Part shown: one piece after another, positions 1 through 64,000 of the stretch | Layout: every line of letters starts with the position of its first letter | Numbering within the stretch: the stretch's first letter is position 1 | Assembly: GCA_964459765.1 (NCBI GenBank) | Contig: CAYWNY010000003.1 | Coordinates: forward strand, 12,861-76,860 | DNA length: 64,000 nt | Origin: an uncultured Hyphomicrobiales bacterium | GTDB lineage: Bacteria; Pseudomonadota; Alphaproteobacteria; Rhizobiales; Xanthobacteraceae | Reading direction: 5' to 3' | Translations under genes and position numbers: made by a program | Notes under the pieces: generated by a model | The model's input: the letters and a program-made list of their open reading frames with translations, nothing else | What the model was told of the DNA's origin: nothing | The model's database searches: none

Positions 1-409
1 CGCCGTCGCCTTGCTGGTACCGTCGGCCGTGACGGCGATGGGCAATCCCGGTCCGCACGGCTTTACCGAAGTGCTCTACGCCTATACCTCGCAGACCGGC
101 AATAACGGCTCAGCGTTCGCGGGCTTAAGCGCCAATACCCTGTTCTACAATCTCACCAGCGCCGTCGCGATGTTCATCGGTCGGTTTTGGATGATCATCC
201 CGACCATGGCCATTGCCGCGTCCTTGGCCGAGAAGAAATCGATCCCGGCTTCGGCCGGCACGATTCCGACCACCGGCGGCTTGTTCGTCGGCCTAGTCGT
301 GGGCGTGATCATCATTATCGGCGGGCTGACGTTTTTCCCGGCGCTGGCGCTCGGACCGCTCGCCGAGCAGCTGGCGATCAATGCCGGCACGCTGTTCTCG
401 GCAAATTAG
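1..409 (+). CDS. kdpA: Potassium-transporting ATPase subunit KdpA, C-terminal end (gene begins upstream of the window)
   Basis: The ORF is open to the left window edge (track ORF 11..409). The C-terminal sequence [29 protein letters not shown]...[14 protein letters not shown] matches the conserved KdpA C-terminus. kdpB follows 19 nt downstream. Confidence 0.9.
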
Positions 410-427
410 GCTTTCGGAGCGTCCGCG

Positions 428-2539
428 ATGGAGACTTCACAGCTGCGCAAAAGCCTGCCGGTTTCGGCGCTCTTCGATCCAAAGATCGTCGTCCCGGCGA
501 TCGGCTCCGCCTTCGTCAAGCTTAATCCGCTTAAGCTAATGAAGAACCCGGTCATGTTCGTGCTCGAAGTCGTCACCGCGCTGACGACGGTCATTTTTAT
601 CCGCGATCTGGCGACCGGCGGGACACACCTCGGCTTCGAATTCCAGATCATCCTGTGGCTGTGGTTCACGGTGTTGTTCGCCAATTTCGCCGAAGCCGTC
701 GCCGAAGGACGCGGCAAGGCGCAGGCCGACACGTTGCGCCGTCAGCGCACCGAAACACAAGCCAAGCTGATCAACGGATCGGGCGATCAGCAGAGCTATC
801 GGCTGGTGCCGAGCACGGGTCTTAAGGTGGGCGACCTGGTCTTGGTCGAGGCCGGCGATCTGATCCCCTCCGACGGCGAAGTGGTCCAGGGCATGGCGTC
901 GGTCAACGAAGCCGCCATCACCGGGGAATCGGCTCCGGTCATTCGCGAATCCGGCGGCGACCGCTCGGCCGTAACCGGGGGCACCCAGGTGTTGTCCGAT
1001 TGGATCCGCGTGCGCATAACGGCGGCGCCCGGCTCGACCTTCCTCGATCGGATGATCCGGCTGGTCGAGGGCGCCGAACGGCAGAAGACTCCGAACGAAA
1101 TCGCGCTCGATATTCTCTTGGTCGGCCTGACCATCATCTTTGTGTTCGCAACCGCGACCATCCCGAGCTATGTCGCCTACACCGGCGGCTCGATTTCGGT
1201 CGTGGTCCTGGTGGCGTTGTTCGTGACGCTCATTCCCACCACCATCGGCGCGTTGTTATCGGCCATCGGCATTGCCGGCATGGACCGGCTGGTGCGCTTT
1301 AACGTGCTCGCCATGTCCGGACGCGCGGTAGAGGCGGCCGGCGACGTCGATACACTCCTCCTCGACAAGACCGGCACCATTACGCTTGGCAACCGGCAGG
1401 CCACCGAATTCAAGCCGCTGCGCAGCGTCAGCGACCAGGAACTAGCCGACGCGGCGCAGCTGGCGTCGCTCGCCGACGAGACGCCGGAAGGGCGTTCCAT
1501 CGTCGTGCTGGCGAAGGAAAAATACGGCATCCGCGGTCGCGACCTGGCCGACTTGCACGCCAATTTCATTCCGTTCAGCGCGCAGACACGCATGAGCGGC
1601 GTGGAGGTCGGCTCGTCGTGGGTGCGCAAAGGCGCCGTCGACTCGATCTTGAATTTCATCAACGCTGCACCGGCCGCCGTTGTCGGCATGACGTCAGCGC
1701 CGCGCCCGAGCCTGAGCGGCGAGACCGTGCGCGAGGTTACCGCGCTCGCCGACACGATCGCGAAATCCGGCGGCACGCCCCTGGTCGTGGCCAAGGACGG
1801 CCGCATTCTCGGCGTCATTCATCTCAAAGACATCGTCAAGGGCGGCATCCGCGAGCGCTTCGCCGAATTGCGCCGCATGGGCATTCGCACCATCATGATC
1901 ACCGGCGACAATCCAATGACCGCCGCGGCGATCGCGGCTGAAGCCGGGGTTGACGATTTTCTGGCGCAGGCGACGCCCGAGGATAAGCTGCGCCTGATCC
2001 GCGATGAGCAGGCCAAGGGCAAGCTTGTCGCCATGTGCGGCGACGGCACCAACGACGCGCCGGCGCTGGCGCAAGCCGACGTCGGCGTCGCCATGAATAC
2101 CGGCACGCAGGCCGCGCGCGAAGCCGGCAACATGGTCGATCTCGATTCCAACCCGACCAAGCTCATCGAGATCGTCGAGATCGGCAAGCAGCTGCTGATG
2201 ACGCGCGGCGCGCTCACCACCTTCTCGATCGCCAACGACGTGGCCAAGTACTTCGCCATCATCCCGGCGATGTTCGTCGCTTTCTATCCGCAGCTGCAGA
2301 CGCTCAACATCATGCGGCTGCAGACGCCCGAGAGTGCGATCCTTTCGGCAATCATCTTCAATGCGCTTGTCATTGTCGCGTTGATCCCGCTGTCGCTCAA
2401 AGGCGTGCGCTATCGTCCGATCGGCGCCGCCGCGCTGTTGCGCCGCAATCTTTGGATCTACGGCGTCGGCGGCGTGATCATTCCATTCATAGGCATCAAG
2501 GCGATCGACCTCGCGGTCACCGCCTTTCATCTCGCCTAA
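428..2539 (+). CDS. kdpB: Potassium-transporting P-type ATPase catalytic subunit KdpB
   Basis: 703-aa ORF with P-type ATPase motifs DKTGTIT (phosphorylation site), MITGDN and [11 protein letters not shown]. It sits between kdpA and kdpC. Confidence 0.97.
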
Positions 2540-2553
2540 GGAAGAGGCCCGCT

Positions 2554-3159
2554 ATGTTGCGCGAGATCCGTCCCGCGATCGTCGTTCTGGTCGTCCTGAC
2601 GCTCATTACCGGGCTGGCTTATCCGCTGGCCATCACCGGCATCGCCGAAGTTATTTTTCCCCGCCAGGCGCAGGGCAGTCTGATCGAACGCGATGGCCGC
2701 GTAGTCGGCTCCGCGCTCATTGGGCAGGACTTTACCAGCGACAAATACTTCCACGGCCGGCCGTCGGCGACGACTGCCCCCGATCCGAAAGATCCCACCA
2801 AGACGGTGGCTACGCCTTACAACGCCGCCAATTCCGGCGGTTCCAATCTTGGGCCATCCAATAAGGCGCTGATCGACCGCGTGCAGGGCGACCTCGACAA
2901 GCTTCGGGCCGAGAATCCGTCAATGCCGGTCCCGGTCGACTTGGTCACGACGTCGGGAAGCGGGCTTGACCCGGATATCTCGCCGGAAGCCGCGTACTTC
3001 CAGGTCCCCCGTGTTGCCAAGGCGCGCAACTTGACCGAAAATCTAGTGCGTCAGCTCGTCAGCGATCACGTCGAGGAACGTTTCCTCGGACTTTTGGGCG
3101 AGCCGCGCGTGAACGTCCTCTTGCTCAATCTCGCGCTCGACCGGCTGTCAGCCGGATAG
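2554..3159 (+). CDS. kdpC: Potassium-transporting ATPase subunit KdpC
   Basis: The internal ATG at 2554 gives [29 protein letters not shown]..., a typical KdpC N-terminal TM helix. The gene is 201 aa, and the upstream part of track ORF 2035..3159 overlaps kdpB out of frame. Confidence 0.93.
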
Positions 3160-3188
3160 CGACGCACCCGGGACGTCTAGAGACCTGA

Positions 3189-5918
3189 TTGGTGATGGCG
3201 GATCCGCGGCGCGATTCCGAACATAGGCCCTCGCCGGAAGCCCTGCTCGAAGCAGCGCGCCGCGAAGAAGGCCGCGTCGGCAAGCTGCGAATTTTTGTCG
3301 GCGCCGCGCCCGGCGTCGGCAAGACCTACGAGATGCTGCAGCAAGCGCATGCCCGCAAAAAGGACGGCTACGATGTCGTCGCCGGCATCGTCGAGACCCA
3401 CGGCCGCAGAGACACGGAAGCGTTGCTGCAAGGCCTGGAAGTCGTTCCGCGCCGGCACATCGAATACAAAGGCCAGTGGTTCGAGGAAATGGACCTCGAT
3501 GCGCTGATCGCGCGCCGGCCGCAGATCGCGCTGGTCGACGAACTCGCGCATACAAATGTCGAAGGCAGCCGCCACCCCAAACGCTACCTCGACGTCGAAG
3601 AGCTGATGAATGCCGGCATCGACGTCTACACCACCGTCAACATCCAGCACATCGAAAGCCTCAACGACGTGGTGGCGCAAATCACTCATGTACGCGTGCG
3701 CGAGACCGTGCCGGACGCCGTGTTCGACCGCGCCGATGCCGTCGAACTGGTCGACCTGACCCCCGACGATCTGATCCAGCGGCTCCGCGAAGGCAAAGTT
3801 TATGTTCCCAAGCAGGCCGAGCGCGCTCTCGAACATTTCTTTTCCCCGGCCAATCTGACTGCTTTGCGCGAGCTCGCCTTGCGCCGCACCGCCGAGCGGG
3901 TCGACGACCAATTGCTCACCGAAATGCAGGCGCACGCCATTTCGGGACCGTGGGCGGCCGGCGAGCGCATTCTGGTCTGCATCAGCGACGACCAGCGCTC
4001 CGCCGGCCTCGTCCGTTATGCTAAGCGGCTCGCGGACCGGCTTCATGGGCCGTGGACGGCGCTCTATGTCGAGGGACGTCGTGCGCTGCAACTATCGGAC
4101 GAAGAACGCGATCGCATCGCCGACACTTTGCGGCTGGTCGAAGCGCTCGGCGGCGAGGCGATTACGCTGCCCGCCAGCCATCGGCAAATCGCCGAGGACG
4201 TCGTCAATTACGCGCAGGCCAACAATGCGACGCAAATCGTGATCGGCAAGTCGGAGCGGTCGCGCTGGTTCGAAATCTTGCACGGCTCGGTGGTGCACGA
4301 TCTTGTCCGCCGCTCCGGCAACATCAGCGTCCACGTCATCGCCGGCGAGACTATCGAGGGAGAGCCGATCCCTAAAAAGACCGTTCGCGCCGCCGAGCGC
4401 GACGAGACCGCCGATCCGCAGCCTTATGGCCTTGCGCTCCTTGCGGTGGCGATAGCGCTCGGCTTCGCCGAGCTGATCCGGCCCTGGTTCGGGGTCGAGA
4501 ATGTCGATCTGGTGTTTCTCACCGCGGTCGTCAGCGTCGCGGTTCGGCTCGGTTTATGGCCGTCGCTGCTGGCCAGCGTCGCAGCCTCGCTCTGCTACAA
4601 CTTCTTTTTCCTGCCGCCGATCTACAGCTTCACCATTACCGGCCCGACCAATATCGCGGCCTTCATTTTGTTTATTCTGGTGGCCGTCATTGCTTCGTCG
4701 GTGTCCGTGCGCGGCCGTACCGAGGCGGCGGCTGCCGTCGATCGCGCCCGCACGACTGAGTCGCTTTATTCATTCAGCCGCAAGCTCGCCGGCACCGGAA
4801 CGCTCGACGACGTGCTTTGGGCCACCGCCTATCAGACCGCGTTGATGCTCAAAGTGCGGGTGGTGCTGCTGCTGCCGGAGAACGGCATGATCGCGGTCAA
4901 GGCCGGCTATCCGCCGGAGGATATCCTCGACGACGCCGATCTCGCGGCGGCGAAATGGGCCTGGGAGAATGACCGTGCCGCGGGCCGCGGCTCGGACACG
5001 TTGCCCGGCGCCAAGCGGCTGTTTCTGCCAATGCGTACCGGCCGCGGCGCCGTCGGCATCATGGGCATCGACAGCGACAAACCGGGCCCGTTGCTCACGC
5101 CCGATCAACGGCGGCTCCTCGACGCGCTGCGCGATCAGGGCGCGCTCGCGATCGAACGCGTGCGGCTGGTCGAAGACATGGACCGGGTCGAACGCGCCGC
5201 CGAAACCGAGCGGCTGCGCTCGGCGCTGCTGACCTCAATCTCGCACGATCTGAAGACGCCGCTGGCGGCCGTGCTCGGCGCCGCCGAAACGTTGCGCGAC
5301 GTCGGGGACAGATTGACGGACGGGGAGAAGGTCGATCTCTTGACGACCATCATCGAGGAGTCCGAACGGCTCAACCGCTTCATCGCCAACCTGCTCGACA
5401 TGACCAAGCTTGAATCGGGCGCCGTTTCCCCAAATGTCGGCTTGCACGACGTCGGCGAGATCGTCGGCTCGGCATTGCGGCGCGCAAGCCGCATCCTGGC
5501 CAATCACAGAGTCGAGCTCGATCTGGCGCCGGACCTGCCGATGCTGGCACTCGACGCAGTGCTGTTTGAGCAAGCCCTGTTCAATCTACTCGACAATGCC
5601 GCCAAATATTCGCCGCCCGAAACCACCATCCGCGTGCAAAGCTGGCAAGATGGCGATTCGGTTTTCTTGCGCGTGCTCGATGAAGGCAGCGGCATTCCGC
5701 CCGGCGATCTGGAGCACATCTTCGACAAATTCTATCGGGCGCAAAAGACCGACCAGGTCCGCGCCGGCACCGGACTCGGACTCGCGATTTCGCGCGGCTT
5801 CGTCGAAGCCATGAACGGCACCATCATCGCCGCTAACCGCACCGACCGCAGCGGCGCCGCATTTACGATTCGCTTGCCGATCCCGCGCGCGCGACAAAGC
5901 CTGGACGCGGCCGCATGA
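3189..5918 (+). CDS. kdpD: Sensor histidine kinase KdpD
   Basis: 909 aa. It has an N-terminal KdpD domain with P-loop GAAPGVGKT, a Usp-like region, a four-TM block, the H-box SHDLKTPL and an HATPase domain. The first ATG is at 3195 (TTG at 3189). Confidence 0.95.
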   Translation: MVMADPRRDSEHRPSPEALLEAARREEGRVGKLRIFVGAAPGVGKTYEMLQQAHARKKDGYDVVAGIVETHGRRDTEALLQGLEVVPRRHIEYKGQWFEEMDLDALIARRPQIALVDELAHTNVEGSRHPKRYLDVEELMNAGIDVYTTVNIQHIESLNDVVAQITHVRVRETVPDAVFDRADAVELVDLTPDDLIQRLREGKVYVPKQAERALEHFFSPANLTALRELALRRTAERVDDQLLTEMQAHAISGPWAAGERILVCISDDQRSAGLVRYAKRLADRLHGPWTALYVEGRRALQLSDEERDRIADTLRLVEALGGEAITLPASHRQIAEDVVNYAQANNATQIVIGKSERSRWFEILHGSVVHDLVRRSGNISVHVIAGETIEGEPIPKKTVRAAERDETADPQPYGLALLAVAIALGFAELIRPWFGVENVDLVFLTAVVSVAVRLGLWPSLLASVAASLCYNFFFLPPIYSFTITGPTNIAAFILFILVAVIASSVSVRGRTEAAAAVDRARTTESLYSFSRKLAGTGTLDDVLWATAYQTALMLKVRVVLLLPENGMIAVKAGYPPEDILDDADLAAAKWAWENDRAAGRGSDTLPGAKRLFLPMRTGRGAVGIMGIDSDKPGPLLTPDQRRLLDALRDQGALAIERVRLVEDMDRVERAAETERLRSALLTSISHDLKTPLAAVLGAAETLRDVGDRLTDGEKVDLLTTIIEESERLNRFIANLLDMTKLESGAVSPNVGLHDVGEIVGSALRRASRILANHRVELDLAPDLPMLALDAVLFEQALFNLLDNAAKYSPPETTIRVQSWQDGDSVFLRVLDEGSGIPPGDLEHIFDKFYRAQKTDQVRAGTGLGLAISRGFVEAMNGTIIAANRTDRSGAAFTIRLPIPRARQSLDAAA

Positions 5919-6604
5919 GCGCCGCCCCACTCCGGGTGTTGGTGGTCGATGACGAGCCGCCGATCCGCAAGCTCCTGCGCATGGGCCTGAGCGCACAGGG
6001 CTACCAAACGCTTGAAGCGCCAAACGGCAAGACTGCACTCGAATTGCTCGAGCAGGCCCCCGACTTGGTCATTCTCGACCTCGGCCTGCCCGACGTAAAA
6101 GGCCTCGAACTGTTGCGCACCATTCGCGCGCGCAACGAGAGCGTTCCGATCGTGGTGTTGTCGAGCCGCGGCGACGAAGCCGGCAAGGTTGCCGCGCTCG
6201 ACCTCGGCGCCGACGACTACGTCACCAAGCCGTTCGGGATGGAGGAGCTGCTGGCGCGCATGCGGGCGGCCCTTCGGCATCAGTTACAGATTCACGGCGA
6301 GCGACCAGTTTTTAAGGTCGGCGACCTCTCGGTCGATCTGGTCCGCCGTCTGGTCAAAGTCGGCGACAAGGAGGTCAAACTGTCGCCAAAGGAATACGAT
6401 CTGCTGCGCGTCCTGGTGCAGCACGCCGGCAAGGTCCTAACCCACAAATTTTTGCTCGGCGAATTGTGGGACGACCTGACGGACGCCCAGTATCTTCGCG
6501 TCTATGTGCGCCAGCTGCGGCAAAAGATCGAAGCCGACCCGGAGCGGCCACAATTTATCCTCACTGAAACCGGGATCGGCTACCGGCTGCGCGCACCGGA
6601 TTAG
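5915..6604 (+). CDS. kdpE: OmpR-family response regulator KdpE
   Basis: 229 aa with a receiver domain (VVDDE...DLGLPD) and a winged-helix C-terminus (GIGYRL). Its start overlaps the kdpD stop by 4 nt (ATGA). Confidence 0.95.
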   Translation: MSAAPLRVLVVDDEPPIRKLLRMGLSAQGYQTLEAPNGKTALELLEQAPDLVILDLGLPDVKGLELLRTIRARNESVPIVVLSSRGDEAGKVAALDLGADDYVTKPFGMEELLARMRAALRHQLQIHGERPVFKVGDLSVDLVRRLVKVGDKEVKLSPKEYDLLRVLVQHAGKVLTHKFLLGELWDDLTDAQYLRVYVRQLRQKIEADPERPQFILTETGIGYRLRAPD

Positions 6605-6707
6605 CGCATGATCCGGAAAAGTGGACACCGGTTTTCCGAAAAAGATCATGCGCCAGCGTAGAATCTAGACCACGATCCGATTCAACCTGATCGGATCGTG
6701 GTCTAGA
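6604..6707. repeat. Composite intergenic palindromic element, copy 1 (hairpin A 6604-6653, hairpin B 6664-6707)
   Basis: Hairpin A is GCGCATGATCCGGAAAAGTGGACACCGGTTTTCCGAAAAAGATCATGCGC. Hairpin B is a perfect inverted repeat, TCTAGACCACGATCCGAT-TCAACC-TGATCGGATCGTGGTCTAGA. A near-identical two-part unit recurs at 10029-10131 and a degenerate one at about 15527-15598. Confidence 0.85.
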
Positions 6708-6792
6708 TAGCGCGCAGCGCGATGGCAAGTCGTGCAAATGTGCGGTGCATCGTTTATTGATGCCACCGACAGACTGTCGGGAGGATTACACC

Positions 6793-7428
6793 ATGGCCGA
6801 AGAGCTCGTTTTCTACACCAACCCACGCTCACGCGGACGCATCGTGCGCTGGATGCTAGAAGAGGTCGGGCAGCCGTACCGCACCGAAGTACTCGACTAC
6901 GGCACGACCATGAAGGCGCCGGCGTATCTCGCGATCAACCCCATGGGCAAGGTGCCGGCGCTGCGCCACGGCGAAGCAGTAGTCACCGAGGCCGCGGCCA
7001 TCTGCGCCTACCTCGCCGACGCGTTTCCGCAAGCCGGATTGGCGCCGCCGCCCGGCGATCGTCTGCGCGCTCCCTATTATCGCTGGCTGTTTTTCGCCGC
7101 GGGCCCGCTCGAGGCGTCGGTCACCAACAAGAAATTTGGCTTCGTGGTGCCGCCGGAACGCCAGGCGTCGGTCGGCTATGGGTCTTATGACCTGGCGACA
7201 AAAACGCTCGAAGACGCCGTGTCGGCGGGCGACTATCTCGTGGGCGGGAAATTTAGCGCCGCCGACGTCTATATCGGCTCGCATATCGGCTTTGGCCTGA
7301 TGTTCGGCACGCTCGAAAAGAAACCGGCATTCGAGCGTTATCTGCAGCGACTGACGGCGCGTCCAGCCTATCAGCGCGCCAACGAACTCGACAATGCACT
7401 GATGCCGCCGCAGAAGGCGGCAAGCTGA
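6793..7428 (+). CDS. Glutathione S-transferase family protein
   Basis: The ATG at 6793 is preceded by GGGAGGA. The N-terminal thioredoxin-like fold (FYTNPRSRGRIVRWMLEE...MGKVPAL) and C-terminal GST helices fit the family. The product is 211 aa. Confidence 0.85.
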   Translation: MAEELVFYTNPRSRGRIVRWMLEEVGQPYRTEVLDYGTTMKAPAYLAINPMGKVPALRHGEAVVTEAAAICAYLADAFPQAGLAPPPGDRLRAPYYRWLFFAAGPLEASVTNKKFGFVVPPERQASVGYGSYDLATKTLEDAVSAGDYLVGGKFSAADVYIGSHIGFGLMFGTLEKKPAFERYLQRLTARPAYQRANELDNALMPPQKAAS

Positions 7429-7429
7429 T

Positions 7430-8302
7430 TTAAGTTTTTGGGAGCCGCATCAGCGGCTCCCCGACCCGGATATTGACGCCCTCGCGCACATTCTCGGTGA
7501 GCTCAAAGCCTTCCGGCGCAAAGACGATGATGGTCGAGCCATGCTCGAACCAGCCGAGTTCGTCGCCTTTGCGGAAGTCGGCGTCGCACGGCAGCGCATT
7601 GGGCCCGCGATGCGCAAGATTGAGCGGCGCGTCGAGGCAATGCAGGCGAATGCTGGCGACCAGAATGGCGGCGACCGCAACCAAAGTCACCGGTGCGCCG
7701 TTCGTGGCGAGCGTTGTGCGCACCATAGCGCGCTCGTTCTTGCAAAACAGGCGCTCGACGCGCTTGAGCGCGATCGGGTTGACGTTCCACGTATCGCCGG
7801 AAATGTAGATCACTTCCTCTACCCGGCAGTCGTGCGGCGCGTGGAAGCGATGATACATGCTCGACGTGAGGCGGAGCGTCACATAGCGGCCGTTGCGGTG
7901 CGCCTCGACCAGCGCGCGGCCGTGGAGCAAGTCCTCGAGTATGTAGGGAAAGCCCTTGGCCTGAAAAAGCTCGGTGCCGGCGATCGCGCCGCAGGCCCCG
8001 ACAATGGCATCGCAGGGACTGACCAGGATGTCGGTCCGGGCGTCGATCGGCCGCGCGCCGTCTTTGAGTTCGCGCGTGAAGCAATCGTGCACGCTGCGGA
8101 ACCGTGTCTTCTTGGCCTCCCCAAGATCGAGGTCGGAAAACAGCCGCCAAACGGCGATCGAAGCGTCGCGGATAAGCGGTTGCTCGATTTTGCTGAACCA
8201 GCCGACGAACTGCGTGGCCAACCGCCGCGGAATGCGGTTGGTCAGGAGGAAGTTGATATCCTCCTGCGCCAACAACCGCATAAGTCCGGACCGCACTGTC
8301 AT
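7430..8302 (-). CDS. Phosphatidylserine decarboxylase family protein (long, Psd/Asd-like proenzyme)
   Basis: It has the self-cleavage motif context LGWFEHGSTIIVF and other Psd-family blocks (FHAPHDCRV). The start is chosen at ATG 8302 (MTVRSGLMRLL...), while the track ORF extends to 8350. It is divergent from the aminotransferase gene. Confidence 0.8.
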   Translation of the reverse strand: MTVRSGLMRLLAQEDINFLLTNRIPRRLATQFVGWFSKIEQPLIRDASIAVWRLFSDLDLGEAKKTRFRSVHDCFTRELKDGARPIDARTDILVSPCDAIVGACGAIAGTELFQAKGFPYILEDLLHGRALVEAHRNGRYVTLRLTSSMYHRFHAPHDCRVEEVIYISGDTWNVNPIALKRVERLFCKNERAMVRTTLATNGAPVTLVAVAAILVASIRLHCLDAPLNLAHRGPNALPCDADFRKGDELGWFEHGSTIIVFAPEGFELTENVREGVNIRVGEPLMRLPKT

Positions 8303-8337
8303 GGCGCTGTCAAATCCGGCGCGTAGACCGCGATTCG

Positions 8338-10131
8338 ATGGCACTGGCAACGACTTGGGCTACTGCTACACTGGCGCTCTACGGGGTTGGCGGCGCTGCG
8401 CTCGCGACCTCGTTTTATAAGCTGCGGCGCCGCCTCAATCTGTCGCAGGCCAAACACAAGTCGCTCTCCGGCCATTCGCGAATCGCCCGGCGGTTGGCCG
8501 CGCTGGTGCCGTTTTACGAATACGACGAAGCGCACTTCTTTTGCGCCGACGGTGCGCCCGAAGCAGTGTTGCAACGCCGCCGCACCGGCTTTGCGAGGCT
8601 CTCCACGCTTTATAAAACGCGCCTCGCCGAGACCGTCGCCCGCACCGCCGAGGCCGCCGAGAGCATTTCCGACCTGCAATTCACCAGCGCCTATCGCGTG
8701 CCATTCCAGTTCAACCGTTATGTGCGCCAGCACCTGCCGCCGGCGAGCTTCATGCAATCGAGCTCGGGCGTCATGGTAACCGACCTTGACGGCAATCACT
8801 TCTACGACGTCAGCGGCTCCTACGGCGTCAACGTGCTCGGCTACGACTTCTATAAGGGCGCCATCGAGCGCGGCGCTGCGCGGGTGCGCGAACTCGGCCC
8901 GGTGCTCGGCCCCTATCATCCGCTGATTATCGAGAATGTGAATATTTTGAAGGCGATTTCCGGGCTCGATGAAGTGTCCTTCCACATGTCGGGAACGGAA
9001 GCGGTGATGCAGGCGGTGCGGCTCGCGCGCTATCACACACGCCGCTCGCACCTGGTGCGGTTCTGCGGCGCCTATCACGGCTGGTGGGGCGACGTGCAGC
9101 CGGGCATCGGCAATCCGGTTCCGGCCCACGAAACCTATACGCTGGCCGACATGTCCGAGGCTTCGCTGCACGTCATCCGCACCCGAAGCGACATTGCCTG
9201 TGTCCTGATCAACCCGCTGCAGGCGCTGCATCCGAACGCCTCCGCCGCGAGCGACTCGGCGCTCCTCGACAGCGGGCGGCGCGCCCATTTCGACAAGGAC
9301 GCCTACGCCGCCTGGCTCAAGGCGCTGCGCGAGGTCTGCACCGAGCGCAATATCGTCCTGATCTTCGACGAAGTGTTCGTCGGCTTCCGGTTGGCGATCG
9401 GCGGCGCGCAGGAATATTTCGACGTGCGTGCCGACCTTGTGACCTACGGCAAGACCCTGGGCGGCGGACTTCCGATCGGCGTCGTCTGCGGCAAAAGCCA
9501 TTTGATGAAGCGCTATCGCGACGATCGGCCGGCCGATATATGCTTTGCCCGCGGCACCTTCAATTCCCACCCCTACGTCATGGCGGCGATGAATGAATTC
9601 TTGCGCCACCTGCAGACCCCGCGCGGCCGCGCCGTCTACGACGACCTCGACCGGACCTGGGACGAGCGGTCGCGGCGGCTCAATGAACGGCTCGGCGCGG
9701 AAGGATTGCCGGTGCACGTCGCCAATATCTCCTCGATCTGGACCGTGTGCTACACGCGGCCGTCGCGCTACAATTGGATGTTCCAATATTACCTCCGCGC
9801 GGAAGGGCTGGCGTTGAGCTGGGTCGGCACCGGACGGCTGATTTTCAGTCTCGACTATACCGAAGCCGATTTCGCGGCGGTGGCCGATCGCTTCGTCAGA
9901 GCCGCGCAAGCGATGCAAGGCGATGGCTGGTGGTGGAATAGTCCGACCCTGACCAACAAATCGATCAAGCGGGCGATCCTCAAAGAGACGATCGCCCGAC
10001 GCCTGTTTTCCCAAAGCTCGCAAACCTACCGCATGATCCGGAAAAGTGGATACCGATTTTCCGAAATAGATCATGCGCCAGCGAAGGATCCGGACCATGA
10101 TCCGATTCAACCAAATCGGATCATGATCTAG
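8338..10131 (+). CDS. Class-III (GSA-aminomutase-like) PLP-dependent aminotransferase with a ~130-aa N-terminal membrane-anchored extension
   Basis: 597 aa. It has an N-terminal TM helix (TATLALYGVGGAALATSFY) and a class-III aminotransferase core (SGTEAVMQAVRLAR, FDEVFVGFR, TYGKTLGGGLP with the PLP lysine context). The last ~35 codons read through repeat copy 2. Confidence 0.8.
   Translation: MALATTWATATLALYGVGGAALATSFYKLRRRLNLSQAKHKSLSGHSRIARRLAALVPFYEYDEAHFFCADGAPEAVLQRRRTGFARLSTLYKTRLAETVARTAEAAESISDLQFTSAYRVPFQFNRYVRQHLPPASFMQSSSGVMVTDLDGNHFYDVSGSYGVNVLGYDFYKGAIERGAARVRELGPVLGPYHPLIIENVNILKAISGLDEVSFHMSGTEAVMQAVRLARYHTRRSHLVRFCGAYHGWWGDVQPGIGNPVPAHETYTLADMSEASLHVIRTRSDIACVLINPLQALHPNASAASDSALLDSGRRAHFDKDAYAAWLKALREVCTERNIVLIFDEVFVGFRLAIGGAQEYFDVRADLVTYGKTLGGGLPIGVVCGKSHLMKRYRDDRPADICFARGTFNSHPYVMAAMNEFLRHLQTPRGRAVYDDLDRTWDERSRRLNERLGAEGLPVHVANISSIWTVCYTRPSRYNWMFQYYLRAEGLALSWVGTGRLIFSLDYTEADFAAVADRFVRAAQAMQGDGWWWNSPTLTNKSIKRAILKETIARRLFSQSSQTYRMIRKSGYRFSEIDHAPAKDPDHDPIQPNRIMI
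10029..10131. repeat. Composite palindromic element, copy 2 (hairpin A 10029-10078, hairpin B about 10091-10131)
   Basis: CGCATGATCCGGAAAAGTGGATACCGATTTTCCGAAATAGATCATGCGC is followed by ...ATCATGATCCGATTCAACCAAATCGGATCATGAT. It is homologous to copy 1 and forms the 3' end, including the stop, of the aminotransferase ORF. Confidence 0.85.
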
Positions 10132-10182
10132 CGCCGTCACGGCAACGAATAAGCCTGCGCGCCCTGGCAAAGACCGTCGGCG

Positions 10183-10866
10183 CTAAGTCAGCCGCGGCAG
10201 CTCTTCCGGCTCGACGTCTTCCTCGTCTTCCCACTCCGCGACTTCGCGGCCGATGCCGGGATCGATCAATTCGCCGCGCAAAAGCGCCAGCGGCGCCTTG
10301 TGGTAGAGCTTGATGTCGTTGAACGGGTCGGTGAGGATTTTGGTGGCCCACACCAGGCCGGTCTGCACGTCTTTGATGAAGAACAAATGCACGGTGCGGA
10401 ACAGCACGCCGCCAATGCCGATGACGAGCCACATTTCCGCTACCTGGCGGATGAAGTCCATCTTGCCGGCGGCCGGCGTGAAGATGCCCAACAGGGTCGG
10501 ATCGAAAAAGAGCACTGCAGGCGACAGCGCCCAGATCGTCATCAACACCACCTTGCGGCGGAGATTGTAGCCGACCTTGATCTCTTCCTTGTGTTCGTGG
10601 GTGGCGTGATTGACGGTGTCGTAGTCTTTAGGCTCGAAGAAAAAGTGACCGCATTGGCGCGTGGTCATCGACACCAGCCAGCCGGCCAAAGCGGAGATGG
10701 CCGGATCCTTGAAGATCATCAGGTAGGAGAACAAAAAGCTGACCGCGCTGACGAAGTGCAGCGACTGATTGATCCGGCTGTGATGATAATAACGATGATC
10801 GTCCCAGCGTTGAGTACGCAAAGCCAAGAGAAAGCCGCCCATCTGTGTCCCCCGTGCTCCGGTCAT
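10183..10866 (-). CDS. Mpo1-like / DUF962-like integral membrane protein
   Basis: 227-aa polytopic ORF. It carries YYHHSRINQSLHFVS and QCGHFFFEPKDYD motifs, which resemble the His-rich signature of the Mpo1/DUF962 family. An alternative ATG at 10842 has a better GGGGGA RBS. Confidence 0.6.
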   Translation of the reverse strand: MTGARGTQMGGFLLALRTQRWDDHRYYHHSRINQSLHFVSAVSFLFSYLMIFKDPAISALAGWLVSMTTRQCGHFFFEPKDYDTVNHATHEHKEEIKVGYNLRRKVVLMTIWALSPAVLFFDPTLLGIFTPAAGKMDFIRQVAEMWLVIGIGGVLFRTVHLFFIKDVQTGLVWATKILTDPFNDIKLYHKAPLALLRGELIDPGIGREVAEWEDEEDVEPEELPRLT

Positions 10867-10948
10867 CGTTTTTAGATATGGCGATTCGGTGAATCCCCGA
10901 TGACAGACGGGCGACCGCCGTCTGAAAAGAATCGCCGGCGAGCCTTTG

Positions 10949-11662
10949 TCAGGATGCGGCGCGGGCAGCGGGGAAGTCGGGTTCCGACTTACCCGACGGT
11001 GCCACCTGTGCGGCCTCCTTGGCGAAGCGAATCAGCGAAAAATGCCCGAGCGGCGGCATCGATCGGCGCTCGATCAGGCGGATGCCGGAGGTGCGCGCCA
11101 CCCATTTTGCATAGCGCTCGAAGGAGAACTCGGTGCGCCAACCGAGCTTGCGCACGGCCGGCTGGAACCAATGCTCGAGGGTGCGCCGCAGCCCCGCTTC
11201 CGCGCCGACGCGGGTGACGACAATGATCTCACCGCCGGGTTTGAGAACCCGGGCGAATTCGTCGAGCACAGCTTCCGGATTTGGCGCGGTACTGACCACG
11301 TATTGCGCCACCACGACATCGAACGAATTGTCGGGGAAGGTGAGACGTTCGGCGTCCATCACGTAAAGCCCTTCGACATTGCTCAGGTCGAACTCGGTCA
11401 CGCGTTCGTGGGCCTTGCGCAGCATCTGCTCGGAAATGTCGATGCCGGTCAGCCGGCAATTCTTCGAATAATGCGGCAAGGCAATGCCGGTGCCGACGCC
11501 GACTTCGAGGATGCGTCCGCCGATCTTTTCAGCTGCCTCGATCGCGGCATCGCGGCCGCGCTCGAACACCGCACCGAACACAATGTCGTAGACCGGCGCC
11601 CAGCGGTCGTAAGCCTTGGTGACGGTCTGTTTATCGAGGTCTGCATTCGCGAGGCTGGTCAT
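10949..11662 (-). CDS. Class I SAM-dependent methyltransferase (rhizobial PmtA-like phospholipid N-methyltransferase candidate)
   Basis: 237 aa with SAM motif I (ILEVGVGTGI), a post-I acidic residue (GIDIS) and motif II (FDVVVAQYV). Its size and context among lipid genes resemble Sinorhizobium-type PmtA. Confidence 0.7.
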   Translation of the reverse strand: MTSLANADLDKQTVTKAYDRWAPVYDIVFGAVFERGRDAAIEAAEKIGGRILEVGVGTGIALPHYSKNCRLTGIDISEQMLRKAHERVTEFDLSNVEGLYVMDAERLTFPDNSFDVVVAQYVVSTAPNPEAVLDEFARVLKPGGEIIVVTRVGAEAGLRRTLEHWFQPAVRKLGWRTEFSFERYAKWVARTSGIRLIERRSMPPLGHFSLIRFAKEAAQVAPSGKSEPDFPAARAAS

Positions 11663-11726
11663 AGCTCATCCTTTAGTTGCCACCCTTAAACTCCAAACAC
11701 CGAAACTTAGGAGTAAAGTCGATTCC

Positions 11727-12782
11727 TCAGCCCGGTGCCGTTTCGGTAACGGTCATTGCCGTTTCGATTTCGCGCGCGCCGCCGGTCGCCACCTTGCGCA
11801 CATGGCCGATGAACTGCCGCGCGCTGTTTTCCCAGGAATAGTCGAGCGCGAATTCACGGCAGGCCTCTCGAGACAGCTTGAGCGCCTCAAGACAGGCGCG
11901 GCGCAGGTCTTCGTCCAAGAAGCCGACCGGCCGGTCGCCGACCACGTCTTTCGGACCGGTGACGGGAAAAGCAGCGACCGGCACGCCGCTCGCCAACGCC
12001 TCGAGCTGCACGATGCCGAAGGTATCGGTCCGGCTGGGGAAGACGAATACATCCGCAGCAGCCAAATGCGCAGCCAGCGTGCCGTTCTCCAGCGGTCCGA
12101 GAAATTTCGCGTCGGGAAAGTCGCGGCGAAGCTTCGCTTCTTGAGGACCCGTGCCAACCACGACCTTGGTGCCGGGAAGATCGAGCGACAAGAACGCTTC
12201 CAGATTCTTCTCCACGGCGACGCGACCGACGGTCATGAAGATCGGCCGCGGCAAGCCGATATCGATGGCGCGATCGGGGCGGAACAGGTCGATGTCGACG
12301 CCGCGCGTCCACATGCCCAGATGGCCGAAGCCGCGTTCGGTCAGCTCGTTGGTCAGTGAGGGCGTTGCCACCATGGTGACGGTGGCGCCGGCGTGAAACC
12401 AGCGCAGTACCGCATAGATCCAGCTCTCCGGCAGCGGCGAGCGCGCCGAAATGTATTCGGGAAAGCGCGTGGTGTAGCTCGTGGTGAACGGTCGGCCGTT
12501 GCGGCGGCAGTAGGCGCGCACGGCAAACCCGATCGGCCCCTCGGTCGCCAGATGAATAGCATCCGGGTTGGCCGCCTCGATGCGCTCGGCGATTCCCCTT
12601 CGATTGGGGATGGCAAGGCGCAAGCCCGGATAGGTCGGCAGCTGAAAAGACGGAAATCCGTCGGGCGATAGAAACTCAACCGTCACCCCGAGTTTGCTTG
12701 ACGCCCGGGCCAGCGAGCCTAGCGTCCTTACGACCCCATTCACCTGCGGATGCCACGCATCGGTGGCGACAAGAACCTTCAT
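11727..12782 (-). CDS. GT4-family glycosyltransferase (SQD2 / glycosyl-diacylglycerol synthase-like)
   Basis: The sequence MKVLVATDAWHPQVNGVV...FVFPSRTDTFGIVQLEALASGVPV includes the E-x7-E region of GT4 retaining transferases. The ATG is at 12782 (TTG at 12797). Confidence 0.85.
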   Translation of the reverse strand: MKVLVATDAWHPQVNGVVRTLGSLARASSKLGVTVEFLSPDGFPSFQLPTYPGLRLAIPNRRGIAERIEAANPDAIHLATEGPIGFAVRAYCRRNGRPFTTSYTTRFPEYISARSPLPESWIYAVLRWFHAGATVTMVATPSLTNELTERGFGHLGMWTRGVDIDLFRPDRAIDIGLPRPIFMTVGRVAVEKNLEAFLSLDLPGTKVVVGTGPQEAKLRRDFPDAKFLGPLENGTLAAHLAAADVFVFPSRTDTFGIVQLEALASGVPVAAFPVTGPKDVVGDRPVGFLDEDLRRACLEALKLSREACREFALDYSWENSARQFIGHVRKVATGGAREIETAMTVTETAPG

Positions 12783-12931
12783 CGGGTGTGCGGCCAAAGG
12801 CCGCCCCTCGCTAATGTCGAATCGAGTGCGGCAACATTTACCGTTTCATATCTCAATCGTGTGACGGTGACGCGGCAGCGCCGTCCGGATAGCGTCGGCT
12901 CGTAACAATACTGTTACAGTTCGATGAGAGT

Positions 12932-14023
12932 TTGCCGCACGAATCGCGCGAGGACGGCTTTGTTGACGTTCGTTACCTCGCGCCGCACCGGGACGTGACC
13001 AGCAATACCGCGCAAAAGATCGTCTCCAGGCTTGGTCACGGCGCGATAAGTGCTGCGATCAGCCTGGTGTTCCTCGCCGTCGCCGGTTTCATTCTTTATA
13101 AATTGCTGCACGACGCCGACTTCGCCAAAGTCGTAACAGCGATCAAAGCGGAATCGCTGAAGCGGATCGCCCTCGCCAGCGTGTTCGTGGTGGTCGGTTA
13201 CATCACGCTGACGTTCTACGATCTGTTCGCGTTGCGCATCATCGGCGCCAGCAAGGTGCCGTACTCGGTCGCGGCACTGGCGAGCTTCACGAGTTCGACG
13301 ATCGGCCACAGTCTCGGCGCGGCCGTGTTGACGGGCGGACTTATCCGACTGCGCATCTATTCGAGCTGGGGCCTGACCGTGCTCGACGTTGCCAAAATCG
13401 CGTTCGTCACCGGCATGACCTTTTGGCTCGGCAATGCGTTCATGCTCGGCAGCGCCACGGCGTTCCTACCGGCGGCAGCTTCTGCCGTCGATCACCTGCC
13501 GCTATGGATCAACCGGGCATTTGGGCTCGCCGGCTTGGCGGCCATCGGCTGCTATTTGTTATGGCTTGCGCCGCGGCCACGCATGGTCGGCCGCGCCGAC
13601 TGGCAGATCGTGCTGCCCAACCTGCGCTCCACGGTATTGCAGATCGGCATCGGCGCGCTGGATCTGACGTTCATAACGACGGCAATGTACATCTTGCTAC
13701 CGCCCGATCCGCCGCTCGGTTTTGTGATGATGATGGTCCCCTTCCTCGCCGCCACATTTCTCGGCACCATCAGCCATACGCCCGGCGGGCTGGGCGTGAT
13801 CGAAGCGACAATGCTGCTGGGGCTCGGCGAATTCCCGCGCGAAGAGCTGTTGGCGTCGCTGCTGACGTTCCGCGCGGTCTACTTCGTGCTGCCCCTCATT
13901 TTGGCCACGTTGTCGCTGGGTTTGCGGGAACTTCGGCTCCTCGTGCGCCCGGCGACCGAGGATTCCGGGACAAACGCGCGCGAGACCGACCGCCAACTTG
14001 TAAGGCCACCACCCCCACGTTAA
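12932..14023 (+). CDS. Lysylphosphatidylglycerol-synthase transmembrane-domain (UPF0104/MprF flippase-like) protein
   Basis: 363 aa with about 8 TM helices and the C-terminal motif HTPGGLGVIEA typical of UPF0104. The start is uncertain (TTG 12932; possible GTG near 12995). It is divergent from the GT4 gene. Confidence 0.8.
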   Translation: MPHESREDGFVDVRYLAPHRDVTSNTAQKIVSRLGHGAISAAISLVFLAVAGFILYKLLHDADFAKVVTAIKAESLKRIALASVFVVVGYITLTFYDLFALRIIGASKVPYSVAALASFTSSTIGHSLGAAVLTGGLIRLRIYSSWGLTVLDVAKIAFVTGMTFWLGNAFMLGSATAFLPAAASAVDHLPLWINRAFGLAGLAAIGCYLLWLAPRPRMVGRADWQIVLPNLRSTVLQIGIGALDLTFITTAMYILLPPDPPLGFVMMMVPFLAATFLGTISHTPGGLGVIEATMLLGLGEFPREELLASLLTFRAVYFVLPLILATLSLGLRELRLLVRPATEDSGTNARETDRQLVRPPPPR

Positions 14024-14027
14024 TGTT

Positions 14028-15524
14028 TTGCCACGCAAATTGGGGTGGGTTGTGGCGCGTGGCGTGATCGGTTCCGGGACTCGAAAGCGGTCGCAATCGT
14101 CGCCGTTTGAACGGGTTCTAAGCAAGCTCGCGGCACTCTTTGCGGCCGCGATGCTGTTGGCGTTGGCGCACCCGGGCGAACTCGCTGCCGAGACGCTCGA
14201 AGCGGCGCTGGCACGCGCTTACCAGGGCAACCCGCAGCTCAATGCCCAACGTGCTATCGTTCGCCAGAACGACGAAGGCGTGCCGCAGGCGCTCTCCGGC
14301 TATCGGCCGACGCTTTCCGCGACTGCATCGGTCAGCGAGCAATTCACCAACACGACCGGGGTCATTCCACCCATACCGCCGGCCTTGCCGAACGGGGTAT
14401 CCTACTCGGTCAAAGGTTACACCAAGCCGTATGCGGTCGGCTTCAACGGCGCGCAAACCTTGTTCAACGGCGGGCAAAACGCCAACAAGGTGCGCAAGGC
14501 CGAGAGCCAGGTTTCGGCGGCGCGCGAGACACTGAGGCTGATGGAGCAATTGTTGTTGCTGTCGGCGGCGACCGTTTACATGGACGTGTCGCGCGACAGC
14601 GCAAATCTCGGAGTTCAACAGAATAATATTCGCGTTCTGGAGCGCACCCTCAAAGATACCAAAAATCGCTTCGAAGCCGGCCAAGTCACAACCACCGACG
14701 TCGCGCAGGCAGAGGCGCAGCTGGCGGCCGGCCAAGCCAGCCTGTATGCCGCACAATCGACGCTGATGACCACGCGCGCCAACTACCGGCGCATTATCGG
14801 AGTAGAACCGTCCAATCTCGCACCCGCTTCCCCGGTGGATCGACTGATCCCGACCGTACTCAATGCCGCAATCGCCGTCGGCGCCGCGGAGAATCCGTCG
14901 ATCACCGCGGCATTATACGGAGTCGACGTCGCGCAATTGCAGGTGAAGATCGCCGAAGGCGCGCTGTGGCCGACGCTGGCGCTGCAAGGCAGCGTCCAGC
15001 AACAGGTTTATTCGAACATTCTAACTCCCAATCTGTTCCTCGGAACGGTCGGACTCAATCTGTCGGTTCCGCTTTATCAGGGCGGCGCGGAATATTCCGC
15101 CATCCGTCTCGACAAGGAAACCGTGGGACAGCAGCGACTCAATGCCGATCAAGTCCGCGACCAAAACCGCGCCGATATCGTTCAATCCTGGGGCCAGCTG
15201 CAAGCTGCCAAGGCGCAGATCGAGGCGGCCATCCGGCAGAACGACGCCGCCGAGCGGTCGCTGGAAGGCGTGCGCAACGAGGCGCAGGCCGGGCAGCGCA
15301 CCACGCTGGACGTGCTCAACGCCGAACAGGCGCTGGTCAATGCGCGCGTCGCCCTGATCGTCGCACAGCATGATCGGGTGGTTGCCTCCTACGCCTTGTT
15401 GTCGGCCGTCGGACGCCTGTCGGCGCAGGAGCTGCATCTGCCGGTCACCATCTACGATCCGATGGTGCATTATCAGCAGGTGCGCGACGCCTGGTTCGGC
15501 GTCCGCACTCCGGGCGGTCGTTAG
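14028..15524 (+). CDS. TolC-family outer-membrane efflux protein
   Basis: 498 aa. A signal-like segment (LAALFAAAMLLALAHPGELAAE) is followed by LEAALARAYQGNPQLNAQR and duplicated OEP repeats. The start codon is uncertain (TTG 14028 or GTG near 14064). Confidence 0.88.
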   Translation: MPRKLGWVVARGVIGSGTRKRSQSSPFERVLSKLAALFAAAMLLALAHPGELAAETLEAALARAYQGNPQLNAQRAIVRQNDEGVPQALSGYRPTLSATASVSEQFTNTTGVIPPIPPALPNGVSYSVKGYTKPYAVGFNGAQTLFNGGQNANKVRKAESQVSAARETLRLMEQLLLLSAATVYMDVSRDSANLGVQQNNIRVLERTLKDTKNRFEAGQVTTTDVAQAEAQLAAGQASLYAAQSTLMTTRANYRRIIGVEPSNLAPASPVDRLIPTVLNAAIAVGAAENPSITAALYGVDVAQLQVKIAEGALWPTLALQGSVQQQVYSNILTPNLFLGTVGLNLSVPLYQGGAEYSAIRLDKETVGQQRLNADQVRDQNRADIVQSWGQLQAAKAQIEAAIRQNDAAERSLEGVRNEAQAGQRTTLDVLNAEQALVNARVALIVAQHDRVVASYALLSAVGRLSAQELHLPVTIYDPMVHYQQVRDAWFGVRTPGGR

Positions 15525-15526
15525 TG

Positions 15527-15598
15527 CCTGATCCGAAAAAAGCCTGGCCTCGGACTTGATCCGAGGGTGGAAGGCCGGTTTTCCGAAAGACTCGACTC
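15527..15598. repeat. Degenerate copy of hairpin A of the palindromic element, with an inserted small hairpin
   Basis: In GCCTGATCCGAAAAAAGCC...CCTCGGACTTGATCCGAGGG...CCGGTTTTCCGAAAGAC, the arms GATCCGAAAA and TTTTCCGAAA resemble copies 1 and 2. It lies immediately after the TolC stop. Confidence 0.4.
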
Positions 15599-15645
15599 CC
15601 GATAGCAAACAAAAGGCCGCGTCGACCGCCGCCGTCGCCCGCCCG

Positions 15646-15659
15646 TTGATCCAAATCAA
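15646..15659. promoter_or_regulatory. Perfect FixK/FNR-type box TTGATCCAAATCAA
   Basis: This is an exact TTGAT-N4-ATCAA palindrome 35 nt upstream of ATG 15694, which heads the small protein and cytochrome c gene pair. Confidence 0.75.
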
Positions 15660-15693
15660 GGTGTCAGCGGCGAAGGCGTGGCACAGATTCGTC

Positions 15694-15888
15694 ATGCCGT
15701 GGAAAGAGATCAAAAGCGCGCCGCCCGATTGCGACCTCGAATTGGCGGTCATCGACCGCGAGGGTACGCATGCGCTTATTTTCGCCTGCCGCCGCCAAGG
15801 CGGGGTGTGGATCAGCGCCAAGACCCATAGGCCGATCGACGTTAGCCCGACACACTGGCGAGAATGGACTGACGGCGCCAGCCTGTGA
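15694..15888 (+). CDS. Small hypothetical protein (64 aa)
   Basis: Internal ATG of track ORF 15556..15888. The product MPWKEIKSAPPDCDLELAVIDREG...PTHWREW lies downstream of a FixK box. I cannot assign a family. Confidence 0.5.
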   Translation: MPWKEIKSAPPDCDLELAVIDREGTHALIFACRRQGGVWISAKTHRPIDVSPTHWREWTDGASL

Positions 15889-15966
15889 CGGGTTGCGGTG
15901 TGGCGGCACCTACCTTAACAAACGGTGGCGATTTTTAATGTTCAGTGTTTCCGACGCCTCGAGCCG

Positions 15967-16308
15967 ATGTGCAAAATCCCGATTGCCTTGCTGTCGTTCG
16001 CGGGTTTGCTTGCCGCGACAGCGACCGCCCCCGCCGAGGAGAGCGCGTTTAGCCCTCTTGCGCTTCACGGCCGCGCGCTAGCCGCAAGGATGTGCGCGCC
16101 GTGTCATGCCATCGGCCGCAGCGGCCCCAGTCCGCACGCCGGCGCGCCGGCGTTCCGCACGCTGAACAGCCGCGCGGACCTCGATACCTTTACCAATCGG
16201 CTGCGCGAGGGCTTGACCAGCGGCCACCCCGACATGCCGACTTTCCGCTTCAGCCCTGACGATGCCCGCGCGCTGACCGCGTACCTGCGCGCGATCCAGG
16301 GGCCTTGA
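15967..16308 (+). CDS. Class I c-type cytochrome (monohaem)
   Basis: It has a signal peptide (MCKIPIALLSFAGLLAATATAPA), the haem-binding motif CAPCH and a distal Met in the DMPTF context. The product is 113 aa. Confidence 0.85.
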   Translation: MCKIPIALLSFAGLLAATATAPAEESAFSPLALHGRALAARMCAPCHAIGRSGPSPHAGAPAFRTLNSRADLDTFTNRLREGLTSGHPDMPTFRFSPDDARALTAYLRAIQGP

Positions 16309-16355
16309 GGTCGCCGGTCGTCGAGCCGCCGGACGGGCGGTTGATCGACATCGGG

Positions 16356-16750
16356 TCAGGCGCCGTGCGGCCGGCACGCCTCGCGGATCTTATCCACCAA
16401 GGCGTTGTTGAACAACGGCATCTCGACGACTGGAACCTCGGCCAAGGCGGCGCGCATTGACACCGCTGGATTGTGCTTACTGAGGAGAAGGATCGCCGGA
16501 GTGCGCACATGCCGCTCGCGCAGCCTGGCGATCAATTCCATGCCGTTCATGTCGGGCATTCTTTGATCGACGACCAAGCAGTCGCCGTCCTCAAGCTTGC
16601 CGTCAGCGAACACCTCGGCAGCACCGCCATAGATCCGCACCGCAAAGCCCTCGAGTTCCAGGGAGAATTTCAAGGACAGAAAGCCGCGTCATCGTCGACG
16701 ACGACCACCAATAGCTTTTTCGCCTCTCCCGCTTGGCGCTGTGTTGTCAT
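16356..16750 (-). pseudogene. Single-domain response regulator (FixT-like position downstream of fixLJ), interrupted by one frameshift
   Basis: The ATG at 16750 gives MTTQRQAGEAKKLLVVVVDDDAAF, which stops at 16670-16672. The receiver continues in the -1 frame (track ORF 16356..16673: KFSLELEGFAV...LVVDQRMPDMNG...). The total length of 395 nt is 3n-1, and the break is at a GG/GGG run near 16684. Confidence 0.75.
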
Positions 16751-16809
16751 TGATCCGAAATAACCCCGTTTTTACAGTGCTAATTTTATGTGCGCCCGGC
16801 GAAGCCGCT

Positions 16810-16823
16810 TTGATGTGGCTCAA
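16810..16823. promoter_or_regulatory. Near-consensus FixK box TTGATGTGGCTCAA
   Basis: The TTGA-N6-TCAA core is intact. It lies 60-73 nt upstream of the receiver ATG at 16750 (minus strand). Confidence 0.55.
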
Positions 16824-16939
16824 TTCCGCGCCGCCGTAAAATCCGCCGCCGCAGTGCCGGCACACAAGGAGTGAAGACGTCAGATGAAACTGTTGTTGAG
16901 CTAGATCATTCGCCGAATTGTCACAAACGGCAGGTCGCC

Positions 16940-17563
16940 TCAATCGGAGCCGACCATGCGGGCGACGAGCGCCATGCGCACAAGATCCGACAGGCTGCCC
17001 GCCTGCATCTTGTTCATGAGATTGGCGCGATAAATCTCGACGGTACGCGGGCTGATGCCGAGATCGTCGGCGATCTGCTTGTTCGCCCTTCCCGCCACCA
17101 GCCCCACCAACACGTCGCGCTCGCGGTTCGAGAGCGCCGCCAGCCGGCTTTCGATATCGGCGCGCTCGGCCAACTTCTTGGCCTCGTGATCGTGCTGCTT
17201 GAGCGCCGAACGCACGCTCGCCAGCAAGACTTCGTCGTCGAACGGTTTTTCCAGAAAATCGACCGCACCGATCTTCATGGCCTCGACCGCCAGCGGCACA
17301 TCGCCGTGACCGGTAATCACGATCACCGGCACCTCAATCTTCAATTCCCGCAAACGCCGTAGCAGATCGAGCCCGCTCAAGCCGGGCATGCGCATGTCGC
17401 TGATCACGCAGCTCAAACCTTTGACCGGAAGCTTATCGAGAAAGGCGCCGGCCGAAGAGTAGCTTTCCACATCGAGCTGCACGGTGCGTAACAGGAAGAT
17501 CAGCGATTCGCGCAATGCTTCGTCATCGTCGATGACGTGCACGATTCCCCTGTCAACCGACAT
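16940..17563 (-). CDS. fixJ: Response regulator FixJ (receiver + LuxR/FixJ HTH)
   Basis: The sequence runs [21 protein letters not shown]...[13 protein letters not shown]...[36 protein letters not shown]. The start at 17563 overlaps the fixL stop by 11 nt. The longer track ORF N-terminus is out-of-frame fixL sequence. Confidence 0.93.
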
Positions 17564-19073
17564 CGCCGACCTCCTCCTTGCTGACTGTCGGCAAGGTGAA
17601 GCTGAACACGGTCCCTCCGCCCGGATTGGATCGCGCGGCGATGGCGCCGCCATGCGCCTCGACGATGGTGCGCGAAATCGACAGTCCGACCCCCATGCCC
17701 TGGCGCTTGGTGGTGATGAATGGCTGGAATAGCTGGTCGCTGACCTCTGGCGCAATGCCGGTGCCGGTATCGCTGACGCTGATCTCGGTCATGTCGTCAG
17801 CGGCGAGCGCGGTGGCGACGATCAGGTCCCGTCGATCGCAACTTTCCATCGCCTCGATGCCGTTGCGGATCAGATTGAGAATGACCTGCTGAACCTGCAC
17901 TTTGTCGGCCAGCACGAAACCGGTGCCCGGATCGAAATCGAAGCGCACGCGCACGCCCTTGTCCTTGGCGCCGACCAAGGCCAGTGCGCTCGCTTCCTCC
18001 ACGAGCTTGCGCACGTCTTCGACTCGACGTTCGCTTTCGCCGCGCGCAACGAAGTCGCGCAAGCGCCGGATCACTTGCCCGGCGCGCAGCGCCTGCTCGG
18101 CCGCCTTGTCCATGGCCTCGCGCAAAATCCCCGCGCGTTCGTCGGAACTGTCCTCAAGCAGCCGCCGCGATCCCTTCATGTAATTGGCAATCGCCGACAA
18201 TGGCTGATTGAGTTCGTGCGCCAGCGCCGAGGCCATTTCGCCCATCGCGGTCAGCCGCGAGACGTGAACGAGCTCCGACTGCAATTCCTGCAGGCGCGCC
18301 TCGGTCTTCTGGCTCTCGGTCAAGTCGCGGATGAAGCCGGTGAAGAAGCGTCTATGGCCGGTCTTGACCTCGCCGACGCTTAATTCGAGCGGAAAGGTCG
18401 AGCCGTCCCTGCGTTCACCCACGACTATGCGGCCGATGCCGATGATGCGCCGCTCGCCGGTCATTTTGTAGCGCTGCAGATAACTATCATGGTCGTTGCG
18501 ATAGGACGACGGCATGAGCACCTTGACGTTTTGTCCCAAAACCTCGGCCGCCGTATATCCGAACAGCCGCTCGGCGGCCGCGCTGAACGATTGCATGGCG
18601 CCGCGCTCGTCCATGACGATCATGGCATCTGGAACAGTATCGAGGATCGATTTGACATGAGCTTCGCCGGCGATGGCGGCGTCGGCACACGTCGACGCCG
18701 CAATCCGCGAGCGGCGCAACAGGTCGCCCCGCCAAGACGCGCCCAGGCCGACCAGAACAAAAACGAACGCATTGACGATGTCGGCGTTCGTCAGCGCACG
18801 GTGGCTGTAGATCAGAAACTGTCCCGATATCAAGCCGAGAGCGGTCGCCAGAACGCCTGGACCCCAGCCGCCGAATGCCGAACCGATAAGGATGGCCGGG
18901 AAAAAGAAAAGATACGAAGCCTGCCCCTCAAGCTCGCTCCACAGCGCCACGCGGAGGAGAAGACCTGCGCCGATCGCGCCAACGGTAAGGCCGTAGCGCT
19001 CGACAATTCGCCGTGCAGCGGAGGAGCTTGGCGCCGGCTGGGCGGAGTGCAAATGCGGAGCTGCCTCTACCAT
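17553..19073 (-). CDS. fixL: Oxygen-sensor histidine kinase FixL (haem-PAS)
   Basis: 506 aa with N-terminal TM helices. The PAS domain carries the FixL haem pocket signature [50 protein letters not shown]. The H-box is HELNQPL, followed by an HATPase domain. Confidence 0.93.
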
Positions 19074-19232
19074 CGAAACTGGCGGTGATCGCCACCTACT
19101 GACGTTTTTCGTCCGCCGGAGGATCGCATCGGAGGCGGACCTAAGGATTACCCCTTAGGGTGATTATCTGAATTTTTCACTTGTCGCCCGCTCGTTACCA
19201 ATACCTCCCGAAGCTCCCGGAGGTAAAGAGCC

Positions 19233-19943
19233 ATGCACCCCCAATACGCAATCCGCACCACACTCCGTACCGACGCAATGCGCAGCCCCGTCGCCGTGAA
19301 TTCAGTTCCCTTGAGCGGCGTAGCAGGCGACCGCGAACCGCTTGCCCAGTCCATGCAGCTGATGGGCGCCGCCATGTCATATCCGCGTAACACCGAAATT
19401 TTCGGCGAAAACGAGCTCGCCGACTACGTCTACAAGGTCGTCAGCGGCAGCGTACGAACCTACAAAATCCTCAGTGACGGCCGCCGTCAGATCGGCGGGT
19501 TCTATCTGCCGGGCGACATTTTCGGCATGCAACTTGCCGACGAGCACGCCTTTTCTGCCGAGGCAATCACCGACACCAAGGTTCTGGTGGTCAAGCGCAG
19601 TGCGTTGACGGCCCTTGCCGGACGCGATGCCGCCGTTGGCCGCGAACTGTTCAACCTCACCAGCCGCGAATTGCGCCGCATGCAGGACCGCATTCTGCTT
19701 CTGATCAAGAGCGCGCAGGAACGCGTGGCAAGCTTCCTCCTGGAAATGGCGGAACGAGCTTGTGCCGGTAATACTGTGGAATTGCCGATGTCGCGTCAGG
19801 ATATTGCGGATTATCTCGGCCTAACCATCGAGACGGTTTCCCGGACGCTAACCGGATTGGAAGGCACGGCCGCCATCGAGGTGCTGACGTCGCGTCGCAT
19901 CGCGTTGCGCAATCGCGCCGCGCTAAGCCGTCTGAACAGCTAA
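19233..19943 (+). CDS. fixK: Crp/Fnr-family transcription factor FixK
   Basis: It has a cNMP-like beta-barrel (YVYKVVSGSVRTYKILSDGRRQIGGFYLPGDIFG) and the HTH SRQDIADYLGLTIETVSRTL, with no N-terminal Cys cluster. It is divergent from fixLJ. The true start may be an internal Met. Confidence 0.88.
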   Translation: MHPQYAIRTTLRTDAMRSPVAVNSVPLSGVAGDREPLAQSMQLMGAAMSYPRNTEIFGENELADYVYKVVSGSVRTYKILSDGRRQIGGFYLPGDIFGMQLADEHAFSAEAITDTKVLVVKRSALTALAGRDAAVGRELFNLTSRELRRMQDRILLLIKSAQERVASFLLEMAERACAGNTVELPMSRQDIADYLGLTIETVSRTLTGLEGTAAIEVLTSRRIALRNRAALSRLNS

Positions 19944-20000
19944 AGAGCCGCATCCGCAATCGAACCGGGCGTCGAGCCAGAGGGCCTAAGAGGATCGATC

Positions 20001-20126
20001 GTGCAAGTCCGCGATGTAATGACGCGCAACGTTGTGTGCACAGCGTCGACTGAAACTATCGCGACCGGGCTGATACCGTTTTTGTGGTCGCTCAAAAGCA
20101 GCCAATACGACGATCTCGAAAGCTGA
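20001..20126 (+). pseudogene. Remnant of a CBS-domain protein gene (first ~23 codons only)
   Basis: The GTG at 20001 is preceded by AAGAGGA. The translation VQVRDVMTRNVVCTASTETIATG matches the usual start of single CBS-pair proteins, then diverges and stops after 41 codons. Confidence 0.3.
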
Positions 20127-20133
20127 GCCTCGG

Positions 20134-21672
20134 CTACCGTTTTCCCCATGGGATCCACGACCAGACCCGTTCGTGTCCGTAATAGATCAGTATTTTCGTC
20201 AGCACTTCGGTGACCGCCACCGAGCCGGCGATCTTCGGGCTGCCGGTAATCACGAAAGCAACAACAAAGGTATCGAGGCTGCCGGTCGCGCGCCAGCTCA
20301 CCGCCTTGGCGAGCGACCGCGCATGCGTTTCCGTCCAGCGGGTAAGTTTGCCTTTTGCGGTCGGCAAAACCGCTTCGACGCAGCCCATGCCGACGGTATC
20401 GTACGTTTCCGGATCGATCAGGATGAAGCTTCCGGTGTCTTTGGTTTCGGCGTAGCGGTCGACCGCGATCGGGCGATCGAGTTTGAGCGTGCCCAGGCCG
20501 ATTTCATTCTGCGCAATCGCTTCGGCGTTGATCGAGCGCTGCGTGTCGAGATCGAAGACGCGCACATCCGCTTCGATCTTCGCCGTTACGGTCGTGGTCG
20601 CAAGCTTGAGCAGATAGGTTCGCCCGGGCTTGAGCGCTTCGCTGTGCATCCAGAACACACGCGCAGAAAGCCGATCGGTCATGGTCGGCGCCTGCTCAAG
20701 CCCGACGACGAAGTCGCCGCGCGAGGCATCGATTTGGTCGGCAAAGGTCACCGTGATCGAGCGGCCCGCCGCCGCGCGTTCGAGATCGCCGTCGAAGGTG
20801 GCGATCCGCGCGATCCGCGTGACGCGGCCGGAGGGTAGAATTTTTACCGGCATGCCGGCGCGGACTTCGCCGTGTGTAACTAGGCCGCTATAGCCGCGAA
20901 ACTCGGCATTGGGCCGGCTGACCCATTGAATGGGCAGACGCAACGGCTCCCGATCCGTCGCGTGCGGCGCAGCTTCCGCTTGTTCGAGATGCTGCAGGAG
21001 CGTCGGCCCGCCGTACCACGGCATATGCGGCGAGCGACTGACGATGTTGTCGCCAGTCTTGGCCGCGACCGGGATGGCGACAATCTTCTCGATGCCCAAA
21101 CTCGCCGCAAATCCGCGGAATTGCTTCTCGAGCGCGCGGAACGCGTCTTCCGACCAGCCGACGCGATCCATCTTGTTAACCGTCAGCACAATCTGGCGAA
21201 TGCCGAGCATGGACAGCAGCACGGCATGACGTTTGGTCTGACGGGTCAAACCGTCGTCGCCGCCAAGCAACACCAGTGCGAGATCGGCGACCGACGCGCC
21301 GGTCGCCATGTTGGCGGTGTACTGTTCGTGGCCGGGCGCGTCGATGACGATGAATTTCCGCCGCGCCGTCTCGAAGAAGCGGTAGGCGACGTCGATCGTT
21401 ATCTTCTGCTCGCGCTCGGCGGCAAGGCCGTCCAACAGCAGCGAAAAGTCGAGCTCGCCATTTTGCGTGCCGAATTTTCGTGAATCCACTGCCAGCGCGT
21501 CGAGCTGATCGTCGAACAATTGCTTGGATTCGTAGAGCAGCCGGCCGATCAGCGTCGACTTGCCGTGATCGACAGACCCGCAGGCGATAAAGCGCAGCAG
21601 GCTTTTGCGCCCTTGCTCGCGCAGCAGCACATTGAAATCACGCGCGGCGGGCCGGGCATGGACGTTCATCAA
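20134..21672 (-). CDS. cysN: Sulfate adenylyltransferase subunit 1 (CysN GTPase) fused to a C-terminal DUF2061-like membrane domain; no APS-kinase domain
   Basis: It has the GTPase motifs [14 protein letters not shown] and NKMD, plus EF-Tu-like domains II and III. The last ~65 aa ([26 protein letters not shown]...[21 protein letters not shown]) match the DUF2061 pattern. Confidence 0.88.
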
Positions 21673-22643
21673 AAATAACCTTGCTGTTTTTTGCGTTCCA
21701 TTGATGCGGTGCCGTCGCGATCGATCACGCGCCCGCGCCGCTCCGAGTATGGGCTTGCGAACGCCTCCTGAATGATTTGCGGAACGGTGCTCGCCGTACT
21801 TTCGATGGCGCCGGTCAGCGGATAGCAGCCGAGCGTGCGAAACCGGACCGTCTTGAGTTGCGGACGTTCGCCGGCCTTAAGCGGCAGCCGCTCGTCATCG
21901 ACCATGATAAGCGCGCCGTCACGCTCGACCACCGGACGCGGCGCCGCAAAGTAAAGCGGCACGACGGGAATGCGCTCCTGGTGGATGTAGAACCAGACAT
22001 CGAGCTCGGTCCAATTCGACAGCGGAAAGACCCGGATGCTTTCGCCGCGGCGCTTGCGGCCATTGTAGATCCGCCACGGCTCCGGGCGCTGCCGCTTGGG
22101 ATTCCAAAGATGCTCGGCGGTGCGAAATGAAAACACGCGCTCCTTGGCGCGCGATTTTTCCTCGTCGCGGCGCGCGCCGCCGAAAGCGGCGTCGAAGCGA
22201 TGCTGGTCGAGCGCCTGGCGCAACGCCAGCGTCTTCATCACGTCAGTATGCAGTTCCGATCCGCTGGCGATGGGATTAATGCCGCGCTCCAGACCATCTC
22301 GATTCACATGCACGATCAAATCGAGGTCGAGTTCGCGCACCCGCGCATCGCGAAACGCGATCATCTCGCGAAACTTCCAGGTGGTGTCGATATGCAGCAG
22401 CGGAAACGGCGGCTTCGCCGGATAGAACGCCTTGAGCGCCAGATGCAAGAGCACCGAGGAATCCTTGCCGATCGAATAAAGCATGACCGGATTTTCGGTT
22501 TCGGCCACGGCCTCGCGGATGATGTGGATGCTCTCGGCCTCGAGTTGCTCAAGGTAAGTCAGCGACGGCGCTGCCGGCGCGTCGGCGCCCGCTTGCGCGG
22601 CAGGCTCGGCGTCGTGATCGAGGGTGGGTAAGAGAGCATCCAT
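21669..22643 (-). CDS. cysD: Sulfate adenylyltransferase subunit 2 (CysD)
   Basis: The ATG at 22643 gives MDALLPTL.... It has the PAPS-reductase-fold motif [15 protein letters not shown] and the C-terminal sequence ERKKQQGYF. It overlaps cysN by 4 nt. Confidence 0.93.
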
Positions 22644-22669
22644 GATCGGTCCTGACAAATTCTTAGGTT

Positions 22670-23518
22670 TCAGATCTGCGGCGCCGCGCGGACGATGTGA
22701 CCGTCCGCAGCGAAGTGCAGGCCGCATTCTTTCTTCTCGGCCTCTTCCCACCACCATCGTCCGGCGCGTTCGGGCTCCCCTGGCTCAACCGCACGCGTGC
22801 AAGGCGCGCAGCCGATCGAAAGAAAACCACGGTCATGCAGCGCGTTGTAGGGCACGCCGTGGGCCTGCACGAATGCCAGCGTCCGTTCGCGCGTCCAGTC
22901 GAACAACGGGTTGGCCTTGATCAGGCCGTGCTGCGCGTCGAACGAAACCGCAGCGAAGCGCGCGCGGTCGGCGGATTGATCGGCGCGAATGCCGGTGATC
23001 CACGCGGCGCTATCCCTGAGCGCGCGGGCAAGCGGCGCAACCTTGCGTACCGCGCAGCATTCCCGGCGCGCGGCGACGGAGGCACGGAATCCATCGATGC
23101 CTTGCCGGCCAACCAAAGCTTCGACGCTGGCGTGGTGCGGCGTGAAGGCGCGGATGCGGGTTGCATAGCGGCGTTCGGTCGCCGCCCACACCGCATGCGT
23201 TTCGGGAAAAAGCCGTCCGGTGTCGAGCGTCACGACATCGATCGCCAGCGCCCGTGCAAATATCGCATGTGCAATGGCCTGATCCTCGAGGCCAAAACTC
23301 GTCGTAAAGGTGATAGGGCCGGCGACCTGATCGCGGACGGCAGCCAGGCGGCCGAACAAGTCGCGTGTGCCAAACGTGAGCGCTAAAGCGGTTGCGACGT
23401 CCGCCGCGTTCGCTTGGGCGGTCGCTAGGTTGACGGCTTCGGGAACGGCAGTGGTTTCGGCGACGGGATCGCCACGAAGCGCCGGGGGCGCGGCGCTCGA
23501 CTGCACAATTTCGGACAT
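22670..23518 (-). CDS. cysH: Assimilatory adenylyl-sulfate (APS)/PAPS reductase CysH, Fe-S type
   Basis: It has the ECGLH C-terminal motif and the cysteine pairs RRECCAVRK and GCAPCT, which are characteristic of 4Fe-4S APS reductases. The start is taken at MSEIVQ..., placed by ORF-track arithmetic. My own base count there differs by 1 nt. Confidence 0.85.
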
Positions 23519-23562
23519 TTTAGAGAGGGCCCTCACAGCAACTTGAGCCCACCATGTAGAAT

Positions 23563-23588
23563 CAAAAACAAAGGCCGCCAAGCCTTTG
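23563..23588 (-). terminator. Rho-independent terminator downstream of the Pat-like gene
   Basis: The minus strand reads CAAAGGC-TTGGCG-GCCTTTG followed by TTTTTGAT, a 7-bp stem plus a U tract about 90 nt after the stop at 23677. Confidence 0.5.
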
Positions 23589-23676
23589 GCAAGGAAAGAA
23601 ATTTCCTTCCGCGTCGCATGCGCGGGACAGATTTCAATTTCAACTTTTGACCCAAAAGCGGAACAGGAGCTTGCGC

Positions 23677-26370
23677 CTAGAGCTGCAGGCTTACCGGCGC
23701 CGTCGAAGGATCCTCCGGGTCGGATCCGATCTGAAAGCCGAGCTCGCGGCACATCTCAAGCATACCGGCGTTTTCGTGCAGCACCTGTCCATGCATGGAA
23801 CGCAGTCCCTCGGCCCGGGCGTATTCGATGATCAATTGCATCAGCGCCCAGCCAAGCCCCCGCCCCTGCTGATCGGAGCGCACCAGGACCGCGTATTCGC
23901 CGCTCTCGTAGTTCGCGTCGGAATGCAGGCGCGCCACCCCGAGCATGGCGCCGGTTGCCTCGTCGACGGCGATTAACGCCATGGCCCGCGCGTAATCGAT
24001 TTGCGTAAAGCGCGCGATGAAGGCGTGCCCGAAACTCTTCACCGGCGCGAAAAACCGTAAGCGCAGATCGTCCTGCGTGACCGCGGCGAAGAATGCCGGA
24101 TAGAGCGGCTCGTCCTCCGGTCGGACCGGGCGAACGAAAACTGAGCCGCCGTCGCGCAAAGTCACGTGTCGCTCCCATTCGGTCGGATAGGGCCGGATGG
24201 CGAAGCGCGGATTGCCGCGCCGCCCGCGCGACACGCCGTCGACCGGAGCGATCAACATGCGCGCGTCCACGGCGATGACGCCGGTCTCGTCGGCGAGCAC
24301 CGGATTGAGGTCGATTTCGCGGACTTCCGGAAAATCCGCCACCAATTGCGATAGCTTCACCAATACCAGTTCGATCGCCCGCTCGTCGGCCGCCGGCACG
24401 TTGCGGTAAGCCTTCAAGATGCGCGACACGCGGGTGCGCGCGATCAACCGGCCGGCCAATTCGAGGTCGAGCGGCGGCAGGGCCAGCGCCTTATCGCTGA
24501 TCACTTCGACCGCCGTGCCGCCCTGCCCGAAGACGATCACCGGACCGAAGGTCGGGTCGTCGGCAACGCCGATAATCAGCTCGCGCGCCTTCGGCAGCAC
24601 GATCATCGGGAACACCGCGACGCCGGCAATGCGCGCGTTCGGCCGCGCTATCCGCGCTTTTTGCAAAATGTCAGCGGCAGCCTCGCGGACGGCCCGCTCA
24701 CTGGTGAGATTGAGCCGCACACCGCCGATCTCCGACTTGTGAATAATGTCAGGCGACTGGATTTTTAGGACGACGGGGGTGCCTTGGCCCAGAAACACTT
24801 TCGCCGCTGCCACCGCCTCGTCGGCGTTGCGCGCGAGCACCGCAGGCGTCATCGCAATTCCATAGGCGGAGAACAATGCCGACAGCTCGATCGGGTCGAG
24901 CCAAGTCCGCTTGTCGCGCAGCACCCCGTCGATCACCGTCCGCGCGGCGGCGACATCAGGCGAGAAATCCTTCGGCAAACTCGGCGGCGTCGCCATCAGC
25001 TGCTCCCGCGCTTGCCGGTAGCGCACCAGATGCGTGAAGCCAAAGACCGCACCCGTTTCCGTCGCATAACTCGGAATGCCGGCGGTGGCGAACGCGCCGT
25101 CAGCGGCATCGGCTTGCCCGATCCACATGGCAAAGACCGGCTTGGGCGGAAAATATTTTTTGCGTTCGCGCTCGACGACCCCCACCACCGCTTTCGCCGC
25201 GTCGGCCGCAGAAGCCAGCGCGGTCGGTACGTTCATCACCAGCACCGCATCGTTGGCTTTGTCTTGCAGCAGTAATTCTAGTGCCTTGGTGTATCGGGCA
25301 TCGTCGGCGTCGCCAGCGATATCGACCGGATTGGCGCGTGACCAGATCGGCGGTAACGCCGCGTCAAGCTTCTGGAAGGTCTCCGGCGAGATCGCGGCGA
25401 GTTCGCCGCCGAGATCGACCAGACGATCCACCGCCAGCACGCCGACCCCGCCGCCGTTGGTCAGAACCGCAAGCCGGTTGCCGCCAAGCGCAGTGAGCCG
25501 GCTGAGCGTTTCCGCAGCCGCAAACAATTCGTCGAGATCGATGACGCGCAGCAGCCCGGCACGCCAGAATGCCGCGTCGTAAACCGCATCAGAACCGGCG
25601 AGCGCTCCCGTATGGGTCAGCGCAGCCTTGGCGCCCTGCGCGTGCCGCCCCGATTTGATCACCAGCACCGGCTTGGCACGCGCCGCCGCGCGCGCCGCCG
25701 ACATGAATTTGCGCGCATCGCGGATCGATTCGACATAAAGCAGGATCGCGCGGGTAAAGCGATCCAGCGCGAAATAATCGAGCAGGTCGGCAAAATCCAC
25801 GTCGATGCTGTCGCCGATCGAAACGATCGCGGAAAAGCCGACGCTGCGTGCGGTCGCCCATTCCGCCAAGGCGGTGGCAATGGCGCCGGATTGCGAAATC
25901 ACGGCAAGATCGCCGGCGGGCGGCGCTGAAGCGGTAAAGCTGGCGTTGAGCTTGGCGCGCGGCACGAGGACGCCGATGCAATTCGGGCCGATCAAGCGCA
26001 GTCCGGCCGCGCGCGCTTCGTTAGCGCTTTGCGCGGCGAGCGAGCCCGGCCCGTGTCCGAGCCCGGCGGTGACAATGATGCCGCCCGCCGTTCCTTTGCG
26101 CGCCGCTGCGGCGACCGTTCCGGGCACGTCTGCCGGCGGCACGGCGATGACGGCGAGCTCCGGCGTTTCGGGCAATGCGTCGTAGCTTTTGACGGCGCGG
26201 ATGCCTTCAATCTCGTCGTAGCGCGGATTGACGAGATAGACCGGGCCAGGAAAGCCGGACCGGCGCAGATTTTCGATCACCGCCCGCCCGGTGGACGTTT
26301 TGCGCGGCGAGGCACCGACCACAGCCACGGATCGCGGCGCGAACAGGTTGTCCAGGCGATAGGTTGACAT
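23677..26370 (-). CDS. Pat/YfiQ-like protein lysine acetyltransferase (NDP-forming acyl-CoA synthetase-like domains + C-terminal GNAT)
   Basis: 897 aa with an N-terminal CoA-binding domain (VAVVGASPRK...), succinyl-CoA-synthetase-like and ATP-grasp regions, and a C-terminal GNAT (QQGRGLGWALMQLIIEYA). Confidence 0.85.
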   Translation of the reverse strand: MSTYRLDNLFAPRSVAVVGASPRKTSTGRAVIENLRRSGFPGPVYLVNPRYDEIEGIRAVKSYDALPETPELAVIAVPPADVPGTVAAAARKGTAGGIIVTAGLGHGPGSLAAQSANEARAAGLRLIGPNCIGVLVPRAKLNASFTASAPPAGDLAVISQSGAIATALAEWATARSVGFSAIVSIGDSIDVDFADLLDYFALDRFTRAILLYVESIRDARKFMSAARAAARAKPVLVIKSGRHAQGAKAALTHTGALAGSDAVYDAAFWRAGLLRVIDLDELFAAAETLSRLTALGGNRLAVLTNGGGVGVLAVDRLVDLGGELAAISPETFQKLDAALPPIWSRANPVDIAGDADDARYTKALELLLQDKANDAVLVMNVPTALASAADAAKAVVGVVERERKKYFPPKPVFAMWIGQADAADGAFATAGIPSYATETGAVFGFTHLVRYRQAREQLMATPPSLPKDFSPDVAAARTVIDGVLRDKRTWLDPIELSALFSAYGIAMTPAVLARNADEAVAAAKVFLGQGTPVVLKIQSPDIIHKSEIGGVRLNLTSERAVREAAADILQKARIARPNARIAGVAVFPMIVLPKARELIIGVADDPTFGPVIVFGQGGTAVEVISDKALALPPLDLELAGRLIARTRVSRILKAYRNVPAADERAIELVLVKLSQLVADFPEVREIDLNPVLADETGVIAVDARMLIAPVDGVSRGRRGNPRFAIRPYPTEWERHVTLRDGGSVFVRPVRPEDEPLYPAFFAAVTQDDLRLRFFAPVKSFGHAFIARFTQIDYARAMALIAVDEATGAMLGVARLHSDANYESGEYAVLVRSDQQGRGLGWALMQLIIEYARAEGLRSMHGQVLHENAGMLEMCRELGFQIGSDPEDPSTAPVSLQL

Positions 26371-26424
26371 TGATTAACAATCTCGACGGCGCAGCGATTT
26401 TTCGCAAGCCGCCCTGCACCGGCC

Positions 26425-26438
26425 TTGATCCAGATCAA
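26425..26438. promoter_or_regulatory. Perfect FixK/FNR-type box TTGATCCAGATCAA
   Basis: This is an exact TTGAT-N4-ATCAA palindrome in the divergent intergenic region. It lies about 61 nt from the Pat-like ATG (26370, minus strand) and about 70 nt from the small-ORF ATG (26502, plus strand). Confidence 0.75.
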
Positions 26439-26501
26439 AGGTTGCCTGCCGTCGTAACGACATCATGACATCAAAGAGGAGAAACAAAGAGGAGAAAAAC
26501 C

Positions 26502-26684
26502 ATGCCGGTTTTTGATGCACTTATCGTCGCTGCCATTGTCGCGTTCTTTGTCATCTTCGGCGCTGTGTTGGCCTGGGCCGAACGTCAAACCCGCAATCCG
26601 ACGCCGACGCCGCGGCCCACGGTCGCGCCGGCAACGGATGATACGCATTCGACCGTGACGCCACTGCGCAAAGAGGCCGCTTGA
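26502..26684 (+). CDS. Small single-pass membrane protein (60 aa), hypothetical
   Basis: The TM helix in MPVFDALIVAAIVAFFVIFGAVLAWA is followed by a Pro/Thr-rich tail. A very strong, tandemly duplicated SD (CAAAGAGGAGAAA x2, 26472-26497) precedes it, and a FixK box lies upstream. Confidence 0.55.
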   Translation: MPVFDALIVAAIVAFFVIFGAVLAWAERQTRNPTPTPRPTVAPATDDTHSTVTPLRKEAA

Positions 26685-26721
26685 ACTAATCGATCCGGCC
26701 GCGCCAGCGGCCGGCTTGCGC

Positions 26722-27705
26722 TCACGGTACGAGGACGGCGGCGCCCTGCAACCGCCCGGCCCGCAGATCCGAAAGCGCCTCGTTGGCGCGGACGAGCGCA
26801 TAGGGCATTGTTTGCGTCACAATGCCGGCTTTCGGCACCACGCTGAAAAACTCCTCGCCGTCGGCGCGCGTCAGATTGGCGACGGAGAGAACTTCGCGCT
26901 CCTCCCAAAGGATGCAATAGGGAAAGCTCGGAATATCGCTCATGTGAATGCCGGCGCAGACCACGCGCCCGCCCTTGCGCACGGCGCGCAGCGCCGCCGG
27001 CACCAGCGCGCCGACCGGCGCATATATAATGGCGCAGTCCAGTTCGTCCGGCGGCTTGTCGTCGGAACTGCCGGCCCAACGGGCGCCGAGCTTCCGGGCG
27101 AAGGTTTGCGCCGCAGTATCGCCTTCGCGGGTGAAGGCGAACACCTCACGGCCTTGCCAGCGCGCCACCTGCGCGATGATGTGCGCCGCGGCGCCAAATC
27201 CAAAAAGCCCGATGTTCTTGCCATCGCCGGCCATGCGCAGCGAACGCCAGCCGATCAAGCCGGCGCATAACAGCGGTGCGCTCGCCACAGCGTCGCTGCC
27301 TTCCGGCAATCGAAAAACAAACCGCGCATCGGCGACGGTGTGCGTGGCGTAGCCGCCGTCGCGGGTATAGCCGGTGAAAAGCGGATGGTCGCAGAGATTT
27401 TCCCGGCCGGCGCGGCAATAGCGACAGCGCCCGCAGGTCTGGCCGAGCCACGGAATACCGACGCGCATACCAACGGCGAGTTGATCAACTCCACCGCCGA
27501 CCAAATCAACGCGACCGACGATTTCGTGACCGGGAATGATCGGGAGTTTCGGATCCGGCAGTTCGCCGTCGACGACATGAAGATCGGTGCGGCAAACGCC
27601 GCAGGCCTCGACGCGGACGCGCACTTGACCCGGCGCGGGCACCGGATCAGGCCGCTGGACAAGTTTCAGTTGCTCTCCCGGCCGCTCCAGAACCATCGCT
27701 CGCAT
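26722..27705 (-). CDS. Zinc-dependent alcohol dehydrogenase (MDR family)
   Basis: 327 aa with the Zn motifs CGVCRTDLH and GHEIVG, a structural-Zn Cys cluster (CGRCRYCRAGRENLC) and a Rossmann GLFGFGAAAH. Confidence 0.88.
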   Translation of the reverse strand: MRAMVLERPGEQLKLVQRPDPVPAPGQVRVRVEACGVCRTDLHVVDGELPDPKLPIIPGHEIVGRVDLVGGGVDQLAVGMRVGIPWLGQTCGRCRYCRAGRENLCDHPLFTGYTRDGGYATHTVADARFVFRLPEGSDAVASAPLLCAGLIGWRSLRMAGDGKNIGLFGFGAAAHIIAQVARWQGREVFAFTREGDTAAQTFARKLGARWAGSSDDKPPDELDCAIIYAPVGALVPAALRAVRKGGRVVCAGIHMSDIPSFPYCILWEEREVLSVANLTRADGEEFFSVVPKAGIVTQTMPYALVRANEALSDLRAGRLQGAAVLVP

Positions 27706-27741
27706 GGCTTTGGCATCTCCGGCTACGCCGCCCTAGGCCAT

Positions 27742-28383
27742 TCATTCCATAAGCACATAGGTGCCCGGCGCATCGTCGAGCGGCGGATAACCCGCCGCGC
27801 CCATCGCCGGCGGCGACACCGGCGCGCCTGAATGCCGCTCGAGCCAGCCCATCCACGCCGGCCACCACGAGCCATCTTTGATCTGCGCTTCCGCATAGAA
27901 GTGATCCGGATCGTGGAAGTGGCCATTGGCACCCATGGCGGCGATGCGGAAGCTGCGGTTTGGATGACCGGGCTCCGACACGATGCCGGCGTTGTGACCG
28001 CCGGCCGTGAGCACAAAAGTCACTTCCGATTCCACTTGCAGATTGATCTTGTAAACCGACCGCCACGGCGCGACGTGATCGCGTTCGGTGCCGACGGCGA
28101 ACATCGGCACGTGAATGTCGGTGAGCGCCACCGGGCCGTCGCCGGCCATGAAATGGCCTTCGGAAAGATCGTTGCCGAGAAACAGGTCGCGCAAATATTC
28201 GGAATGCATGCGATAGGGCAAGCGCGTGGCATCGACGTTCCACGCCATCAGGTCGTTCATCGGCTGCCGTTCACCAAGAAAATAATCATGGACGAGGCGC
28301 GACCAAACGAGATCGTTCGAGCGCAGCATCTGAAACGCGCCCGCCATCTGCCGGCTGTCGAGAAAGCCCTGTTCCCACATCAT
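27742..28383 (-). pseudogene. 3' remnant of a class I poly(3-hydroxyalkanoate) synthase (PhaC) gene
   Basis: The 213 aa (FLDSRQMAGAFQMLRSNDLVWSRLVHDYFLG...VGTERDHVAPW...TAGGHNAGIV) cover only the C-terminal third, which holds the Asp and His of the catalytic triad. The Cys-box and N-terminal ~350 aa are absent, and the next gene starts about 150 nt upstream. Confidence 0.7.
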
Positions 28384-28530
28384 GTCTTCGAGGAAGGCGA
28401 TCTGGCGGGACGGCCGGTCGCAGCGCCGGTAGTGCCGGCGTCAGACCCGGTGCCGAGGTCAATTCTTCGAGTTTTTGTTCGGGATCGCCCATCGTTTTAC
28501 TTCCAGCTGCGAAAATCGTTGATAGGACCG

Positions 28531-28977
28531 TCAGCCGACCAGGTGTTTTTCGATGTCCCAGACCGGGTGCTTGGTCAAATCCTTGCCGACTTCGGCAATG
28601 ATGCGGCTCTTTACGTCGGCGTGAAAGACGTGGCGCAGTTCGGCAAGCGTGCGTGGCGGCGCCACCACGACGATGGCCTTCGCCCCGCCGCCCTGCACCA
28701 GCTTTTCGAGTGCCGCCGCGACGTGATCGGCAAAGACGTTCTTTTCAAGCCGGTGCCAGTCGGTCGTCTCCACGCTGCTGCGCGCAGATCCTACGCTCTG
28801 AAACGCGCGGCCGGGCCGGTCGGTGCCTTGATCGTGCGTCGGCGGATCAGCTTCGGCAAAAACCCGCTCCACCCGCAGGTTGGGAAACTTGCTGTCGCCC
28901 TTGTTGCGCAGGAACAGGGCCTTTTGTCCGTCACCGACAAAAACCAATGCGTCTTGCGGAATACTGAGCTTATCCAT
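28531..28977 (-). CDS. Host-attachment family protein (Pfam Host_attach-like; bacterial eRF1-like fold family)
   Basis: 148 aa. MDKLSIPQDALVFVGDGQKALFLRNKGD...VVVAPPRTLAELRHVFHADVKSRIIAEVGKDLTKHPVWDIEKHL closely follows the pattern of proteins annotated as host attachment protein in rhizobia. Confidence 0.75.
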   Translation of the reverse strand: MDKLSIPQDALVFVGDGQKALFLRNKGDSKFPNLRVERVFAEADPPTHDQGTDRPGRAFQSVGSARSSVETTDWHRLEKNVFADHVAAALEKLVQGGGAKAIVVVAPPRTLAELRHVFHADVKSRIIAEVGKDLTKHPVWDIEKHLVG

Positions 28978-29077
28978 GCGTCACCTTAACCTGCTGGCAA
29001 ATGCCCAATCAGCATTCATTTGAAAGCGCGGTGTGTCGATCTCGTGACCGCGCAGGAGTTATGTGCACCCGTTTGCA

Positions 29078-30118
29078 TTATTCGGCTTCGATCAACACCT
29101 TGAGCGCGTGCGTGCTCGCGGCATGGCCGAACGTATCGTAGGCGTCGATAATCTGGTCGAGCTTGAAACGATGCGTGATCAGCCGCGTGGGATCGATCTT
29201 GCCGGATTGTACCGTCTTCAACAGCATCGGCGTAGTCACCGTATCGACCAGCCGGGTGGTGATGACGATGTTCTGCGACCACAGGCGCTCGAGATGCAGG
29301 TCGACCTTGATGCCATGCACGCCGACGTTGGCGATGGTGCCACCGGGCGCGATGATGTTTTCGCACAGTACGAATGTGTCCGGAATACCGACGGCCTCTA
29401 TCGCGGTGTCAACGCCACGCCCGCCTGTCATCTGCATGACCGTGTCGGCGGCCTTGCCGTCTTTGCTGTTGATCGCGGCCGTGGCGCCAAAACGTTTGGC
29501 CGTCTCAAGCCGATAGTCGTCAATATCGATCATGATGATTTCGGCTGGGGAGTAGAACTGGGCTGTCAACAGCGCGGCAAGCCCGATCGGGCCGGCGCCG
29601 ACGATGGCGACGGTGTCGCCTGGCTGCACCTTGCCGTTGAGCACGCCGCATTCGAAGCCGGTCGGCAAAATATCACTCAACATCACGAGAGCGTCTTCCG
29701 CCGCCCCTTCCGGCACGTGGTAGAGACTGGTGTCGGCATACGGCGTGCGCACATATTGTGATTGCGTGCCGTCGATTTCGTTGCCGAGAATCCAACCGCC
29801 GGTCGTGCAATGCGAATACATGCCGCGCCGGCAATATTCGCAGCGGCCGCATGCCGAAATGCAAGAGATCAGAACGTGGTCGTTCGGCCGGAAGGCGGTG
29901 ACACCGGGTCCGATGCTATGCACAACGCCGACGCCTTCGTGGCCGAGGATGCGCCCGGGCTTGCAGGTCGGCACGTCGCCTTTGAGGATGTGCAGATCGG
30001 TGCCGCAGATCGTCGTCTTGATGATTTTTACGATCGCCTCCGTAGGGTCGATGATTGTCGGCATCGGACGGTCTTGTAACGATTTTTTGCCAGGACCCTC
30101 ATATACAAGCGCCTTCAT
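29078..30118 (-). CDS. Zinc-dependent NAD(P) alcohol dehydrogenase (secondary-ADH-like)
   Basis: The ATG at 30118 gives MKALVYEGPGKK.... It has the motifs ICGTDLH and GHEGVG and the Rossmann VAIVGAGPIGL. The product is 346 aa. Confidence 0.88.
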   Translation of the reverse strand: MKALVYEGPGKKSLQDRPMPTIIDPTEAIVKIIKTTICGTDLHILKGDVPTCKPGRILGHEGVGVVHSIGPGVTAFRPNDHVLISCISACGRCEYCRRGMYSHCTTGGWILGNEIDGTQSQYVRTPYADTSLYHVPEGAAEDALVMLSDILPTGFECGVLNGKVQPGDTVAIVGAGPIGLAALLTAQFYSPAEIIMIDIDDYRLETAKRFGATAAINSKDGKAADTVMQMTGGRGVDTAIEAVGIPDTFVLCENIIAPGGTIANVGVHGIKVDLHLERLWSQNIVITTRLVDTVTTPMLLKTVQSGKIDPTRLITHRFKLDQIIDAYDTFGHAASTHALKVLIEAE

Positions 30119-30212
30119 GTGAGCCTCGATGACCTGCTGTTGTGGCAGACGCGCTGACGCGCTGCGACCGGAAAGCATAAAATTGATGATAGTCGTTCTG
30201 GCGGCCTGCTCC

Positions 30213-30226
30213 TTGATCTAGGTCAG
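30213..30226. promoter_or_regulatory. Near-consensus FixK box TTGATCTAGGTCAG
   Basis: The left half-site is perfect and the right half is GTCAG (one mismatch to the degenerate RTCAA). It lies about 100 nt upstream of the ADH ATG at 30118, in a divergent intergenic region. Confidence 0.45.
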
Positions 30227-30490
30227 AATGGCGCCTTCTAAACTTTGCTTGGTTGCACCGCAGCGGTCGGGATTTGCGAGCCATGCAGCAGGCTTTGGAG
30301 TACAGCTATACGCGTGAAGGCATCAGGGCGCGCTTAAGCCGCGTCGGCGCCATCAAGAGCCGGTGGTGGATCCGGATTGGAAACTTTTGCGATCGGCATG
30401 AGTGCCGCCGCGGTCGCCTTCGCGGCGGGCTTTGCATTGAAGGCGTTAGTTCACGCGTCCGTCCTGTAGCAGTTTCTCAAATCGTCGAGG

Positions 30491-30745
30491 ATGACAATGG
30501 AGCTCAGCGCAGCAATTTATACACGCCGCTCGGCGCGCGAATACACCGCGCAACCGGTTGACGACAAAACCATTCGCGAACTGATCGATGCCGCGGTGCA
30601 GGCGCCGAGCGCGGTCAATAGACAGCCTTGGTCGTTTTGCGTCGTGCGCGACAAAGCGCTCCTTACTCGCATATCTCGCGCCGCCAAAGCGCACATCTTG
30701 AAAAGCACGCCAGTCGGGCTCTTGTCGCCCACGCGCCTGTGCTGA
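30491..30745 (+). pseudogene. Nitroreductase-family gene remnant (N-terminal ~80 codons; a further fragment in another frame to about 30800)
   Basis: MELSAAIYTRRSAREYTAQPVDDKTIRELIDAAVQAPSAVNRQPWSF is a typical nitroreductase N-terminus. The ORF then stops, and the conserved HAPVLIVIC block appears in a different frame (track ORF 30628..30927) and runs into the convergent HPF gene. Confidence 0.6.
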
Positions 30746-30805
30746 TTGTGATTTGCATTGTCGCAGAAACGTCACGGGCGACCGAAGACACCGCCCGTCA
30801 AAAAA

Positions 30806-31375
30806 TCACGCCCGCAATCCGTGTTTGCCGGCGAGCCGCACTGTCGTCGCTTGCGGTCCCTTGTCGCCCGGCTCTTCCGCGAAGGCCACTCGCGTGCCGA
30901 CCTGCAACTTGGCAAATCCGTCGTTGAGCACGCTGTTGCGGTGAAAGTAGATTTCCTGGCCGTCGCCCGCCTCGAGGAAGCCGAATTCGCCCGAAGGATC
31001 GAGCCGCACCACCGTCCCGATCGGCGGTCGCTCGTCATGTTTCACATCGCCGCGCGTCAGCCGTACTTTGTCTTCCAGCTGGCGGCGGGCATGCTTAAAG
31101 GCATCGCTGATGGCGGACGTCAGGTCAGAATGGCGTTCGTCGTGCGTCGGCGTGCGCGAGACATTCACTTCCCGGCCCTGCGGCAGCGCGAGACGAATGT
31201 GCACTTCATACAGCCCACCTTTGTGGTGATGTTGGCTGGGTGCTTTGACCACGACCCGGCAGGCAGTGATGCGGCCGAAGAGTTCTTCGAGCTGGCCGAT
31301 GTGCGCGCTGATCACGTCCTCGATCTGCGGCGTGCCAGCCATGCCTTGAAACTGGATTTCAGGGGGCGTTTCCAT
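30806..31375 (-). CDS. HPF/RaiA-family ribosome-associated domain fused to a C-terminal cold-shock (OB) domain
   Basis: The N-terminal ~110 aa (ITACRVVVKAPSQHHHKGGLYEVHIRLALPQGREVNV...AFKHARRQLED) fit the S30AE/HPF pattern. The C-terminal part (GTVVRLDPSGEFGFLEAGDGQEIYFHRNSV...VGTRVAF) fits a cold-shock domain. The ATG at 31375 has GGGAGA 9 nt upstream, and the track ORF extends to GTG 31399. Confidence 0.7.
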   Translation of the reverse strand: METPPEIQFQGMAGTPQIEDVISAHIGQLEELFGRITACRVVVKAPSQHHHKGGLYEVHIRLALPQGREVNVSRTPTHDERHSDLTSAISDAFKHARRQLEDKVRLTRGDVKHDERPPIGTVVRLDPSGEFGFLEAGDGQEIYFHRNSVLNDGFAKLQVGTRVAFAEEPGDKGPQATTVRLAGKHGLRA

Positions 31376-31443
31376 GTTCGACATTCTCCCGCTAAGCACG
31401 TGTTCTCGCCGTTCATCTATCCGCAGCGCTGCGTGACCTGGCT

Positions 31444-31457
31444 TTGATCTCTATCAA
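31444..31457. promoter_or_regulatory. Perfect FixK/FNR-type box TTGATCTCTATCAA
   Basis: This is an exact TTGAT-N4-ATCAA palindrome centred about 75 nt upstream of the HPF-CSD ATG at 31375 (minus strand). Confidence 0.75.
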
Positions 31458-31538
31458 AGTGCGCCCAAATGCGGCTTTACTCAGGCCGCCAGTTCTCCGA
31501 GACGCGTTCCTTTTCTCCGCCGGCGGTCGGAGTAGAGG

Positions 31539-31877
31539 TTATTTCTTCAGCGTTGCGATGTAAGTGGCGATGTCGTCGGCAGCCATTCGGCTCAACGGCA
31601 GTTCCGGCATCTTCGGGTGCGGATCGAGCAGGAAGTGCAAGAGTTTATCCGTATCGAACCCCGGCGATTGGGCGATCTGGGCAAGCGGCGGCACATCGGC
31701 GACCGCACGCTGCTGGTCGGGCGCAACCAGATGGCACGAGGCGCACCACCTGTTCGCAAGATCGAGACCGTGATCCGGTTTGCCTTTGTAGCCGGGCTCT
31801 ATTTCGGCCGCATTGCCTGCCGACACGCCGAAAAGAATGACCGATGCGGCCAGTACCGCAAGCCCGTAATTGGGCAT
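31539..31877 (-). CDS. Class I c-type cytochrome (monohaem)
   Basis: The ATG at 31877 gives MPNYGLAVLAASVILFGVSAGNA (signal peptide). It has the haem motif CASCH and a distal Met in HPKMPEL. The product is 112 aa. Confidence 0.85.
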   Translation of the reverse strand: MPNYGLAVLAASVILFGVSAGNAAEIEPGYKGKPDHGLDLANRWCASCHLVAPDQQRAVADVPPLAQIAQSPGFDTDKLLHFLLDPHPKMPELPLSRMAADDIATYIATLKK

Positions 31878-31972
31878 TGAATGCCTCTTTCCCAAAAATT
31901 CACGGGCGGCCGTCACCGCCGCCTCGCCGAATCGGACGCCAAAACACCTTACCGTCGTTCTCGGCGACGTCT

Positions 31973-31986
31973 CGTGACCTGGATCA
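31973..31986. promoter_or_regulatory. Weak FixK-like box (minus strand TTGATCCAGGTCAC)
   Basis: One perfect half-site and one 3/5 half-site lie about 100 nt upstream of the cytochrome c ATG at 31877. Confidence 0.3.
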
Positions 31987-32142
31987 AAAAGCGTCTATAG
32001 GCCGAGGCCGCCTGCACGACAGCACGCAGACAACCGCGAGCCCGCCGCCATCTACTCCGAATATCTTTTATGTACAGCGTGTTATGATTCGCCAGCGGCG
32101 GCGGCCGCCTGTAAGCAGCCGCGAATTTGCGGGAGGTTTCAG

Positions 32143-33669
32143 ATGGGGCTGCGCGATTTCACTCTGTTCGACGTCATTGAACGCAATGCGCAGCTTTACG
32201 CCGACCGGCCGGCCTTCGTCTGCGAGAGTGAACGCATCAACCATGCTGCCTATTTGAAGCGTGTCGCCGGTTTGGCCGCAGGCCTGGCGCGCGCCGGCGT
32301 CGAACCGGGCGACCGCATTGTCATCCTGTCGCAGAACAGTCTTGAGTTTGTCGATCTCTACGGAGCCACGGCGAGGCTCGGCGCCATCGTCGTGCCGATC
32401 AACTGGCGTCTCAGCGGTCAAGAAGTCGCCTATATCGCCGGCGACGCCGCGCCAAAAGTCCTGATCGCCGACGCCGCCAATCAGCCGGCATTGGCGAGCG
32501 CTCGCGATCAGCTTTCGTCGGCCGGACACTGGTATGGCACCGGCAGCTGCCTTGCGCCCTTTGCACCCTATGCCGAACTGCTGGATCTCGGCGCGGCGCA
32601 TGCTGATGCGTTGCCGAGGGACGTGACAGCCGACGCGGGCTTTGTGATGATTCATACCGCCGCTGTCGGCGGCCGGCCGCGCGGCGCCGTTCTCTCGCAC
32701 CGCAATTTGATCGCCGCCGGCGTTGAACTCATGCGCCAGTGGTCGCTGACGGCCGATGACGTGAATCTTGCCGCATTGCCGCTGTTTCATGTCGCCGGCC
32801 TCGGCATGCTGCTGGCAGCGCAACACGCCGGCGGCTGCAATGTGATCATGCCGAAATTCGACGCCGCCGCGGCGCTCGCTTACATCCGCGACGAACGCGT
32901 CAGCATGCTCGCCGAATTCCCGCCGATGCTCACGACGCTGCTTGACGCCGCCGAAGGCCGCTTCACCGAGCTTGCGAGCTTGCGCGTCGCAACCGGCCTC
33001 GACGGGCCGGAGACCATCACGCGCTTCGAGACGCACTGCCCGCAGGCGCGCTTCTGGTCGGTCTTTGGCCAGACCGAAACATCGGGCTTTGTCACCATGA
33101 GCCCCTATCGCGAGAAACCCGGCACCGCCGGCAAGCCGACCGCGACCGCGCGGGTCGCCACTGTCAACGAAAACGACTTGCCCCTCGGCGCTGGCGAAAT
33201 CGGCGAGATCGTGGTGCGCGGGCCGATTGTTTTTAAGGGCTTCTGGAAGTGCGAGGCGGACACCGCGTTCACGTTCCGAAACGATTGGCATCACACCGGC
33301 GATCAGGGCACATTCGATGCCGAGGGTTACCTTTGGTACAAAGGCCGCTCGCCGGCGAAAGAGCTCATCAAGCCCGGCGGCGAGAATGTCTACCCGGCGG
33401 AGGTCGAGCGTGAAATCGCGGCCCACCCGGCGATTGCCGAAGTAGTCGTGCTCGGCGTTCCCGACCAGCAATGGGGCGAAGCGATTAAGGCGGTTTGTAA
33501 GTGCAAAAGCGGCAATACCGTCACGGCGCAAGACCTGATTGATTTCGTCGGCGCGCGGATCGCGCGCTACAAGCGGCCGAAATATGTAGATTTCGTTGCG
33601 GCCATGCCAAAGACAGCGGCGGGCGCGATCGATCGCGCGGCGGTGAAGAAAGAGCACGGTCAGGCTTGA
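32143..33669 (+). CDS. AMP-binding acyl-CoA synthetase (class I adenylate-forming enzyme)
   Basis: 508 aa with the AMP-binding core blocks (FGQTETSG, WHHTGDQG, GENVYPAEVE and a terminal RYKRPKYV). Confidence 0.88.
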   Translation: MGLRDFTLFDVIERNAQLYADRPAFVCESERINHAAYLKRVAGLAAGLARAGVEPGDRIVILSQNSLEFVDLYGATARLGAIVVPINWRLSGQEVAYIAGDAAPKVLIADAANQPALASARDQLSSAGHWYGTGSCLAPFAPYAELLDLGAAHADALPRDVTADAGFVMIHTAAVGGRPRGAVLSHRNLIAAGVELMRQWSLTADDVNLAALPLFHVAGLGMLLAAQHAGGCNVIMPKFDAAAALAYIRDERVSMLAEFPPMLTTLLDAAEGRFTELASLRVATGLDGPETITRFETHCPQARFWSVFGQTETSGFVTMSPYREKPGTAGKPTATARVATVNENDLPLGAGEIGEIVVRGPIVFKGFWKCEADTAFTFRNDWHHTGDQGTFDAEGYLWYKGRSPAKELIKPGGENVYPAEVEREIAAHPAIAEVVVLGVPDQQWGEAIKAVCKCKSGNTVTAQDLIDFVGARIARYKRPKYVDFVAAMPKTAAGAIDRAAVKKEHGQA

Positions 33670-33732
33670 ACGCCCGACATCGGTGGCTCGCCGAAAGATA
33701 AACGCCGCCGCGACCAGCGTCGCTCCCACTGT

Positions 33733-35544
33733 CTAATGATTGTCCCGTGGCACGTACTTTGTCGCCACGCGTTGGAAGGCGACCGCCGGCTCAAGCACCA
33801 TGCCCTCCGCGAGCTGGTCGACCATGGCGCGCTGGATCTCCTGCCATGGCGTCTGGCTTGGCGGATACCGGTATCCGCCGCTTTGTTTGAGCGCCGCGCG
33901 CCGCTGCGTCAGTTCCTCGTCCGAGATCAGCATGTCGACCGTCCCGCGATTAAGATCGACGCGAACGCGGTCGCCGGTCTTGAGCAAGGCGAGACCGCCG
34001 CCGGCCGCGGCCTCGGGCGATGCGTTGAGAATGCTAGGGGAGCCGGAGGTGCCCGATTGGCGTCCGTCGCCAAGACACGGCAGCGAGCTCACACCGCTTT
34101 TGATCAGCGCTGCCGGCGGCTGCATGTTCACGACCTCGGCGGAACCCGGGTAACCGATCGGTCCAACGCCGCGCATACACAGGATCGTGCGCTCGTCTAC
34201 GCCAAGGGCCGGATCGTCGATGCGTCGGTGGTAATCTTCCGGCCCGTCGAAGACCACGGCGCGGCCTTCGAACGCATTCCGGTCGTCCGGATTGTCGAGG
34301 AAGCGCCGGCGAAAATCTTCGGAAATCACGCTGGTTTTCATGATCGCGGAGTCGAACAAGTTGCCGCGCAGCACCTTGAAGCCGGCGCGCTCCAGCAGCG
34401 GATCGGCATAGGGTCGAATGACGCCGGAATTGAGCGACCGTTCACAGGCCGAATTTTCGCCGATCGTCCTGCCGTTGACCGTCATCGCGCCGGCGTGGAG
34501 GCGGCCGGCTTCAAGCAGCTCACCCATCACGGCCGGCAAGCCGCCAGCCTTGTAATACTCCTCGCCTAAATATTCTCCGGCCGGCTGCATGTTGACGAGC
34601 AGCGGAACGTCATAGCCGATGCTCTCCCAGTCCCCGATCTCGAGCGGCACGCCGATGTGTCGCGCAATGGCATTGATGTGAATCGGCGCGTTGGTCGACC
34701 CACCGATCGCTGCGCAAACGACGATCGCGTTTTCGAATGCAGCACGCGTCAGAATGTCGGACGGTTTCAAGCCGTCACGCACGATCTCGACCGCGCGTAC
34801 GCCGGTTTCATAGGCGATCTGCCCGCGCTCCCGATAGGGAGCCGGGATCGCGGCACAGCCGGGTAACGAAAGACCCAACGCTTCGGCGAGCGCGTTCATG
34901 GTCGAGGCCGTGCCCATGGTGTTGCAATGCCCGATGGACGTCGCCGACTGGGCGACGATATCGATGAACTCGCTGTAATTGATTTTCCCGGCGGCATGCT
35001 CCTCGCGCGCCTGCCAAACAATCGTACCCGAGCCGGCCAGCTTGCCTCGGTTGTAACTATCGAGCATCGGGCCGCCTGACAGCACGATTGCCGGTATATC
35101 GACCGTCGCCGCAGCCATGATGCAGGCCGGCGTGGTTTTGTCGCAGCCGGTCATAAGCACGACGCCGTCGAGCGGATAGCCGAACAGCACTTCGACTAAG
35201 CCGAGATAAGCGAGATTGCGGTCTAATGCGGCCGTCGGCCGCTTGCCGGTCTCCTGAATGGGGTGCACCGGAAACTCGATGGCAACGCCGCCGCCATCGC
35301 GGATGCCGTCACGTACGCGCTTGGCCAACTCAAGATGGTGACGATTACAGGGCGACAGATCCGAGCCGGTTTGCGCGATACCTATAATTGGCCGGCCGGA
35401 ACAGAGTTCCTCGCGCGTCAGGCCGTAGTTGAGATAGCGCTCGAGGTAGAGCGCGGTCATACCGGGATTATCGGGATTGTCGAACCACAACTGCGAACGC
35501 AGGCGCAGCTTTTGGGTTTCCGGTGCCCCGCCGTCTTTCGCCAT
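33733..35544 (-). CDS. IlvD/Edd-family dehydratase (sugar-acid / dihydroxy-acid dehydratase)
   Basis: The ATG at 35544 has a GGAGAG RBS. It carries family blocks ([17 protein letters not shown]-like, [12 protein letters not shown]). The product is 603 aa, and the longer track ORF N-terminus looks non-native. Confidence 0.88.
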
Positions 35545-35802
35545 CGACCTCTCCAACCTGCGTTTCGCAAGTCCGTTATTGCAAAGTCCGTTCTGCAAAC
35601 CGCGAACCCCAACGCGCTGATGATCCCCCATTCTTAGGGCATCGCGCCCTCGGCCGCAAAAAAGCCGCCGAGCCGCCACGCGCCGAAATTTCGGTCTTGG
35701 TCGCAGGAGGCGTCAAAATCATCGAAGCGCACGGTTTGCGCGTGTGGATCAAAGCCGCCACCGTCGAATAGTTCCCGGTTTTGCCTGCTCTTCGCTTTCC
35801 CT

Positions 35803-35827
35803 GGAACCCAACAAAGCATTCGTCGTT
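35803..35827 (+). promoter_or_regulatory. EcfG-type general-stress promoter GGAAC-N16-CGTT
   Basis: GGAAC (35803-35807), then CCAACAAAGCATTCGT, then CGTT (35824-35827). It lies about 45 nt upstream of ATG 35874. Confidence 0.7.
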
Positions 35828-35873
35828 GATGTCGCGCACTTTCCAACCGCCCATCACCAACCAGGAGTTCAGG

Positions 35874-36130
35874 ATGAAGCCAATAAGTTCTCTACTGGTC
35901 GCGGCAGCACTTGGCGCCAGCGCCCTTGCAATCTCCCCGATCAGCGCATCCGCGGAGATTGTATGCACAGGCAACGTGTGTTGGCATACGCATGACCGAT
36001 ACGACTACCCGCCGGAAGCCAACGTCGTCGTGCACCCGATGACTGGCGTTGGGGTCCTAACGAGCACTTCGGCTGGCGCGAACATGAAGGCCGCGGCTAT
36101 TGGCGCGGTGATCGTTGGATGGAACACTAA
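35874..36130 (+). pseudogene. Small secreted Trp/Arg-rich protein, one frameshift (about 85 aa if repaired)
   Basis: An AGGAG RBS precedes the signal peptide MKPISSLLVAAALGASALAISPISASA. After ...EANVVVHP the plausible continuation DDWRWGPNEHFGWREHEGRGYWRGDRWMEH* lies in the -1 frame. The length of 257 nt is 3n-1, and the break is near 36038 (CCCG/GAT). Confidence 0.55.
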
Positions 36131-36261
36131 GCTTTCGCACTGCTCCGGCGTCGGCCGTCATGCCGACGCCGGCTGCCAGCAAGTGTTTTGCAAATCATTG
36201 TTATGATAGCGTGCGAGTTTTACAGAAAAGGTTGATCCTGAGCAAATTGGAGCATTGAGCC

Positions 36262-36462
36262 ATGGCCACGCGCCGAAAACCCAAATATTCGCCTTCCGCC
36301 GGAAAAGACGTCGAGCGCGAAATGCGCAAGTTCAACCGCGGCACGCTAAAAAGCGGCAAGGGTGGGAAGGGCGGCAAGGTCAACAACCGCAAGCAGGCGA
36401 TCGCTATCGCGTTGTCGGAAGCGCGCAAGGAAGGGAAACGCGTGCCAAATCCGAAAAGGTAA
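36262..36462 (+). CDS. Small basic protein (66 aa), DUF6496-like
   Basis: MATRRKPKYSPSAGKDVEREMRKFNRGTLKSGKGGKGGKVNNRKQAIAIALSEARKEG has the ...RKQAIAIALSEAR... core, which I recognise from a widespread small stress-associated protein family. The family name is given from memory. Confidence 0.6.
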   Translation: MATRRKPKYSPSAGKDVEREMRKFNRGTLKSGKGGKGGKVNNRKQAIAIALSEARKEGKRVPNPKR

Positions 36463-36519
36463 GCCAGCAAAGCGTCGGTCGGCGGCGTCAGTCAAACTCC
36501 GCCTGCCAGATGGAGACGT

Positions 36520-36780
36520 TTGATGACAAATCCACAAGCCCGGCGAGATGCGGACGCGCGCACCGAACTATCTACACACCAGGCAAGACAAGCCGTAACC
36601 GGTCATAATGTGCGCTACGTGCTCCGCTTCGGCACGGTCGCCGTGATCATTGCATTTGCCGCAAGTCTATCTGTCTTTTTTTGCTTGAATTTTCCGGCGC
36701 CTCTATTTTCCGACGCTCTTCTACTACCCCACGAAGGGCCCGCTCATGCGGGCCTTTTTAGGTCAGCGCGCTTAGCCTAG
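36520..36780 (+). CDS. Hypothetical small membrane protein
   Basis: The N-terminal part (ARQAVTGHNVRYVLRFGTVAVIIAFAASLSVFF) resembles short single-TM proteins of rhizobia. The C-terminal extent is uncertain. Confidence 0.4.
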   Translation: MMTNPQARRDADARTELSTHQARQAVTGHNVRYVLRFGTVAVIIAFAASLSVFFCLNFPAPLFSDALLLPHEGPAHAGLFRSARLA

Positions 36781-36894
36781 CGATGGTAGGCAGCGTGGCA
36801 GCCACCGTCGAGCGGGAGACAACACGAGGGCGACGTCCTCGTTCCGGCCCAGGGACAAGACGTGCGGCCCCTTTCGCAAATACGTGATTTGTTT

Positions 36895-36919
36895 GGAACT
36901 CGGTTCCACCGAGGGAGTT
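36895..36919 (+). promoter_or_regulatory. Near-canonical EcfG-type promoter GGAAC-N16-AGTT
   Basis: GGAAC (36895-36899), N16, then AGTT (36916-36919). It lies 38 nt upstream of the 28-codon ORF at 36957. Confidence 0.45.
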
Positions 36920-36956
36920 ATTTGATCGGCTTCGATATTCGATGATGGAGATGACA

Positions 36957-37043
36957 ATGGGCTTCGGACGCGGTGTGTTGTTTTGGCTACTGGGTATCCC
37001 CCTTCCGATCATCATTTTGCTGGCGCTGTTCTGGCACCACTGA
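36957..37043 (+). CDS. Tiny hydrophobic protein (28 aa), not in the ORF track
   Basis: The product is MGFGRGVLFWLLGIPLPIIILLALFWHH, a single TM helix. A GGAG lies about 10 nt upstream, and the gene sits between an EcfG-like promoter and the DUF3309 gene. Confidence 0.5.
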   Translation: MGFGRGVLFWLLGIPLPIIILLALFWHH

Positions 37044-37095
37044 TCCTTCGGACCGGCAATCCGTCGAAAAGTCGAAAAGCAAGCTGGAGGCAACA

Positions 37096-37251
37096 ATGCT
37101 TGGCACTATTCTAATCGTTATTCTTGTTTTGCTCCTGGTTGGAGCATTGCCGACTTGGCCATATAGCGGCGCCTGGGGATATTATCCTTCGAGCGGGCTC
37201 GGATTGGTCGTCGTCGTCGTTCTGATCTTGGTCCTCGTCGGCAGAATCTAG
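37096..37251 (+). CDS. DUF3309-family small membrane protein (51 aa)
   Basis: MLGTILIVILVLLLVGALPTWPYSGAWGYYPSSGLGLVVVVVLILVLVGRI matches the DUF3309 pattern (LGALP.WP.S..WGY.PSGGLG). A GGAGG RBS precedes it. Confidence 0.8.
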   Translation: MLGTILIVILVLLLVGALPTWPYSGAWGYYPSSGLGLVVVVVLILVLVGRI

Positions 37252-37281
37252 CGCCGCGCGAGTCGGATCGAAAATCCGGAG

Positions 37282-37320
37282 GACGTCGCCCATTTCAAAT
37301 CCGGGCGACGTCGCCGTTTT
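37282..37320 (+). terminator. Intrinsic terminator after the DUF3309 gene
   Basis: The stem GACGTCGCCC (37282-37291) pairs with GGGCGACGTC (37303-37312), followed by GCCGTTTT. Confidence 0.6.
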
Positions 37321-37359
37321 GGGACCGATGGACTGCCAATACGGCGGCGAACAATCATT

Positions 37360-37385
37360 GGAACCTTTTCTTTCACACTCACGTT
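37360..37385 (+). promoter_or_regulatory. EcfG-type general-stress promoter GGAAC-N17-CGTT
   Basis: GGAAC (37360-37364), then CTTTTCTTTCACACTCA, then CGTT (37382-37385). It lies 40 nt upstream of ATG 37425. Confidence 0.7.
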
Positions 37386-37424
37386 AATTCCTCAGAGCCG
37401 CTGTGGCTCAGTCGTCGTGAGGAC

Positions 37425-37610
37425 ATGGCCATGTTGGGATGGGCAGCTTTGTTTCTGATTATCGCCATAGTCGCCGGCGTCTTGGGTCTTGCCGGTATCG
37501 CGATTGTCTCGGTGGAAATCGCTAAGGCGATCTTCTTCGTCGCCATCATCTTGTTTCTGGTCTCGGCGGCGATCGGAATCGCTCGCGGGCGGTCGGTACG
37601 CGCGCCGTAA
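37425..37610 (+). CDS. UPF0391 / DUF1328 small membrane protein
   Basis: MAMLGWAALFLIIAIVAGVLGLAGIAIVSVEIAKAIFFVAIILFLVSAAIG is the typical YtjA/UPF0391 two-helix pattern. Confidence 0.85.
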   Translation: MAMLGWAALFLIIAIVAGVLGLAGIAIVSVEIAKAIFFVAIILFLVSAAIGIARGRSVRAP

Positions 37611-37656
37611 GGTCGCGCGAAGTACCCCCGCCTCCGACGATATCTCGATATCTTGG

Positions 37657-38226
37657 ATGGTTGATATGTCTGTGCATAGACCAACCGCGTTTGTGGCAGC
37701 GGCATGCGGCATTTGCCCGACGGGGCTAGCCCTCGTACTGGCCCTCCTAGTAGCGCCGCCGGCGCTTGAAACACACGCCGGCTGGTCGACGCTCGAAGCG
37801 GGACCCGCCGTCAACCGAGACCGCAAGGGTGATCGCCTCGCTGTCATGCATCAGCACAAAACCGCCGGGACGGAGATCGGACTCGGCGGACTCTTCGAAC
37901 TGTCGATCGGCCGGCATCCTGGCGATCTCCTCGCGGTATGGGACGCGGCCGGGCAATTGCGCTTTGTCGTGGACGCTCGCAGCGGCCTCACCGCCGTAAC
38001 CGAAACACCTTCACGAGCTGGGCTAGTGCCCGATCCATTCGATGAGCCTTCGCGTCCGCAAGGACCGCCGTCTCCGACGGTTCCCTTTGGCTGCGAGCCG
38101 CTCGCAAGTTCCTCGACAGATCCCCGCATCGCCGGCCTGACAGGAAAATGCATGTCGGACGCTGCAACCGGGCTTTATGCGGCGCTGTCCGGGCCTGAAA
38201 CGATCCATCAGCCCGCCTTCGATTGA
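37657..38226 (+). CDS. Hypothetical exported protein
   Basis: In-frame ATG within track ORF 37489..38226. The N-terminus is hydrophobic (TAFVAAACGICPTGLALVLALLVAPPALE). The codon third-position GC bias is consistent with coding. I cannot assign a family. Confidence 0.45.
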   Translation: MVDMSVHRPTAFVAAACGICPTGLALVLALLVAPPALETHAGWSTLEAGPAVNRDRKGDRLAVMHQHKTAGTEIGLGGLFELSIGRHPGDLLAVWDAAGQLRFVVDARSGLTAVTETPSRAGLVPDPFDEPSRPQGPPSPTVPFGCEPLASSSTDPRIAGLTGKCMSDAATGLYAALSGPETIHQPAFD

Positions 38227-38435
38227 AGGCGCGTCGAGAGCGTCGTTGCGACCGCCGCCACAGTTCTAAAACATTTAGTTCCCACATTGCGGCAGCAAAT
38301 CGGTGAGCAACCCGCCACCGATGCGCCGCCGCGAGATGATGCATGTTCCGGGACTTTGGTGTAGAAGTTCCCGCACGGGAACAGAACGTTATTTTATCGC
38401 CAGGTTCCCGGCCGGCACGCCCCCGATACCGGAAG

Positions 38436-40357
38436 ATGAAGTTACCAGCGATTTCGCGTTTGGCGCACCACCGCAACGTCGGGCTTTCGAAAGGCAGCTT
38501 GGCGTTGATTACGGCGATCGTTCTATTGACCTGCGTGGCCGCAGCAGCGGCGGTCGTTTTGATGTTTCGTTCGGCGGAAGCCAACGACTGGGTCAATCAC
38601 ACATTCGATGTCCAGCGGGAGGCTCGGAGTCTCCTCAACGACGTCTTGAGCACCGACACGGCGTGCGTGGTTATTTGCTGACCCGGGACAAGACGTACCT
38701 GGAGCCGTACAATTCGGCAAATTCCGGACAATCCGACAGCCTCCAGAATCTATTCGAACTCACCGCAGACAATCCATCGCAGCAGCGGCGTCTTGAGGGG
38801 ATACGCGCTTCGCTGTCGCGTTTGCGCGCGTTGTTCGAGCAGATGATCGCGACGGCCTCCGACCCGAATAACCCGTCGAGCACGCTCGAATTAACCAGCC
38901 TGCAGGCGACCAAATCCCTGATGGACGAGACGCGCGCCGATCTCGACCAGCTCGTCGATGCCGAGCAGAAGCTATTGACCGCGCGCCAGTCGACGGCCGC
39001 GTACCTACAGCGGGCGCTTGCCATCGCCGTGATTGCGGCCCTCGCCGCGGCATTAGTCCTCGCCATCATTCTCGGACGCATCACCGCGCTATACATCGAA
39101 CATCTCGATTTGCGAACGGCCGAGCTGGAAAACGAAAATCGTCTTCGTATGCAGGCTGAGGCGGCCTTGGTGCAGTCGCAAAAGATGGACGCCATCGGAC
39201 AATTGACCGGCGGCATCGCCCACGATTTCAACAACATGCTCACGGTGGTGATCGGCAGCCTCGACGCCATCGCCCGCCGGCTGGCGCGGCGGCAAACCGG
39301 GGGTGGCGACGACGGAGAGTTCATCGCGTCAATGCAAAGATCGGTGGAACTGGCGACGCAAGGCGCGGAAAAGGCAGCTCAGCTAACCCATCGTTTGCTC
39401 GCCTTCGCCAGGCGACAACCGCTGGCGCCGAAGCCGACCGACCTGAACCTTGTTATCAGGGACAGGATCGATCTGCTGCGGCGGACGATCGGAGAGGCAG
39501 TGGACCTAGAGACGGTCTTCGGTGGGGGGCTGTGGCTCACGTCCGTTGATCAGAATCAGTTGGAAAACGTGCTGGTCAATCTTGTTATTAACGCGCGTGA
39601 CGCAATGCCGGAAGGAGGCAAGCTTACGGTCGAAACGGCGAATGCGCATCTCGACGACACTTACGTGCGCCAATTCGGCGACGTCGCCGCCGGGCAGTAC
39701 GTTCTGCTTAGCGTCACCGACACCGGAGTGGGAATGACGAACGACTTGCTGCAACGCGTATTCGAGCCGTTTTTTACAACTAAAAAAGGCGGAACGGGCT
39801 CGGGACTGGGCCTTCCCATGGTCCATGGCTTCGTAAAACAGTCTGGAGGGCACATCCGTATCTATAGCGAAATCGGTCAGGGCACGGCCGTGAAATTATA
39901 TTTGCCGCGCAACTTGCAGTTGGGAGTGACGGCGACGCCCGCCGCCCGGCCGTTGACGGCAGAACCGATGCCGCGCGCGGATCGCGATGAAGCGATCCTG
40001 GTCGTGGAAGACAGTCACGAAGTGCGGCAATTCGCGAAAACCATCCTTGAGGATTTGGGCTATGCCGTCGTGGCCGTCGTCGACGGCCTAGAGGCTGTCC
40101 GCACGGTTCGCTCGGGGGCAAGATTCGATCTGTTGTTCACCGACGTGGTTCTGTCCGTTTCGCTCAATGGCAGGGAGCTGGCGCAGCTGCTTCGCGAAGG
40201 TCGGCCTGACTTGCCGGTTCTGTACACCACCGGATACACCCGAAACGCCATTGTTCATAACGGCCGGCTTGATGCCGATGTCGATTTTATTCAGAAACCC
40301 TATTCGCAGCGCGACCTCGCGCTGAAGCTGAGAGAGCTTCTCGATCGCCCAATCTAA
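38436..40357 (+). pseudogene. Hybrid sensor histidine kinase (CHASE3 - HisKA - HATPase - receiver), one frameshift
   Basis: The N-terminal TM and CHASE3 start (MKLPAISRL...WVNHTFDVQREARSLLNDVLSTDTA) is in track ORF 38343..38681. The continuation VRGYLLTRDKTYLEPY... with H-box HDFNNML, the HATPase and the receiver (ILVVEDSHEV...) is in ORF 38303..40357. The length is 3n-1, and the break is near 38660 (ACG-GCG where ACG-GGC is expected). Confidence 0.8.
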
Positions 40358-40364
40358 TGGCGGG

Positions 40365-41480
40365 CTACTTCGTCGCCGAATCCCAGTCGGCAAAGCCCGG
40401 TTCTTCGACGCGCGCGACATGCTGGTAAACGGTTGTGGCGATGAGAAGGATCGGCGTAGCCAAAAGCGTTCCGAGCGGTCCCCACAGCCAGGTCCAAAAC
40501 GCAATCGAGAGAAATATCGCCAACGGGCTGAGCGTCAATCGGCGACCGATCACGCTCGGCGTGATGAACTGGCCCTCAAGCGTGTTGACGGCCACGATCA
40601 GCGCCGGCGCCAGCAACGCCTGGGCCAATGTCGGGAGCACGACCAACCCGACCACGAACACCAGCGTGACCACGGCGGCCGGTCCCAAATACGGTACGTA
40701 ATTGAACAAGAACGCGGCGGCGCCAAATAGCAGCGGATTCGGCAGGCCAACCAGATAGGCGACGGCGGCGGTAACCAAGCCGACGCAGAGGTTGATGACC
40801 GTGACCACCGCGACATATTGCGCCAGGTTTTGCTCGATGGCCGTGAACAACCGCAGCGCCGTCAACCGCGCCTCCGATCTTTCGAACAGCAACGCAACGA
40901 AATGTCTCTGGCTTTTCAGCGATAGCAGGAAAAAGAACAAGCCGACGAAAAACAAAATGACGCCGCCCAAAGCCGGGGTCAGAAATTGAACCAGAAAACC
41001 TATCGTGCTGCTCGTCGACGGCTCTATTCGCAGCGACGTCGCCGAGCCACTGCCCAACATGGTCGCGAAGCCGTTCTGCACACCCTGAATTGTCGCGATC
41101 AGCGGTTGGAGAAAGGCAGCCTTGCTCTTCAAGGCAGCGCCGATTTCCGGAATCCTGCCCGCGCCGTAGCTCAAGGCATCACCGAGCACGACAAACAAGG
41201 CGTTGAGCGCGACCAGCACCAAACCTAGGCAAGCGAGCACAAACAGCGGGCGTGGAACGCGGTAGCGCTCGGCGAGCGCCGCCAGCGGCCCGAACATATT
41301 GGCGACGATGGCGGCAGCGACAATCGGCGCGATTACGGCGCGGGCAAAATAAAGCAGAGCGCACAACAGCAGACAAAAAATGCCGATTGTCGCAACCCGG
41401 GAGGTGTTAACGAGCAAGTTGCCGCGGCCGGACATCGGCACGGACACGGGCACTGGCTCCAACGTACGCAAGCGCTGCAT
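40365..41480 (-). CDS. AI-2E family transporter (PerM/UPF0118)
   Basis: The ATG at 41480 gives MQRLRT.... It has about 8 TM helices and a conserved C-terminal block (FLFNYVPYLGP...EGQFITPSVIGRRLTLSPLAIFLSIAFWTWLWGPLG). Confidence 0.88.
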   Translation of the reverse strand: MQRLRTLEPVPVSVPMSGRGNLLVNTSRVATIGIFCLLLCALLYFARAVIAPIVAAAIVANMFGPLAALAERYRVPRPLFVLACLGLVLVALNALFVVLGDALSYGAGRIPEIGAALKSKAAFLQPLIATIQGVQNGFATMLGSGSATSLRIEPSTSSTIGFLVQFLTPALGGVILFFVGLFFFLLSLKSQRHFVALLFERSEARLTALRLFTAIEQNLAQYVAVVTVINLCVGLVTAAVAYLVGLPNPLLFGAAAFLFNYVPYLGPAAVVTLVFVVGLVVLPTLAQALLAPALIVAVNTLEGQFITPSVIGRRLTLSPLAIFLSIAFWTWLWGPLGTLLATPILLIATTVYQHVARVEEPGFADWDSATK

Positions 41481-41659
41481 ATGATATCCCCCGGCGCCGA
41501 CTGCCTCCAAACATCATCCTTCTGACAAGGAAGTGACCGGCGACTGTTATTAGAACGAGCGATGTTCGATTCGGTTTCAGACCGGCCGGCGGCCGGCCTC
41601 ACTTGTGCGTTATCGCCGACACATTTGCAGATTAGTTGCAATCGAATTGGGCCCGCGCG

Positions 41660-42049
41660 TCAGAGCCCATCGGTCGCGATGCCGAACGCGACTAGCGACG
41701 CGCGCAGCGTCGAGAACTGATAGGGCTTGGAAAGGACGGAGAGCTTCTCATAACGAGCGAGCTCGGCTGCGGCCGTCTCGGCAGACTGTCCGGATGCGAC
41801 GATGATCGGCAGATCGCGCCGCATTTGCTTAAGCTCGACGACTAAGTCGGCTCCGTCGCGGTCCGGCAGACCGAGATCGACGATCGCGATCTCGAAGTCC
41901 GAAATCTCGGCCGCCGCCAACGCCAATGCCCGCGAAGCCGACGGCGCTTCCGCAACCTCGAAACCCATTTCACGCAGAGCGTCCGCGGCAAACATCGCCA
42001 CGAGCGCTTCGTCCTCCACCAAAAGGGCGTATGGGCATCCGTTGCGCAT
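41660..42049 (-). CDS. Single-domain response regulator (receiver only)
   Basis: The sequence runs MRNGCPYALLVEDEALVAMF...AIVDLGLPDRDGADL...SKPY and is 129 aa. An exact EcfG promoter lies about 115 nt upstream. Confidence 0.85.
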   Translation of the reverse strand: MRNGCPYALLVEDEALVAMFAADALREMGFEVAEAPSASRALALAAAEISDFEIAIVDLGLPDRDGADLVVELKQMRRDLPIIVASGQSAETAAAELARYEKLSVLSKPYQFSTLRASLVAFGIATDGL

Positions 42050-42169
42050 GAGACCACATGAAAGGTTTGACGAACCGCGCATTCTCCACCGGACGTCGTA
42101 TAAAGACCAGCGCGCTCACGAAGCCGAGACCGGAGACGGCAGGATTCGGCCGCTGTCGAGCCTTGGGAA

Positions 42170-42194
42170 AACGCCTAAAGTTCCGCTCGGTTCC
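42170..42194 (-). promoter_or_regulatory. EcfG-type general-stress promoter (minus strand) GGAAC-N16-CGTT
   Basis: The plus strand reads AACG (42170-42173), N16, GTTCC (42190-42194). It faces the receiver gene 41660..42049. Confidence 0.65.
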
Positions 42195-42218
42195 GGGTCG
42201 CAAATCAGCGCGCGGACC

Positions 42219-42244
42219 GGAACCAAGGCGCCGGCCGGCGCGTT
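42219..42244 (+). promoter_or_regulatory. EcfG-type general-stress promoter GGAAC-N17-CGTT
   Basis: GGAAC (42219-42223), then CAAGGCGCCGGCCGGCG, then CGTT (42241-42244). It sits back-to-back with the minus-strand promoter 25 nt away. Confidence 0.7.
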
Positions 42245-42249
42245 GAGCC

Positions 42250-42333
42250 ATTGTCCGACTGCACCTCCCCCCTCGCCCCCCGTGCGCAGTCGGGAAGAGA
42301 GGCGCTGCCTGCAGGCAGCGCCTCTTTGTCTTT
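42250..42333 (+). ncRNA. Candidate EcfG-dependent small RNA with C-rich loop (GsrN-like), copy 1
   Basis: The unit starts about 6-8 nt after the promoter -10. Stem CCGACTGC (42255-42262) pairs with GCAGTCGG (42286-42293) around the 23-nt loop ACCTCCCCCCTCGCCCCCCGTGC. A 12-bp terminator hairpin AGAGGCGCTGCC-TGCA-GGCAGCGCCTCT (42298-42325) and TTGTCTTT follow. The only ORF across it is the non-native N-terminal extension of track ORF 42251..42622, whose real product is CsbD from ATG 42422. Confidence 0.5.
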
Positions 42334-42421
42334 GGCGGCGGCCCGTTGCGCAACTCGGAACCCCTCGCGCATCCCGTTGTTTAAACCGGGTGAAGGCAAC
42401 TTTACCCGGGGACAAAAGACC

Positions 42422-42622
42422 ATGAACTGGGATCGCATCGAAGGAAATTGGAAGCAGTTGAAGGGTCGCGCGCAGCAAAAGTGGGGCAAGCTCACCGACG
42501 ATGACATCAACGTCATCGAGGGCAACCGCACCGAGCTGTCCGGGCGCCTGCAAAATCGTTACGGCATCGCCAAGGATGAAGCCGAACGTCAGATCGACAC
42601 GTGGATGAAATCCATCGGCTGA
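42422..42622 (+). CDS. CsbD-family general stress protein
   Basis: MNWDRIEGNWKQLKGRAQQKWGKLTDDDINVIEGNRTELSGRLQNRYGIAKDEAERQID is a canonical CsbD repeat pattern. The product is 66 aa. Confidence 0.92.
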   Translation: MNWDRIEGNWKQLKGRAQQKWGKLTDDDINVIEGNRTELSGRLQNRYGIAKDEAERQIDTWMKSIG

Positions 42623-42663
42623 CGCCAAAGCCAACAGGATCGAAGCAAAGCGGCGTCGCGCCG

Positions 42664-43464
42664 TTATGCCGTGGCGCGACGCTTCTTGTTGCTGGCATTC
42701 TGTTCGAAAAAGAGGACCTGACTTATCAGCGCCGACACCGCGGCGGGCTGATAAGGCTTGGCGATCAGGAACGCGGGCTCCGGTCGCTCGCCGGTCAGAA
42801 ACCGCTCCGGATAAGCGGTAATGAAGATAACCGGCACCTCAAAACGATGGAGCATCTCGTTGACGGCATCGAGGCCGGAACTGCCGTCCGCCAACTGGAT
42901 ATCGGCGAGGATCAGGCCCGGGCGTTTTTGCGCCGCCAATTTCAACGCGTCATTTCTCGTACGCGCCACGCCTACAACGCGGTGACCCAGGCTTTCAGCC
43001 AGTGACTCGAGATCAAGGGAGATAAGAGCTTCGTCCTCGATGATGAGCACATCGGTCGCGATCTGATCGGCAAGCTCGCGGCCGAACTGATCGATGAGCG
43101 CGCGCAGCGTGGTGACGTCAACGTCGAGGATACGGGTGGCCGACTCTTCTCCGAACATTTCCAGCGAAGTCAGCAAAAACGCCTGCCTCGGCAGCGCGCT
43201 GATTTGCGCAAGACGCCGCTCAGGCGGAAAGGTAGCGGCGTCACGGGCCTCCGCATTGAGCGGAACCGAATTCCAGATCCGCGTGAAAGTGCGGAACATG
43301 TCCACGCGAGTGTCGCCGTCTGCACTGACGAGGGTAGGCTGTTTGACCACGGCTTCCAGCGTGGCCGCTACGTAGGCATCGCCGGATTCCTGACTGCCGG
43401 TCAGCGCTCTGGCGTAACGGCGCAGGGCTGGAAGATGGCCTCTAACCGACTGAGCTAATTGCAT
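42664..43464 (-). CDS. phyR: Anti-anti-sigma response regulator PhyR (sigma-like domain + receiver)
   Basis: 266 aa. The N-terminal ECF-sigma-like region (LPALRRYARALTGSQESGDAYVAATLE...LPRQAFLLTSLEMF) is followed by a receiver (VLIIEDEALI...ILADIQLADGSSG...KPY). It is divergent from nepR. Confidence 0.95.
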   Translation of the reverse strand: MQLAQSVRGHLPALRRYARALTGSQESGDAYVAATLEAVVKQPTLVSADGDTRVDMFRTFTRIWNSVPLNAEARDAATFPPERRLAQISALPRQAFLLTSLEMFGEESATRILDVDVTTLRALIDQFGRELADQIATDVLIIEDEALISLDLESLAESLGHRVVGVARTRNDALKLAAQKRPGLILADIQLADGSSGLDAVNEMLHRFEVPVIFITAYPERFLTGERPEPAFLIAKPYQPAAVSALISQVLFFEQNASNKKRRATA

Positions 43465-43509
43465 AAAAATTGCCTCCCGCTAGGCCCAATAAAACGCATC
43501 CGCGAATTT

Positions 43510-43534
43510 AACGCCTCCGTTGAAAAAAAGTTCC
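43510..43534 (-). promoter_or_regulatory. EcfG-type promoter of phyR (minus strand) GGAAC-N16-CGTT
   Basis: The plus strand reads AACG (43510-43513), then CCTCCGTTGAAAAAAA, then GTTCC (43530-43534). It lies about 45 nt upstream of the phyR ATG at 43464. Confidence 0.75.
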
Positions 43535-43603
43535 GGTGCCGGAGGAACTATTTGTTTTGGCTGGCTTTCTCCAATACCCAGAAACAAGTATAAGCCATAT
43601 GCC

Positions 43604-43831
43604 ATGGCAGACCAGGGGGAGTTGTTGAAGAAGCCGCAAAGGCGTGCCGCGATCGCACAAGCGGCCGTCCGGGACGCGAAGGGGCGCTTGGGGCCGGAAA
43701 TTCAAAATAAGATCGGTCAACATTTGCGTGGCCTCTATTCCGACATCGTCGACCAAGGCGTGCCCAACCGTTTCGCGGAGCTTTTACGCGACTTGGACGA
43801 TTCGGACCTGGACAAGCCGAAGCCGGAATAG
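43604..43831 (+). CDS. nepR: Anti-sigma factor NepR
   Basis: The ATG at 43604 gives a 75-aa product with the NepR core IGQHLRGLYSDIVDQGVPNRFAELLRDL. It is divergent from phyR. Confidence 0.88.
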   Translation: MADQGELLKKPQRRAAIAQAAVRDAKGRLGPEIQNKIGQHLRGLYSDIVDQGVPNRFAELLRDLDDSDLDKPKPE

Positions 43832-43939
43832 CCGTCGAGTACCCGGCTCTTGCCGGGCCGTTGCGCGACCAGCAAAGCCGTCGGTGCTAGCCCGCGGTCG
43901 TTCGGCCGCCAGTTTATCGAAACGTCGATAAGCCCTGGC

Positions 43940-43964
43940 GGAACGAGTGGACCAATTGGCCGTT
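43940..43964 (+). promoter_or_regulatory. EcfG-type general-stress promoter GGAAC-N16-CGTT
   Basis: GGAAC (43940-43944), then GAGTGGACCAATTGGC, then CGTT (43961-43964). It lies about 285 nt upstream of the HWE kinase ATG at 44252. Confidence 0.65.
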
Positions 43965-44251
43965 TGACCCATAGAGAACCGATCACCACACCAGGCGGGG
44001 ACCTCAAGAATGCTCCGGCCTTTAAATCGGCTACCGACTGTCGCACCGGACTCGACCTCAAACGTTGACGCCTCTGTTGCTTTGCTTAGGCCAAATGATG
44101 GACGTCCGTGTGCCGCCGGGGCGCCCATTGTTTAATTTCGAAGCCTTTTTCGTCGCGAACCTTTCGCTCATTTAATGAGCGAACGGACGTCCCGTACGGC
44201 GACCATGCTACAATAAGAGGTGGCGGCACAGTCCGTAGTGGGGAGAGCACC

Positions 44252-45253
44252 ATGGCAAGCGATCTTCAACGGATTGAGGCAACAGCGTTGCTCGCGGCCA
44301 TCGTGAAATTTTCTCACGACGCCATCGTCAGCAAAGATTTGAACGGCATTGTGACGTCGTGGAACGCCGGAGCCGCCCGAATGTTCGGCTATGCCAGCGA
44401 GGAGATCGTCGGCCGCTCGATCCTGACGATCATACCGCCGGATCGCCACAGCGAAGAAAGCTATATTCTGGATCAGGCCAGGGCGGGAAAAACCATCGAG
44501 AACTACGACACCGTGCGGGTGCGCAAGGATGGCGGGCAATTGCACGTATCGCTGTGCATATCGCCGATACTGGGCGATGACGGAAGAATTCTCGGTATTT
44601 CTAAGATTGCGCGCGACATTACCGGCCTGAAGATCGCGCAGCAGACACAGAATCTTTTGCTGCGGGAGCTGAACCACCGTTCGAAAAATCTGCTGGCGGT
44701 TGCCGATGCCATCCTGCGGCAGACGGCCAAAAACACGCCGCCGCAAGAACTGGTCAGCCGGGTCAGCCGGCGATTCCAGGCGCTGTCGGTCAATCAGGAT
44801 CTGCTGATCGATAAAGATTGGCGGGGCGTCGAACTTGAACACGTCGTTCGGTCGCAGCTTGCCGCATTGATCGACGATGCCGGCGCGCGTCTAGCTGTCG
44901 GCGGTCCGACGATCGTCCTCACTCCAGCCGCGGCGCAGGCCATCGGGCTCGCCATTTTCGAACTCGCCAGCAATGCGCTCAAATTCGGCTCACTTTCGGC
45001 TCCGCACGGGCGTGTCGACGTCGATTGGCGCGTGTCGGGCGAAAGCCAAACCGAGGAGCTGGTCTTGAGCTGGCGGGAATCGGGCGGTCCGCGCATCAAA
45101 GCCCCCAAGCACAAAGGGTTCGGAAGCACCGTTATTGAGGGCATGGTCGCCCGCTCGCTGGTTGGCCGTGCGTCGGTCGACTACGCCCCCACCGGCATCG
45201 TGTGGCAGCTGGTCGCGCCGACGGCGTCATTGCTCGGCGCCGAAGTCGCTTAG
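44252..45253 (+). CDS. PAS-domain HWE/HisKA2-family histidine kinase (PhyK-like candidate)
   Basis: The ATG at 44252 has a GGGAGA RBS. The PAS domain (IVSKDLNGIVTSWNAGAARMFGY) is followed by the H-box ELNHRSKNLLAV typical of HWE/HisKA2 kinases and a degenerate ATPase (KHKGFGSTVI). The product is 333 aa. Confidence 0.85.
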   Translation: MASDLQRIEATALLAAIVKFSHDAIVSKDLNGIVTSWNAGAARMFGYASEEIVGRSILTIIPPDRHSEESYILDQARAGKTIENYDTVRVRKDGGQLHVSLCISPILGDDGRILGISKIARDITGLKIAQQTQNLLLRELNHRSKNLLAVADAILRQTAKNTPPQELVSRVSRRFQALSVNQDLLIDKDWRGVELEHVVRSQLAALIDDAGARLAVGGPTIVLTPAAAQAIGLAIFELASNALKFGSLSAPHGRVDVDWRVSGESQTEELVLSWRESGGPRIKAPKHKGFGSTVIEGMVARSLVGRASVDYAPTGIVWQLVAPTASLLGAEVA

Positions 45254-45296
45254 GCGTACTCCCGTTCATGAACGCGCATGCTGACGGCTCCTGGAG

Positions 45297-46064
45297 CTAT
45301 TCTGCTGCCTCGGCAATAGGGTAGACCCCGTGCAGAACTTTTTCGAAATGGTCCGCAACCGACGCGTTACAGCGGCATGCACGCGCCTTAAGCATGTCGG
45401 GCTTACGAACGACCAAAGCGCCGCGGCGCGTCTCCAAAATGCCGCCCGCCTTGAAGGTCTGGATGATGCGGCTGGCGTAGCTGCGTCCGACCCCCAATAA
45501 CGTCGCCAGTTGTTCCTGCGTAATTGGAACGACGTCATCGCCGGTTCGATCGAGCGCGGAGATGATCCATTTCGCCGTGCGCTGCTCGATGGAATGGATT
45601 GCGTTGCAGGCGGTCGACTGAAACACCTGCGCTAAGAGGCAGTCGGCGTAGCGGGCAAACAATGCCCGCAATGAGGGGGATTTTAACTTTGCAGCCTCGA
45701 GGTGGCGGATGCTAAGCCGTACAAACGGGCCTTTGCCCTTTGCCACGATCCTGCAATAGGCCGGCAGATTGCCGCAACTGACAATACCTCCGACCGCGCC
45801 CTCGCGGCCGACCAGTGTCACCTCCACATCGTTTCCGTCATCGCTGGTGACAAGGAATGCCGCCAGACTGGCGGCGCAAGGAAAGTAGACCACCTCGACA
45901 TCGTCGCCTGGATGATAAAGCAACGTATCGGCGGCGGCCTCCATGGCGACGAGGTTTGCGCCAAGAAGCTCATAATCCTCTTCGCGCAAGGCGTTCAGGA
46001 GGTTGTTGTTCGGGCGGTGGATCGCCGTAGTTTGCTGCCACCGCGAATATCGTGGCTCGTCCAA
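45297..46064 (-). CDS. Crp/Fnr-family transcriptional regulator
   Basis: 255 aa with a cNMP-binding-like barrel and the C-terminal HTH ITQEQLATLLGVGRSYASRIIQ. Confidence 0.82.
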   Translation of the reverse strand: MDEPRYSRWQQTTAIHRPNNNLLNALREEDYELLGANLVAMEAAADTLLYHPGDDVEVVYFPCAASLAAFLVTSDDGNDVEVTLVGREGAVGGIVSCGNLPAYCRIVAKGKGPFVRLSIRHLEAAKLKSPSLRALFARYADCLLAQVFQSTACNAIHSIEQRTAKWIISALDRTGDDVVPITQEQLATLLGVGRSYASRIIQTFKAGGILETRRGALVVRKPDMLKARACRCNASVADHFEKVLHGVYPIAEAAE

Positions 46065-46217
46065 GACGGTCTCACAATCAATTGAAACTACGAGGTGGGT
46101 CGCTTCTGTCCACTAGTGAACGGACAACACTCGCCCGTTGTGATTGGTTCCATTGTGTGGAACCCAAACCCTCAGGAGCCGCATCATGCGAACCACGAAA
46201 CCGAACGATGTTAAAAT

Positions 46218-46616
46218 TTGATCCTCGCGGGCGGCGCCGGATTTTGTCTCGTGACCGAAGAACCTGAGATACCAAGGGACGTGCTGCTCGTTGAAGACAA
46301 CGCCCTTATTGCGCTCAATACCGAGGACATGCTGAGGGAAATCGGTGTCGTCAGTGTTCGTGTTGCCGGCACCGTCGCTTTGGCATTAGCGGCGATTGAA
46401 GAGGAAGGGTTGCCGAATTTTGCGCTTTTGGATGTCTATCTAGGCGGCGAAAGCGCCGTGGAGATTGCTTATCGCCTGTTCAAAGAAGGTGTGCCGTTCG
46501 CATTCGCCACCGGAATTGGCGGAGCCGCCGATCTTCCCGCGAAGTTCGCCCAGGTACGGATATTGCGAAAGCCCTATACCATCGACATGCTACGGACGGC
46601 GTTGTTGGAGCATTGA
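46218..46616 (+). CDS. Single-domain response regulator of the PFxFATG (FAT GUY, SdrG-like) family
   Basis: The receiver runs VLLVEDNALIAL...ALLDVYLGGES...VPFAFATGIG...LRKPY. The PFAFATG motif matches the PFXFATG[G/Y] signature described for SdrG. The start codon is uncertain. Confidence 0.8.
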   Translation: MILAGGAGFCLVTEEPEIPRDVLLVEDNALIALNTEDMLREIGVVSVRVAGTVALALAAIEEEGLPNFALLDVYLGGESAVEIAYRLFKEGVPFAFATGIGGAADLPAKFAQVRILRKPYTIDMLRTALLEH

Positions 46617-46635
46617 GCCGTAGCCGGCGCTGTGT

Positions 46636-47609
46636 TCAACGCGACGTCGCTACCTGCAAGTTGTCCAGTCGCATATGCTGCTCGTCGCTCAATCCCTGTT
46701 GCAGCCCCGCCAACGCTACCTCGATAGCCTCGACCGCGCGCCAACTAGCGTCGAGGCGGCTCGTGATCGCATCGAGACGCGCTAAAGCCGTGGCCGGTAT
46801 CGCACCGGCGCAGTATCCATCAAATTCGCGCGCAGCGCGTTGGAAGGCATCCTGAACGGTCGCGAACGCCGCTTGCTGAGCTTCGGTGGGCTGCACCGCT
46901 CGCGAGAGCTGTGCAAGCGGCTCGTTCACCAGCTCGGCGCTCAGCTTGCAGTCCGCTGCCGCCTTGGACGTGGCGGCGCCCGGCGCCGGTCCATCAAGCT
47001 GCGCGCGTTGTTTGCTGTCCAAGGAGTCGGCAAACTCCTGCAGGGTTGGGCGCACCAAGCCGAGCGCCATGATGGTTGCGTCGATCTCGCGATCCATGAG
47101 CTGTAAGCGCTCGACCGGATGCGCCGGTATTTTGTCCGGACACGACTTGATCAGAAGTCCGTTCGCTTGCCCAAGCGCGGTCCCCAGCTTTTGCAGCGCC
47201 GGACTTTGAGCGGCGGTAGGCATCGTCTCGCGCGCGATGCGCGCGACAGTTTCCTCCGTCGCGATACGATCCAGGCACAGGTTTGATGTCCGTTCGTCGG
47301 GCGCGTGTTTGCCGAAGGCTTGGTCCAAAATGTCTTGGTACCCAAACGGCCATGGCGCGGACGCCTTCGGCCGAAAGATATTGTCATAAAGCGAAGGCAG
47401 GGCCAGTACGGGGTAAAGCAACGTCGGCGCACGGTTCTCTGTTGTCAGCGATGGCTCCGATGGCGCGCTGCGCCCGCCGCGGAAACCGGGTACCGGCAAA
47501 GAAAAATGCAATGGCCCAAAGTTTAAGCCGAGTGCGCTTGCCCTAGGTGGGGCGCGAGGGCGGCAAGCACTAGCGCAACGACGCCTATGCGGGCGGTGAC
47601 AGGTAGCAT
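46636..47609 (-). pseudogene. Periplasmic LTXXQ-motif (Spy/CpxP-like) protein, one frameshift after the signal peptide
   Basis: The ATG at 47609 gives MLPVTARIGVVALVLAALAPHLGQAHSA, then a stop at 47523-47525. The body with repeated xxxxQ motifs (LDSKQ, PTEAQ, LSDEQ) continues in another frame (track ORF 46636..47643). The length is 3n-1. An exact EcfG promoter lies about 40 nt upstream of the signal-peptide ATG. Confidence 0.65.
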
Positions 47610-47646
47610 GGTTCGGCCACTCTAGATCGAGCGGACTCCCCATAAA

Positions 47647-47671
47647 AACGCACCCGCCAGACTAAGGTTCC
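47647..47671 (-). promoter_or_regulatory. EcfG-type general-stress promoter (minus strand) GGAAC-N16-CGTT
   Basis: The plus strand reads AACG (47647-47650), then CACCCGCCAGACTAAG, then GTTCC (47667-47671). Confidence 0.7.
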
Positions 47672-47728
47672 GGGCGCCGCAATAAAACAACGTGCCCGCC
47701 GCAAGGCAGCCGAAGTACGTTCCGACAA

Positions 47729-49216
47729 TTACGCCGCTGAAGCCGGGTCAAGCGGACGGAAACCTGTTGCTTGCGCGGGCCGCATTTCGGCAGCCGCCGG
47801 TATTGCTATTGAGCGGGCTTCATCTCCCCGCAAGGCGGCCAAAAACTCCTGTTGCCATCGATTCACATCATAATCGGAAATCACGGCAAGCAGCGCCCGA
47901 TGGCGGCTTTGCCGTTCATCGAGCGACATCGCAAGCGCCCGCGCCATCGCGCCGGCGACCGACTCGGCATCATACGGGTTGACCAGTAATGCCTGTCGCA
48001 TCGCCGTCGCGGCGCCGGCGAAACGCGACAGAATGAGTACGCCTGGGTCGTCGGGATCCTGTGCGGCGACATACTCTTTCGCGACGAGGTTCATGCCGTC
48101 GCGCAGCGGCGTCACCAGGCCAACGCGAGCGGTGCGGTAGAGCCCGGCCAGCGCGGAGCGGCTGTAGACACGATTGATGTAGCGGATCGGTGTCCACGAT
48201 ACTTCGCCGTATTTGCCGTTGATGCGCCCGGCGGCCGAACCGGCATCCAATTCCAGTTCGGCATATTCGGGAATCTCCGATCGGTTCTTTGGAGTGATCT
48301 GCAGATAGGTGACCTTGCCGACCCAGTCAGGATGGTTGGCCAGGAACAGATCGAAGGCCTCAAAGCGCTGGATGAGGCCTTTGGAATAATCGAGACGGTC
48401 AACGCCGATCATCAGGGACCGATCGCCGAGGCTGGCAACAAGCTCCTGCACCAGCGGCGACCGCACGTTGCGCCGGGCCAGCCGCGCGAATGTGCGCGGC
48501 TCGATGCCGACGGGGAATGTCCCGATTTGTGTCTGCTTGCCGTTCAGTCGCAAGGTGATCTGGCCGCCGGCGGTTTCGAACACACGCGCCTGCTGCGCGT
48601 CACACTCGGACAACAAGTAGCGGACGAAATTTTCGGAATCGCTGTTCGTCTGGAAACCAACAACGTCGTAATCCAAAAGCAGCGGAATGAGATGGTCGTG
48701 GTTCGGCAGCGAGGTCAAAATCTCGGGCGCCGCCAAAGGCGTATGCAGGAAGAAACCGATACGATTGCAGTGGCCCCGCCGTCGTAACGCAGCGGCGAGC
48801 GGGATCATGTGGTAATCGTGCACCCAGATGATGTCATCTTCCAGAATAACCTTCTCAAGTTCGCTCGCGAAATGCTCGTTGACTCGGAAATAGCCGCTGA
48901 GATCGCGGCGCGCGAACTCGGCAAGATCGAGCCGATAATGCAGGATCGGCCACAGCACGCGATTGGCAAAGCCGTTGTAATATTCCTGATAGTCGTCCTT
49001 CATGAGATCGGTGACGACGTACTCCACATTCTTGTAAGTGACGGATCGCGTCTCTAGTTGGTCGGCGGCCGCCGCCACCTTGCCGCTCCAGCCAAGCCAG
49101 ACGCCGCCGTTGCGCTGCAAGGTCGGGCGCAACGCCACTTCGAGCCCGCCGGCGCGTTTGGAACCGTCGCCGGCCGGAACTGAAACGCGATTGGAGACAA
49201 CGACTAGTCGTGCCAA
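47729..49216 (-). CDS. otsA: Alpha,alpha-trehalose-phosphate synthase OtsA
   Basis: The GT20 family sequence runs LVVVSNRVSVP...GGLEVAL...WVHDYHMIPLA...YRTARVGLVTPLRDGMNLVAKEY. The proposed TTG start at 49216 overlaps the GH15 stop by 13 nt. The track ORF extends to 49429 inside the upstream gene. Confidence 0.9.
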   Translation of the reverse strand: MARLVVVSNRVSVPAGDGSKRAGGLEVALRPTLQRNGGVWLGWSGKVAAAADQLETRSVTYKNVEYVVTDLMKDDYQEYYNGFANRVLWPILHYRLDLAEFARRDLSGYFRVNEHFASELEKVILEDDIIWVHDYHMIPLAAALRRRGHCNRIGFFLHTPLAAPEILTSLPNHDHLIPLLLDYDVVGFQTNSDSENFVRYLLSECDAQQARVFETAGGQITLRLNGKQTQIGTFPVGIEPRTFARLARRNVRSPLVQELVASLGDRSLMIGVDRLDYSKGLIQRFEAFDLFLANHPDWVGKVTYLQITPKNRSEIPEYAELELDAGSAAGRINGKYGEVSWTPIRYINRVYSRSALAGLYRTARVGLVTPLRDGMNLVAKEYVAAQDPDDPGVLILSRFAGAATAMRQALLVNPYDAESVAGAMARALAMSLDERQSRHRALLAVISDYDVNRWQQEFLAALRGDEARSIAIPAAAEMRPAQATGFRPLDPASAA

Positions 49217-51003
49217 TGCCGATCCTCCCAACTTCGCGATAGCCGCATCGCCGTCAAGATCAGGCCGGCCATCGAGTAAGTTTGCGGAAAATTGCCGCAC
49301 AGTTCGCCGGTTTGGGGGTCCACATCTTCCGAAAGCAATCCGTAGCGATTGCGATACCGCAGCGCGTCGTCGAACATTTCGATCGCCTCTTCGCGCCGGC
49401 CGAGCTTCCACCAAACATCGATCAGCCAAAACCTGCAGATCAGAAAGGCAGCCTCCGGCTCGCCAAAGTCATCCTTGGCCACGTAACGCATAACGTGCTT
49501 GCCGCGTAAAAGTTCACCTTCGATTGCTTCGACGGTGCGGACAAAGCGCGGATCGTCCACATCCACCAGGCCGATTTCAGGCAACAACAGAACGCTGGCG
49601 TCGAGATCGTCGGACCCGATCGCCGCGGTAAAAGCGCCGCGTGTCTCGCTCCAAGTCTGCTCGAGCAATCGGGCCTGCATGGCGTTGGCGACGCTCTTCC
49701 ACTCGGCGGCGCGCTCTTTCAGACCGAGGTGCCTGGCGATCGCTGCCAGCCGGCTGCATGCCGCCCAGCACATCGCAGCCGAATGCGTATGCACGCGCAT
49801 GCGGCCGCGATACTCCCAGATGCCAGCGTCCGGCTCGAACGCCAACCGTTTGGCGATCTCACCGAGATGCTCAAGGAGCTGAAACAGGCCGGCGTCGCCC
49901 GGCCGCGGCAGACGGCGATCGAAGAACATCGGCATCGCGGCTAGAATGATGCTGCCGTAAGTGTCGTGCTGGTGCATATCAGCGGCCGCGTTGCCGACAC
50001 GCACCGGACCGTCGCCGCGATATCCTTTGAGCTTTAGAGCGATCTCTTCGTTCATGTCGTCCGTCGGGACGATAGAATACACCGGACGCACCGGATCTTC
50101 GGTGGCGATGCCAAGGATGAAGGAGATGAAGTCTTCCATCGTCTGCGTGGCGCCGAGTCTATTAAGCGCCTTGACGACAAAATACGCGTCACGCAGCCAA
50201 CAAAAGCGATAGTCCCAGGTGCGCCCGGAGCGCGGAGATTCTGGAATCGAGGTCGTGTGCGCGGCTATAACCGCGCCGGTTTCCTCGAAGTTGCTAAGCT
50301 TGAGCGTGATTGCCGCGCGGATGATAACGTCCTGCCAATCGTAGGCGATCGACAGGCGGCGCACCCATTCGGTCCAGTAATTGCGCGTGCGGTCGGCGAA
50401 TTCCCGGCAGGTCGTCGCCAGATCGGCAGGGAAAGGCTCGTCGGGCCCGATCACCAGATAAACCGGCCGCGTGAGCACGAATGGCGCCTCGCGGTCGATG
50501 TAGGACAATGGCGCGTCAGTGGTCAGACGGACGACGAGATTAGGGCCGCGGAAGGTAACGTGATTACTGCCAATCGACTTGGATCGAATTGGCACCCCGT
50601 AACGATTCGTCGGTCGAAAGCGTATCGTTATTCGTGGCGTTCCAGCGACCGGCTCGATGATGCGAACCAGCTGCGGCGGACGGAATACGCGATCGTAGAT
50701 GCGAAAGCGCGGCGCGAAGTCGGTGATTTTGACGGCGGCTGATTTGCCGTCGACGAGCGTCGTCGAAACGACCGCGGTATTGCGCTCATAATCGGACGAA
50801 AAGTCGACCATGCCGTCCAATACGACGTCGCAGAATCCTTTTTCTTCGTCGCCTGCCAGCAGGCGGGAAAAAACCGGATCGTTGTCGAAGCGCTGAAAAC
50901 ACCACCAGACGATTCGCGAAGACGGCTCCAGCAGAGCTGCGGTGCGCCCGTTACCAATGAGAGCGAGATCGAGCCCGAAATCGTTCTTGGCTTGATGCTT
51001 CAT
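49204..51003 (-). CDS. Glycoside hydrolase family 15 protein (glucoamylase/trehalase-like)
   Basis: 599 aa. The N-terminal beta-sandwich (LIGNGRTAALLEPSSRIVWWCFQRFD) and the (alpha/alpha)6 catalytic domain (WDYRFCWLRDA, GIWEYRG) fit GH15. It is embedded between otsB and otsA with 4-nt and 13-nt overlaps. Confidence 0.88.
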   Translation of the reverse strand: MKHQAKNDFGLDLALIGNGRTAALLEPSSRIVWWCFQRFDNDPVFSRLLAGDEEKGFCDVVLDGMVDFSSDYERNTAVVSTTLVDGKSAAVKITDFAPRFRIYDRVFRPPQLVRIIEPVAGTPRITIRFRPTNRYGVPIRSKSIGSNHVTFRGPNLVVRLTTDAPLSYIDREAPFVLTRPVYLVIGPDEPFPADLATTCREFADRTRNYWTEWVRRLSIAYDWQDVIIRAAITLKLSNFEETGAVIAAHTTSIPESPRSGRTWDYRFCWLRDAYFVVKALNRLGATQTMEDFISFILGIATEDPVRPVYSIVPTDDMNEEIALKLKGYRGDGPVRVGNAAADMHQHDTYGSIILAAMPMFFDRRLPRPGDAGLFQLLEHLGEIAKRLAFEPDAGIWEYRGRMRVHTHSAAMCWAACSRLAAIARHLGLKERAAEWKSVANAMQARLLEQTWSETRGAFTAAIGSDDLDASVLLLPEIGLVDVDDPRFVRTVEAIEGELLRGKHVMRYVAKDDFGEPEAAFLICRFWLIDVWWKLGRREEAIEMFDDALRYRNRYGLLSEDVDPQTGELCGNFPQTYSMAGLILTAMRLSRSWEDRHWHD

Positions 51004-51716
51004 TCATCTGCATCCAGCGCGGCCAGCCATTCGCGGACCTCGGCCGGAGAACCGAACATGCCGGTGGCGCCCGTCATGAACCGTTCCACCGAATAGCCGA
51101 TGCCGCCATAGGCCGGTAATTCCGCAAACACCGTCTCGTCGGTGACGTCGTCGCCGATGAAAATCGGCTTGCGACTAGCGAAAGGCGGATTCGTCATCAA
51201 CTCGCGGACGGCGGTGCCCTTGGAAAAGCGCCTCGACTTGATCTCGATCACCGCTTTGCCCTCCATAAGCTCGAGATCTTCAGTTTGACTGACGATCGTG
51301 GCGATTTTGGACTTGAGCGGCTTCTCCATTTCCGGCGCCAGCCGATAGTGAATCGCCAGCGACGCGCCTTTGTTCTCGACGAATATCCGTGGATCGGCAG
51401 ACGCCACCGCGGCCACTTGTCGGCGACAGTCTTGCCCGATCAGTTCGGCATGGCGCGAACGCGTGCGTCCGTTGCCGGCGAACCGAATTTGAGCTCCATG
51501 ACCGCCGATCGCGGGAAGCCTCAGCGGCGCAAACAGGCGGTCGACATTCGCGATGACGCGTCCGCTTACGAAAGCGACGGCGCCGCCGCTCTTGACGTAC
51601 AATCGTTCAAGCGAGCTAAGCAGCGAGTCCGGCACAACCACGCTTCTCGGGGTGGCCGCCGTGTCCAATATTGTGCCGTCGACATCCAGCAATAATGCGA
51701 TCGATGAAAGGTCCAT
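51000..51716 (-). CDS. otsB: Trehalose-6-phosphate phosphatase OtsB
   Basis: The ATG at 51716 gives MDLSSIALLLDVDGTILD (HAD motif I DxDGT). Later HAD motifs include GDDVTDE. It overlaps the GH15 start by 4 nt. Confidence 0.88.
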   Translation of the reverse strand: MDLSSIALLLDVDGTILDTAATPRSVVVPDSLLSSLERLYVKSGGAVAFVSGRVIANVDRLFAPLRLPAIGGHGAQIRFAGNGRTRSRHAELIGQDCRRQVAAVASADPRIFVENKGASLAIHYRLAPEMEKPLKSKIATIVSQTEDLELMEGKAVIEIKSRRFSKGTAVRELMTNPPFASRKPIFIGDDVTDETVFAELPAYGGIGYSVERFMTGATGMFGSPAEVREWLAALDADE

Positions 51717-51824
51717 CGATTGCGGCGGCGGGAATACATCAGGCGGCGGCGCATGACGACAACTTTGTTGGGGCAAATTTCGTCACCGTGGGGCCGTGGT
51801 GGAGGGTCTAGCGACCAACACCTC

Positions 51825-51849
51825 AACGCGCCGCCACCGGAAAAGTTCC
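51825..51849 (-). promoter_or_regulatory. EcfG-type promoter of the otsB-GH15-otsA operon (minus strand) GGAAC-N16-CGTT
   Basis: The plus strand reads AACG (51825-51828), then CGCCGCCACCGGAAAA, then GTTCC (51845-51849). It lies about 110 nt upstream of the otsB ATG at 51716. Confidence 0.7.
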
Positions 51850-51894
51850 ACGCAAGTTCCGAGGGCGCAGCTCGCACCACGTCGCGCCCGCCGA

Positions 51895-52269
51895 TTAACT
51901 CGCAGCGAAGGCAACCGTGGAGAGAAGCGCGAGCTCGGCGCGGCGGGAATCGAGCCTCGTATGCTGCACGACAATGGGCATGTCCGATTCGAATACCGAG
52001 GCATAATCGGTATCGCGAGGCATCGGCTGCGGGTCGGTCAGATCGTTGAACCGCAGATGCAAGGTTCGGCGCGCCGCGACCGTCACAAGATACGGTCCCA
52101 CCGGCTCGCGGTCCGCGAAATAGATTGTGATCACGACTTTGGCGTCGCGGTCGCCAGCATTGAGGATGCACGCGGTCTCGTGCGACTCCAACGCGCGATC
52201 CGCATGTTTGCTTTCAGAGGGAATGTAACCCTCCGCGATCGCCCAGCGCGTTCGTCCGATGGCAGCCAT
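51895..52269 (-). CDS. Sensory-rhodopsin-transducer-like protein (ASRT family)
   Basis: 124 aa. GRTRWAIAEGYIP...SHETACILNAGDRDAKVVITIYFADREPVGPY...RRTLHLRFNDL...PIVVQHTRLDSRRAELALLST closely follows the Anabaena ASRT sequence pattern as I recall it. Confidence 0.8.
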   Translation of the reverse strand: MAAIGRTRWAIAEGYIPSESKHADRALESHETACILNAGDRDAKVVITIYFADREPVGPYLVTVAARRTLHLRFNDLTDPQPMPRDTDYASVFESDMPIVVQHTRLDSRRAELALLSTVAFAAS

Positions 52270-52294
52270 TGGCAGGATTTAGCCTTCCGAGCCA

Positions 52295-52319
52295 AACGCG
52301 CCACGGGCGGTGCGGTTCC
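52295..52319 (-). promoter_or_regulatory. EcfG-type promoter of the ASRT-like gene (minus strand) GGAAC-N16-CGTT
   Basis: The plus strand reads AACG (52295-52298), then CGCCACGGGCGGTGCG, then GTTCC (52315-52319). It lies about 26 nt upstream of ATG 52269. Confidence 0.7.
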
Positions 52320-52334
52320 CTTAATTGCATTTGC

Positions 52335-52360
52335 GGAACTTTTGCTCGCGCTCACGCGTC
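52335..52360 (+). promoter_or_regulatory. Near-canonical EcfG-type promoter GGAAC-N17-CGTC
   Basis: GGAAC (52335-52339), N17, then CGTC (52357-52360). It sits back-to-back with the ASRT promoter and faces the debranching-enzyme-like gene about 200 nt away. Confidence 0.35.
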
Positions 52361-52562
52361 ACTCTTTCACGGAGCCATCGGTGGCGCGGCGGGGTGCTCG
52401 CGCGCGAGCAACGATAGACGTTGAGGGGTAACAGCACATGGCCGCAATCGGAAACGCCGGTGAGGCAAACGATCCGTCCGGTGCCGCGGCACCGACCACC
52501 TCGGCCACGATCGAGGGCGCCCGAAAGTCGTGATCGAATTTCCGCAACATTGATCCGGCAGC

Positions 52563-54784
52563 ATGGCGGCGATGAAAGTTCCGGCCAAACGCAGTGTTAT
52601 TCCGCACAAGGCGGGAGCGGGTGCCGTTGCGGACCGCCTTTCAGCACCCTCGCCGGAAGCGGCATTTGCCGTAACTGCGTCGCAGTCGACCCCAACTCCG
52701 TTCGCGCTCAAGTGCGGCGATACGTTTGCGGTTTTGGACGGCCGCGGCGATATGCCGGGCTTGCTCGGCGGTTCAGCCGGCCTTTTTCATTGCGACACGC
52801 GCTACCTGTCTCGTTTCGTCCTGTTGATAAACGATACGGCGCCGCTGCTGCTCGGCTCCAACTTACGCGATGACAACTCGGCGCTCGTCGTCGATTTGAC
52901 GAATCCCGATTTTGTCTCCGGGCCGCAGATAGCAATGGAGAAGGATACCGTCCACATCTTGCGCACCTTTTTTTTGTGGCGCGATATCGCCTACCAGCGG
53001 CTTGCTCTGCGCAATTACGGCGATCGACGCATCGACTTGCGGCTTTCGCTGCTTTTTGAAAGCGATTTTGCCGATTTGTTCGAGGTGCGCGGCTCGCGGC
53101 GCGAGCGGCGCGGCCGCGTTACGGCAGAGCTTCGCGGCCGCGATCAGGTGGTGCTTGCTTATGATGGTCTCGACTTAAGGCTGCGGCAGACAATGCTCAC
53201 CTTCGATCCGTTGCCGCAATGGATCACCGCCGGCGGCGCGGCCTACGACCTCCAGCTCAGTCCCGGTGAAATGCGACCTATTTTCGTTGCCGTGAGTTGC
53301 GATTCCAACGAAGAGCGACCGCCGACGTTTGCCCGCGGTCTGATCGCGGCGCGCCGGGACATGCGAGCCTCAACGCGCGGCATGACGTCGGTCGAGACTT
53401 TCAACGATTAACGAAATGCTGTGCCGAGCGACGGCCGATCTGATGATACTGCTGACCGACACGCCGCAGGGCCGCATCCTTACGCAGGAATCCCCTGGTA
53501 TTCGACGACCTTTGGCCGCGACGGCCTTATCACGGCGCTGCAGATGCTGTGGTGGTCAGCCGACGTAGCGCGGGGCGTGCTTCGTCGTCTTGCCGCCTAT
53601 CAAGCCCAAACAACCGATCCGTTTGCCGACGCCGAACGCGGAAAAATACTGCACGAAATGCGCGGCGGCGAAATGGCGGCGCTGGGCGAAGTGCCATTCG
53701 GACTATACTACGGCAGCGTCGACGCCACGCCGCTGTTTGTTCTTCTTGCGGGTCTGTATGCCGCACCGGCGACATGGCGACCGTGACCGCGTTGTGGCCC
53801 GCGATCGTGGCGGCCCTCAATTGGATCGACGGCGCCGGCGACGCCGATGGCGATGGCTTCGTCGAGTACCGCCGCGCCGGCGATCTCGGCCTCGCCAATC
53901 AAGGCTGGAAGGACTCGCACGATGCAATCTTCCACGCCGACGGACGCTTGGCGCAGGGCGCCATCGCGCTCGCCGAAGTGCAAGGCTACGTCTACGCCGC
54001 CAAACGCGTGATCGCGCGCTGCGCGCGGCGGCTCGGACAAAGCGAGGCGGCTGCTAAGCTTGAAACCGACGCCGCCAAACTCGCGGAACGGTTCGAGGCG
54101 GCGCTCTGGTGCCCCGAAATCGATACCTATGCGCTAGCGCTGGACGGGGCCAAGGAGCCGTGCCGCGTTCGCAGCTCGAACGCCGGACAGGTCTTATTCA
54201 CCGGGATAGCCGGCGCCGAGCGCGCCGGCCTGGTCACTGAAGGCTTGCTGCAGCCGCGCTTTTTTTCCGGCTGGGGAATCCGCACCATCGCCAAAGGCGA
54301 GTCGCGTTATAATCCGATGTCTTACCATGACGGATCGATTTGGCCGCATGACAACGCGCTCATCGCGCTGGGACTTGCGCGTTTCAATCACAAGCGATCG
54401 CTCGACAAACTCATCGGCGGACTGTTCGACGCTGCAACTTATATGGAGCTGCGGCGGCTGCCCGAGTTGTTCTGCGGATTTGAGCGCAAGCGCGGCCATG
54501 GCCCAACGCTCTATCCCGTCGCCTGCTCTCCCCAGGCCTGGGCCAGTGCGAGGCCTTTTACGCCGATCGAAGCCGCGCTCGGGCTGCAATTCGATCCGTT
54601 CGGCGGCGCGATCAAGCTGTTGAATCCGCGGCTGCCGCAGTTTCTTGATGAGGTGATCTTGCGGCAACTCCGCCTCGGCTCTTCGCGCGTCGATCTGAGA
54701 ATTAGACGCCACGATGAAACCGTGTCGCTCGACATCCTTCGCAACACCGGAAATGCCATGGTCTCAATCGTGCACTCGTCATGA
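52563..54784 (+). pseudogene. Amylo-alpha-1,6-glucosidase / glycogen-debranching-enzyme-like protein (GDE_N_bis + GDE_C), three frameshifts
   Basis: The N-terminal domain is in ORF 52563..53411. The conserved blocks [21 protein letters not shown] (frame +1), [16 protein letters not shown]...[11 protein letters not shown] (ORF 53421..53786) and [15 protein letters not shown]...WKDSHDAI...YHDGSIWPHDN (ORF 53549..54784) lie in different frames. The breaks are near 53409, 53470 and 53762. Confidence 0.8.
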
Positions 54785-54834
54785 ATTGAAAGAAGCCCCG
54801 ACGCGGAGGTCGGGGCTTTTGCAGTTGCAGCGAG

Positions 54835-55443
54835 CTATTCGACCGGCTGGCCAGAGGGAACGACAAGCACAGCGACGTCACGCCGCCACACCGCGCCGTT
54901 ATCGAATTGAATCGTCATCCCATCCGGGGCATAAATGGCGCCCTCATTCCAACTCGCGACCCAAATGTGGCCCGGGCGGTCGATCCATGCGCGTGAGGAT
55001 TGGCCAAGTTCGTTCACGACGTTGAGGTCCCATCCATTTTGCGTGACGAATGCGGGTCCAAGGCCCACGGTGCAGCCGGCGACGCATTGAAATTGTCCGG
55101 AAACATTGAGGACCTGCCCGGGCGCGAGGGCGATAGCCGGCGCGGCCGGAGCAACGACTTGAACCTGTGGCGCCGGAATGGCGTCATAGAGTGGCCGCTC
55201 GTACGTTTTGGTAACGACCGTATTGGTCACGACACGGCGCCGGGCTGGTTCGCGCGCCACAACAGCGCCACGTGCGACGGGTCGTGCGGCTGGGCGCGTT
55301 GTCCGCGTGGTCGTGGTCGTTTGATCAGTCTGGACGACCGTCGGCGACGGTTGTTGCACGATAACTGTCTCCTGGGCATTCGCAATCGACGGCCCTGCCA
55401 AAAAGGCACAGCCTAGCGCGACAGAACTGGCGAAGATTCTCAT
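54835..55443 (-). CDS. Hypothetical secreted protein
   Basis: The ATG at 55443 gives MRIFASSVALGCAFLAGPSIANA (signal peptide). A Thr/Pro/Val-rich linker and a Cys-containing C-terminal domain follow. I cannot assign a family. Confidence 0.6.
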   Translation of the reverse strand: MRIFASSVALGCAFLAGPSIANAQETVIVQQPSPTVVQTDQTTTTTRTTRPAARPVARGAVVAREPARRRVVTNTVVTKTYERPLYDAIPAPQVQVVAPAAPAIALAPGQVLNVSGQFQCVAGCTVGLGPAFVTQNGWDLNVVNELGQSSRAWIDRPGHIWVASWNEGAIYAPDGMTIQFDNGAVWRRDVAVLVVPSGQPVE

Positions 55444-55665
55444 TGTGTCCTCCATCCGCTTTGGACCCCGCCTTCAAGGTCCTGGCGGTTCACGCGAGTT
55501 CCTTCTTTTCGTTTCATCACGACCTCGTGTGTTGGGCGAACGATCCGATTTATCGGATTTTTGCTTTGCCTGCGCGTGTCGGTCCCGCGCCGCCAACACA
55601 AAACGAAGGAACTCGATGCAGCGCCGCCGCTTTATCCCGGTTAAGGCCATTGCACCAAGAGGCGG

Positions 55666-56175
55666 ATGCGTATGGAACGGCTGCTGCGTGTGGACCGGCT
55701 GCCGGCGCTAGCGGGCGCGATGTTGCTGGCCTTCGTCATCGCGATGTCCGCGACGCTTGCCCAGGAGGACGCCGCACCGGCAAACAGCGCTGCGACTAAC
55801 GGCGTCACGCCGGTTCCTGGCGCCACGCCGGTTCCTGAAGTTACGGTTCTGGCCTCACACGAAGTGGAAGGTATCCTCGGGCGCGAGGTTCGTAGTGCCG
55901 CCGACGAAAATATGGGGCATGTGGTCGATGTTCTCGTTGATCATGCCGGACAGGTCCGCGCGGCGATCATCGACTTTGGTGGATTCCTTGGCGTCGGCAG
56001 TCGAAAAATCGCAGTCGACTGGACCGCGCTGCACTTTCCTCCGCCCGGCAAGCCCGGGGCGCGGGTCACGCTTGAACTCAATCGCGACCAAGTGAACGCG
56101 GCGCCTGCTTACCAGGAGGGTAAGCCGGTCGTGGTTCTGGGTGCGTTGGGCAAGCTTGAGCCGCTACCAGAATAG
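55666..56175 (+). CDS. PRC-barrel domain protein (exported)
   Basis: A signal-like N-terminus is followed by the PRC-barrel core ILGREVRSAADENMGHVVDVLVDHAGQVRAAIIDFGGFLGVGSRKIAV. Confidence 0.78.
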   Translation: MRMERLLRVDRLPALAGAMLLAFVIAMSATLAQEDAAPANSAATNGVTPVPGATPVPEVTVLASHEVEGILGREVRSAADENMGHVVDVLVDHAGQVRAAIIDFGGFLGVGSRKIAVDWTALHFPPPGKPGARVTLELNRDQVNAAPAYQEGKPVVVLGALGKLEPLPE

Positions 56176-56376
56176 AGCAAAGCGGGGGAGACTGTCCTGT
56201 CAGCGGAACCATGGCGCCGCGCTCGTGAAAGCCCCGATCTTGGTGCCGATCCTGGAGGCGATTTTGGGCCCGACGGCACCACGACGCATGATCCGGCGCC
56301 GGCGCTACAGCCGCCGGACGCCGACGAGCTGCCGTCGGCGCCATCGTCTCGCAGCTTACGCGGCCTCGATTGGTTC

Positions 56377-57543
56377 GTGTTTTTCGTTGCCGACGTGCAA
56401 ACCGGGTTTGGGCCGTTCGTTTCGGTTTATTTGACCACGCAGAAATGGACGCAAGTCGACATCGGCCTTGTTCTATCGGCGGCGGGCCTCGTGTCGCTGT
56501 TGGGGCAGATGCCTGGGGGCGCCTTGGTCGATGCCGCCCGTTCGGAGCGTCTGGTCGCCGGTCTTGCGCTCGGCGCCATCTGCATTAGCGCGCTGGCATA
56601 CGCGACGCTGCCGGTTTTTCCGACGGTGCTTTCTGCCGCGGTCTTGCAGGCACTGGCGAGTTGCGTGCTCGGGCCGGCCATTGCCGCCATCAGTCTTGGC
56701 CTCGTCGGCCATGCCGCCATCGGCGCGCGTCTCGGTCGCAACGCGCGCTTCGCGTCCGTCGGCAGCGGGCTTGCCGCGGCGGCGATGGGCGCGTGCGGTT
56801 ATCTCTTGTCCGCGCGCGCGGTCTTTGTTGTCACCGTTCTTCTGCTCGCGCCCGCACTATTGGTGCTGAGGACGATCGCCGAAAGCGAGATCGATCCTGA
56901 GCGCGCGCATGGCGCGCCGCCGACCCACCGCGCCAAACCACCCACCATGGTCTCGATGCTGCGAGGCAGTCGGCCGCTGCTTATTTTTGGCGGCTGCCTG
57001 TTGCTGTTCCATTTGGCCAACGCGGCGATGCTGCCCTTAATGGGCAGTCTGCTCACGATGCGGTCGAGTCGCTGGGCGACGGTACTGATCGCGGCCTGCA
57101 TCGTCGTACCGCAACTCGTCGTCGCGACGTCTTCGCCGTGGATCGGTGCGCGCGCACAGACTTGGGGCCGGCGGCCATTGCTGCTGATCGGGTTCGCGGC
57201 CTTGCCAATTCGCGGCATTCTGTTCGCGACGGTCGCGAGCCCCTCCCTAATCGTCGCCGTGCAAGTGTTGGACGGCGTAACCGCGGCCGTCTTCGCCGTC
57301 CTGGTGCCGCTTGTTGTCGCCGATCTCACGCGCGGGACCGGCCACTTCAATCTCGGGCAGGGGATCGTCGGCACCTTTGTCGGCGTCGGCGCTTCGCTGA
57401 GCGCCACGCTTGCCGGTTACTGCAGCGATCATTTCGGCGGTCCCGCGGCGTTCGCCGGACTGGCGGCGATCGCGTTTCTCGGCTTGATCGCGGTTTGGCT
57501 TTTTATGCCAGAGACCCGTCCCGAGCTGGCGGCGGATTCATAA
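56377..57543 (+). CDS. MFS transporter
   Basis: It has about 11-12 TM helices and MFS loop motifs. The frame stays open back to 56176 with no ATG, so the true start (or an upstream indel) is unresolved. Confidence 0.75.
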   Translation: MFFVADVQTGFGPFVSVYLTTQKWTQVDIGLVLSAAGLVSLLGQMPGGALVDAARSERLVAGLALGAICISALAYATLPVFPTVLSAAVLQALASCVLGPAIAAISLGLVGHAAIGARLGRNARFASVGSGLAAAAMGACGYLLSARAVFVVTVLLLAPALLVLRTIAESEIDPERAHGAPPTHRAKPPTMVSMLRGSRPLLIFGGCLLLFHLANAAMLPLMGSLLTMRSSRWATVLIAACIVVPQLVVATSSPWIGARAQTWGRRPLLLIGFAALPIRGILFATVASPSLIVAVQVLDGVTAAVFAVLVPLVVADLTRGTGHFNLGQGIVGTFVGVGASLSATLAGYCSDHFGGPAAFAGLAAIAFLGLIAVWLFMPETRPELAADS

Positions 57544-58618
57544 AGCGCGCTGCGGCACTTGCGCTTCCTCGGCCACGAGGCGGAGCTGCGGCGCGGATGC
57601 CCGCAGCAGCCCGCGATAAACCGCAAGATAATCCTGCGCCATGCGTCGCGCGGTAAAGCGCTCCTCGAAACGCCTGCGGATATTGTCACGCGAAAGCTGG
57701 CTAAGGCGATCGACGGCGCCGATGGCCCCGGTTTCGTCTTCGACGACGAAACCGGTCAGGCCGTCTTCGATAATTTCGGACGCGGACCCGCGGTTAAACG
57801 CAATGACCGGCGTACCGCAGGCCATGGCTTCGATCATCACCAAGCCGAATGGTTCGGGCCAATTGATGGGAACCAGGAGCGCGACCGCGCCGCTCAGGAA
57901 CGCGGACTTCTCGCGGTCGTTGATCTCGCCGATATACTCGACGCGTACCGATTGGATCATCGGCCGGATTTGCTCTTCGTAATACGTCTGATCGACGGGG
58001 TCGATCTTCGCGGCAACCTTGAGCGGCACGCCGCAGTGCTCGGCAATGCGGATCGCGCGGTCGAGGCCCTTCTCCGGTGCGACGCGGCCCAAAAAGGCGA
58101 AATAGGAAGGCTTGATCGGTCTGGGCTCCAGCAGGTCCGCCGGCAGGCCATGGTGAACGGTGCGCACCCAATTGGCCTGTGGCAGCGGCCGCCGCTGCGA
58201 ATTCGAGATCGAGACCACCGGAAGCGACGAAAACACTTCGAACACCGGTTGGTGCTCGGGCAGATCAAGCCGGCCGTGCAGGGTGGTGATGAACGGCGTC
58301 GCCTGCCGCGAGAACAGCGAGAAAGGATAATAATCGAGGTGAAAGTGCAGAAAATCGAAATCGCCGGCGCGGCGATATACCTGCTCCAACATCATCATGA
58401 AGCGCATTAGGGTCGCGGACCGCGCCGTCGAGGCGAAGCGCCCGCGGCCAAACCTTAGCCAGTCGAGCCGACGTCCGCGAGTCGCCACTCGCGAAGAGGG
58501 TCACGTCGTGACCGAGCGCGATGAGTTCCTCGGTCAGCCAAGATACCACTCTCTCCGTGCCGCCATAGAGCTTCGGGGGAATGGCCTCGGTAAGCGGGGC
58601 GACCTGCGCAATGTGCAT
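57538..58618 (-). pseudogene. GT4-family glycosyltransferase, one frameshift
   Basis: The N-terminal part MHIAQVAPLTEAIPPKLYGGTERVVSWLTEEL...VRDPNAL is in ORF 58265..58618. The remainder MMMLEQVYRR...FHLDYYPFSLF...EPFGLVMIEAMACGTPV is in ORF 57538..58488. The length is 3n+1, and removing one T near 58400 (CTT to CT) restores the frame. Confidence 0.8.
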
Positions 58619-58837
58619 TGCGGATTTTCCTTTCGGCTTTTGGGGCTGACGTCGTCAACGTGAACCCACCCCGGTCAGAGGGAACAACGCAAAACTGCGA
58701 AAATATTTTCATTGCGGGGCGGAACTTATTTTTCCGTGACGCTGGGAACTTTCCGCACTTTGCGGCGTCGACACTGACTGGTTGAGCAAACTGAGCGTCG
58801 GGCTTGCCGGGAACCAGCCCGCGCGAGGGACGAATTA

Positions 58838-60616
58838 TTGATGGCAGCAGGTGCCGCGCCTATGGCCGATCTTTGTGGTTATGCCAGCCGTCCCCTCGCA
58901 TTTGTCTTCCATTACGTTCGGCTGCGGCCGATGTCTCATGCAATCATTCTTGCGGCGGTGCTGTCCGCCGTGGCCTGCTCGGTCGGCACGCAGTATGGCG
59001 TGAAGTTTTTGGTCGACATCCTGTCGAACCATAACAACACCGACGTGTGGATTGCCTTTTGCCTTCTTGGAGCGCTGGTAGCCGCCGACAATTTGCTCTG
59101 GCGGGTAGCGAGTTGGATCGCCAATTTCGCTTTCGTCGGCGTGACGGGTGACTTGCGGCGCGATTTGTTCCGTCACCTCACCGGTCATTCGCCCAGCTAT
59201 TTCGCCGACCGCCTGCCGGGAACCCTGGTCGCCCGCGTAACGGCAACGTCGAATGCGATCTTCACCGCTGAAAACATGTTCATCTGGAATGTGTTGCCGC
59301 CGTGCGCGGCGACGGTCGCCGCCATCGCGCTTGTCGGCACGATAAGCCTTCCGATCGCCGCCAGCCTAGGCGTTGTTGCCGGCATCATGGTGTGCATGAT
59401 GTTTCGCTTGGCCGCGCGCGGGCGTCCGCTGCACCACGATTTCGCCGACAAGGCCGCCGCGGTCGATGGAGAAATGGCCGACGTAGTCGGCAATATGCCG
59501 CTGGTCCGCGCTTTCAGCGGACTCCTGCGCGAACACCGCCGCTTCGATGCGACAGTCGAACGTGAAATGGAGGCTCGGCGCCGCAGCCTCTATTATCTGG
59601 AGAGACTGCGCATCCTCCATGCGTTCGTGACTATCGCGCTGACGCTGGCGCTCTTGGCCTGGGCAATCGTGCTGTGGCAACAGGGCAACGTCACGACCGG
59701 CGATGTCGTACTGGTCTGCACGCTCGGCATGTCGGTCCTGCATGCTACGCGTGACTTGGCGGTTGCGCTCGTCGACATCATTCAGCACATCGCTCGCCTG
59801 TCGGAGGCGCTACTGACCTTACTGGTGCCACACGAATTGCGCGACCACCCTGAGGCAACGGCGCTGGTTCGCCGCGGCGCCAGCGTGAGGTTCGAGCACG
59901 TTCATTTTCGCTACGACGGTCGCCCCATCTTCCAGGATCTCAATCTCAGTTTGATGCCGGGCGAGCGGGTCGGGCTGGTAGGGCCGTCGGGCGGTGGCAA
60001 ATCGACGTTGTTGACCCTATTGCAGCGCTTCTATGACGTTCAGCGGGGGCGGATTCTGATCGACCACCAGGACATCGCCCGGGTCACGCAGCAAAGCCTA
60101 CGCGAATATATTGGCGTGGTGCCGCAAGATATCTCGCTATTTCACCGCTCCGTCGCAGAGAATATCCGTTACGGCAGGCCAACTGCCTCGGACGACGAAG
60201 TTCTCGAAGCTGCAATCGCGGCGCGGTGCGATTTTATCGAAGACTTTCCGGCGGGCATCCGCACGATCGTCGGGGATCGCGGCGTGAAATTGTCGGGGGG
60301 ACAGCGCCAGCGTATCGCCATTGCCCGCGCCTTCCTCAAGAACGCGCCGCTTTTGCTGCTCGACGAAGCAACGTCCGCGCTGGACGGCGAGTCCGAAGAA
60401 GCGATCCGCGAAGCCTTGGGCCGGCTGATGAACGGGCGCACGGTGATCGCCATCGCCCATCGCCTGTCCACGGTGCGAAGTTTCGACCGGATCGTCGTGC
60501 TCCAACTGGGCCAAGTGATCCAGGACGGTCCACCCGATCTGCTGATGGGCAGGGAGGGATTCTACCAAAGGCTTGTGCAGCGCGAGATGCACCGCCTGAC
60601 CAGTCAAGCGGCCTAG
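58838..60616 (+). CDS. ABC exporter, fused permease + ATPase (MsbA/NdvA-like half transporter)
   Basis: 592 aa with six N-terminal TM helices, Walker A GPSGGGKST, the signature LSGGQRQR and Walker B LLLLDEATS. Confidence 0.9.
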   Translation: MMAAGAAPMADLCGYASRPLAFVFHYVRLRPMSHAIILAAVLSAVACSVGTQYGVKFLVDILSNHNNTDVWIAFCLLGALVAADNLLWRVASWIANFAFVGVTGDLRRDLFRHLTGHSPSYFADRLPGTLVARVTATSNAIFTAENMFIWNVLPPCAATVAAIALVGTISLPIAASLGVVAGIMVCMMFRLAARGRPLHHDFADKAAAVDGEMADVVGNMPLVRAFSGLLREHRRFDATVEREMEARRRSLYYLERLRILHAFVTIALTLALLAWAIVLWQQGNVTTGDVVLVCTLGMSVLHATRDLAVALVDIIQHIARLSEALLTLLVPHELRDHPEATALVRRGASVRFEHVHFRYDGRPIFQDLNLSLMPGERVGLVGPSGGGKSTLLTLLQRFYDVQRGRILIDHQDIARVTQQSLREYIGVVPQDISLFHRSVAENIRYGRPTASDDEVLEAAIAARCDFIEDFPAGIRTIVGDRGVKLSGGQRQRIAIARAFLKNAPLLLLDEATSALDGESEEAIREALGRLMNGRTVIAIAHRLSTVRSFDRIVVLQLGQVIQDGPPDLLMGREGFYQRLVQREMHRLTSQAA

Positions 60617-60637
60617 CGGCCCCAAAGCTAATTTTAG

Positions 60638-60662
60638 GGAACGAACGGCCGCGGCCCGCGTT
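60638..60662 (+). promoter_or_regulatory. EcfG-type general-stress promoter GGAAC-N16-CGTT
   Basis: GGAAC (60638-60642), then GAACGGCCGCGGCCCG, then CGTT (60659-60662). It lies 22 nt after the ABC exporter stop, and no plus-strand gene follows. Confidence 0.65.
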
Positions 60663-60668
60663 GCCATT

Positions 60669-60747
60669 ACGGACGGGGTCCTTCCCGCCTCAGCCCCCCA
60701 ATCCCCGTCCAGGAGCCCCGCGCGCACTCGCCGGGGCTCTTCGTTTT
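60669..60747 (+). ncRNA. Candidate EcfG-dependent small RNA with C-rich loop (GsrN-like), copy 2
   Basis: Stem GGACGGGG (60671-60678) pairs with CCCCGTCC (60703-60710) around the 24-nt loop TCCTTCCCGCCTCAGCCCCCCAAT. A terminator follows: GAGCCCCG (60713-60720) pairs with CGGGGCTC (60732-60739), then TTCGTTTT. The architecture and the loop core CCTC(A)GCCCCCC match the unit at 42250-42333. Confidence 0.5.
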
Positions 60748-60801
60748 GGGGAACCCTCATTGTCTTGCGGGCGCCACCACTGCCTTCGCTGACTGCCGCG
60801 A

Positions 60802-62115
60802 TCAGGCCACGCTTGGCTGCGCGGGTCTGCGCCGCGGCCCCATGAAGCCAAACAAAAATCCAGCAACCTTACGCATCTGGATCTCCTCCGAGCCCTCGGT
60901 GATCCGATAGCGCCGGTGATGGCGGTAGATGTGTTCGAACGGCTTATGGCGGGAGTAGCCGACGCCACCGTGCACCTGCATGGCGCGATCGGCAGCCTCG
61001 CAGCAGAATCTATTCGCCCAGTAATTGCACATCGACACCTTGTCCGAGAGCTGCTGCTCGATCTCGCTTGGCGTCATTTGACCCATTTCCCAAGCGGTTT
61101 TGCGGATCAGAAGCCGCAGCATCTCGGCTTGGGTAGCGAGTTCGACCAACGGCCATTGGATGGCCTGGTTCTCGGCGAGCGACCGTCCGAACGGTTTGCG
61201 CTGCCGCGCGTATTCCACGCTCGCATTGATGCAATAGACCGCCGCACCGAGCGAGCTCGCCGCCTGGCGAATGCGGTTCTGGTGCACGAAGCATTGCGCC
61301 AATGCGAGGCCATCGCCGACCTTGCCGAATAGCGCATCCTCGGCAACGAATACATCCGTGAAGCTCACCAGGGGATGATCCGTCGGCATGTTAAAGGTCC
61401 ACAAATACTCTTCGACTTTCACGCCTTCGGCGTTGGCCGGCAGCAGGAAGCAGGTGATACCACCGCCGTCGCCGTCCTGTCCCGAAGTCCGGGCAAACAG
61501 CGCACAATGGGTGGCGACGTGCATGCCGGTGGTCCACATCTTCTCGCCGCCGATCAGCCAGCCCGCGACGCCGTTGCGTGTCCCGCGGACGGCTCGCGTC
61601 TCCATGTGCGTGGCATCCGAGCCATGATTGGGTTCCGTCAGGCCGAAGGCGATGCGGTATTCTCCGGTGATGCTGCCCTCAATCATGGCCTGCTGCTCGG
61701 GCCTGCCGTAAAGATCAAGCATGGTCACAAACGGCAGATTGCCGACAATGGAATGCTCGTTCTGCAGATCGTTGTGGAGGCCAAGACCCTTCGCCGCAAA
61801 GTGTTCGCGTATCACCGCCATCCACAAATCTGAACCGTCGCGGCCGCCGTACTTCTTCGGCAAGGCGAAGCGGTAATGGCCGGCGCGGTCGGCAAGCTCC
61901 CTGGCGCGTCCCAGCAAAGCTTCCCAATCCGGGCGCGGCAACCCCCCGCGTTCGAAATCAGTCCGTGCCCACTCGCGCCGATGATCGAAGAAACGGATGT
62001 TGTCGTCCGCGTTTTCGAGCGGGCGGATCTCCGCCTCGATGAAATCATCCAGGCGATCGAGATAGTCGATTAGACCGCTCGGCAGATTGAAATTCATGTC
62101 GAGGTTCGTTGCCAA
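60802..62115 (-). CDS. Acyl-CoA dehydrogenase family protein
   Basis: 437 aa with ACAD blocks (AFGLTEPNHGSDA, the middle beta-domain, and a C-terminal helical domain with YRITEGSEEI). Confidence 0.9.
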   Translation of the reverse strand: MATNLDMNFNLPSGLIDYLDRLDDFIEAEIRPLENADDNIRFFDHRREWARTDFERGGLPRPDWEALLGRARELADRAGHYRFALPKKYGGRDGSDLWMAVIREHFAAKGLGLHNDLQNEHSIVGNLPFVTMLDLYGRPEQQAMIEGSITGEYRIAFGLTEPNHGSDATHMETRAVRGTRNGVAGWLIGGEKMWTTGMHVATHCALFARTSGQDGDGGGITCFLLPANAEGVKVEEYLWTFNMPTDHPLVSFTDVFVAEDALFGKVGDGLALAQCFVHQNRIRQAASSLGAAVYCINASVEYARQRKPFGRSLAENQAIQWPLVELATQAEMLRLLIRKTAWEMGQMTPSEIEQQLSDKVSMCNYWANRFCCEAADRAMQVHGGVGYSRHKPFEHIYRHHRRYRITEGSEEIQMRKVAGFLFGFMGPRRRPAQPSVA

Positions 62116-62117
62116 GG

Positions 62118-62528
62118 CTATTCCTCCGCTGCATCTTTTTTTCTCTCATCCTCGGATCCGCTCCGCGCGACCGCCGCGACGTAAGCGGAATAGCTGGGCT
62201 GATCGATGGCAAGCCGATCCAGCGTGGTCGCGCGCAGGTGCTCGCGCAACTCCGCTCGATCGAGCGTGATTTTTCCGGAGGCGATTTGCTCGCAAAGCTC
62301 CTGTCGCATCGCCTCAAGCTCGTCATTCCTGCCGAGGAGCTTTGCCAGGCGGCTGTGCTCTCGCTCCTCGGCGGCGGCTTGCAGCTCGACCTCCCGACGC
62401 ACCAGATCAAGGACGTTGATGCTGACACGCAGATTAAAGGCGTGACTGCCGCTCAAAGACGGCAGCAGGTCGTCGCGGAGAAATTTCGCCACTGACGCCA
62501 GCAACTCGGTCGCCGGGGGATGCTTCAT
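62118..62528 (-). CDS. DUF6285-like small protein (partner of phosphotransferase/ACAD pairs)
   Basis: 136 aa, with the sequence PATELLASVAKFLRDDLLPSL...FNLRVSINVLDLVRRE. It overlaps the phosphotransferase stop by 4 nt and abuts the ACAD start. The family name is given from memory. Confidence 0.65.
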   Translation of the reverse strand: MKHPPATELLASVAKFLRDDLLPSLSGSHAFNLRVSINVLDLVRREVELQAAAEEREHSRLAKLLGRNDELEAMRQELCEQIASGKITLDRAELREHLRATTLDRLAIDQPSYSAYVAAVARSGSEDERKKDAAEE

Positions 62529-63586
62529 CGCACGCTCCCCGGGGCGAGAATGTCTAAAAGATCGAGTTCGGTTTCAGAGATGCGCCGCCCGATCATCGCC
62601 CCCTCCACCGTGATGCGCCCGCCGGCCTGTCCCGGACACGCCATCGAGCGGCACATCAGCCCCCAGCGGAGCGAACCCAAAGTGCGCCAATAGAGTACCC
62701 TGCTAACGTCGATGTCCTCGCCACCCTCGGAACGATAGCCCTCGAGCATCTGCTCGACGCTCCCGAAGCCGCCGACCGGCTCATCGATCATGCCAAAGCG
62801 CCAGCTGTTGACCGTTATCCAGCCTAGATCTTCGGCAGGGTCGCCAAGATGCGCGAGTTCCCAGTCGAGCACTGCCCGCACTCCCTCGGGGCCGACAATC
62901 AGGTTCCCGTTGCGAAAATCCCCGTGCACCAGCCGCGGCACACGCGCTTCGCCCGGCGCGCGATCGCGCAACCATCGGAACGCCGCCTCGAATACCGGGC
63001 TGCCGCCGCCAAAAGATCGATAACTGCGGTAAAGCCCGTCAAGATCGCCGAGCGCAAACTGCGCTTTCAGTTGCGGGAGGGTCGCCAGCGGAATCGCGTG
63101 GATACGAGCGAGAATCGCGCCGCATTGAAAGCTCAGCTTCGATCGTATCTCGGCGAATTCCGGATTACGCAGAATGCGCCGCGCAAGCGTTTCGCCTTCA
63201 ATTCTCGCCGACAAGAATCCCGCACCGAGGCCGTCCCACGGTTCGAGGATGTGACAGACGCGCGGTGTCGGCACACCGCATTCGCCGGCGCGGCGAATAA
63301 GACGAGCCTCACAGTCGGGTTCGATGGTGCGCTCGCTCGGCAAAGCATCGGCAGAGAGGCGGCGCATAATCAAGGGCGCCGCACCCGCGCTGCCGACCGC
63401 TTCCAACGCCCAGGTTTCTTTGCTGGCGCCTCCGGTCAGGCGCTGGAGCGATCCCCGCTTGAGGTTGCCAAAGCCGAGACGAACGAGAAGGGCATCGAGT
63501 TTGTCGGCAAGGCAAGCGTCATCATCCAGGTGTGATTGCGACTGCCCCACGGGCCACCCTCTCAGGCCGACGACCTCATATACCAC
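62525..63586 (-). CDS. Phosphotransferase (APH/choline-kinase-like) family protein
   Basis: It has a kinase-fold Brenner motif (LVHGDFRNGNLIV), a downstream D-W-E motif (VLDWELAHLGDPAEDL) and an N-terminal RLTGGASKETW. The start codon is uncertain. Confidence 0.85.
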   Translation of the reverse strand: MVYEVVGLRGWPVGQSQSHLDDDACLADKLDALLVRLGFGNLKRGSLQRLTGGASKETWALEAVGSAGAAPLIMRRLSADALPSERTIEPDCEARLIRRAGECGVPTPRVCHILEPWDGLGAGFLSARIEGETLARRILRNPEFAEIRSKLSFQCGAILARIHAIPLATLPQLKAQFALGDLDGLYRSYRSFGGGSPVFEAAFRWLRDRAPGEARVPRLVHGDFRNGNLIVGPEGVRAVLDWELAHLGDPAEDLGWITVNSWRFGMIDEPVGGFGSVEQMLEGYRSEGGEDIDVSRVLYWRTLGSLRWGLMCRSMACPGQAGGRITVEGAMIGRRISETELDLLDILAPGSVR

Positions 63587-63633
63587 ATGGCGACGGGGTT
63601 AAGTCGTGCGTCACAGCAAACGCAGCCGCACGA

Positions 63634-63649
63634 TGATCCATATGGATCA
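63634..63649. promoter_or_regulatory. Perfect 16-bp palindrome TGATCCATATGGATCA (candidate operator)
   Basis: It lies about 50-60 nt upstream of the phosphotransferase-DUF6285-ACAD operon start (63586, minus strand). The half-site spacing does not fit a FixK box. Confidence 0.3.
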
Positions 63650-63692
63650 AAAAGCGATCCCGCGCAGCCACGCCGATGCCTGCTTTGTCGTC

Positions 63693-63911
63693 GATTGTGT
63701 TGCAAAACTCGAAAGTTGAAGGGCTACGAATTTTTCGCAAAAATAAGAAACCGAACGCAATCGCTGATTCGTATAGTCTCTGTCGCGCTACCGAACTCGC
63801 CTATGAGTTTAACGTGAGGCGGTGAGGTCCCTCATATCTTTACACGAAGGTCGCGCCAGCAGCCCGCAGAATTTTTGAGCACCAATGAAAAACGAGTTTT
63901 GCAACACAATC
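63693..63911. repeat. Perfect 19-bp inverted repeats flanking a 181-bp lower-GC spacer (MITE-like or long-range stem)
   Basis: GATTGTGTTGCAAAACTCG (63693-63711) is matched by its exact reverse complement CGAGTTTTGCAACACAATC (63893-63911). The spacer is AT-richer than its surroundings and has no convincing ORF. Confidence 0.6.
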
Positions 63912-64000
63912 TCGTCAAAAGCGGACGAAACGGATCCGGAAGCGGCCGATTAATACTGACGGACGCAGAGCGCCAGCCCTTCTCCCGAACCGCCGACGCA

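Follow-up and report, generated by a model that had tools for sequence, protein, structure and literature searches.

The window, by which we mean the whole 64-kb stretch of DNA analysed here, contains a core general stress response locus whose gene order, confirmed with Pfam, is CHASE3 histidine kinase, AI-2E transporter, single-domain response regulator, the RNA element with which this report is concerned, csbD, phyR, nepR (43604-43831), PAS-HWE kinase and Crp-type regulator (Table 1). The 3′ end of the predicted small RNA (sRNA) at 42333 and the phyR stop at 42664 are 331 nt apart on opposite strands with csbD in between, and the csbD/phyR junction has a hairpin of its own (42652-42683). Sites of the form GGAAC-N16-17-CGTT occur 11 times in the window against 1.2 expected, a number that none of 100 shuffles reached. 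Besides the site that heads the RNA element, they are found at 35803, 37360, 42170, 43510, 43940, 47647, 51825, 52295, 57897 and 60638, and they precede genes for a small secreted protein, a DUF1328 protein, the single-domain receiver, PhyR, the HWE kinase, an LTXXQ protein, a trehalose phosphatase and an ASRT-family protein, of which the DUF1328, LTXXQ, trehalose phosphatase and ASRT genes are typical of EcfG regulons. The site at 57897 seems to lie inside a gene and may be due to chance. The nepR gene is not followed by ecfG; the next gene is that of the PAS-HWE histidine kinase, which has its own GGAAC-N16-CGTT (43940-43964), and the same order is seen in contigs of the same species. The sigma factor of the locus must be encoded elsewhere. 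The promoter of nepR (43546-43569) appears to have a non-canonical -10 box (GGAAC-N15-GCTT), and the GCTT variant of the -10 box is also present upstream of several sRNAs of the family described below, for example in loci L045, L058 and L028.

Table 1. Features of the RNA element, its neighbours and the second site in the window
Feature	Position	Strand	Basis or remarks
Single-domain response regulator gene	41660-42082	-	Pfam Response_reg
EcfG-type promoter of the single-domain response regulator, divergent	42170-42194	-	Back-to-back with the sRNA promoter
EcfG-type promoter of the sRNA	42219-42244	+	GGAAC 42219-42223, 17-nt spacer, CGTT 42241-42244; read from sequence
Predicted sRNA transcript, ~80-85 nt	42250-42333	+	Matches to models R1 and R2, fold; both ends inferred
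SL1, 5′ stem-loop	42254-42294	+	Stem 42255-42262 with 42286-42293, loop 42263-42285
Intrinsic terminator	42296-42333	+	Hairpin 42296-42327, 14 bp, 4-nt loop; 3′ arm enters UUUGUCUUU (42325-42333)
EcfG-type promoter of csbD, separate from that of the sRNA	42357-42381	+	GGAAC-N16-TGTT; read from sequence
csbD, 66 aa, downstream neighbour	42422-42622	+	PF05532 in gene calls of same-species contigs
phyR, convergent with the sRNA	42664-43464	-	PhyR Pfam domains
Copy 2	60638-60751	+	GGAAC-N16-CGTT 60638-60662, hairpin, terminator

An earlier note on this DNA, made from the letters alone, had described an exact GGAAC-N17-CGTT promoter followed by an 8-bp stem that presents a 23-nt C-rich loop, and both are confirmed here to the nucleotide. 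The stem of this 5′ hairpin, SL1, begins ten bases after the CGTT of the promoter and pairs CCGACTGC with GCAGTCGG (also written CCGACUGC and GCAGUCGG); a U-G pair between 42254 and 42294 can lengthen it from 8 to 9 bp. The loop, ACCTCCCCCCTCGCCCCCCGTGC (also written ACCUCCCCCCUCGCCCCCCGUGC), has 16 C among its 23 nt (~70% C), contains CCCCCCUCGCCCCCC, which is an instance of the family motif CCCC-U-(0-2 nt)-CCCC, and is the presumed seed region. The 12-bp GC hairpin that had been placed at 42298-42325 is indeed a strong terminator, but the ViennaRNA fold makes it a perfect palindrome of 14 bp, in which 42296-42309 pairs with 42314-42327, and its GC-rich core is 11 bp long. The U tract that it enters is interrupted, and some read-through into csbD is therefore possible. 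Over the 84 nt from 42250 to 42333 the minimum free energy is -41.9 kcal/mol (z = -5.4), with none of 200 shuffles equally stable, and the centroid fold leaves the entire SL1 loop unpaired. By our estimate the transcript would start 5-8 nt past the -10 box and end inside the U tract. There is no ATG within the unit 42219-42333, and the sole plus-strand ORF across it, 42251-42622 with a TTG start, is an upstream extension of csbD; this extension had been called non-native, in agreement with the gene callers, which start csbD at the ATG at 42422.

The phylogenetic depth of the element was assessed in 80 loci around relatives of PhyR, one genome per species, taken from among the matches listed; the best PhyR identity among those matches was 67%, and the relatives listed belong to Xanthobacteraceae MAGs, Pseudolabrys, Rhodoplanes, Bradyrhizobium, Nitrobacter, Afipia and Tardiphaga. 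A scan for an EcfG promoter together with a C-rich stretch yielded 11 loci of the same layout, and the covariance model R1 was aligned from those 11 related loci only, with the window left out. This independent model matches the window at 42245-42335 over its full length (model positions 1-96 of 96; 44.9 bits, E 3e-11), far better than chance would give. That the element is a self-contained unit from promoter to terminator is supported in silico. The broader model R2 scores the sRNA of the window at 55.2 bits and, as a control, gave no hit over 24 bits in a control set of 394 kb, taken from unrelated loci of similar soil bacteria. Full-length R1 matches with E < 1e-5 are present in 41 of the 80 phyR-anchored loci, which include at least ten Bradyrhizobium species, two Rhodoplanes, Afipia, Tardiphaga and Xanthobacteraceae MAGs; the other 39 phyR loci, mainly from Pseudolabrys, gave no family member within 6 kb. 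Weak to moderate matches to the family model (~20-40 bits) were also observed in some Pseudolabrys-type loci on the other, upstream side of phyR (L010 574-670, L016 4679-4774, L017 4470-4558 and L002 3581-3676, plus strand), and at least the one in L010 has no GGAAC in register. These may represent a relocated or divergent subfamily.

The family alignment comprises 42 sequences, that is, the 41 loci and the window, in 41 distinct rows. In this alignment 94.3% of the cells are paired, against 27-46% when the partners are slid by 1-3 columns, and these percentages are somewhat inflated because the alignment was fitted to the structure of the model. Compensatory changes are found in 17 of the 20 base pairs, and none of 500 shuffles attained the observed values; the same two helices had been obtained in an earlier analysis with MAFFT and RNAalifold. 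Helix 1 is 97.5% paired over the 41 distinct sequences, a value subject to the same inflation, with compensatory changes in 4 of 7 pairs, and helix 2, the terminator, has them in 13 of 13. The window itself adds compensatory changes in SL1 that are unique to it (G-C to A-U and C-G to U-A). It is a divergent member, with a longer loop and two stem pairs altered by compensatory substitution, and scores 45-55 bits versus 70-97 for most of the others. Ten contigs of the same species, retrieved by an exact CsbD look-up, are identical across the RNA and thus carry no covariation information; their only differences lie ahead of the promoter, at two positions and in two of the contigs.

The promoter, the position and the loop are conserved along with the helices. 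GGAAC lies in a fixed register upstream of 41 of the 42 members, and the -10 box, which occurs as CGTT, GGTT, GCTT or (C/A)GTC, ends at the first position of the model; the window fits this register, with its CGTT ending at 42244 and its R1 match starting at 42245. Most members (33 of 42) are no more than 1 kb away from the phyR stop and run convergently with phyR. The SL1 loops range from 14 to 27 nt; on average 61% of their bases are C and 8% are G, and 37 of the 42 contain the motif CCCC-U-(0-2 nt)-CCCC.

The element is very probably a real gene for a small regulatory RNA of ~85 nt that is switched on by the general-stress sigma factor, and we consider it likely that 42219-42333 is an independent gene whose product acts in trans as an sRNA of the alphaproteobacterial general stress response. 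According to the mechanism that we propose, PhyR would free sigma-EcfG from NepR, and RNA polymerase carrying EcfG would initiate in vivo at GGAAC-N17-CGTT. The transcript would then form the 5′ hairpin, presenting the 23-nt cytosine-rich loop, and transcription would end at the strong intrinsic terminator. The loop, ACCUCCCCCCUCGCCCCCC, would be the seed, including a CACCUCC stretch at its start, the same string as in the ribosomal anti-Shine-Dalgarno. Its partners may be the G-rich leaders or Shine-Dalgarno regions of mRNAs, whose translation or stability would change on pairing, and the result would be a post-transcriptional arm added to the EcfG regulon, as GsrN provides in Caulobacter.

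The targets of such an RNA can be named only as candidates. RNA-RNA interaction prediction inside the 64-kb window gave no outstanding site for the loop of the element (loop 1), the best one having -32.0 kcal/mol and being weaker than those of most shuffled loops (z = +1.0). The translation start of nepR falls below the 5th percentile of windows from its own locus in 15 of the 42 loci and at the 10th percentile for loop complementarity in the window, in both cases measured against random windows and not against other ribosome-binding sites. In five Bradyrhizobium loci (L074 7753-7792, L067 7789-7830, L061, L065 and L076) the divergent neighbour encodes a secreted protein of ~128 aa to which no function is assigned, and the Shine-Dalgarno region of that gene has AUGGGGCG(A)GGGGG, which is complementary to the sRNA loop UUCCCCCCUGCCCCAU. 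By this complementarity the secreted-protein gene is a candidate conserved neighbouring target in Bradyrhizobium, and is offered as a lead only.

It could be argued that a conserved EcfG-driven RNA exists here which does not act through pairing of its loop with mRNA at all, and which would bind a protein, serve as a sponge or have a mainly local role, for example as a convergent or bidirectional terminator that shields phyR from transcription nearby. This would be in keeping with the unusually fixed position of the RNA, convergent with phyR at less than 1 kb, with the want of a convincing loop 1 target in the window and, for an insulator, with the palindromic terminator hairpin, which would fold on either strand. 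However, in the window csbD separates the RNA from phyR and that junction is served by its own hairpin; moreover, an insulator would have no need of the EcfG promoter and the C-rich loop, both of which are conserved, and exposed C-rich loops are a recurrent type of seed in base-pairing sRNAs (PMC5869019). We regard a function of this kind as rather unlikely, and favour the trans-acting, base-pairing sRNA.

The relation of the element to csbD deserves separate consideration, since the alternative named in the earlier note was a terminator-attenuated leader of csbD, in which the hairpins would control read-through from the promoter at 42219. The gene starts 86 nt past the U tract on the same strand, the tract is interrupted, and the tandem of sRNA and csbD recurs in five related loci. 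Nevertheless, csbD is downstream in only 6 of the 42 members (the window, L007, L023, L032, L034 and L060); the remaining 36 have no csbD there, and most stand directly opposite the 3′ end of phyR. Each of the six tandem loci has, between the terminator and the start codon, a GGAAC-N16/17-xGTT that belongs to csbD; in the five other than the window this is GGAAC-N16/17-(C/G/T)GTT in the same place, and in L030 and L037 csbD has such a promoter in the absence of the RNA element. This makes the RNA a transcription unit of its own. Nor is any alternative anti-terminator pairing conserved, and on the grounds of synteny and of the promoter that csbD has for itself we rejected the leader interpretation, which we now judge improbable. 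Finally, that a promoter-like motif and a terminator have come together by chance, or that the element is a small protein-coding gene, is scarcely credible: both motifs are short and the TTG-initiated ORF formally crosses the element, but the independent model matches with E 3e-11, both helices covary, the terminator ends no other plus-strand gene because the upstream gene is divergent, the loop indels in the family are not multiples of three, and the unit has no ATG of its own, the ORF being the upstream extension of csbD that gene callers omit.

The independent sRNA gene invites comparison with GsrN. GsrN of Caulobacter is an RNA of ~100 nt that depends on sigma-T and pairs, through its C-rich 5′ loop, with the G-rich leader of katG; it is processed endonucleolytically to a stable 5′ isoform of 51-54 nt, is stabilized by Hfq and activates katG (PMC5869019). 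Its homologues by BLASTn are confined to Caulobacteraceae, in which, other than in C. crescentus, gsrN adjoins ecfG-nepR-phyR (PMC5869019). GsrN (ccna_R0081) and the element of the window are alike in having a consensus GGAAC-N16/17-CGTT promoter for sigma-T/EcfG, a length of ~85-105 nt, a 5′ stem presenting a run of six C with G at its flanks (GCCCCCCG in both), which in the element is predicted to be unpaired, and an intrinsic terminator. They differ in topology, however. The 10-bp 5′ stem of GsrN closes a 16-nt C-rich strand together with a nested hairpin, forming a multiloop, and GsrN has a further single-stranded region before its terminator, whereas the element consists of two simple hairpins only. 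With the gsrN sequence taken from the supplementary file of the published study (PMC5869019), nhmmer with the family profile gave a best E of 0.17 in the Caulobacter gsrN locus, on an unrelated stretch, and blastn-short of both copies from the window against gsrN gave identities of 9-10 nt only. All that is shared is a promoter stretch, GGAACCAAGG, which holds the -35 box, and the 9-nt CGCCCCCCG in the loop. Homology to Caulobacter gsrN was accordingly rejected on the nhmmer and blastn-short results. What the earlier note had called GsrN-like holds for the promoter, the predicted exposure of a C-rich 5′ loop and the terminator but not for sequence or 5′ topology, and the layout in the absence of homology to gsrN makes the RNA GsrN-like on paper and not a demonstrable member of the GsrN family.

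A closer precedent is found in the same study, in which the vicinity of the general stress response locus was predicted to hold GsrN-like genes in Bradyrhizobium diazoefficiens and Rhodopseudomonas palustris (Tien et al., 2018, Fig. 9A; PMC5869019). In the account accompanying that figure, the genes were called "solely" from their position and an EcfG site, with no structure, alignment or family model (PMC5869019). The predicted genes, as described there, and the family reported here are alike in taxonomic group, in position by phyR and in the upstream EcfG site. With no fewer than ten Bradyrhizobium species in the family, the two sets of genes are very probably one and the same, matched by their description and not by coordinates. 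In the literature on EcfG sRNAs and on Bradyrhizobium we found no characterization of a phyR-linked sRNA, and neither the loop sequence nor the phyR and ecfG locus tags were found in those portions of the supplements to the B. japonicum dRNA-seq paper that could be searched as text.

Several other stress-related RNAs share individual properties with the element. The CcsR 'cuckoo' RNAs of Rhodobacter are RpoHI/HII-dependent and have CCUCCUCCC loops, and both these and RsaE/RoxS of the Firmicutes have as their seeds exposed C-rich loops that resemble the anti-Shine-Dalgarno, and are controlled by either an alternative sigma factor or a stress regulator; their promoter type, gene context and sequence are nevertheless all different from those of the element. 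In enterobacteria, the sigma-E-dependent MicA, RybB and MicL exemplify how sRNAs within its own regulon provide an ECF sigma factor with a repressor, or post-transcriptional, arm, but in comparison with the element their sequences are unrelated, the sigma factor belongs to another group and the seeds lie at the 5′ end instead of in a hairpin loop. Rfam 15 gave no match at gathering thresholds in the whole window and, at 42100-42500 with E up to 10, nothing but chance terminator-like matches. In 11 family loci the same search, which included the CcsR and RsaE/RoxS families, returned only one tRNA and one fluoride riboswitch, both elsewhere in the loci. The riboswitch (L054 9030-9092; 42 bits, above the gathering score) is a few kb from phyR in Bradyrhizobium macuxiense and is unrelated to the sRNA.

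The earlier note had also claimed that the same layout recurs at 60638-60747. A promoter, a C-rich hairpin and a terminator are present there (copy 2, Table 1), with the stem GGACGGGG/CCCCGTCC closing a C-rich loop of 24 nt, UCCUUCCCGCCUCAGCCCCCCAAU (60678-60701; fold z = -3.1), but its reading as a clear second copy is not supported, given its borderline score and our failure to find an orthologue. With default filters it was reported by neither R1 nor R2; with the filters off it scored 15.0 bits with R1 and 19.6 bits with R2 (E 0.005), the second best score in the window, and the R2 alignment begins directly after its CGTT. Copy 2 is flanked by an ABC transporter gene and a convergent acyl-CoA dehydrogenase gene and is not near phyR. 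An exact pattern search over 90 loci gave no orthologue, nor did a search by way of the acyl-CoA dehydrogenase in 80 metagenome loci with up to 90% identity, and the synteny around copy 2 is already broken in the closest metagenome locus. It is plausible that copy 2 is a lineage-specific sibling or distant paralogue, and not an established copy. Its loop has a 23-pair complement at 17086-17115 (minus-strand transcript) with a duplex energy of -46 kcal/mol, and 60 shuffled copy 2 loops across the window gave a mean of -30.6 kcal/mol (sd 2.4) and a best value of -36.2 kcal/mol. The complement falls within the stretch that codes for the GerE/HTH part of a FixJ/LuxR-type response regulator (gene at 16940-17755, minus strand), and this gene adjoins a PAS histidine kinase gene (17553-19073). 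Going by this complementarity, the FixJ/LuxR-type coding sequence may be a target of the copy 2 RNA.

A more far-reaching proposal, which we put forward as a speculation with little probability, is that the element is an independently evolved EcfG RNA, not homologous to GsrN and resembling the anti-Shine-Dalgarno, that is kept beside phyR through feedback on the core switch, for example by occluding a G-rich ribosome-binding site of nepR, and that its sibling copy 2 links the general stress response to a FixL/FixJ-type system through 23-bp pairing within a coding sequence. If this were true, the ECF-sigma stress systems of different alphaproteobacterial orders would repeatedly invent RNAs with C-rich loops and retarget them by evolution of the loop.

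On balance, the interpretation given in the earlier note is partly supported, being largely right about the kind of element and wrong only if taken to mean that the RNA is homologous to GsrN. What the window carries is a new, divergent member of a putatively EcfG-driven family of C-rich-loop sRNAs that has been predicted in print and is uncharacterized. To our knowledge, GsrN of Caulobacter is the only EcfG-dependent sRNA that has been studied experimentally, and for the agriculturally important Bradyrhizobium group there was until now a prediction based on position only. That prediction becomes a defined RNA family with a covariance model, covariation, a conserved promoter and a fixed site by phyR; the family has no Rfam entry, and the member in the window comes from an uncultured soil lineage. 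The model should be useful to annotators, and it supplies a concrete gene for experiments on the post-transcriptional arm of the general stress response. The concept itself is unchanged, as the idea, the promoter logic and the C-rich seed have already been published. Aside from this family, a unit with an EcfG promoter was observed in a Xanthobacteraceae MAG (L025 12566-12690, plus strand), in which two successive hairpins with the C-rich loops UUUUCCCCUCA and CAUCUCCCUCCCCCC are followed by a terminator, and which may be another type of EcfG-dependent sRNA.

Follow-up and report, generated by a model that had tools for sequence, protein, structure and literature searches.

In the 64-kb stretch of DNA analysed here (the window), the genes for a subfamily B ABC exporter and an acyl-CoA dehydrogenase converge on an intergenic gap that holds an EcfG-type promoter motif, a hairpin with a C-rich loop and an intrinsic terminator, in that order (Table 1). 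We refer to this unit as copy 2 and to a similar unit near phyR as copy 1. The promoter motif begins after 21 nt of sequence past the ABC stop codon, and ~55 nt separate the U-tail from the 3' end of the dehydrogenase gene. Copy 2 sits between unrelated genes, ~17.2 kb from phyR and ~18 kb from copy 1, within a stretch rich in EcfG-type motifs. The source organism, uncultured and related to Bradyrhizobium and Pseudolabrys, is known from metagenome contigs only; its dehydrogenase is ~82% identical to Bradyrhizobium proteins, and its PhyR is 73% identical to a Pseudolabrys MAG protein.

Table 1. Coordinates of copy 2, copy 1, their neighbouring genes and the candidate target within the window.
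Feature	Position	Strand	Remarks
Copy-2 EcfG-type promoter	60638-60662	+	-35 GGAAC 60638-60642, 16-nt spacer, -10 CGTT 60659-60662; direct reading
Copy-2 leader GCCATTAC	60663-60670	+	Start predicted at ~60666-60670 from the usual EcfG -10-to-start distance
Copy-2 5' hairpin	60671-60710	+	Stem GGACGGGG (60671-60678) / CCCCGTCC (60703-60710), 8 bp; fold
Copy-2 loop TCCTTCCCGCCTCAGCCCCCCAAT	60679-60702	+	24 nt, C-rich, contains CCCCCC
Copy-2 intrinsic terminator	60713-60747	+	Stem GAGCCCCG (60713-60720) / CGGGGCTC (60732-60739), tail TTCGTTTT (60740-60747); fold
ABC exporter, subfamily B (upstream flank)	58838-60616	+	584-aa product by metagenome gene callers; stop ends at 60616
Acyl-CoA dehydrogenase (convergent flank)	60802-62115	-	3' end faces copy 2
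Copy 1	42219-42335	+	EcfG-type promoter 42219-42244 (17-nt spacer), hairpin with loop ACCTCCCCCCTCGCCCCCCGTGC, terminator
Receiver-domain gene	41660-42082	-	Flanks copy 1
phyR	42664-43464	-	330 nt from copy 1
FixJ-type response regulator gene (receiver and GerE domains)	16940-17563	-	Adjoins FixL-like PAS kinase
Candidate target site	17086-17111	-	26 nt of the FixJ-type regulator mRNA, codons 151-160, GerE/LuxR helix-turn-helix domain

The first-pass annotation, which was made from the letters of the sequence alone, had described an exact GGAAC-N16-CGTT promoter that points at the convergent dehydrogenase gene with no ORF to drive, followed by an 8-bp stem displaying a 24-nt C-rich loop and by a terminator hairpin with a T-tail. 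Every string that it quoted for copy 2 was found in place by direct reading, the promoter is exact and drives no ORF, and sequence and fold agree on both hairpins. The copy-2 RNA folds into exactly two hairpins (-41.3 kcal/mol, z = -3.1; 0 of 200 shuffled sequences were as stable), giving a minimal RNA with a predicted length of ~80 nt. The terminator consists of a GC stem of 8-10 bp with an 11-nt loop, followed by the U-tail, and was not flagged by a simple terminator scan because this loop exceeds the limit of 8 in that tool. Since the hairpin lacks a T-run on the minus strand, it would stop plus-strand transcripts only. No ATG, GTG or TTG was found by direct reading upstream of the terminator tail in the copy-2 transcript, and in six metagenome contigs from this organism gene callers left the gap empty. 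A small ORF within copy 2 was ruled out, there being no start codon ahead of the terminator tail.

Copy 2 is carried by two relatives, L167 (GCA_052915805.1) and L168 (JGI 3300076623), whose ABC proteins are 97% and 93% identical to that of the window, respectively; the L168 contig ends at 60706, inside the copy-2 hairpin. In L167, the -35 and -10 elements and the leader, hairpin, linker and terminator stems, 75 nt in all, are unchanged, and the substitutions lie in the spacer (1/16), the terminator loop (4/11) and the upstream (3/21) and downstream (23/54) sequence. In L168, the nine nucleotides of the -35 and -10 elements are likewise intact while 3/16 spacer positions and 13/21 upstream positions have changed, and the leader, 5' stem and loop together carry two changes in 40 nt (one in the stem, one in the loop, none in the leader). 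The retention of the promoter elements and RNA parts while the spacer and flanks diverge is a hallmark of a promoter in use and of an RNA under selection, and this pattern of substitution indicates that copy 2 is a non-coding gene, running from promoter to terminator, that is under selection. The earlier proposal of a free-standing promoter-to-terminator unit without an ORF therefore gains purifying selection in both available relatives. In the comparison of homologues that the same annotation had suggested, the loop is kept (no change in L167 and one in L168), and compensatory changes in the stems were not found in these two close relatives, one of which ends inside the hairpin.

Beyond these two relatives, copy 2 was absent near the dehydrogenase gene in the best 80 genomic loci (Bradyrhizobium, Afipia, Caulobacter, sphingomonads and others), all of which also lack the adjoining ABC gene. 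It was likewise absent downstream of ABC-exporter homologues with at most 85% identity (79 metagenome loci, 69-84%), where the downstream DNA is unrelated, and a search of a plasmid collection returned chance matches only. Because copy 2 is missing at the matching position in more distant relatives, it is confined to one lineage. Many of the ABC homologues are followed, ~30-130 nt past the stop, by a conserved non-coding block of their own (L090, L092, L098, L099, L103, L104, L106, L107, L110, L113, L115, L118 and L120) that reads roughly AAAGTTGTTTC ... TTCATTCGCC ... AAGAYTCTCTTATTTT ... GCATTGAC and in several loci stands ahead of a gene starting MSD; it resembles a conserved regulatory region and does not occur in the window.

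The same comparisons bear on two other readings of the gap. In the first, the two hairpins would belong to the ABC exporter mRNA as its 3' UTR and terminator, the promoter motif would be fortuitous or inactive, and any sRNA would be processed from that mRNA. The unit does begin only 21 nt past the exporter stop, its terminator is the only one from that stop to 60747, and this terminator might just as well end transcripts of the ABC gene, whose end lies ~100 nt upstream. However, the intact -35 and -10 elements of L168 amid a changed spacer and upstream flank are what a used promoter leaves behind, ABC homologues in other lineages are followed by quite different sequence that lacks the element, and a plain 3' UTR leaves the conservation of the 24-nt loop unexplained; we consider this reading decidedly unlikely. 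In the second, the promoter would act in cis, with read-through toward the dehydrogenase gene producing an antisense RNA or transcriptional interference. Copy 2 indeed faces the 3' end of that gene, 55 nt past the U-tail, yet its terminator is a strong one, the 54 nt from tail to gene are poorly conserved, and action in cis neither requires nor explains a conserved C-rich loop, so that we assign it very little weight.

The surroundings of copy 2 fit a stress sRNA, since the window holds phyR, nepR, a HWE kinase gene, csbD and trehalose genes behind EcfG-type motifs. Exact GGAAC-N16-17-CGTT sites number 11 in the window compared with 1.2 expected, and the density of EcfG-type motifs is concentrated between 35800 and 60700. 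Most of the 11 sites stand before genes typical of the general stress response, and motifs of this type precede phyR, the HWE kinase gene downstream of nepR, a single-domain receiver gene, the genes for an LTXXQ protein and an ASRT protein, the trehalose cluster (trehalose-phosphatase/GH15/GT20) and the gene for a DUF1328-like small membrane protein. Units without an ORF follow only two of the 11 sites, and these are copy 1 and copy 2. An EcfG-type site at 57897 (+) lies antisense, inside a glycosyltransferase gene. As to the sigma factor gene itself, in the stretch 43520-45253 nepR is followed by a HWE histidine kinase gene in place of ecfG, and tblastn with a Pseudolabrys EcfG query detected no ecfG in the 64-kb window. 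In Pseudolabrys, Rhodoplanes, L181 and L185, ecfG directly follows nepR, and L175, a 93% relative, seems to match the gene order of the window, with an uncharacterised 319-aa gene, not ecfG, after nepR.

How much of this arrangement could arise by chance was gauged with a descriptor of C-rich-loop hairpins. Besides copies 1 and 2, it matched a single short hairpin in the window, making three matches against a shuffle mean of 2.45; this count is not above that of shuffled sequence, and the hairpin alone is therefore unremarkable. The descriptor gave 37 matches in 1.25 Mb of other loci, and in 10 of these an EcfG-type motif lies no more than 60 nt upstream. All 10 are members of the C-rich-loop sRNA group described below, and the motif precedes none of the other 27. 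The combination of promoter, hairpin and terminator in copy 2 is not chance. The short third hairpin of the window lies at 23470-23495 (-), has the loop CCCCCGGCGCTT and is not one of the EcfG-motif sites that the window contains.

Copy 1, which is placed between the receiver-domain gene and csbD, provides the nearest standard of comparison. It matches its earlier description except for the promoter spacer, which has 17 nt instead of 16. Two relatives with PhyR proteins 92-93% identical (L175 and L176) retain it, with changes in the terminator stem that are compensatory, and Pseudolabrys (L177-L180) and Rhodoplanes serenus (L186 and L187) show the same arrangement at that position (EcfG-type promoter, C-rich-loop hairpin, terminator), downstream of phyR and on the opposite strand. 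No such unit was found near phyR in L181 or L185. In an alignment of copy-1 orthologues (A2: L175, L176, Pseudolabrys L177 and Rhodoplanes L186/L187), changes on both sides occur in 7 of the 19 pairs, and 97.4% of the cells are paired, compared with 32-59% when the 3' partner was slid by 1-3 columns as a control. The covarying stems that the first-pass annotation had proposed to look for are thus present in the homologues of copy 1, and the alignment supports copy 1 as a phyR-linked GsrN-like sRNA that persists, with compensatory changes in its stems, in Pseudolabrys and Rhodoplanes. Rfam contains no relevant family for these RNAs (copy 1, L175, L177 and L186). GsrN-like sRNAs linked to phyR have been predicted for Rhodopseudomonas palustris and Bradyrhizobium diazoefficiens (PMC5869019), and the phyR-linked copy-1 units found here agree with that prediction of Tien et al. 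2018 for Bradyrhizobium and Rhodopseudomonas.

Several further features were seen in the stress loci of these relatives. In Rhodoplanes serenus, a second EcfG-like motif, GGAAC-N17-GGTT, stands ~120 nt upstream of the phyR-linked sRNA (L186:11196-11319, -) and precedes a short unit. This unit contains a hairpin (GGGAGGCGC/GCGCCTCCC), the G-rich sequence GGAGGGAGG, which shows partial complementarity to the C-rich loop of the adjacent sRNA, and a T-run. Within 10 kb of the same stress locus are a long CRISPR array (L186:1-5141), whose repeats score 31.2 bits to CRISPR-DR16 (threshold 35), and a clear BjrC1505 sRNA (L186:19948-20085, 102 bits). In L181, the 5' leader of phyR contains GGGGGGCGAGG (2451-2461, +), which is exactly complementary to the copy-1 loop core CCTCGCCCCCC; such a match would fit sRNA feedback on phyR, although chance alone predicts one or two in the sequence that was searched, and it may be meaningless.

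GsrN of Caulobacter crescentus is transcribed from a sigma-T promoter, has a 5' C-rich loop in which six C residues recognise G-rich mRNA sites, and ends in an intrinsic terminator (PMC5869019). As the first-pass annotation had proposed, copy 2 is built in the same way: compared by description of the architecture, it has the exact promoter motif, matching the EcfG consensus, then a 5' hairpin with CCCCCC in its C-rich loop, and then a 3' intrinsic terminator. GsrN differs in having a second exposed region toward its 3' end and in being processed by an endonuclease, whereas copy 2 consists of two hairpins only; moreover, GsrN has been proven to target the katG leader, while the candidate for copy 2 lies inside the coding region of a fixJ-type gene. 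Matches to GsrN by BLASTn are confined to the Caulobacteraceae, and proximity to phyR-nepR-ecfG served as the criterion for homologues outside that family, although C. crescentus gsrN is itself distal to these genes (PMC5869019).

No Rfam family reached its gathering threshold anywhere in the window. The best match of copy 2 was to BjrC68 (RF02353, a Bradyrhizobiaceae sRNA), with 17.3 bits and E = 0.037 in a search of 301 nt; because the gathering score is 39, copy 2 is not a member by the Rfam criterion. The alignment of copy 2 runs along the entire model, taking in a UACGG start, a hairpin and a terminator rich in GC; copy 1 gives no match. Among all the loci that we collected, a regular-expression search for BjrC68-like sequences returned copy 2 alone. 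In B. japonicum USDA110, the putative start of BjrC68 is at 657253, away from the stress locus, and no promoter activity was seen in the conditions tested (PMC4842269).

A scan of the whole window for sites complementary to the loops of both copies returned a single outlier for copy 2, located in the coding region of a FixJ-type response regulator (Table 1). All 24 nt of the copy-2 loop pair with this site (21 Watson-Crick and 3 G-U pairs), with two 1-nt bulges in the target and a duplex energy of -46.0 kcal/mol. Best sites for 150 composition-matched shuffled loops had a mean of -29.1, a standard deviation of 2.1 and an extreme of -34.3, placing the fixJ duplex ~8 standard deviations beyond, and the best non-family site for the copy-2 loop in 1.245 Mb of other loci reached -35.6. 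The match between the copy-2 loop and fixJ is clearly non-random. The similarity to fixJ stops exactly at the edges of the loop. In the nearest FixJ orthologues (~90% amino-acid identity), the site carries 4-7 changes per 30 nt and the duplex weakens to -32 to -35 kcal/mol. Two other readings were considered and rejected: copy 2 as the remnant of a fixJ or luxR pseudogene, given that the alignment ends at the 24-nt loop and tblastn found no protein-level trace, and a third sRNA copy at 17.1 kb, the site being inside a coding region with neither promoter nor terminator. On this complementarity, the fixJ site may be a target of copy 2; that the match instead reflects the origin of the loop sequence seems to us less likely than its being a target.

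The first-pass annotation had further claimed that copies 1 and 2 are paralogues that share a seed, and here the evidence is mixed. What copy 2 has in common with copy 1 and the other phyR-linked sRNAs is the type of promoter, the order of parts, a gap of 8-10 nt that separates the hairpin from the -10 element (8 nt in copy 2, 10 nt in copy 1 and its Pseudolabrys and Rhodoplanes counterparts), the loop core CCUC(N)GCCCCCC and, in the case of the Pseudolabrys member, the tail UUCGUUUUGG. The core is CCUC(A)GCCCCCC (11-12 nt) in the two window copies and has only two independent background matches in 1.28 Mb; its G is present in both copies and missing in Pseudolabrys and Rhodoplanes. Both window copies also have the leader GCCATT, and the copy-2 tail CTCTTCGTTTTGG matches the tail of the Pseudolabrys phyR-linked sRNA (CTCATTCGTTTTGG), with no other match in 1.28 Mb. 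Architecture, spacing and loop core are thus held in common, but the stems and terminators of copies 1 and 2 have no sequence in common, the copy-2 stems are unrelated to the conserved CCG.C.GC stem of the phyR-linked group, and copy 2 is found in very close relatives only.

Covariance models gave a similarly divided result. R1, a full-length model of the copy-1 orthologues that was built without copy 2, aligned to copy 2 over its full length with 22.0 bits (E = 2.4e-4), the best non-self match in the window (next 12.9), yet plain terminators elsewhere reach 20-28 bits with it. Since these are ordinary terminators in unrelated loci, the E-values of R1 are optimistic; that generic terminators alone score in this range is also compatible with the hairpins of copy 2 being an exporter 3' UTR, the reading already judged decidedly unlikely. 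R2, a hairpin-only model in which the Pseudolabrys row carries five N to keep register with A2, gave no match at 60660-60712 with filters off and E up to 10. Nor are the two loops equivalent, as the copy-1 loop reaches only -28.9 kcal/mol on the fixJ site that the copy-2 loop matches at full length, and its best site anywhere in the window has -32.0.

Copy 2 could on these grounds be a genuine EcfG-dependent sRNA that is not a paralogue of copy 1, having arisen independently, for example by recruitment of a promoter and a terminator around a fixJ-antisense-like sequence, with convergence on a C-rich loop. The unrelated stems and terminators, the miss by R2, the 24-nt fixJ match that only the copy-2 loop possesses and the narrow lineage would all suit such an origin. 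Convergence would, however, have to account for a CCTC(A)GCCCCCC core shared down to the G that Pseudolabrys and Rhodoplanes lack, for the copy-1 leader, for a tail identical to that of the Pseudolabrys member and for the same order and spacing of parts, and we regard independent origin as unlikely. Judged by these shared elements, copy 2 is of the same kind as copy 1 and probably related to it; it may have descended by duplication.

The best explanation of the locus, as read from its sequence, is that copy 2 would be a second, lineage-restricted representative of the C-rich-loop sRNA group, the first being copy 1 beside phyR, and we hold it reasonably likely that copy 2 is an sRNA gene under a general-stress promoter. 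Under stress, phosphorylated PhyR would capture NepR and so free EcfG, which would read the GGAAC-N16-CGTT promoter and begin transcription a few nucleotides ahead of the 5' hairpin. This hairpin would present the 24-nt C-rich loop as the seed, and the GC-rich terminator would end the RNA, leaving a U-tail. The loop would then pair with G-rich stretches of mRNAs and alter their stability or translation, as GsrN does in Caulobacter, the best candidate target in the window being the coding region of the FixJ-type regulator. For copy 2, we infer transcription, dependence on EcfG, action in trans, the target and any role of Hfq. A more specific version, in which copy 2 is a recent general-stress sRNA and a diverged sibling of the phyR-linked GsrN-like sRNA whose whole loop has been shaped to pair with the fixJ-type coding region, is one that we put forward tentatively and as rather improbable in its entirety.

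AbcR1 and AbcR2 of the Rhizobiales are sibling sRNAs encoded in one genome, with related seeds, that may share or divide their targets. The AbcR genes stand in tandem and are clearly alignable, whereas copies 1 and 2 lie 18 kb apart and can be aligned only in the loop. The literature that we searched does not describe GsrN-type sRNAs as duplicated in this clade. Experimental characterisation of EcfG-dependent sRNAs with C-rich loops is limited to Caulobacter, and elsewhere such sRNAs are predictions tied to the phyR locus; what is new here is a second copy, unlinked to phyR, that is present in one lineage, appears to be conserved like a working gene and has a loop that has drifted from that of its sibling. 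If the fixJ pairing is real, activation of EcfG would directly lower or alter FixLJ-type signalling, which would tie an oxygen/redox two-component system to the general stress response at the post-transcriptional level. If confirmed, copy 2 would represent the duplication of an sRNA followed by the acquisition of a new target within the alphaproteobacterial general stress response, with fixJ as a concrete target.
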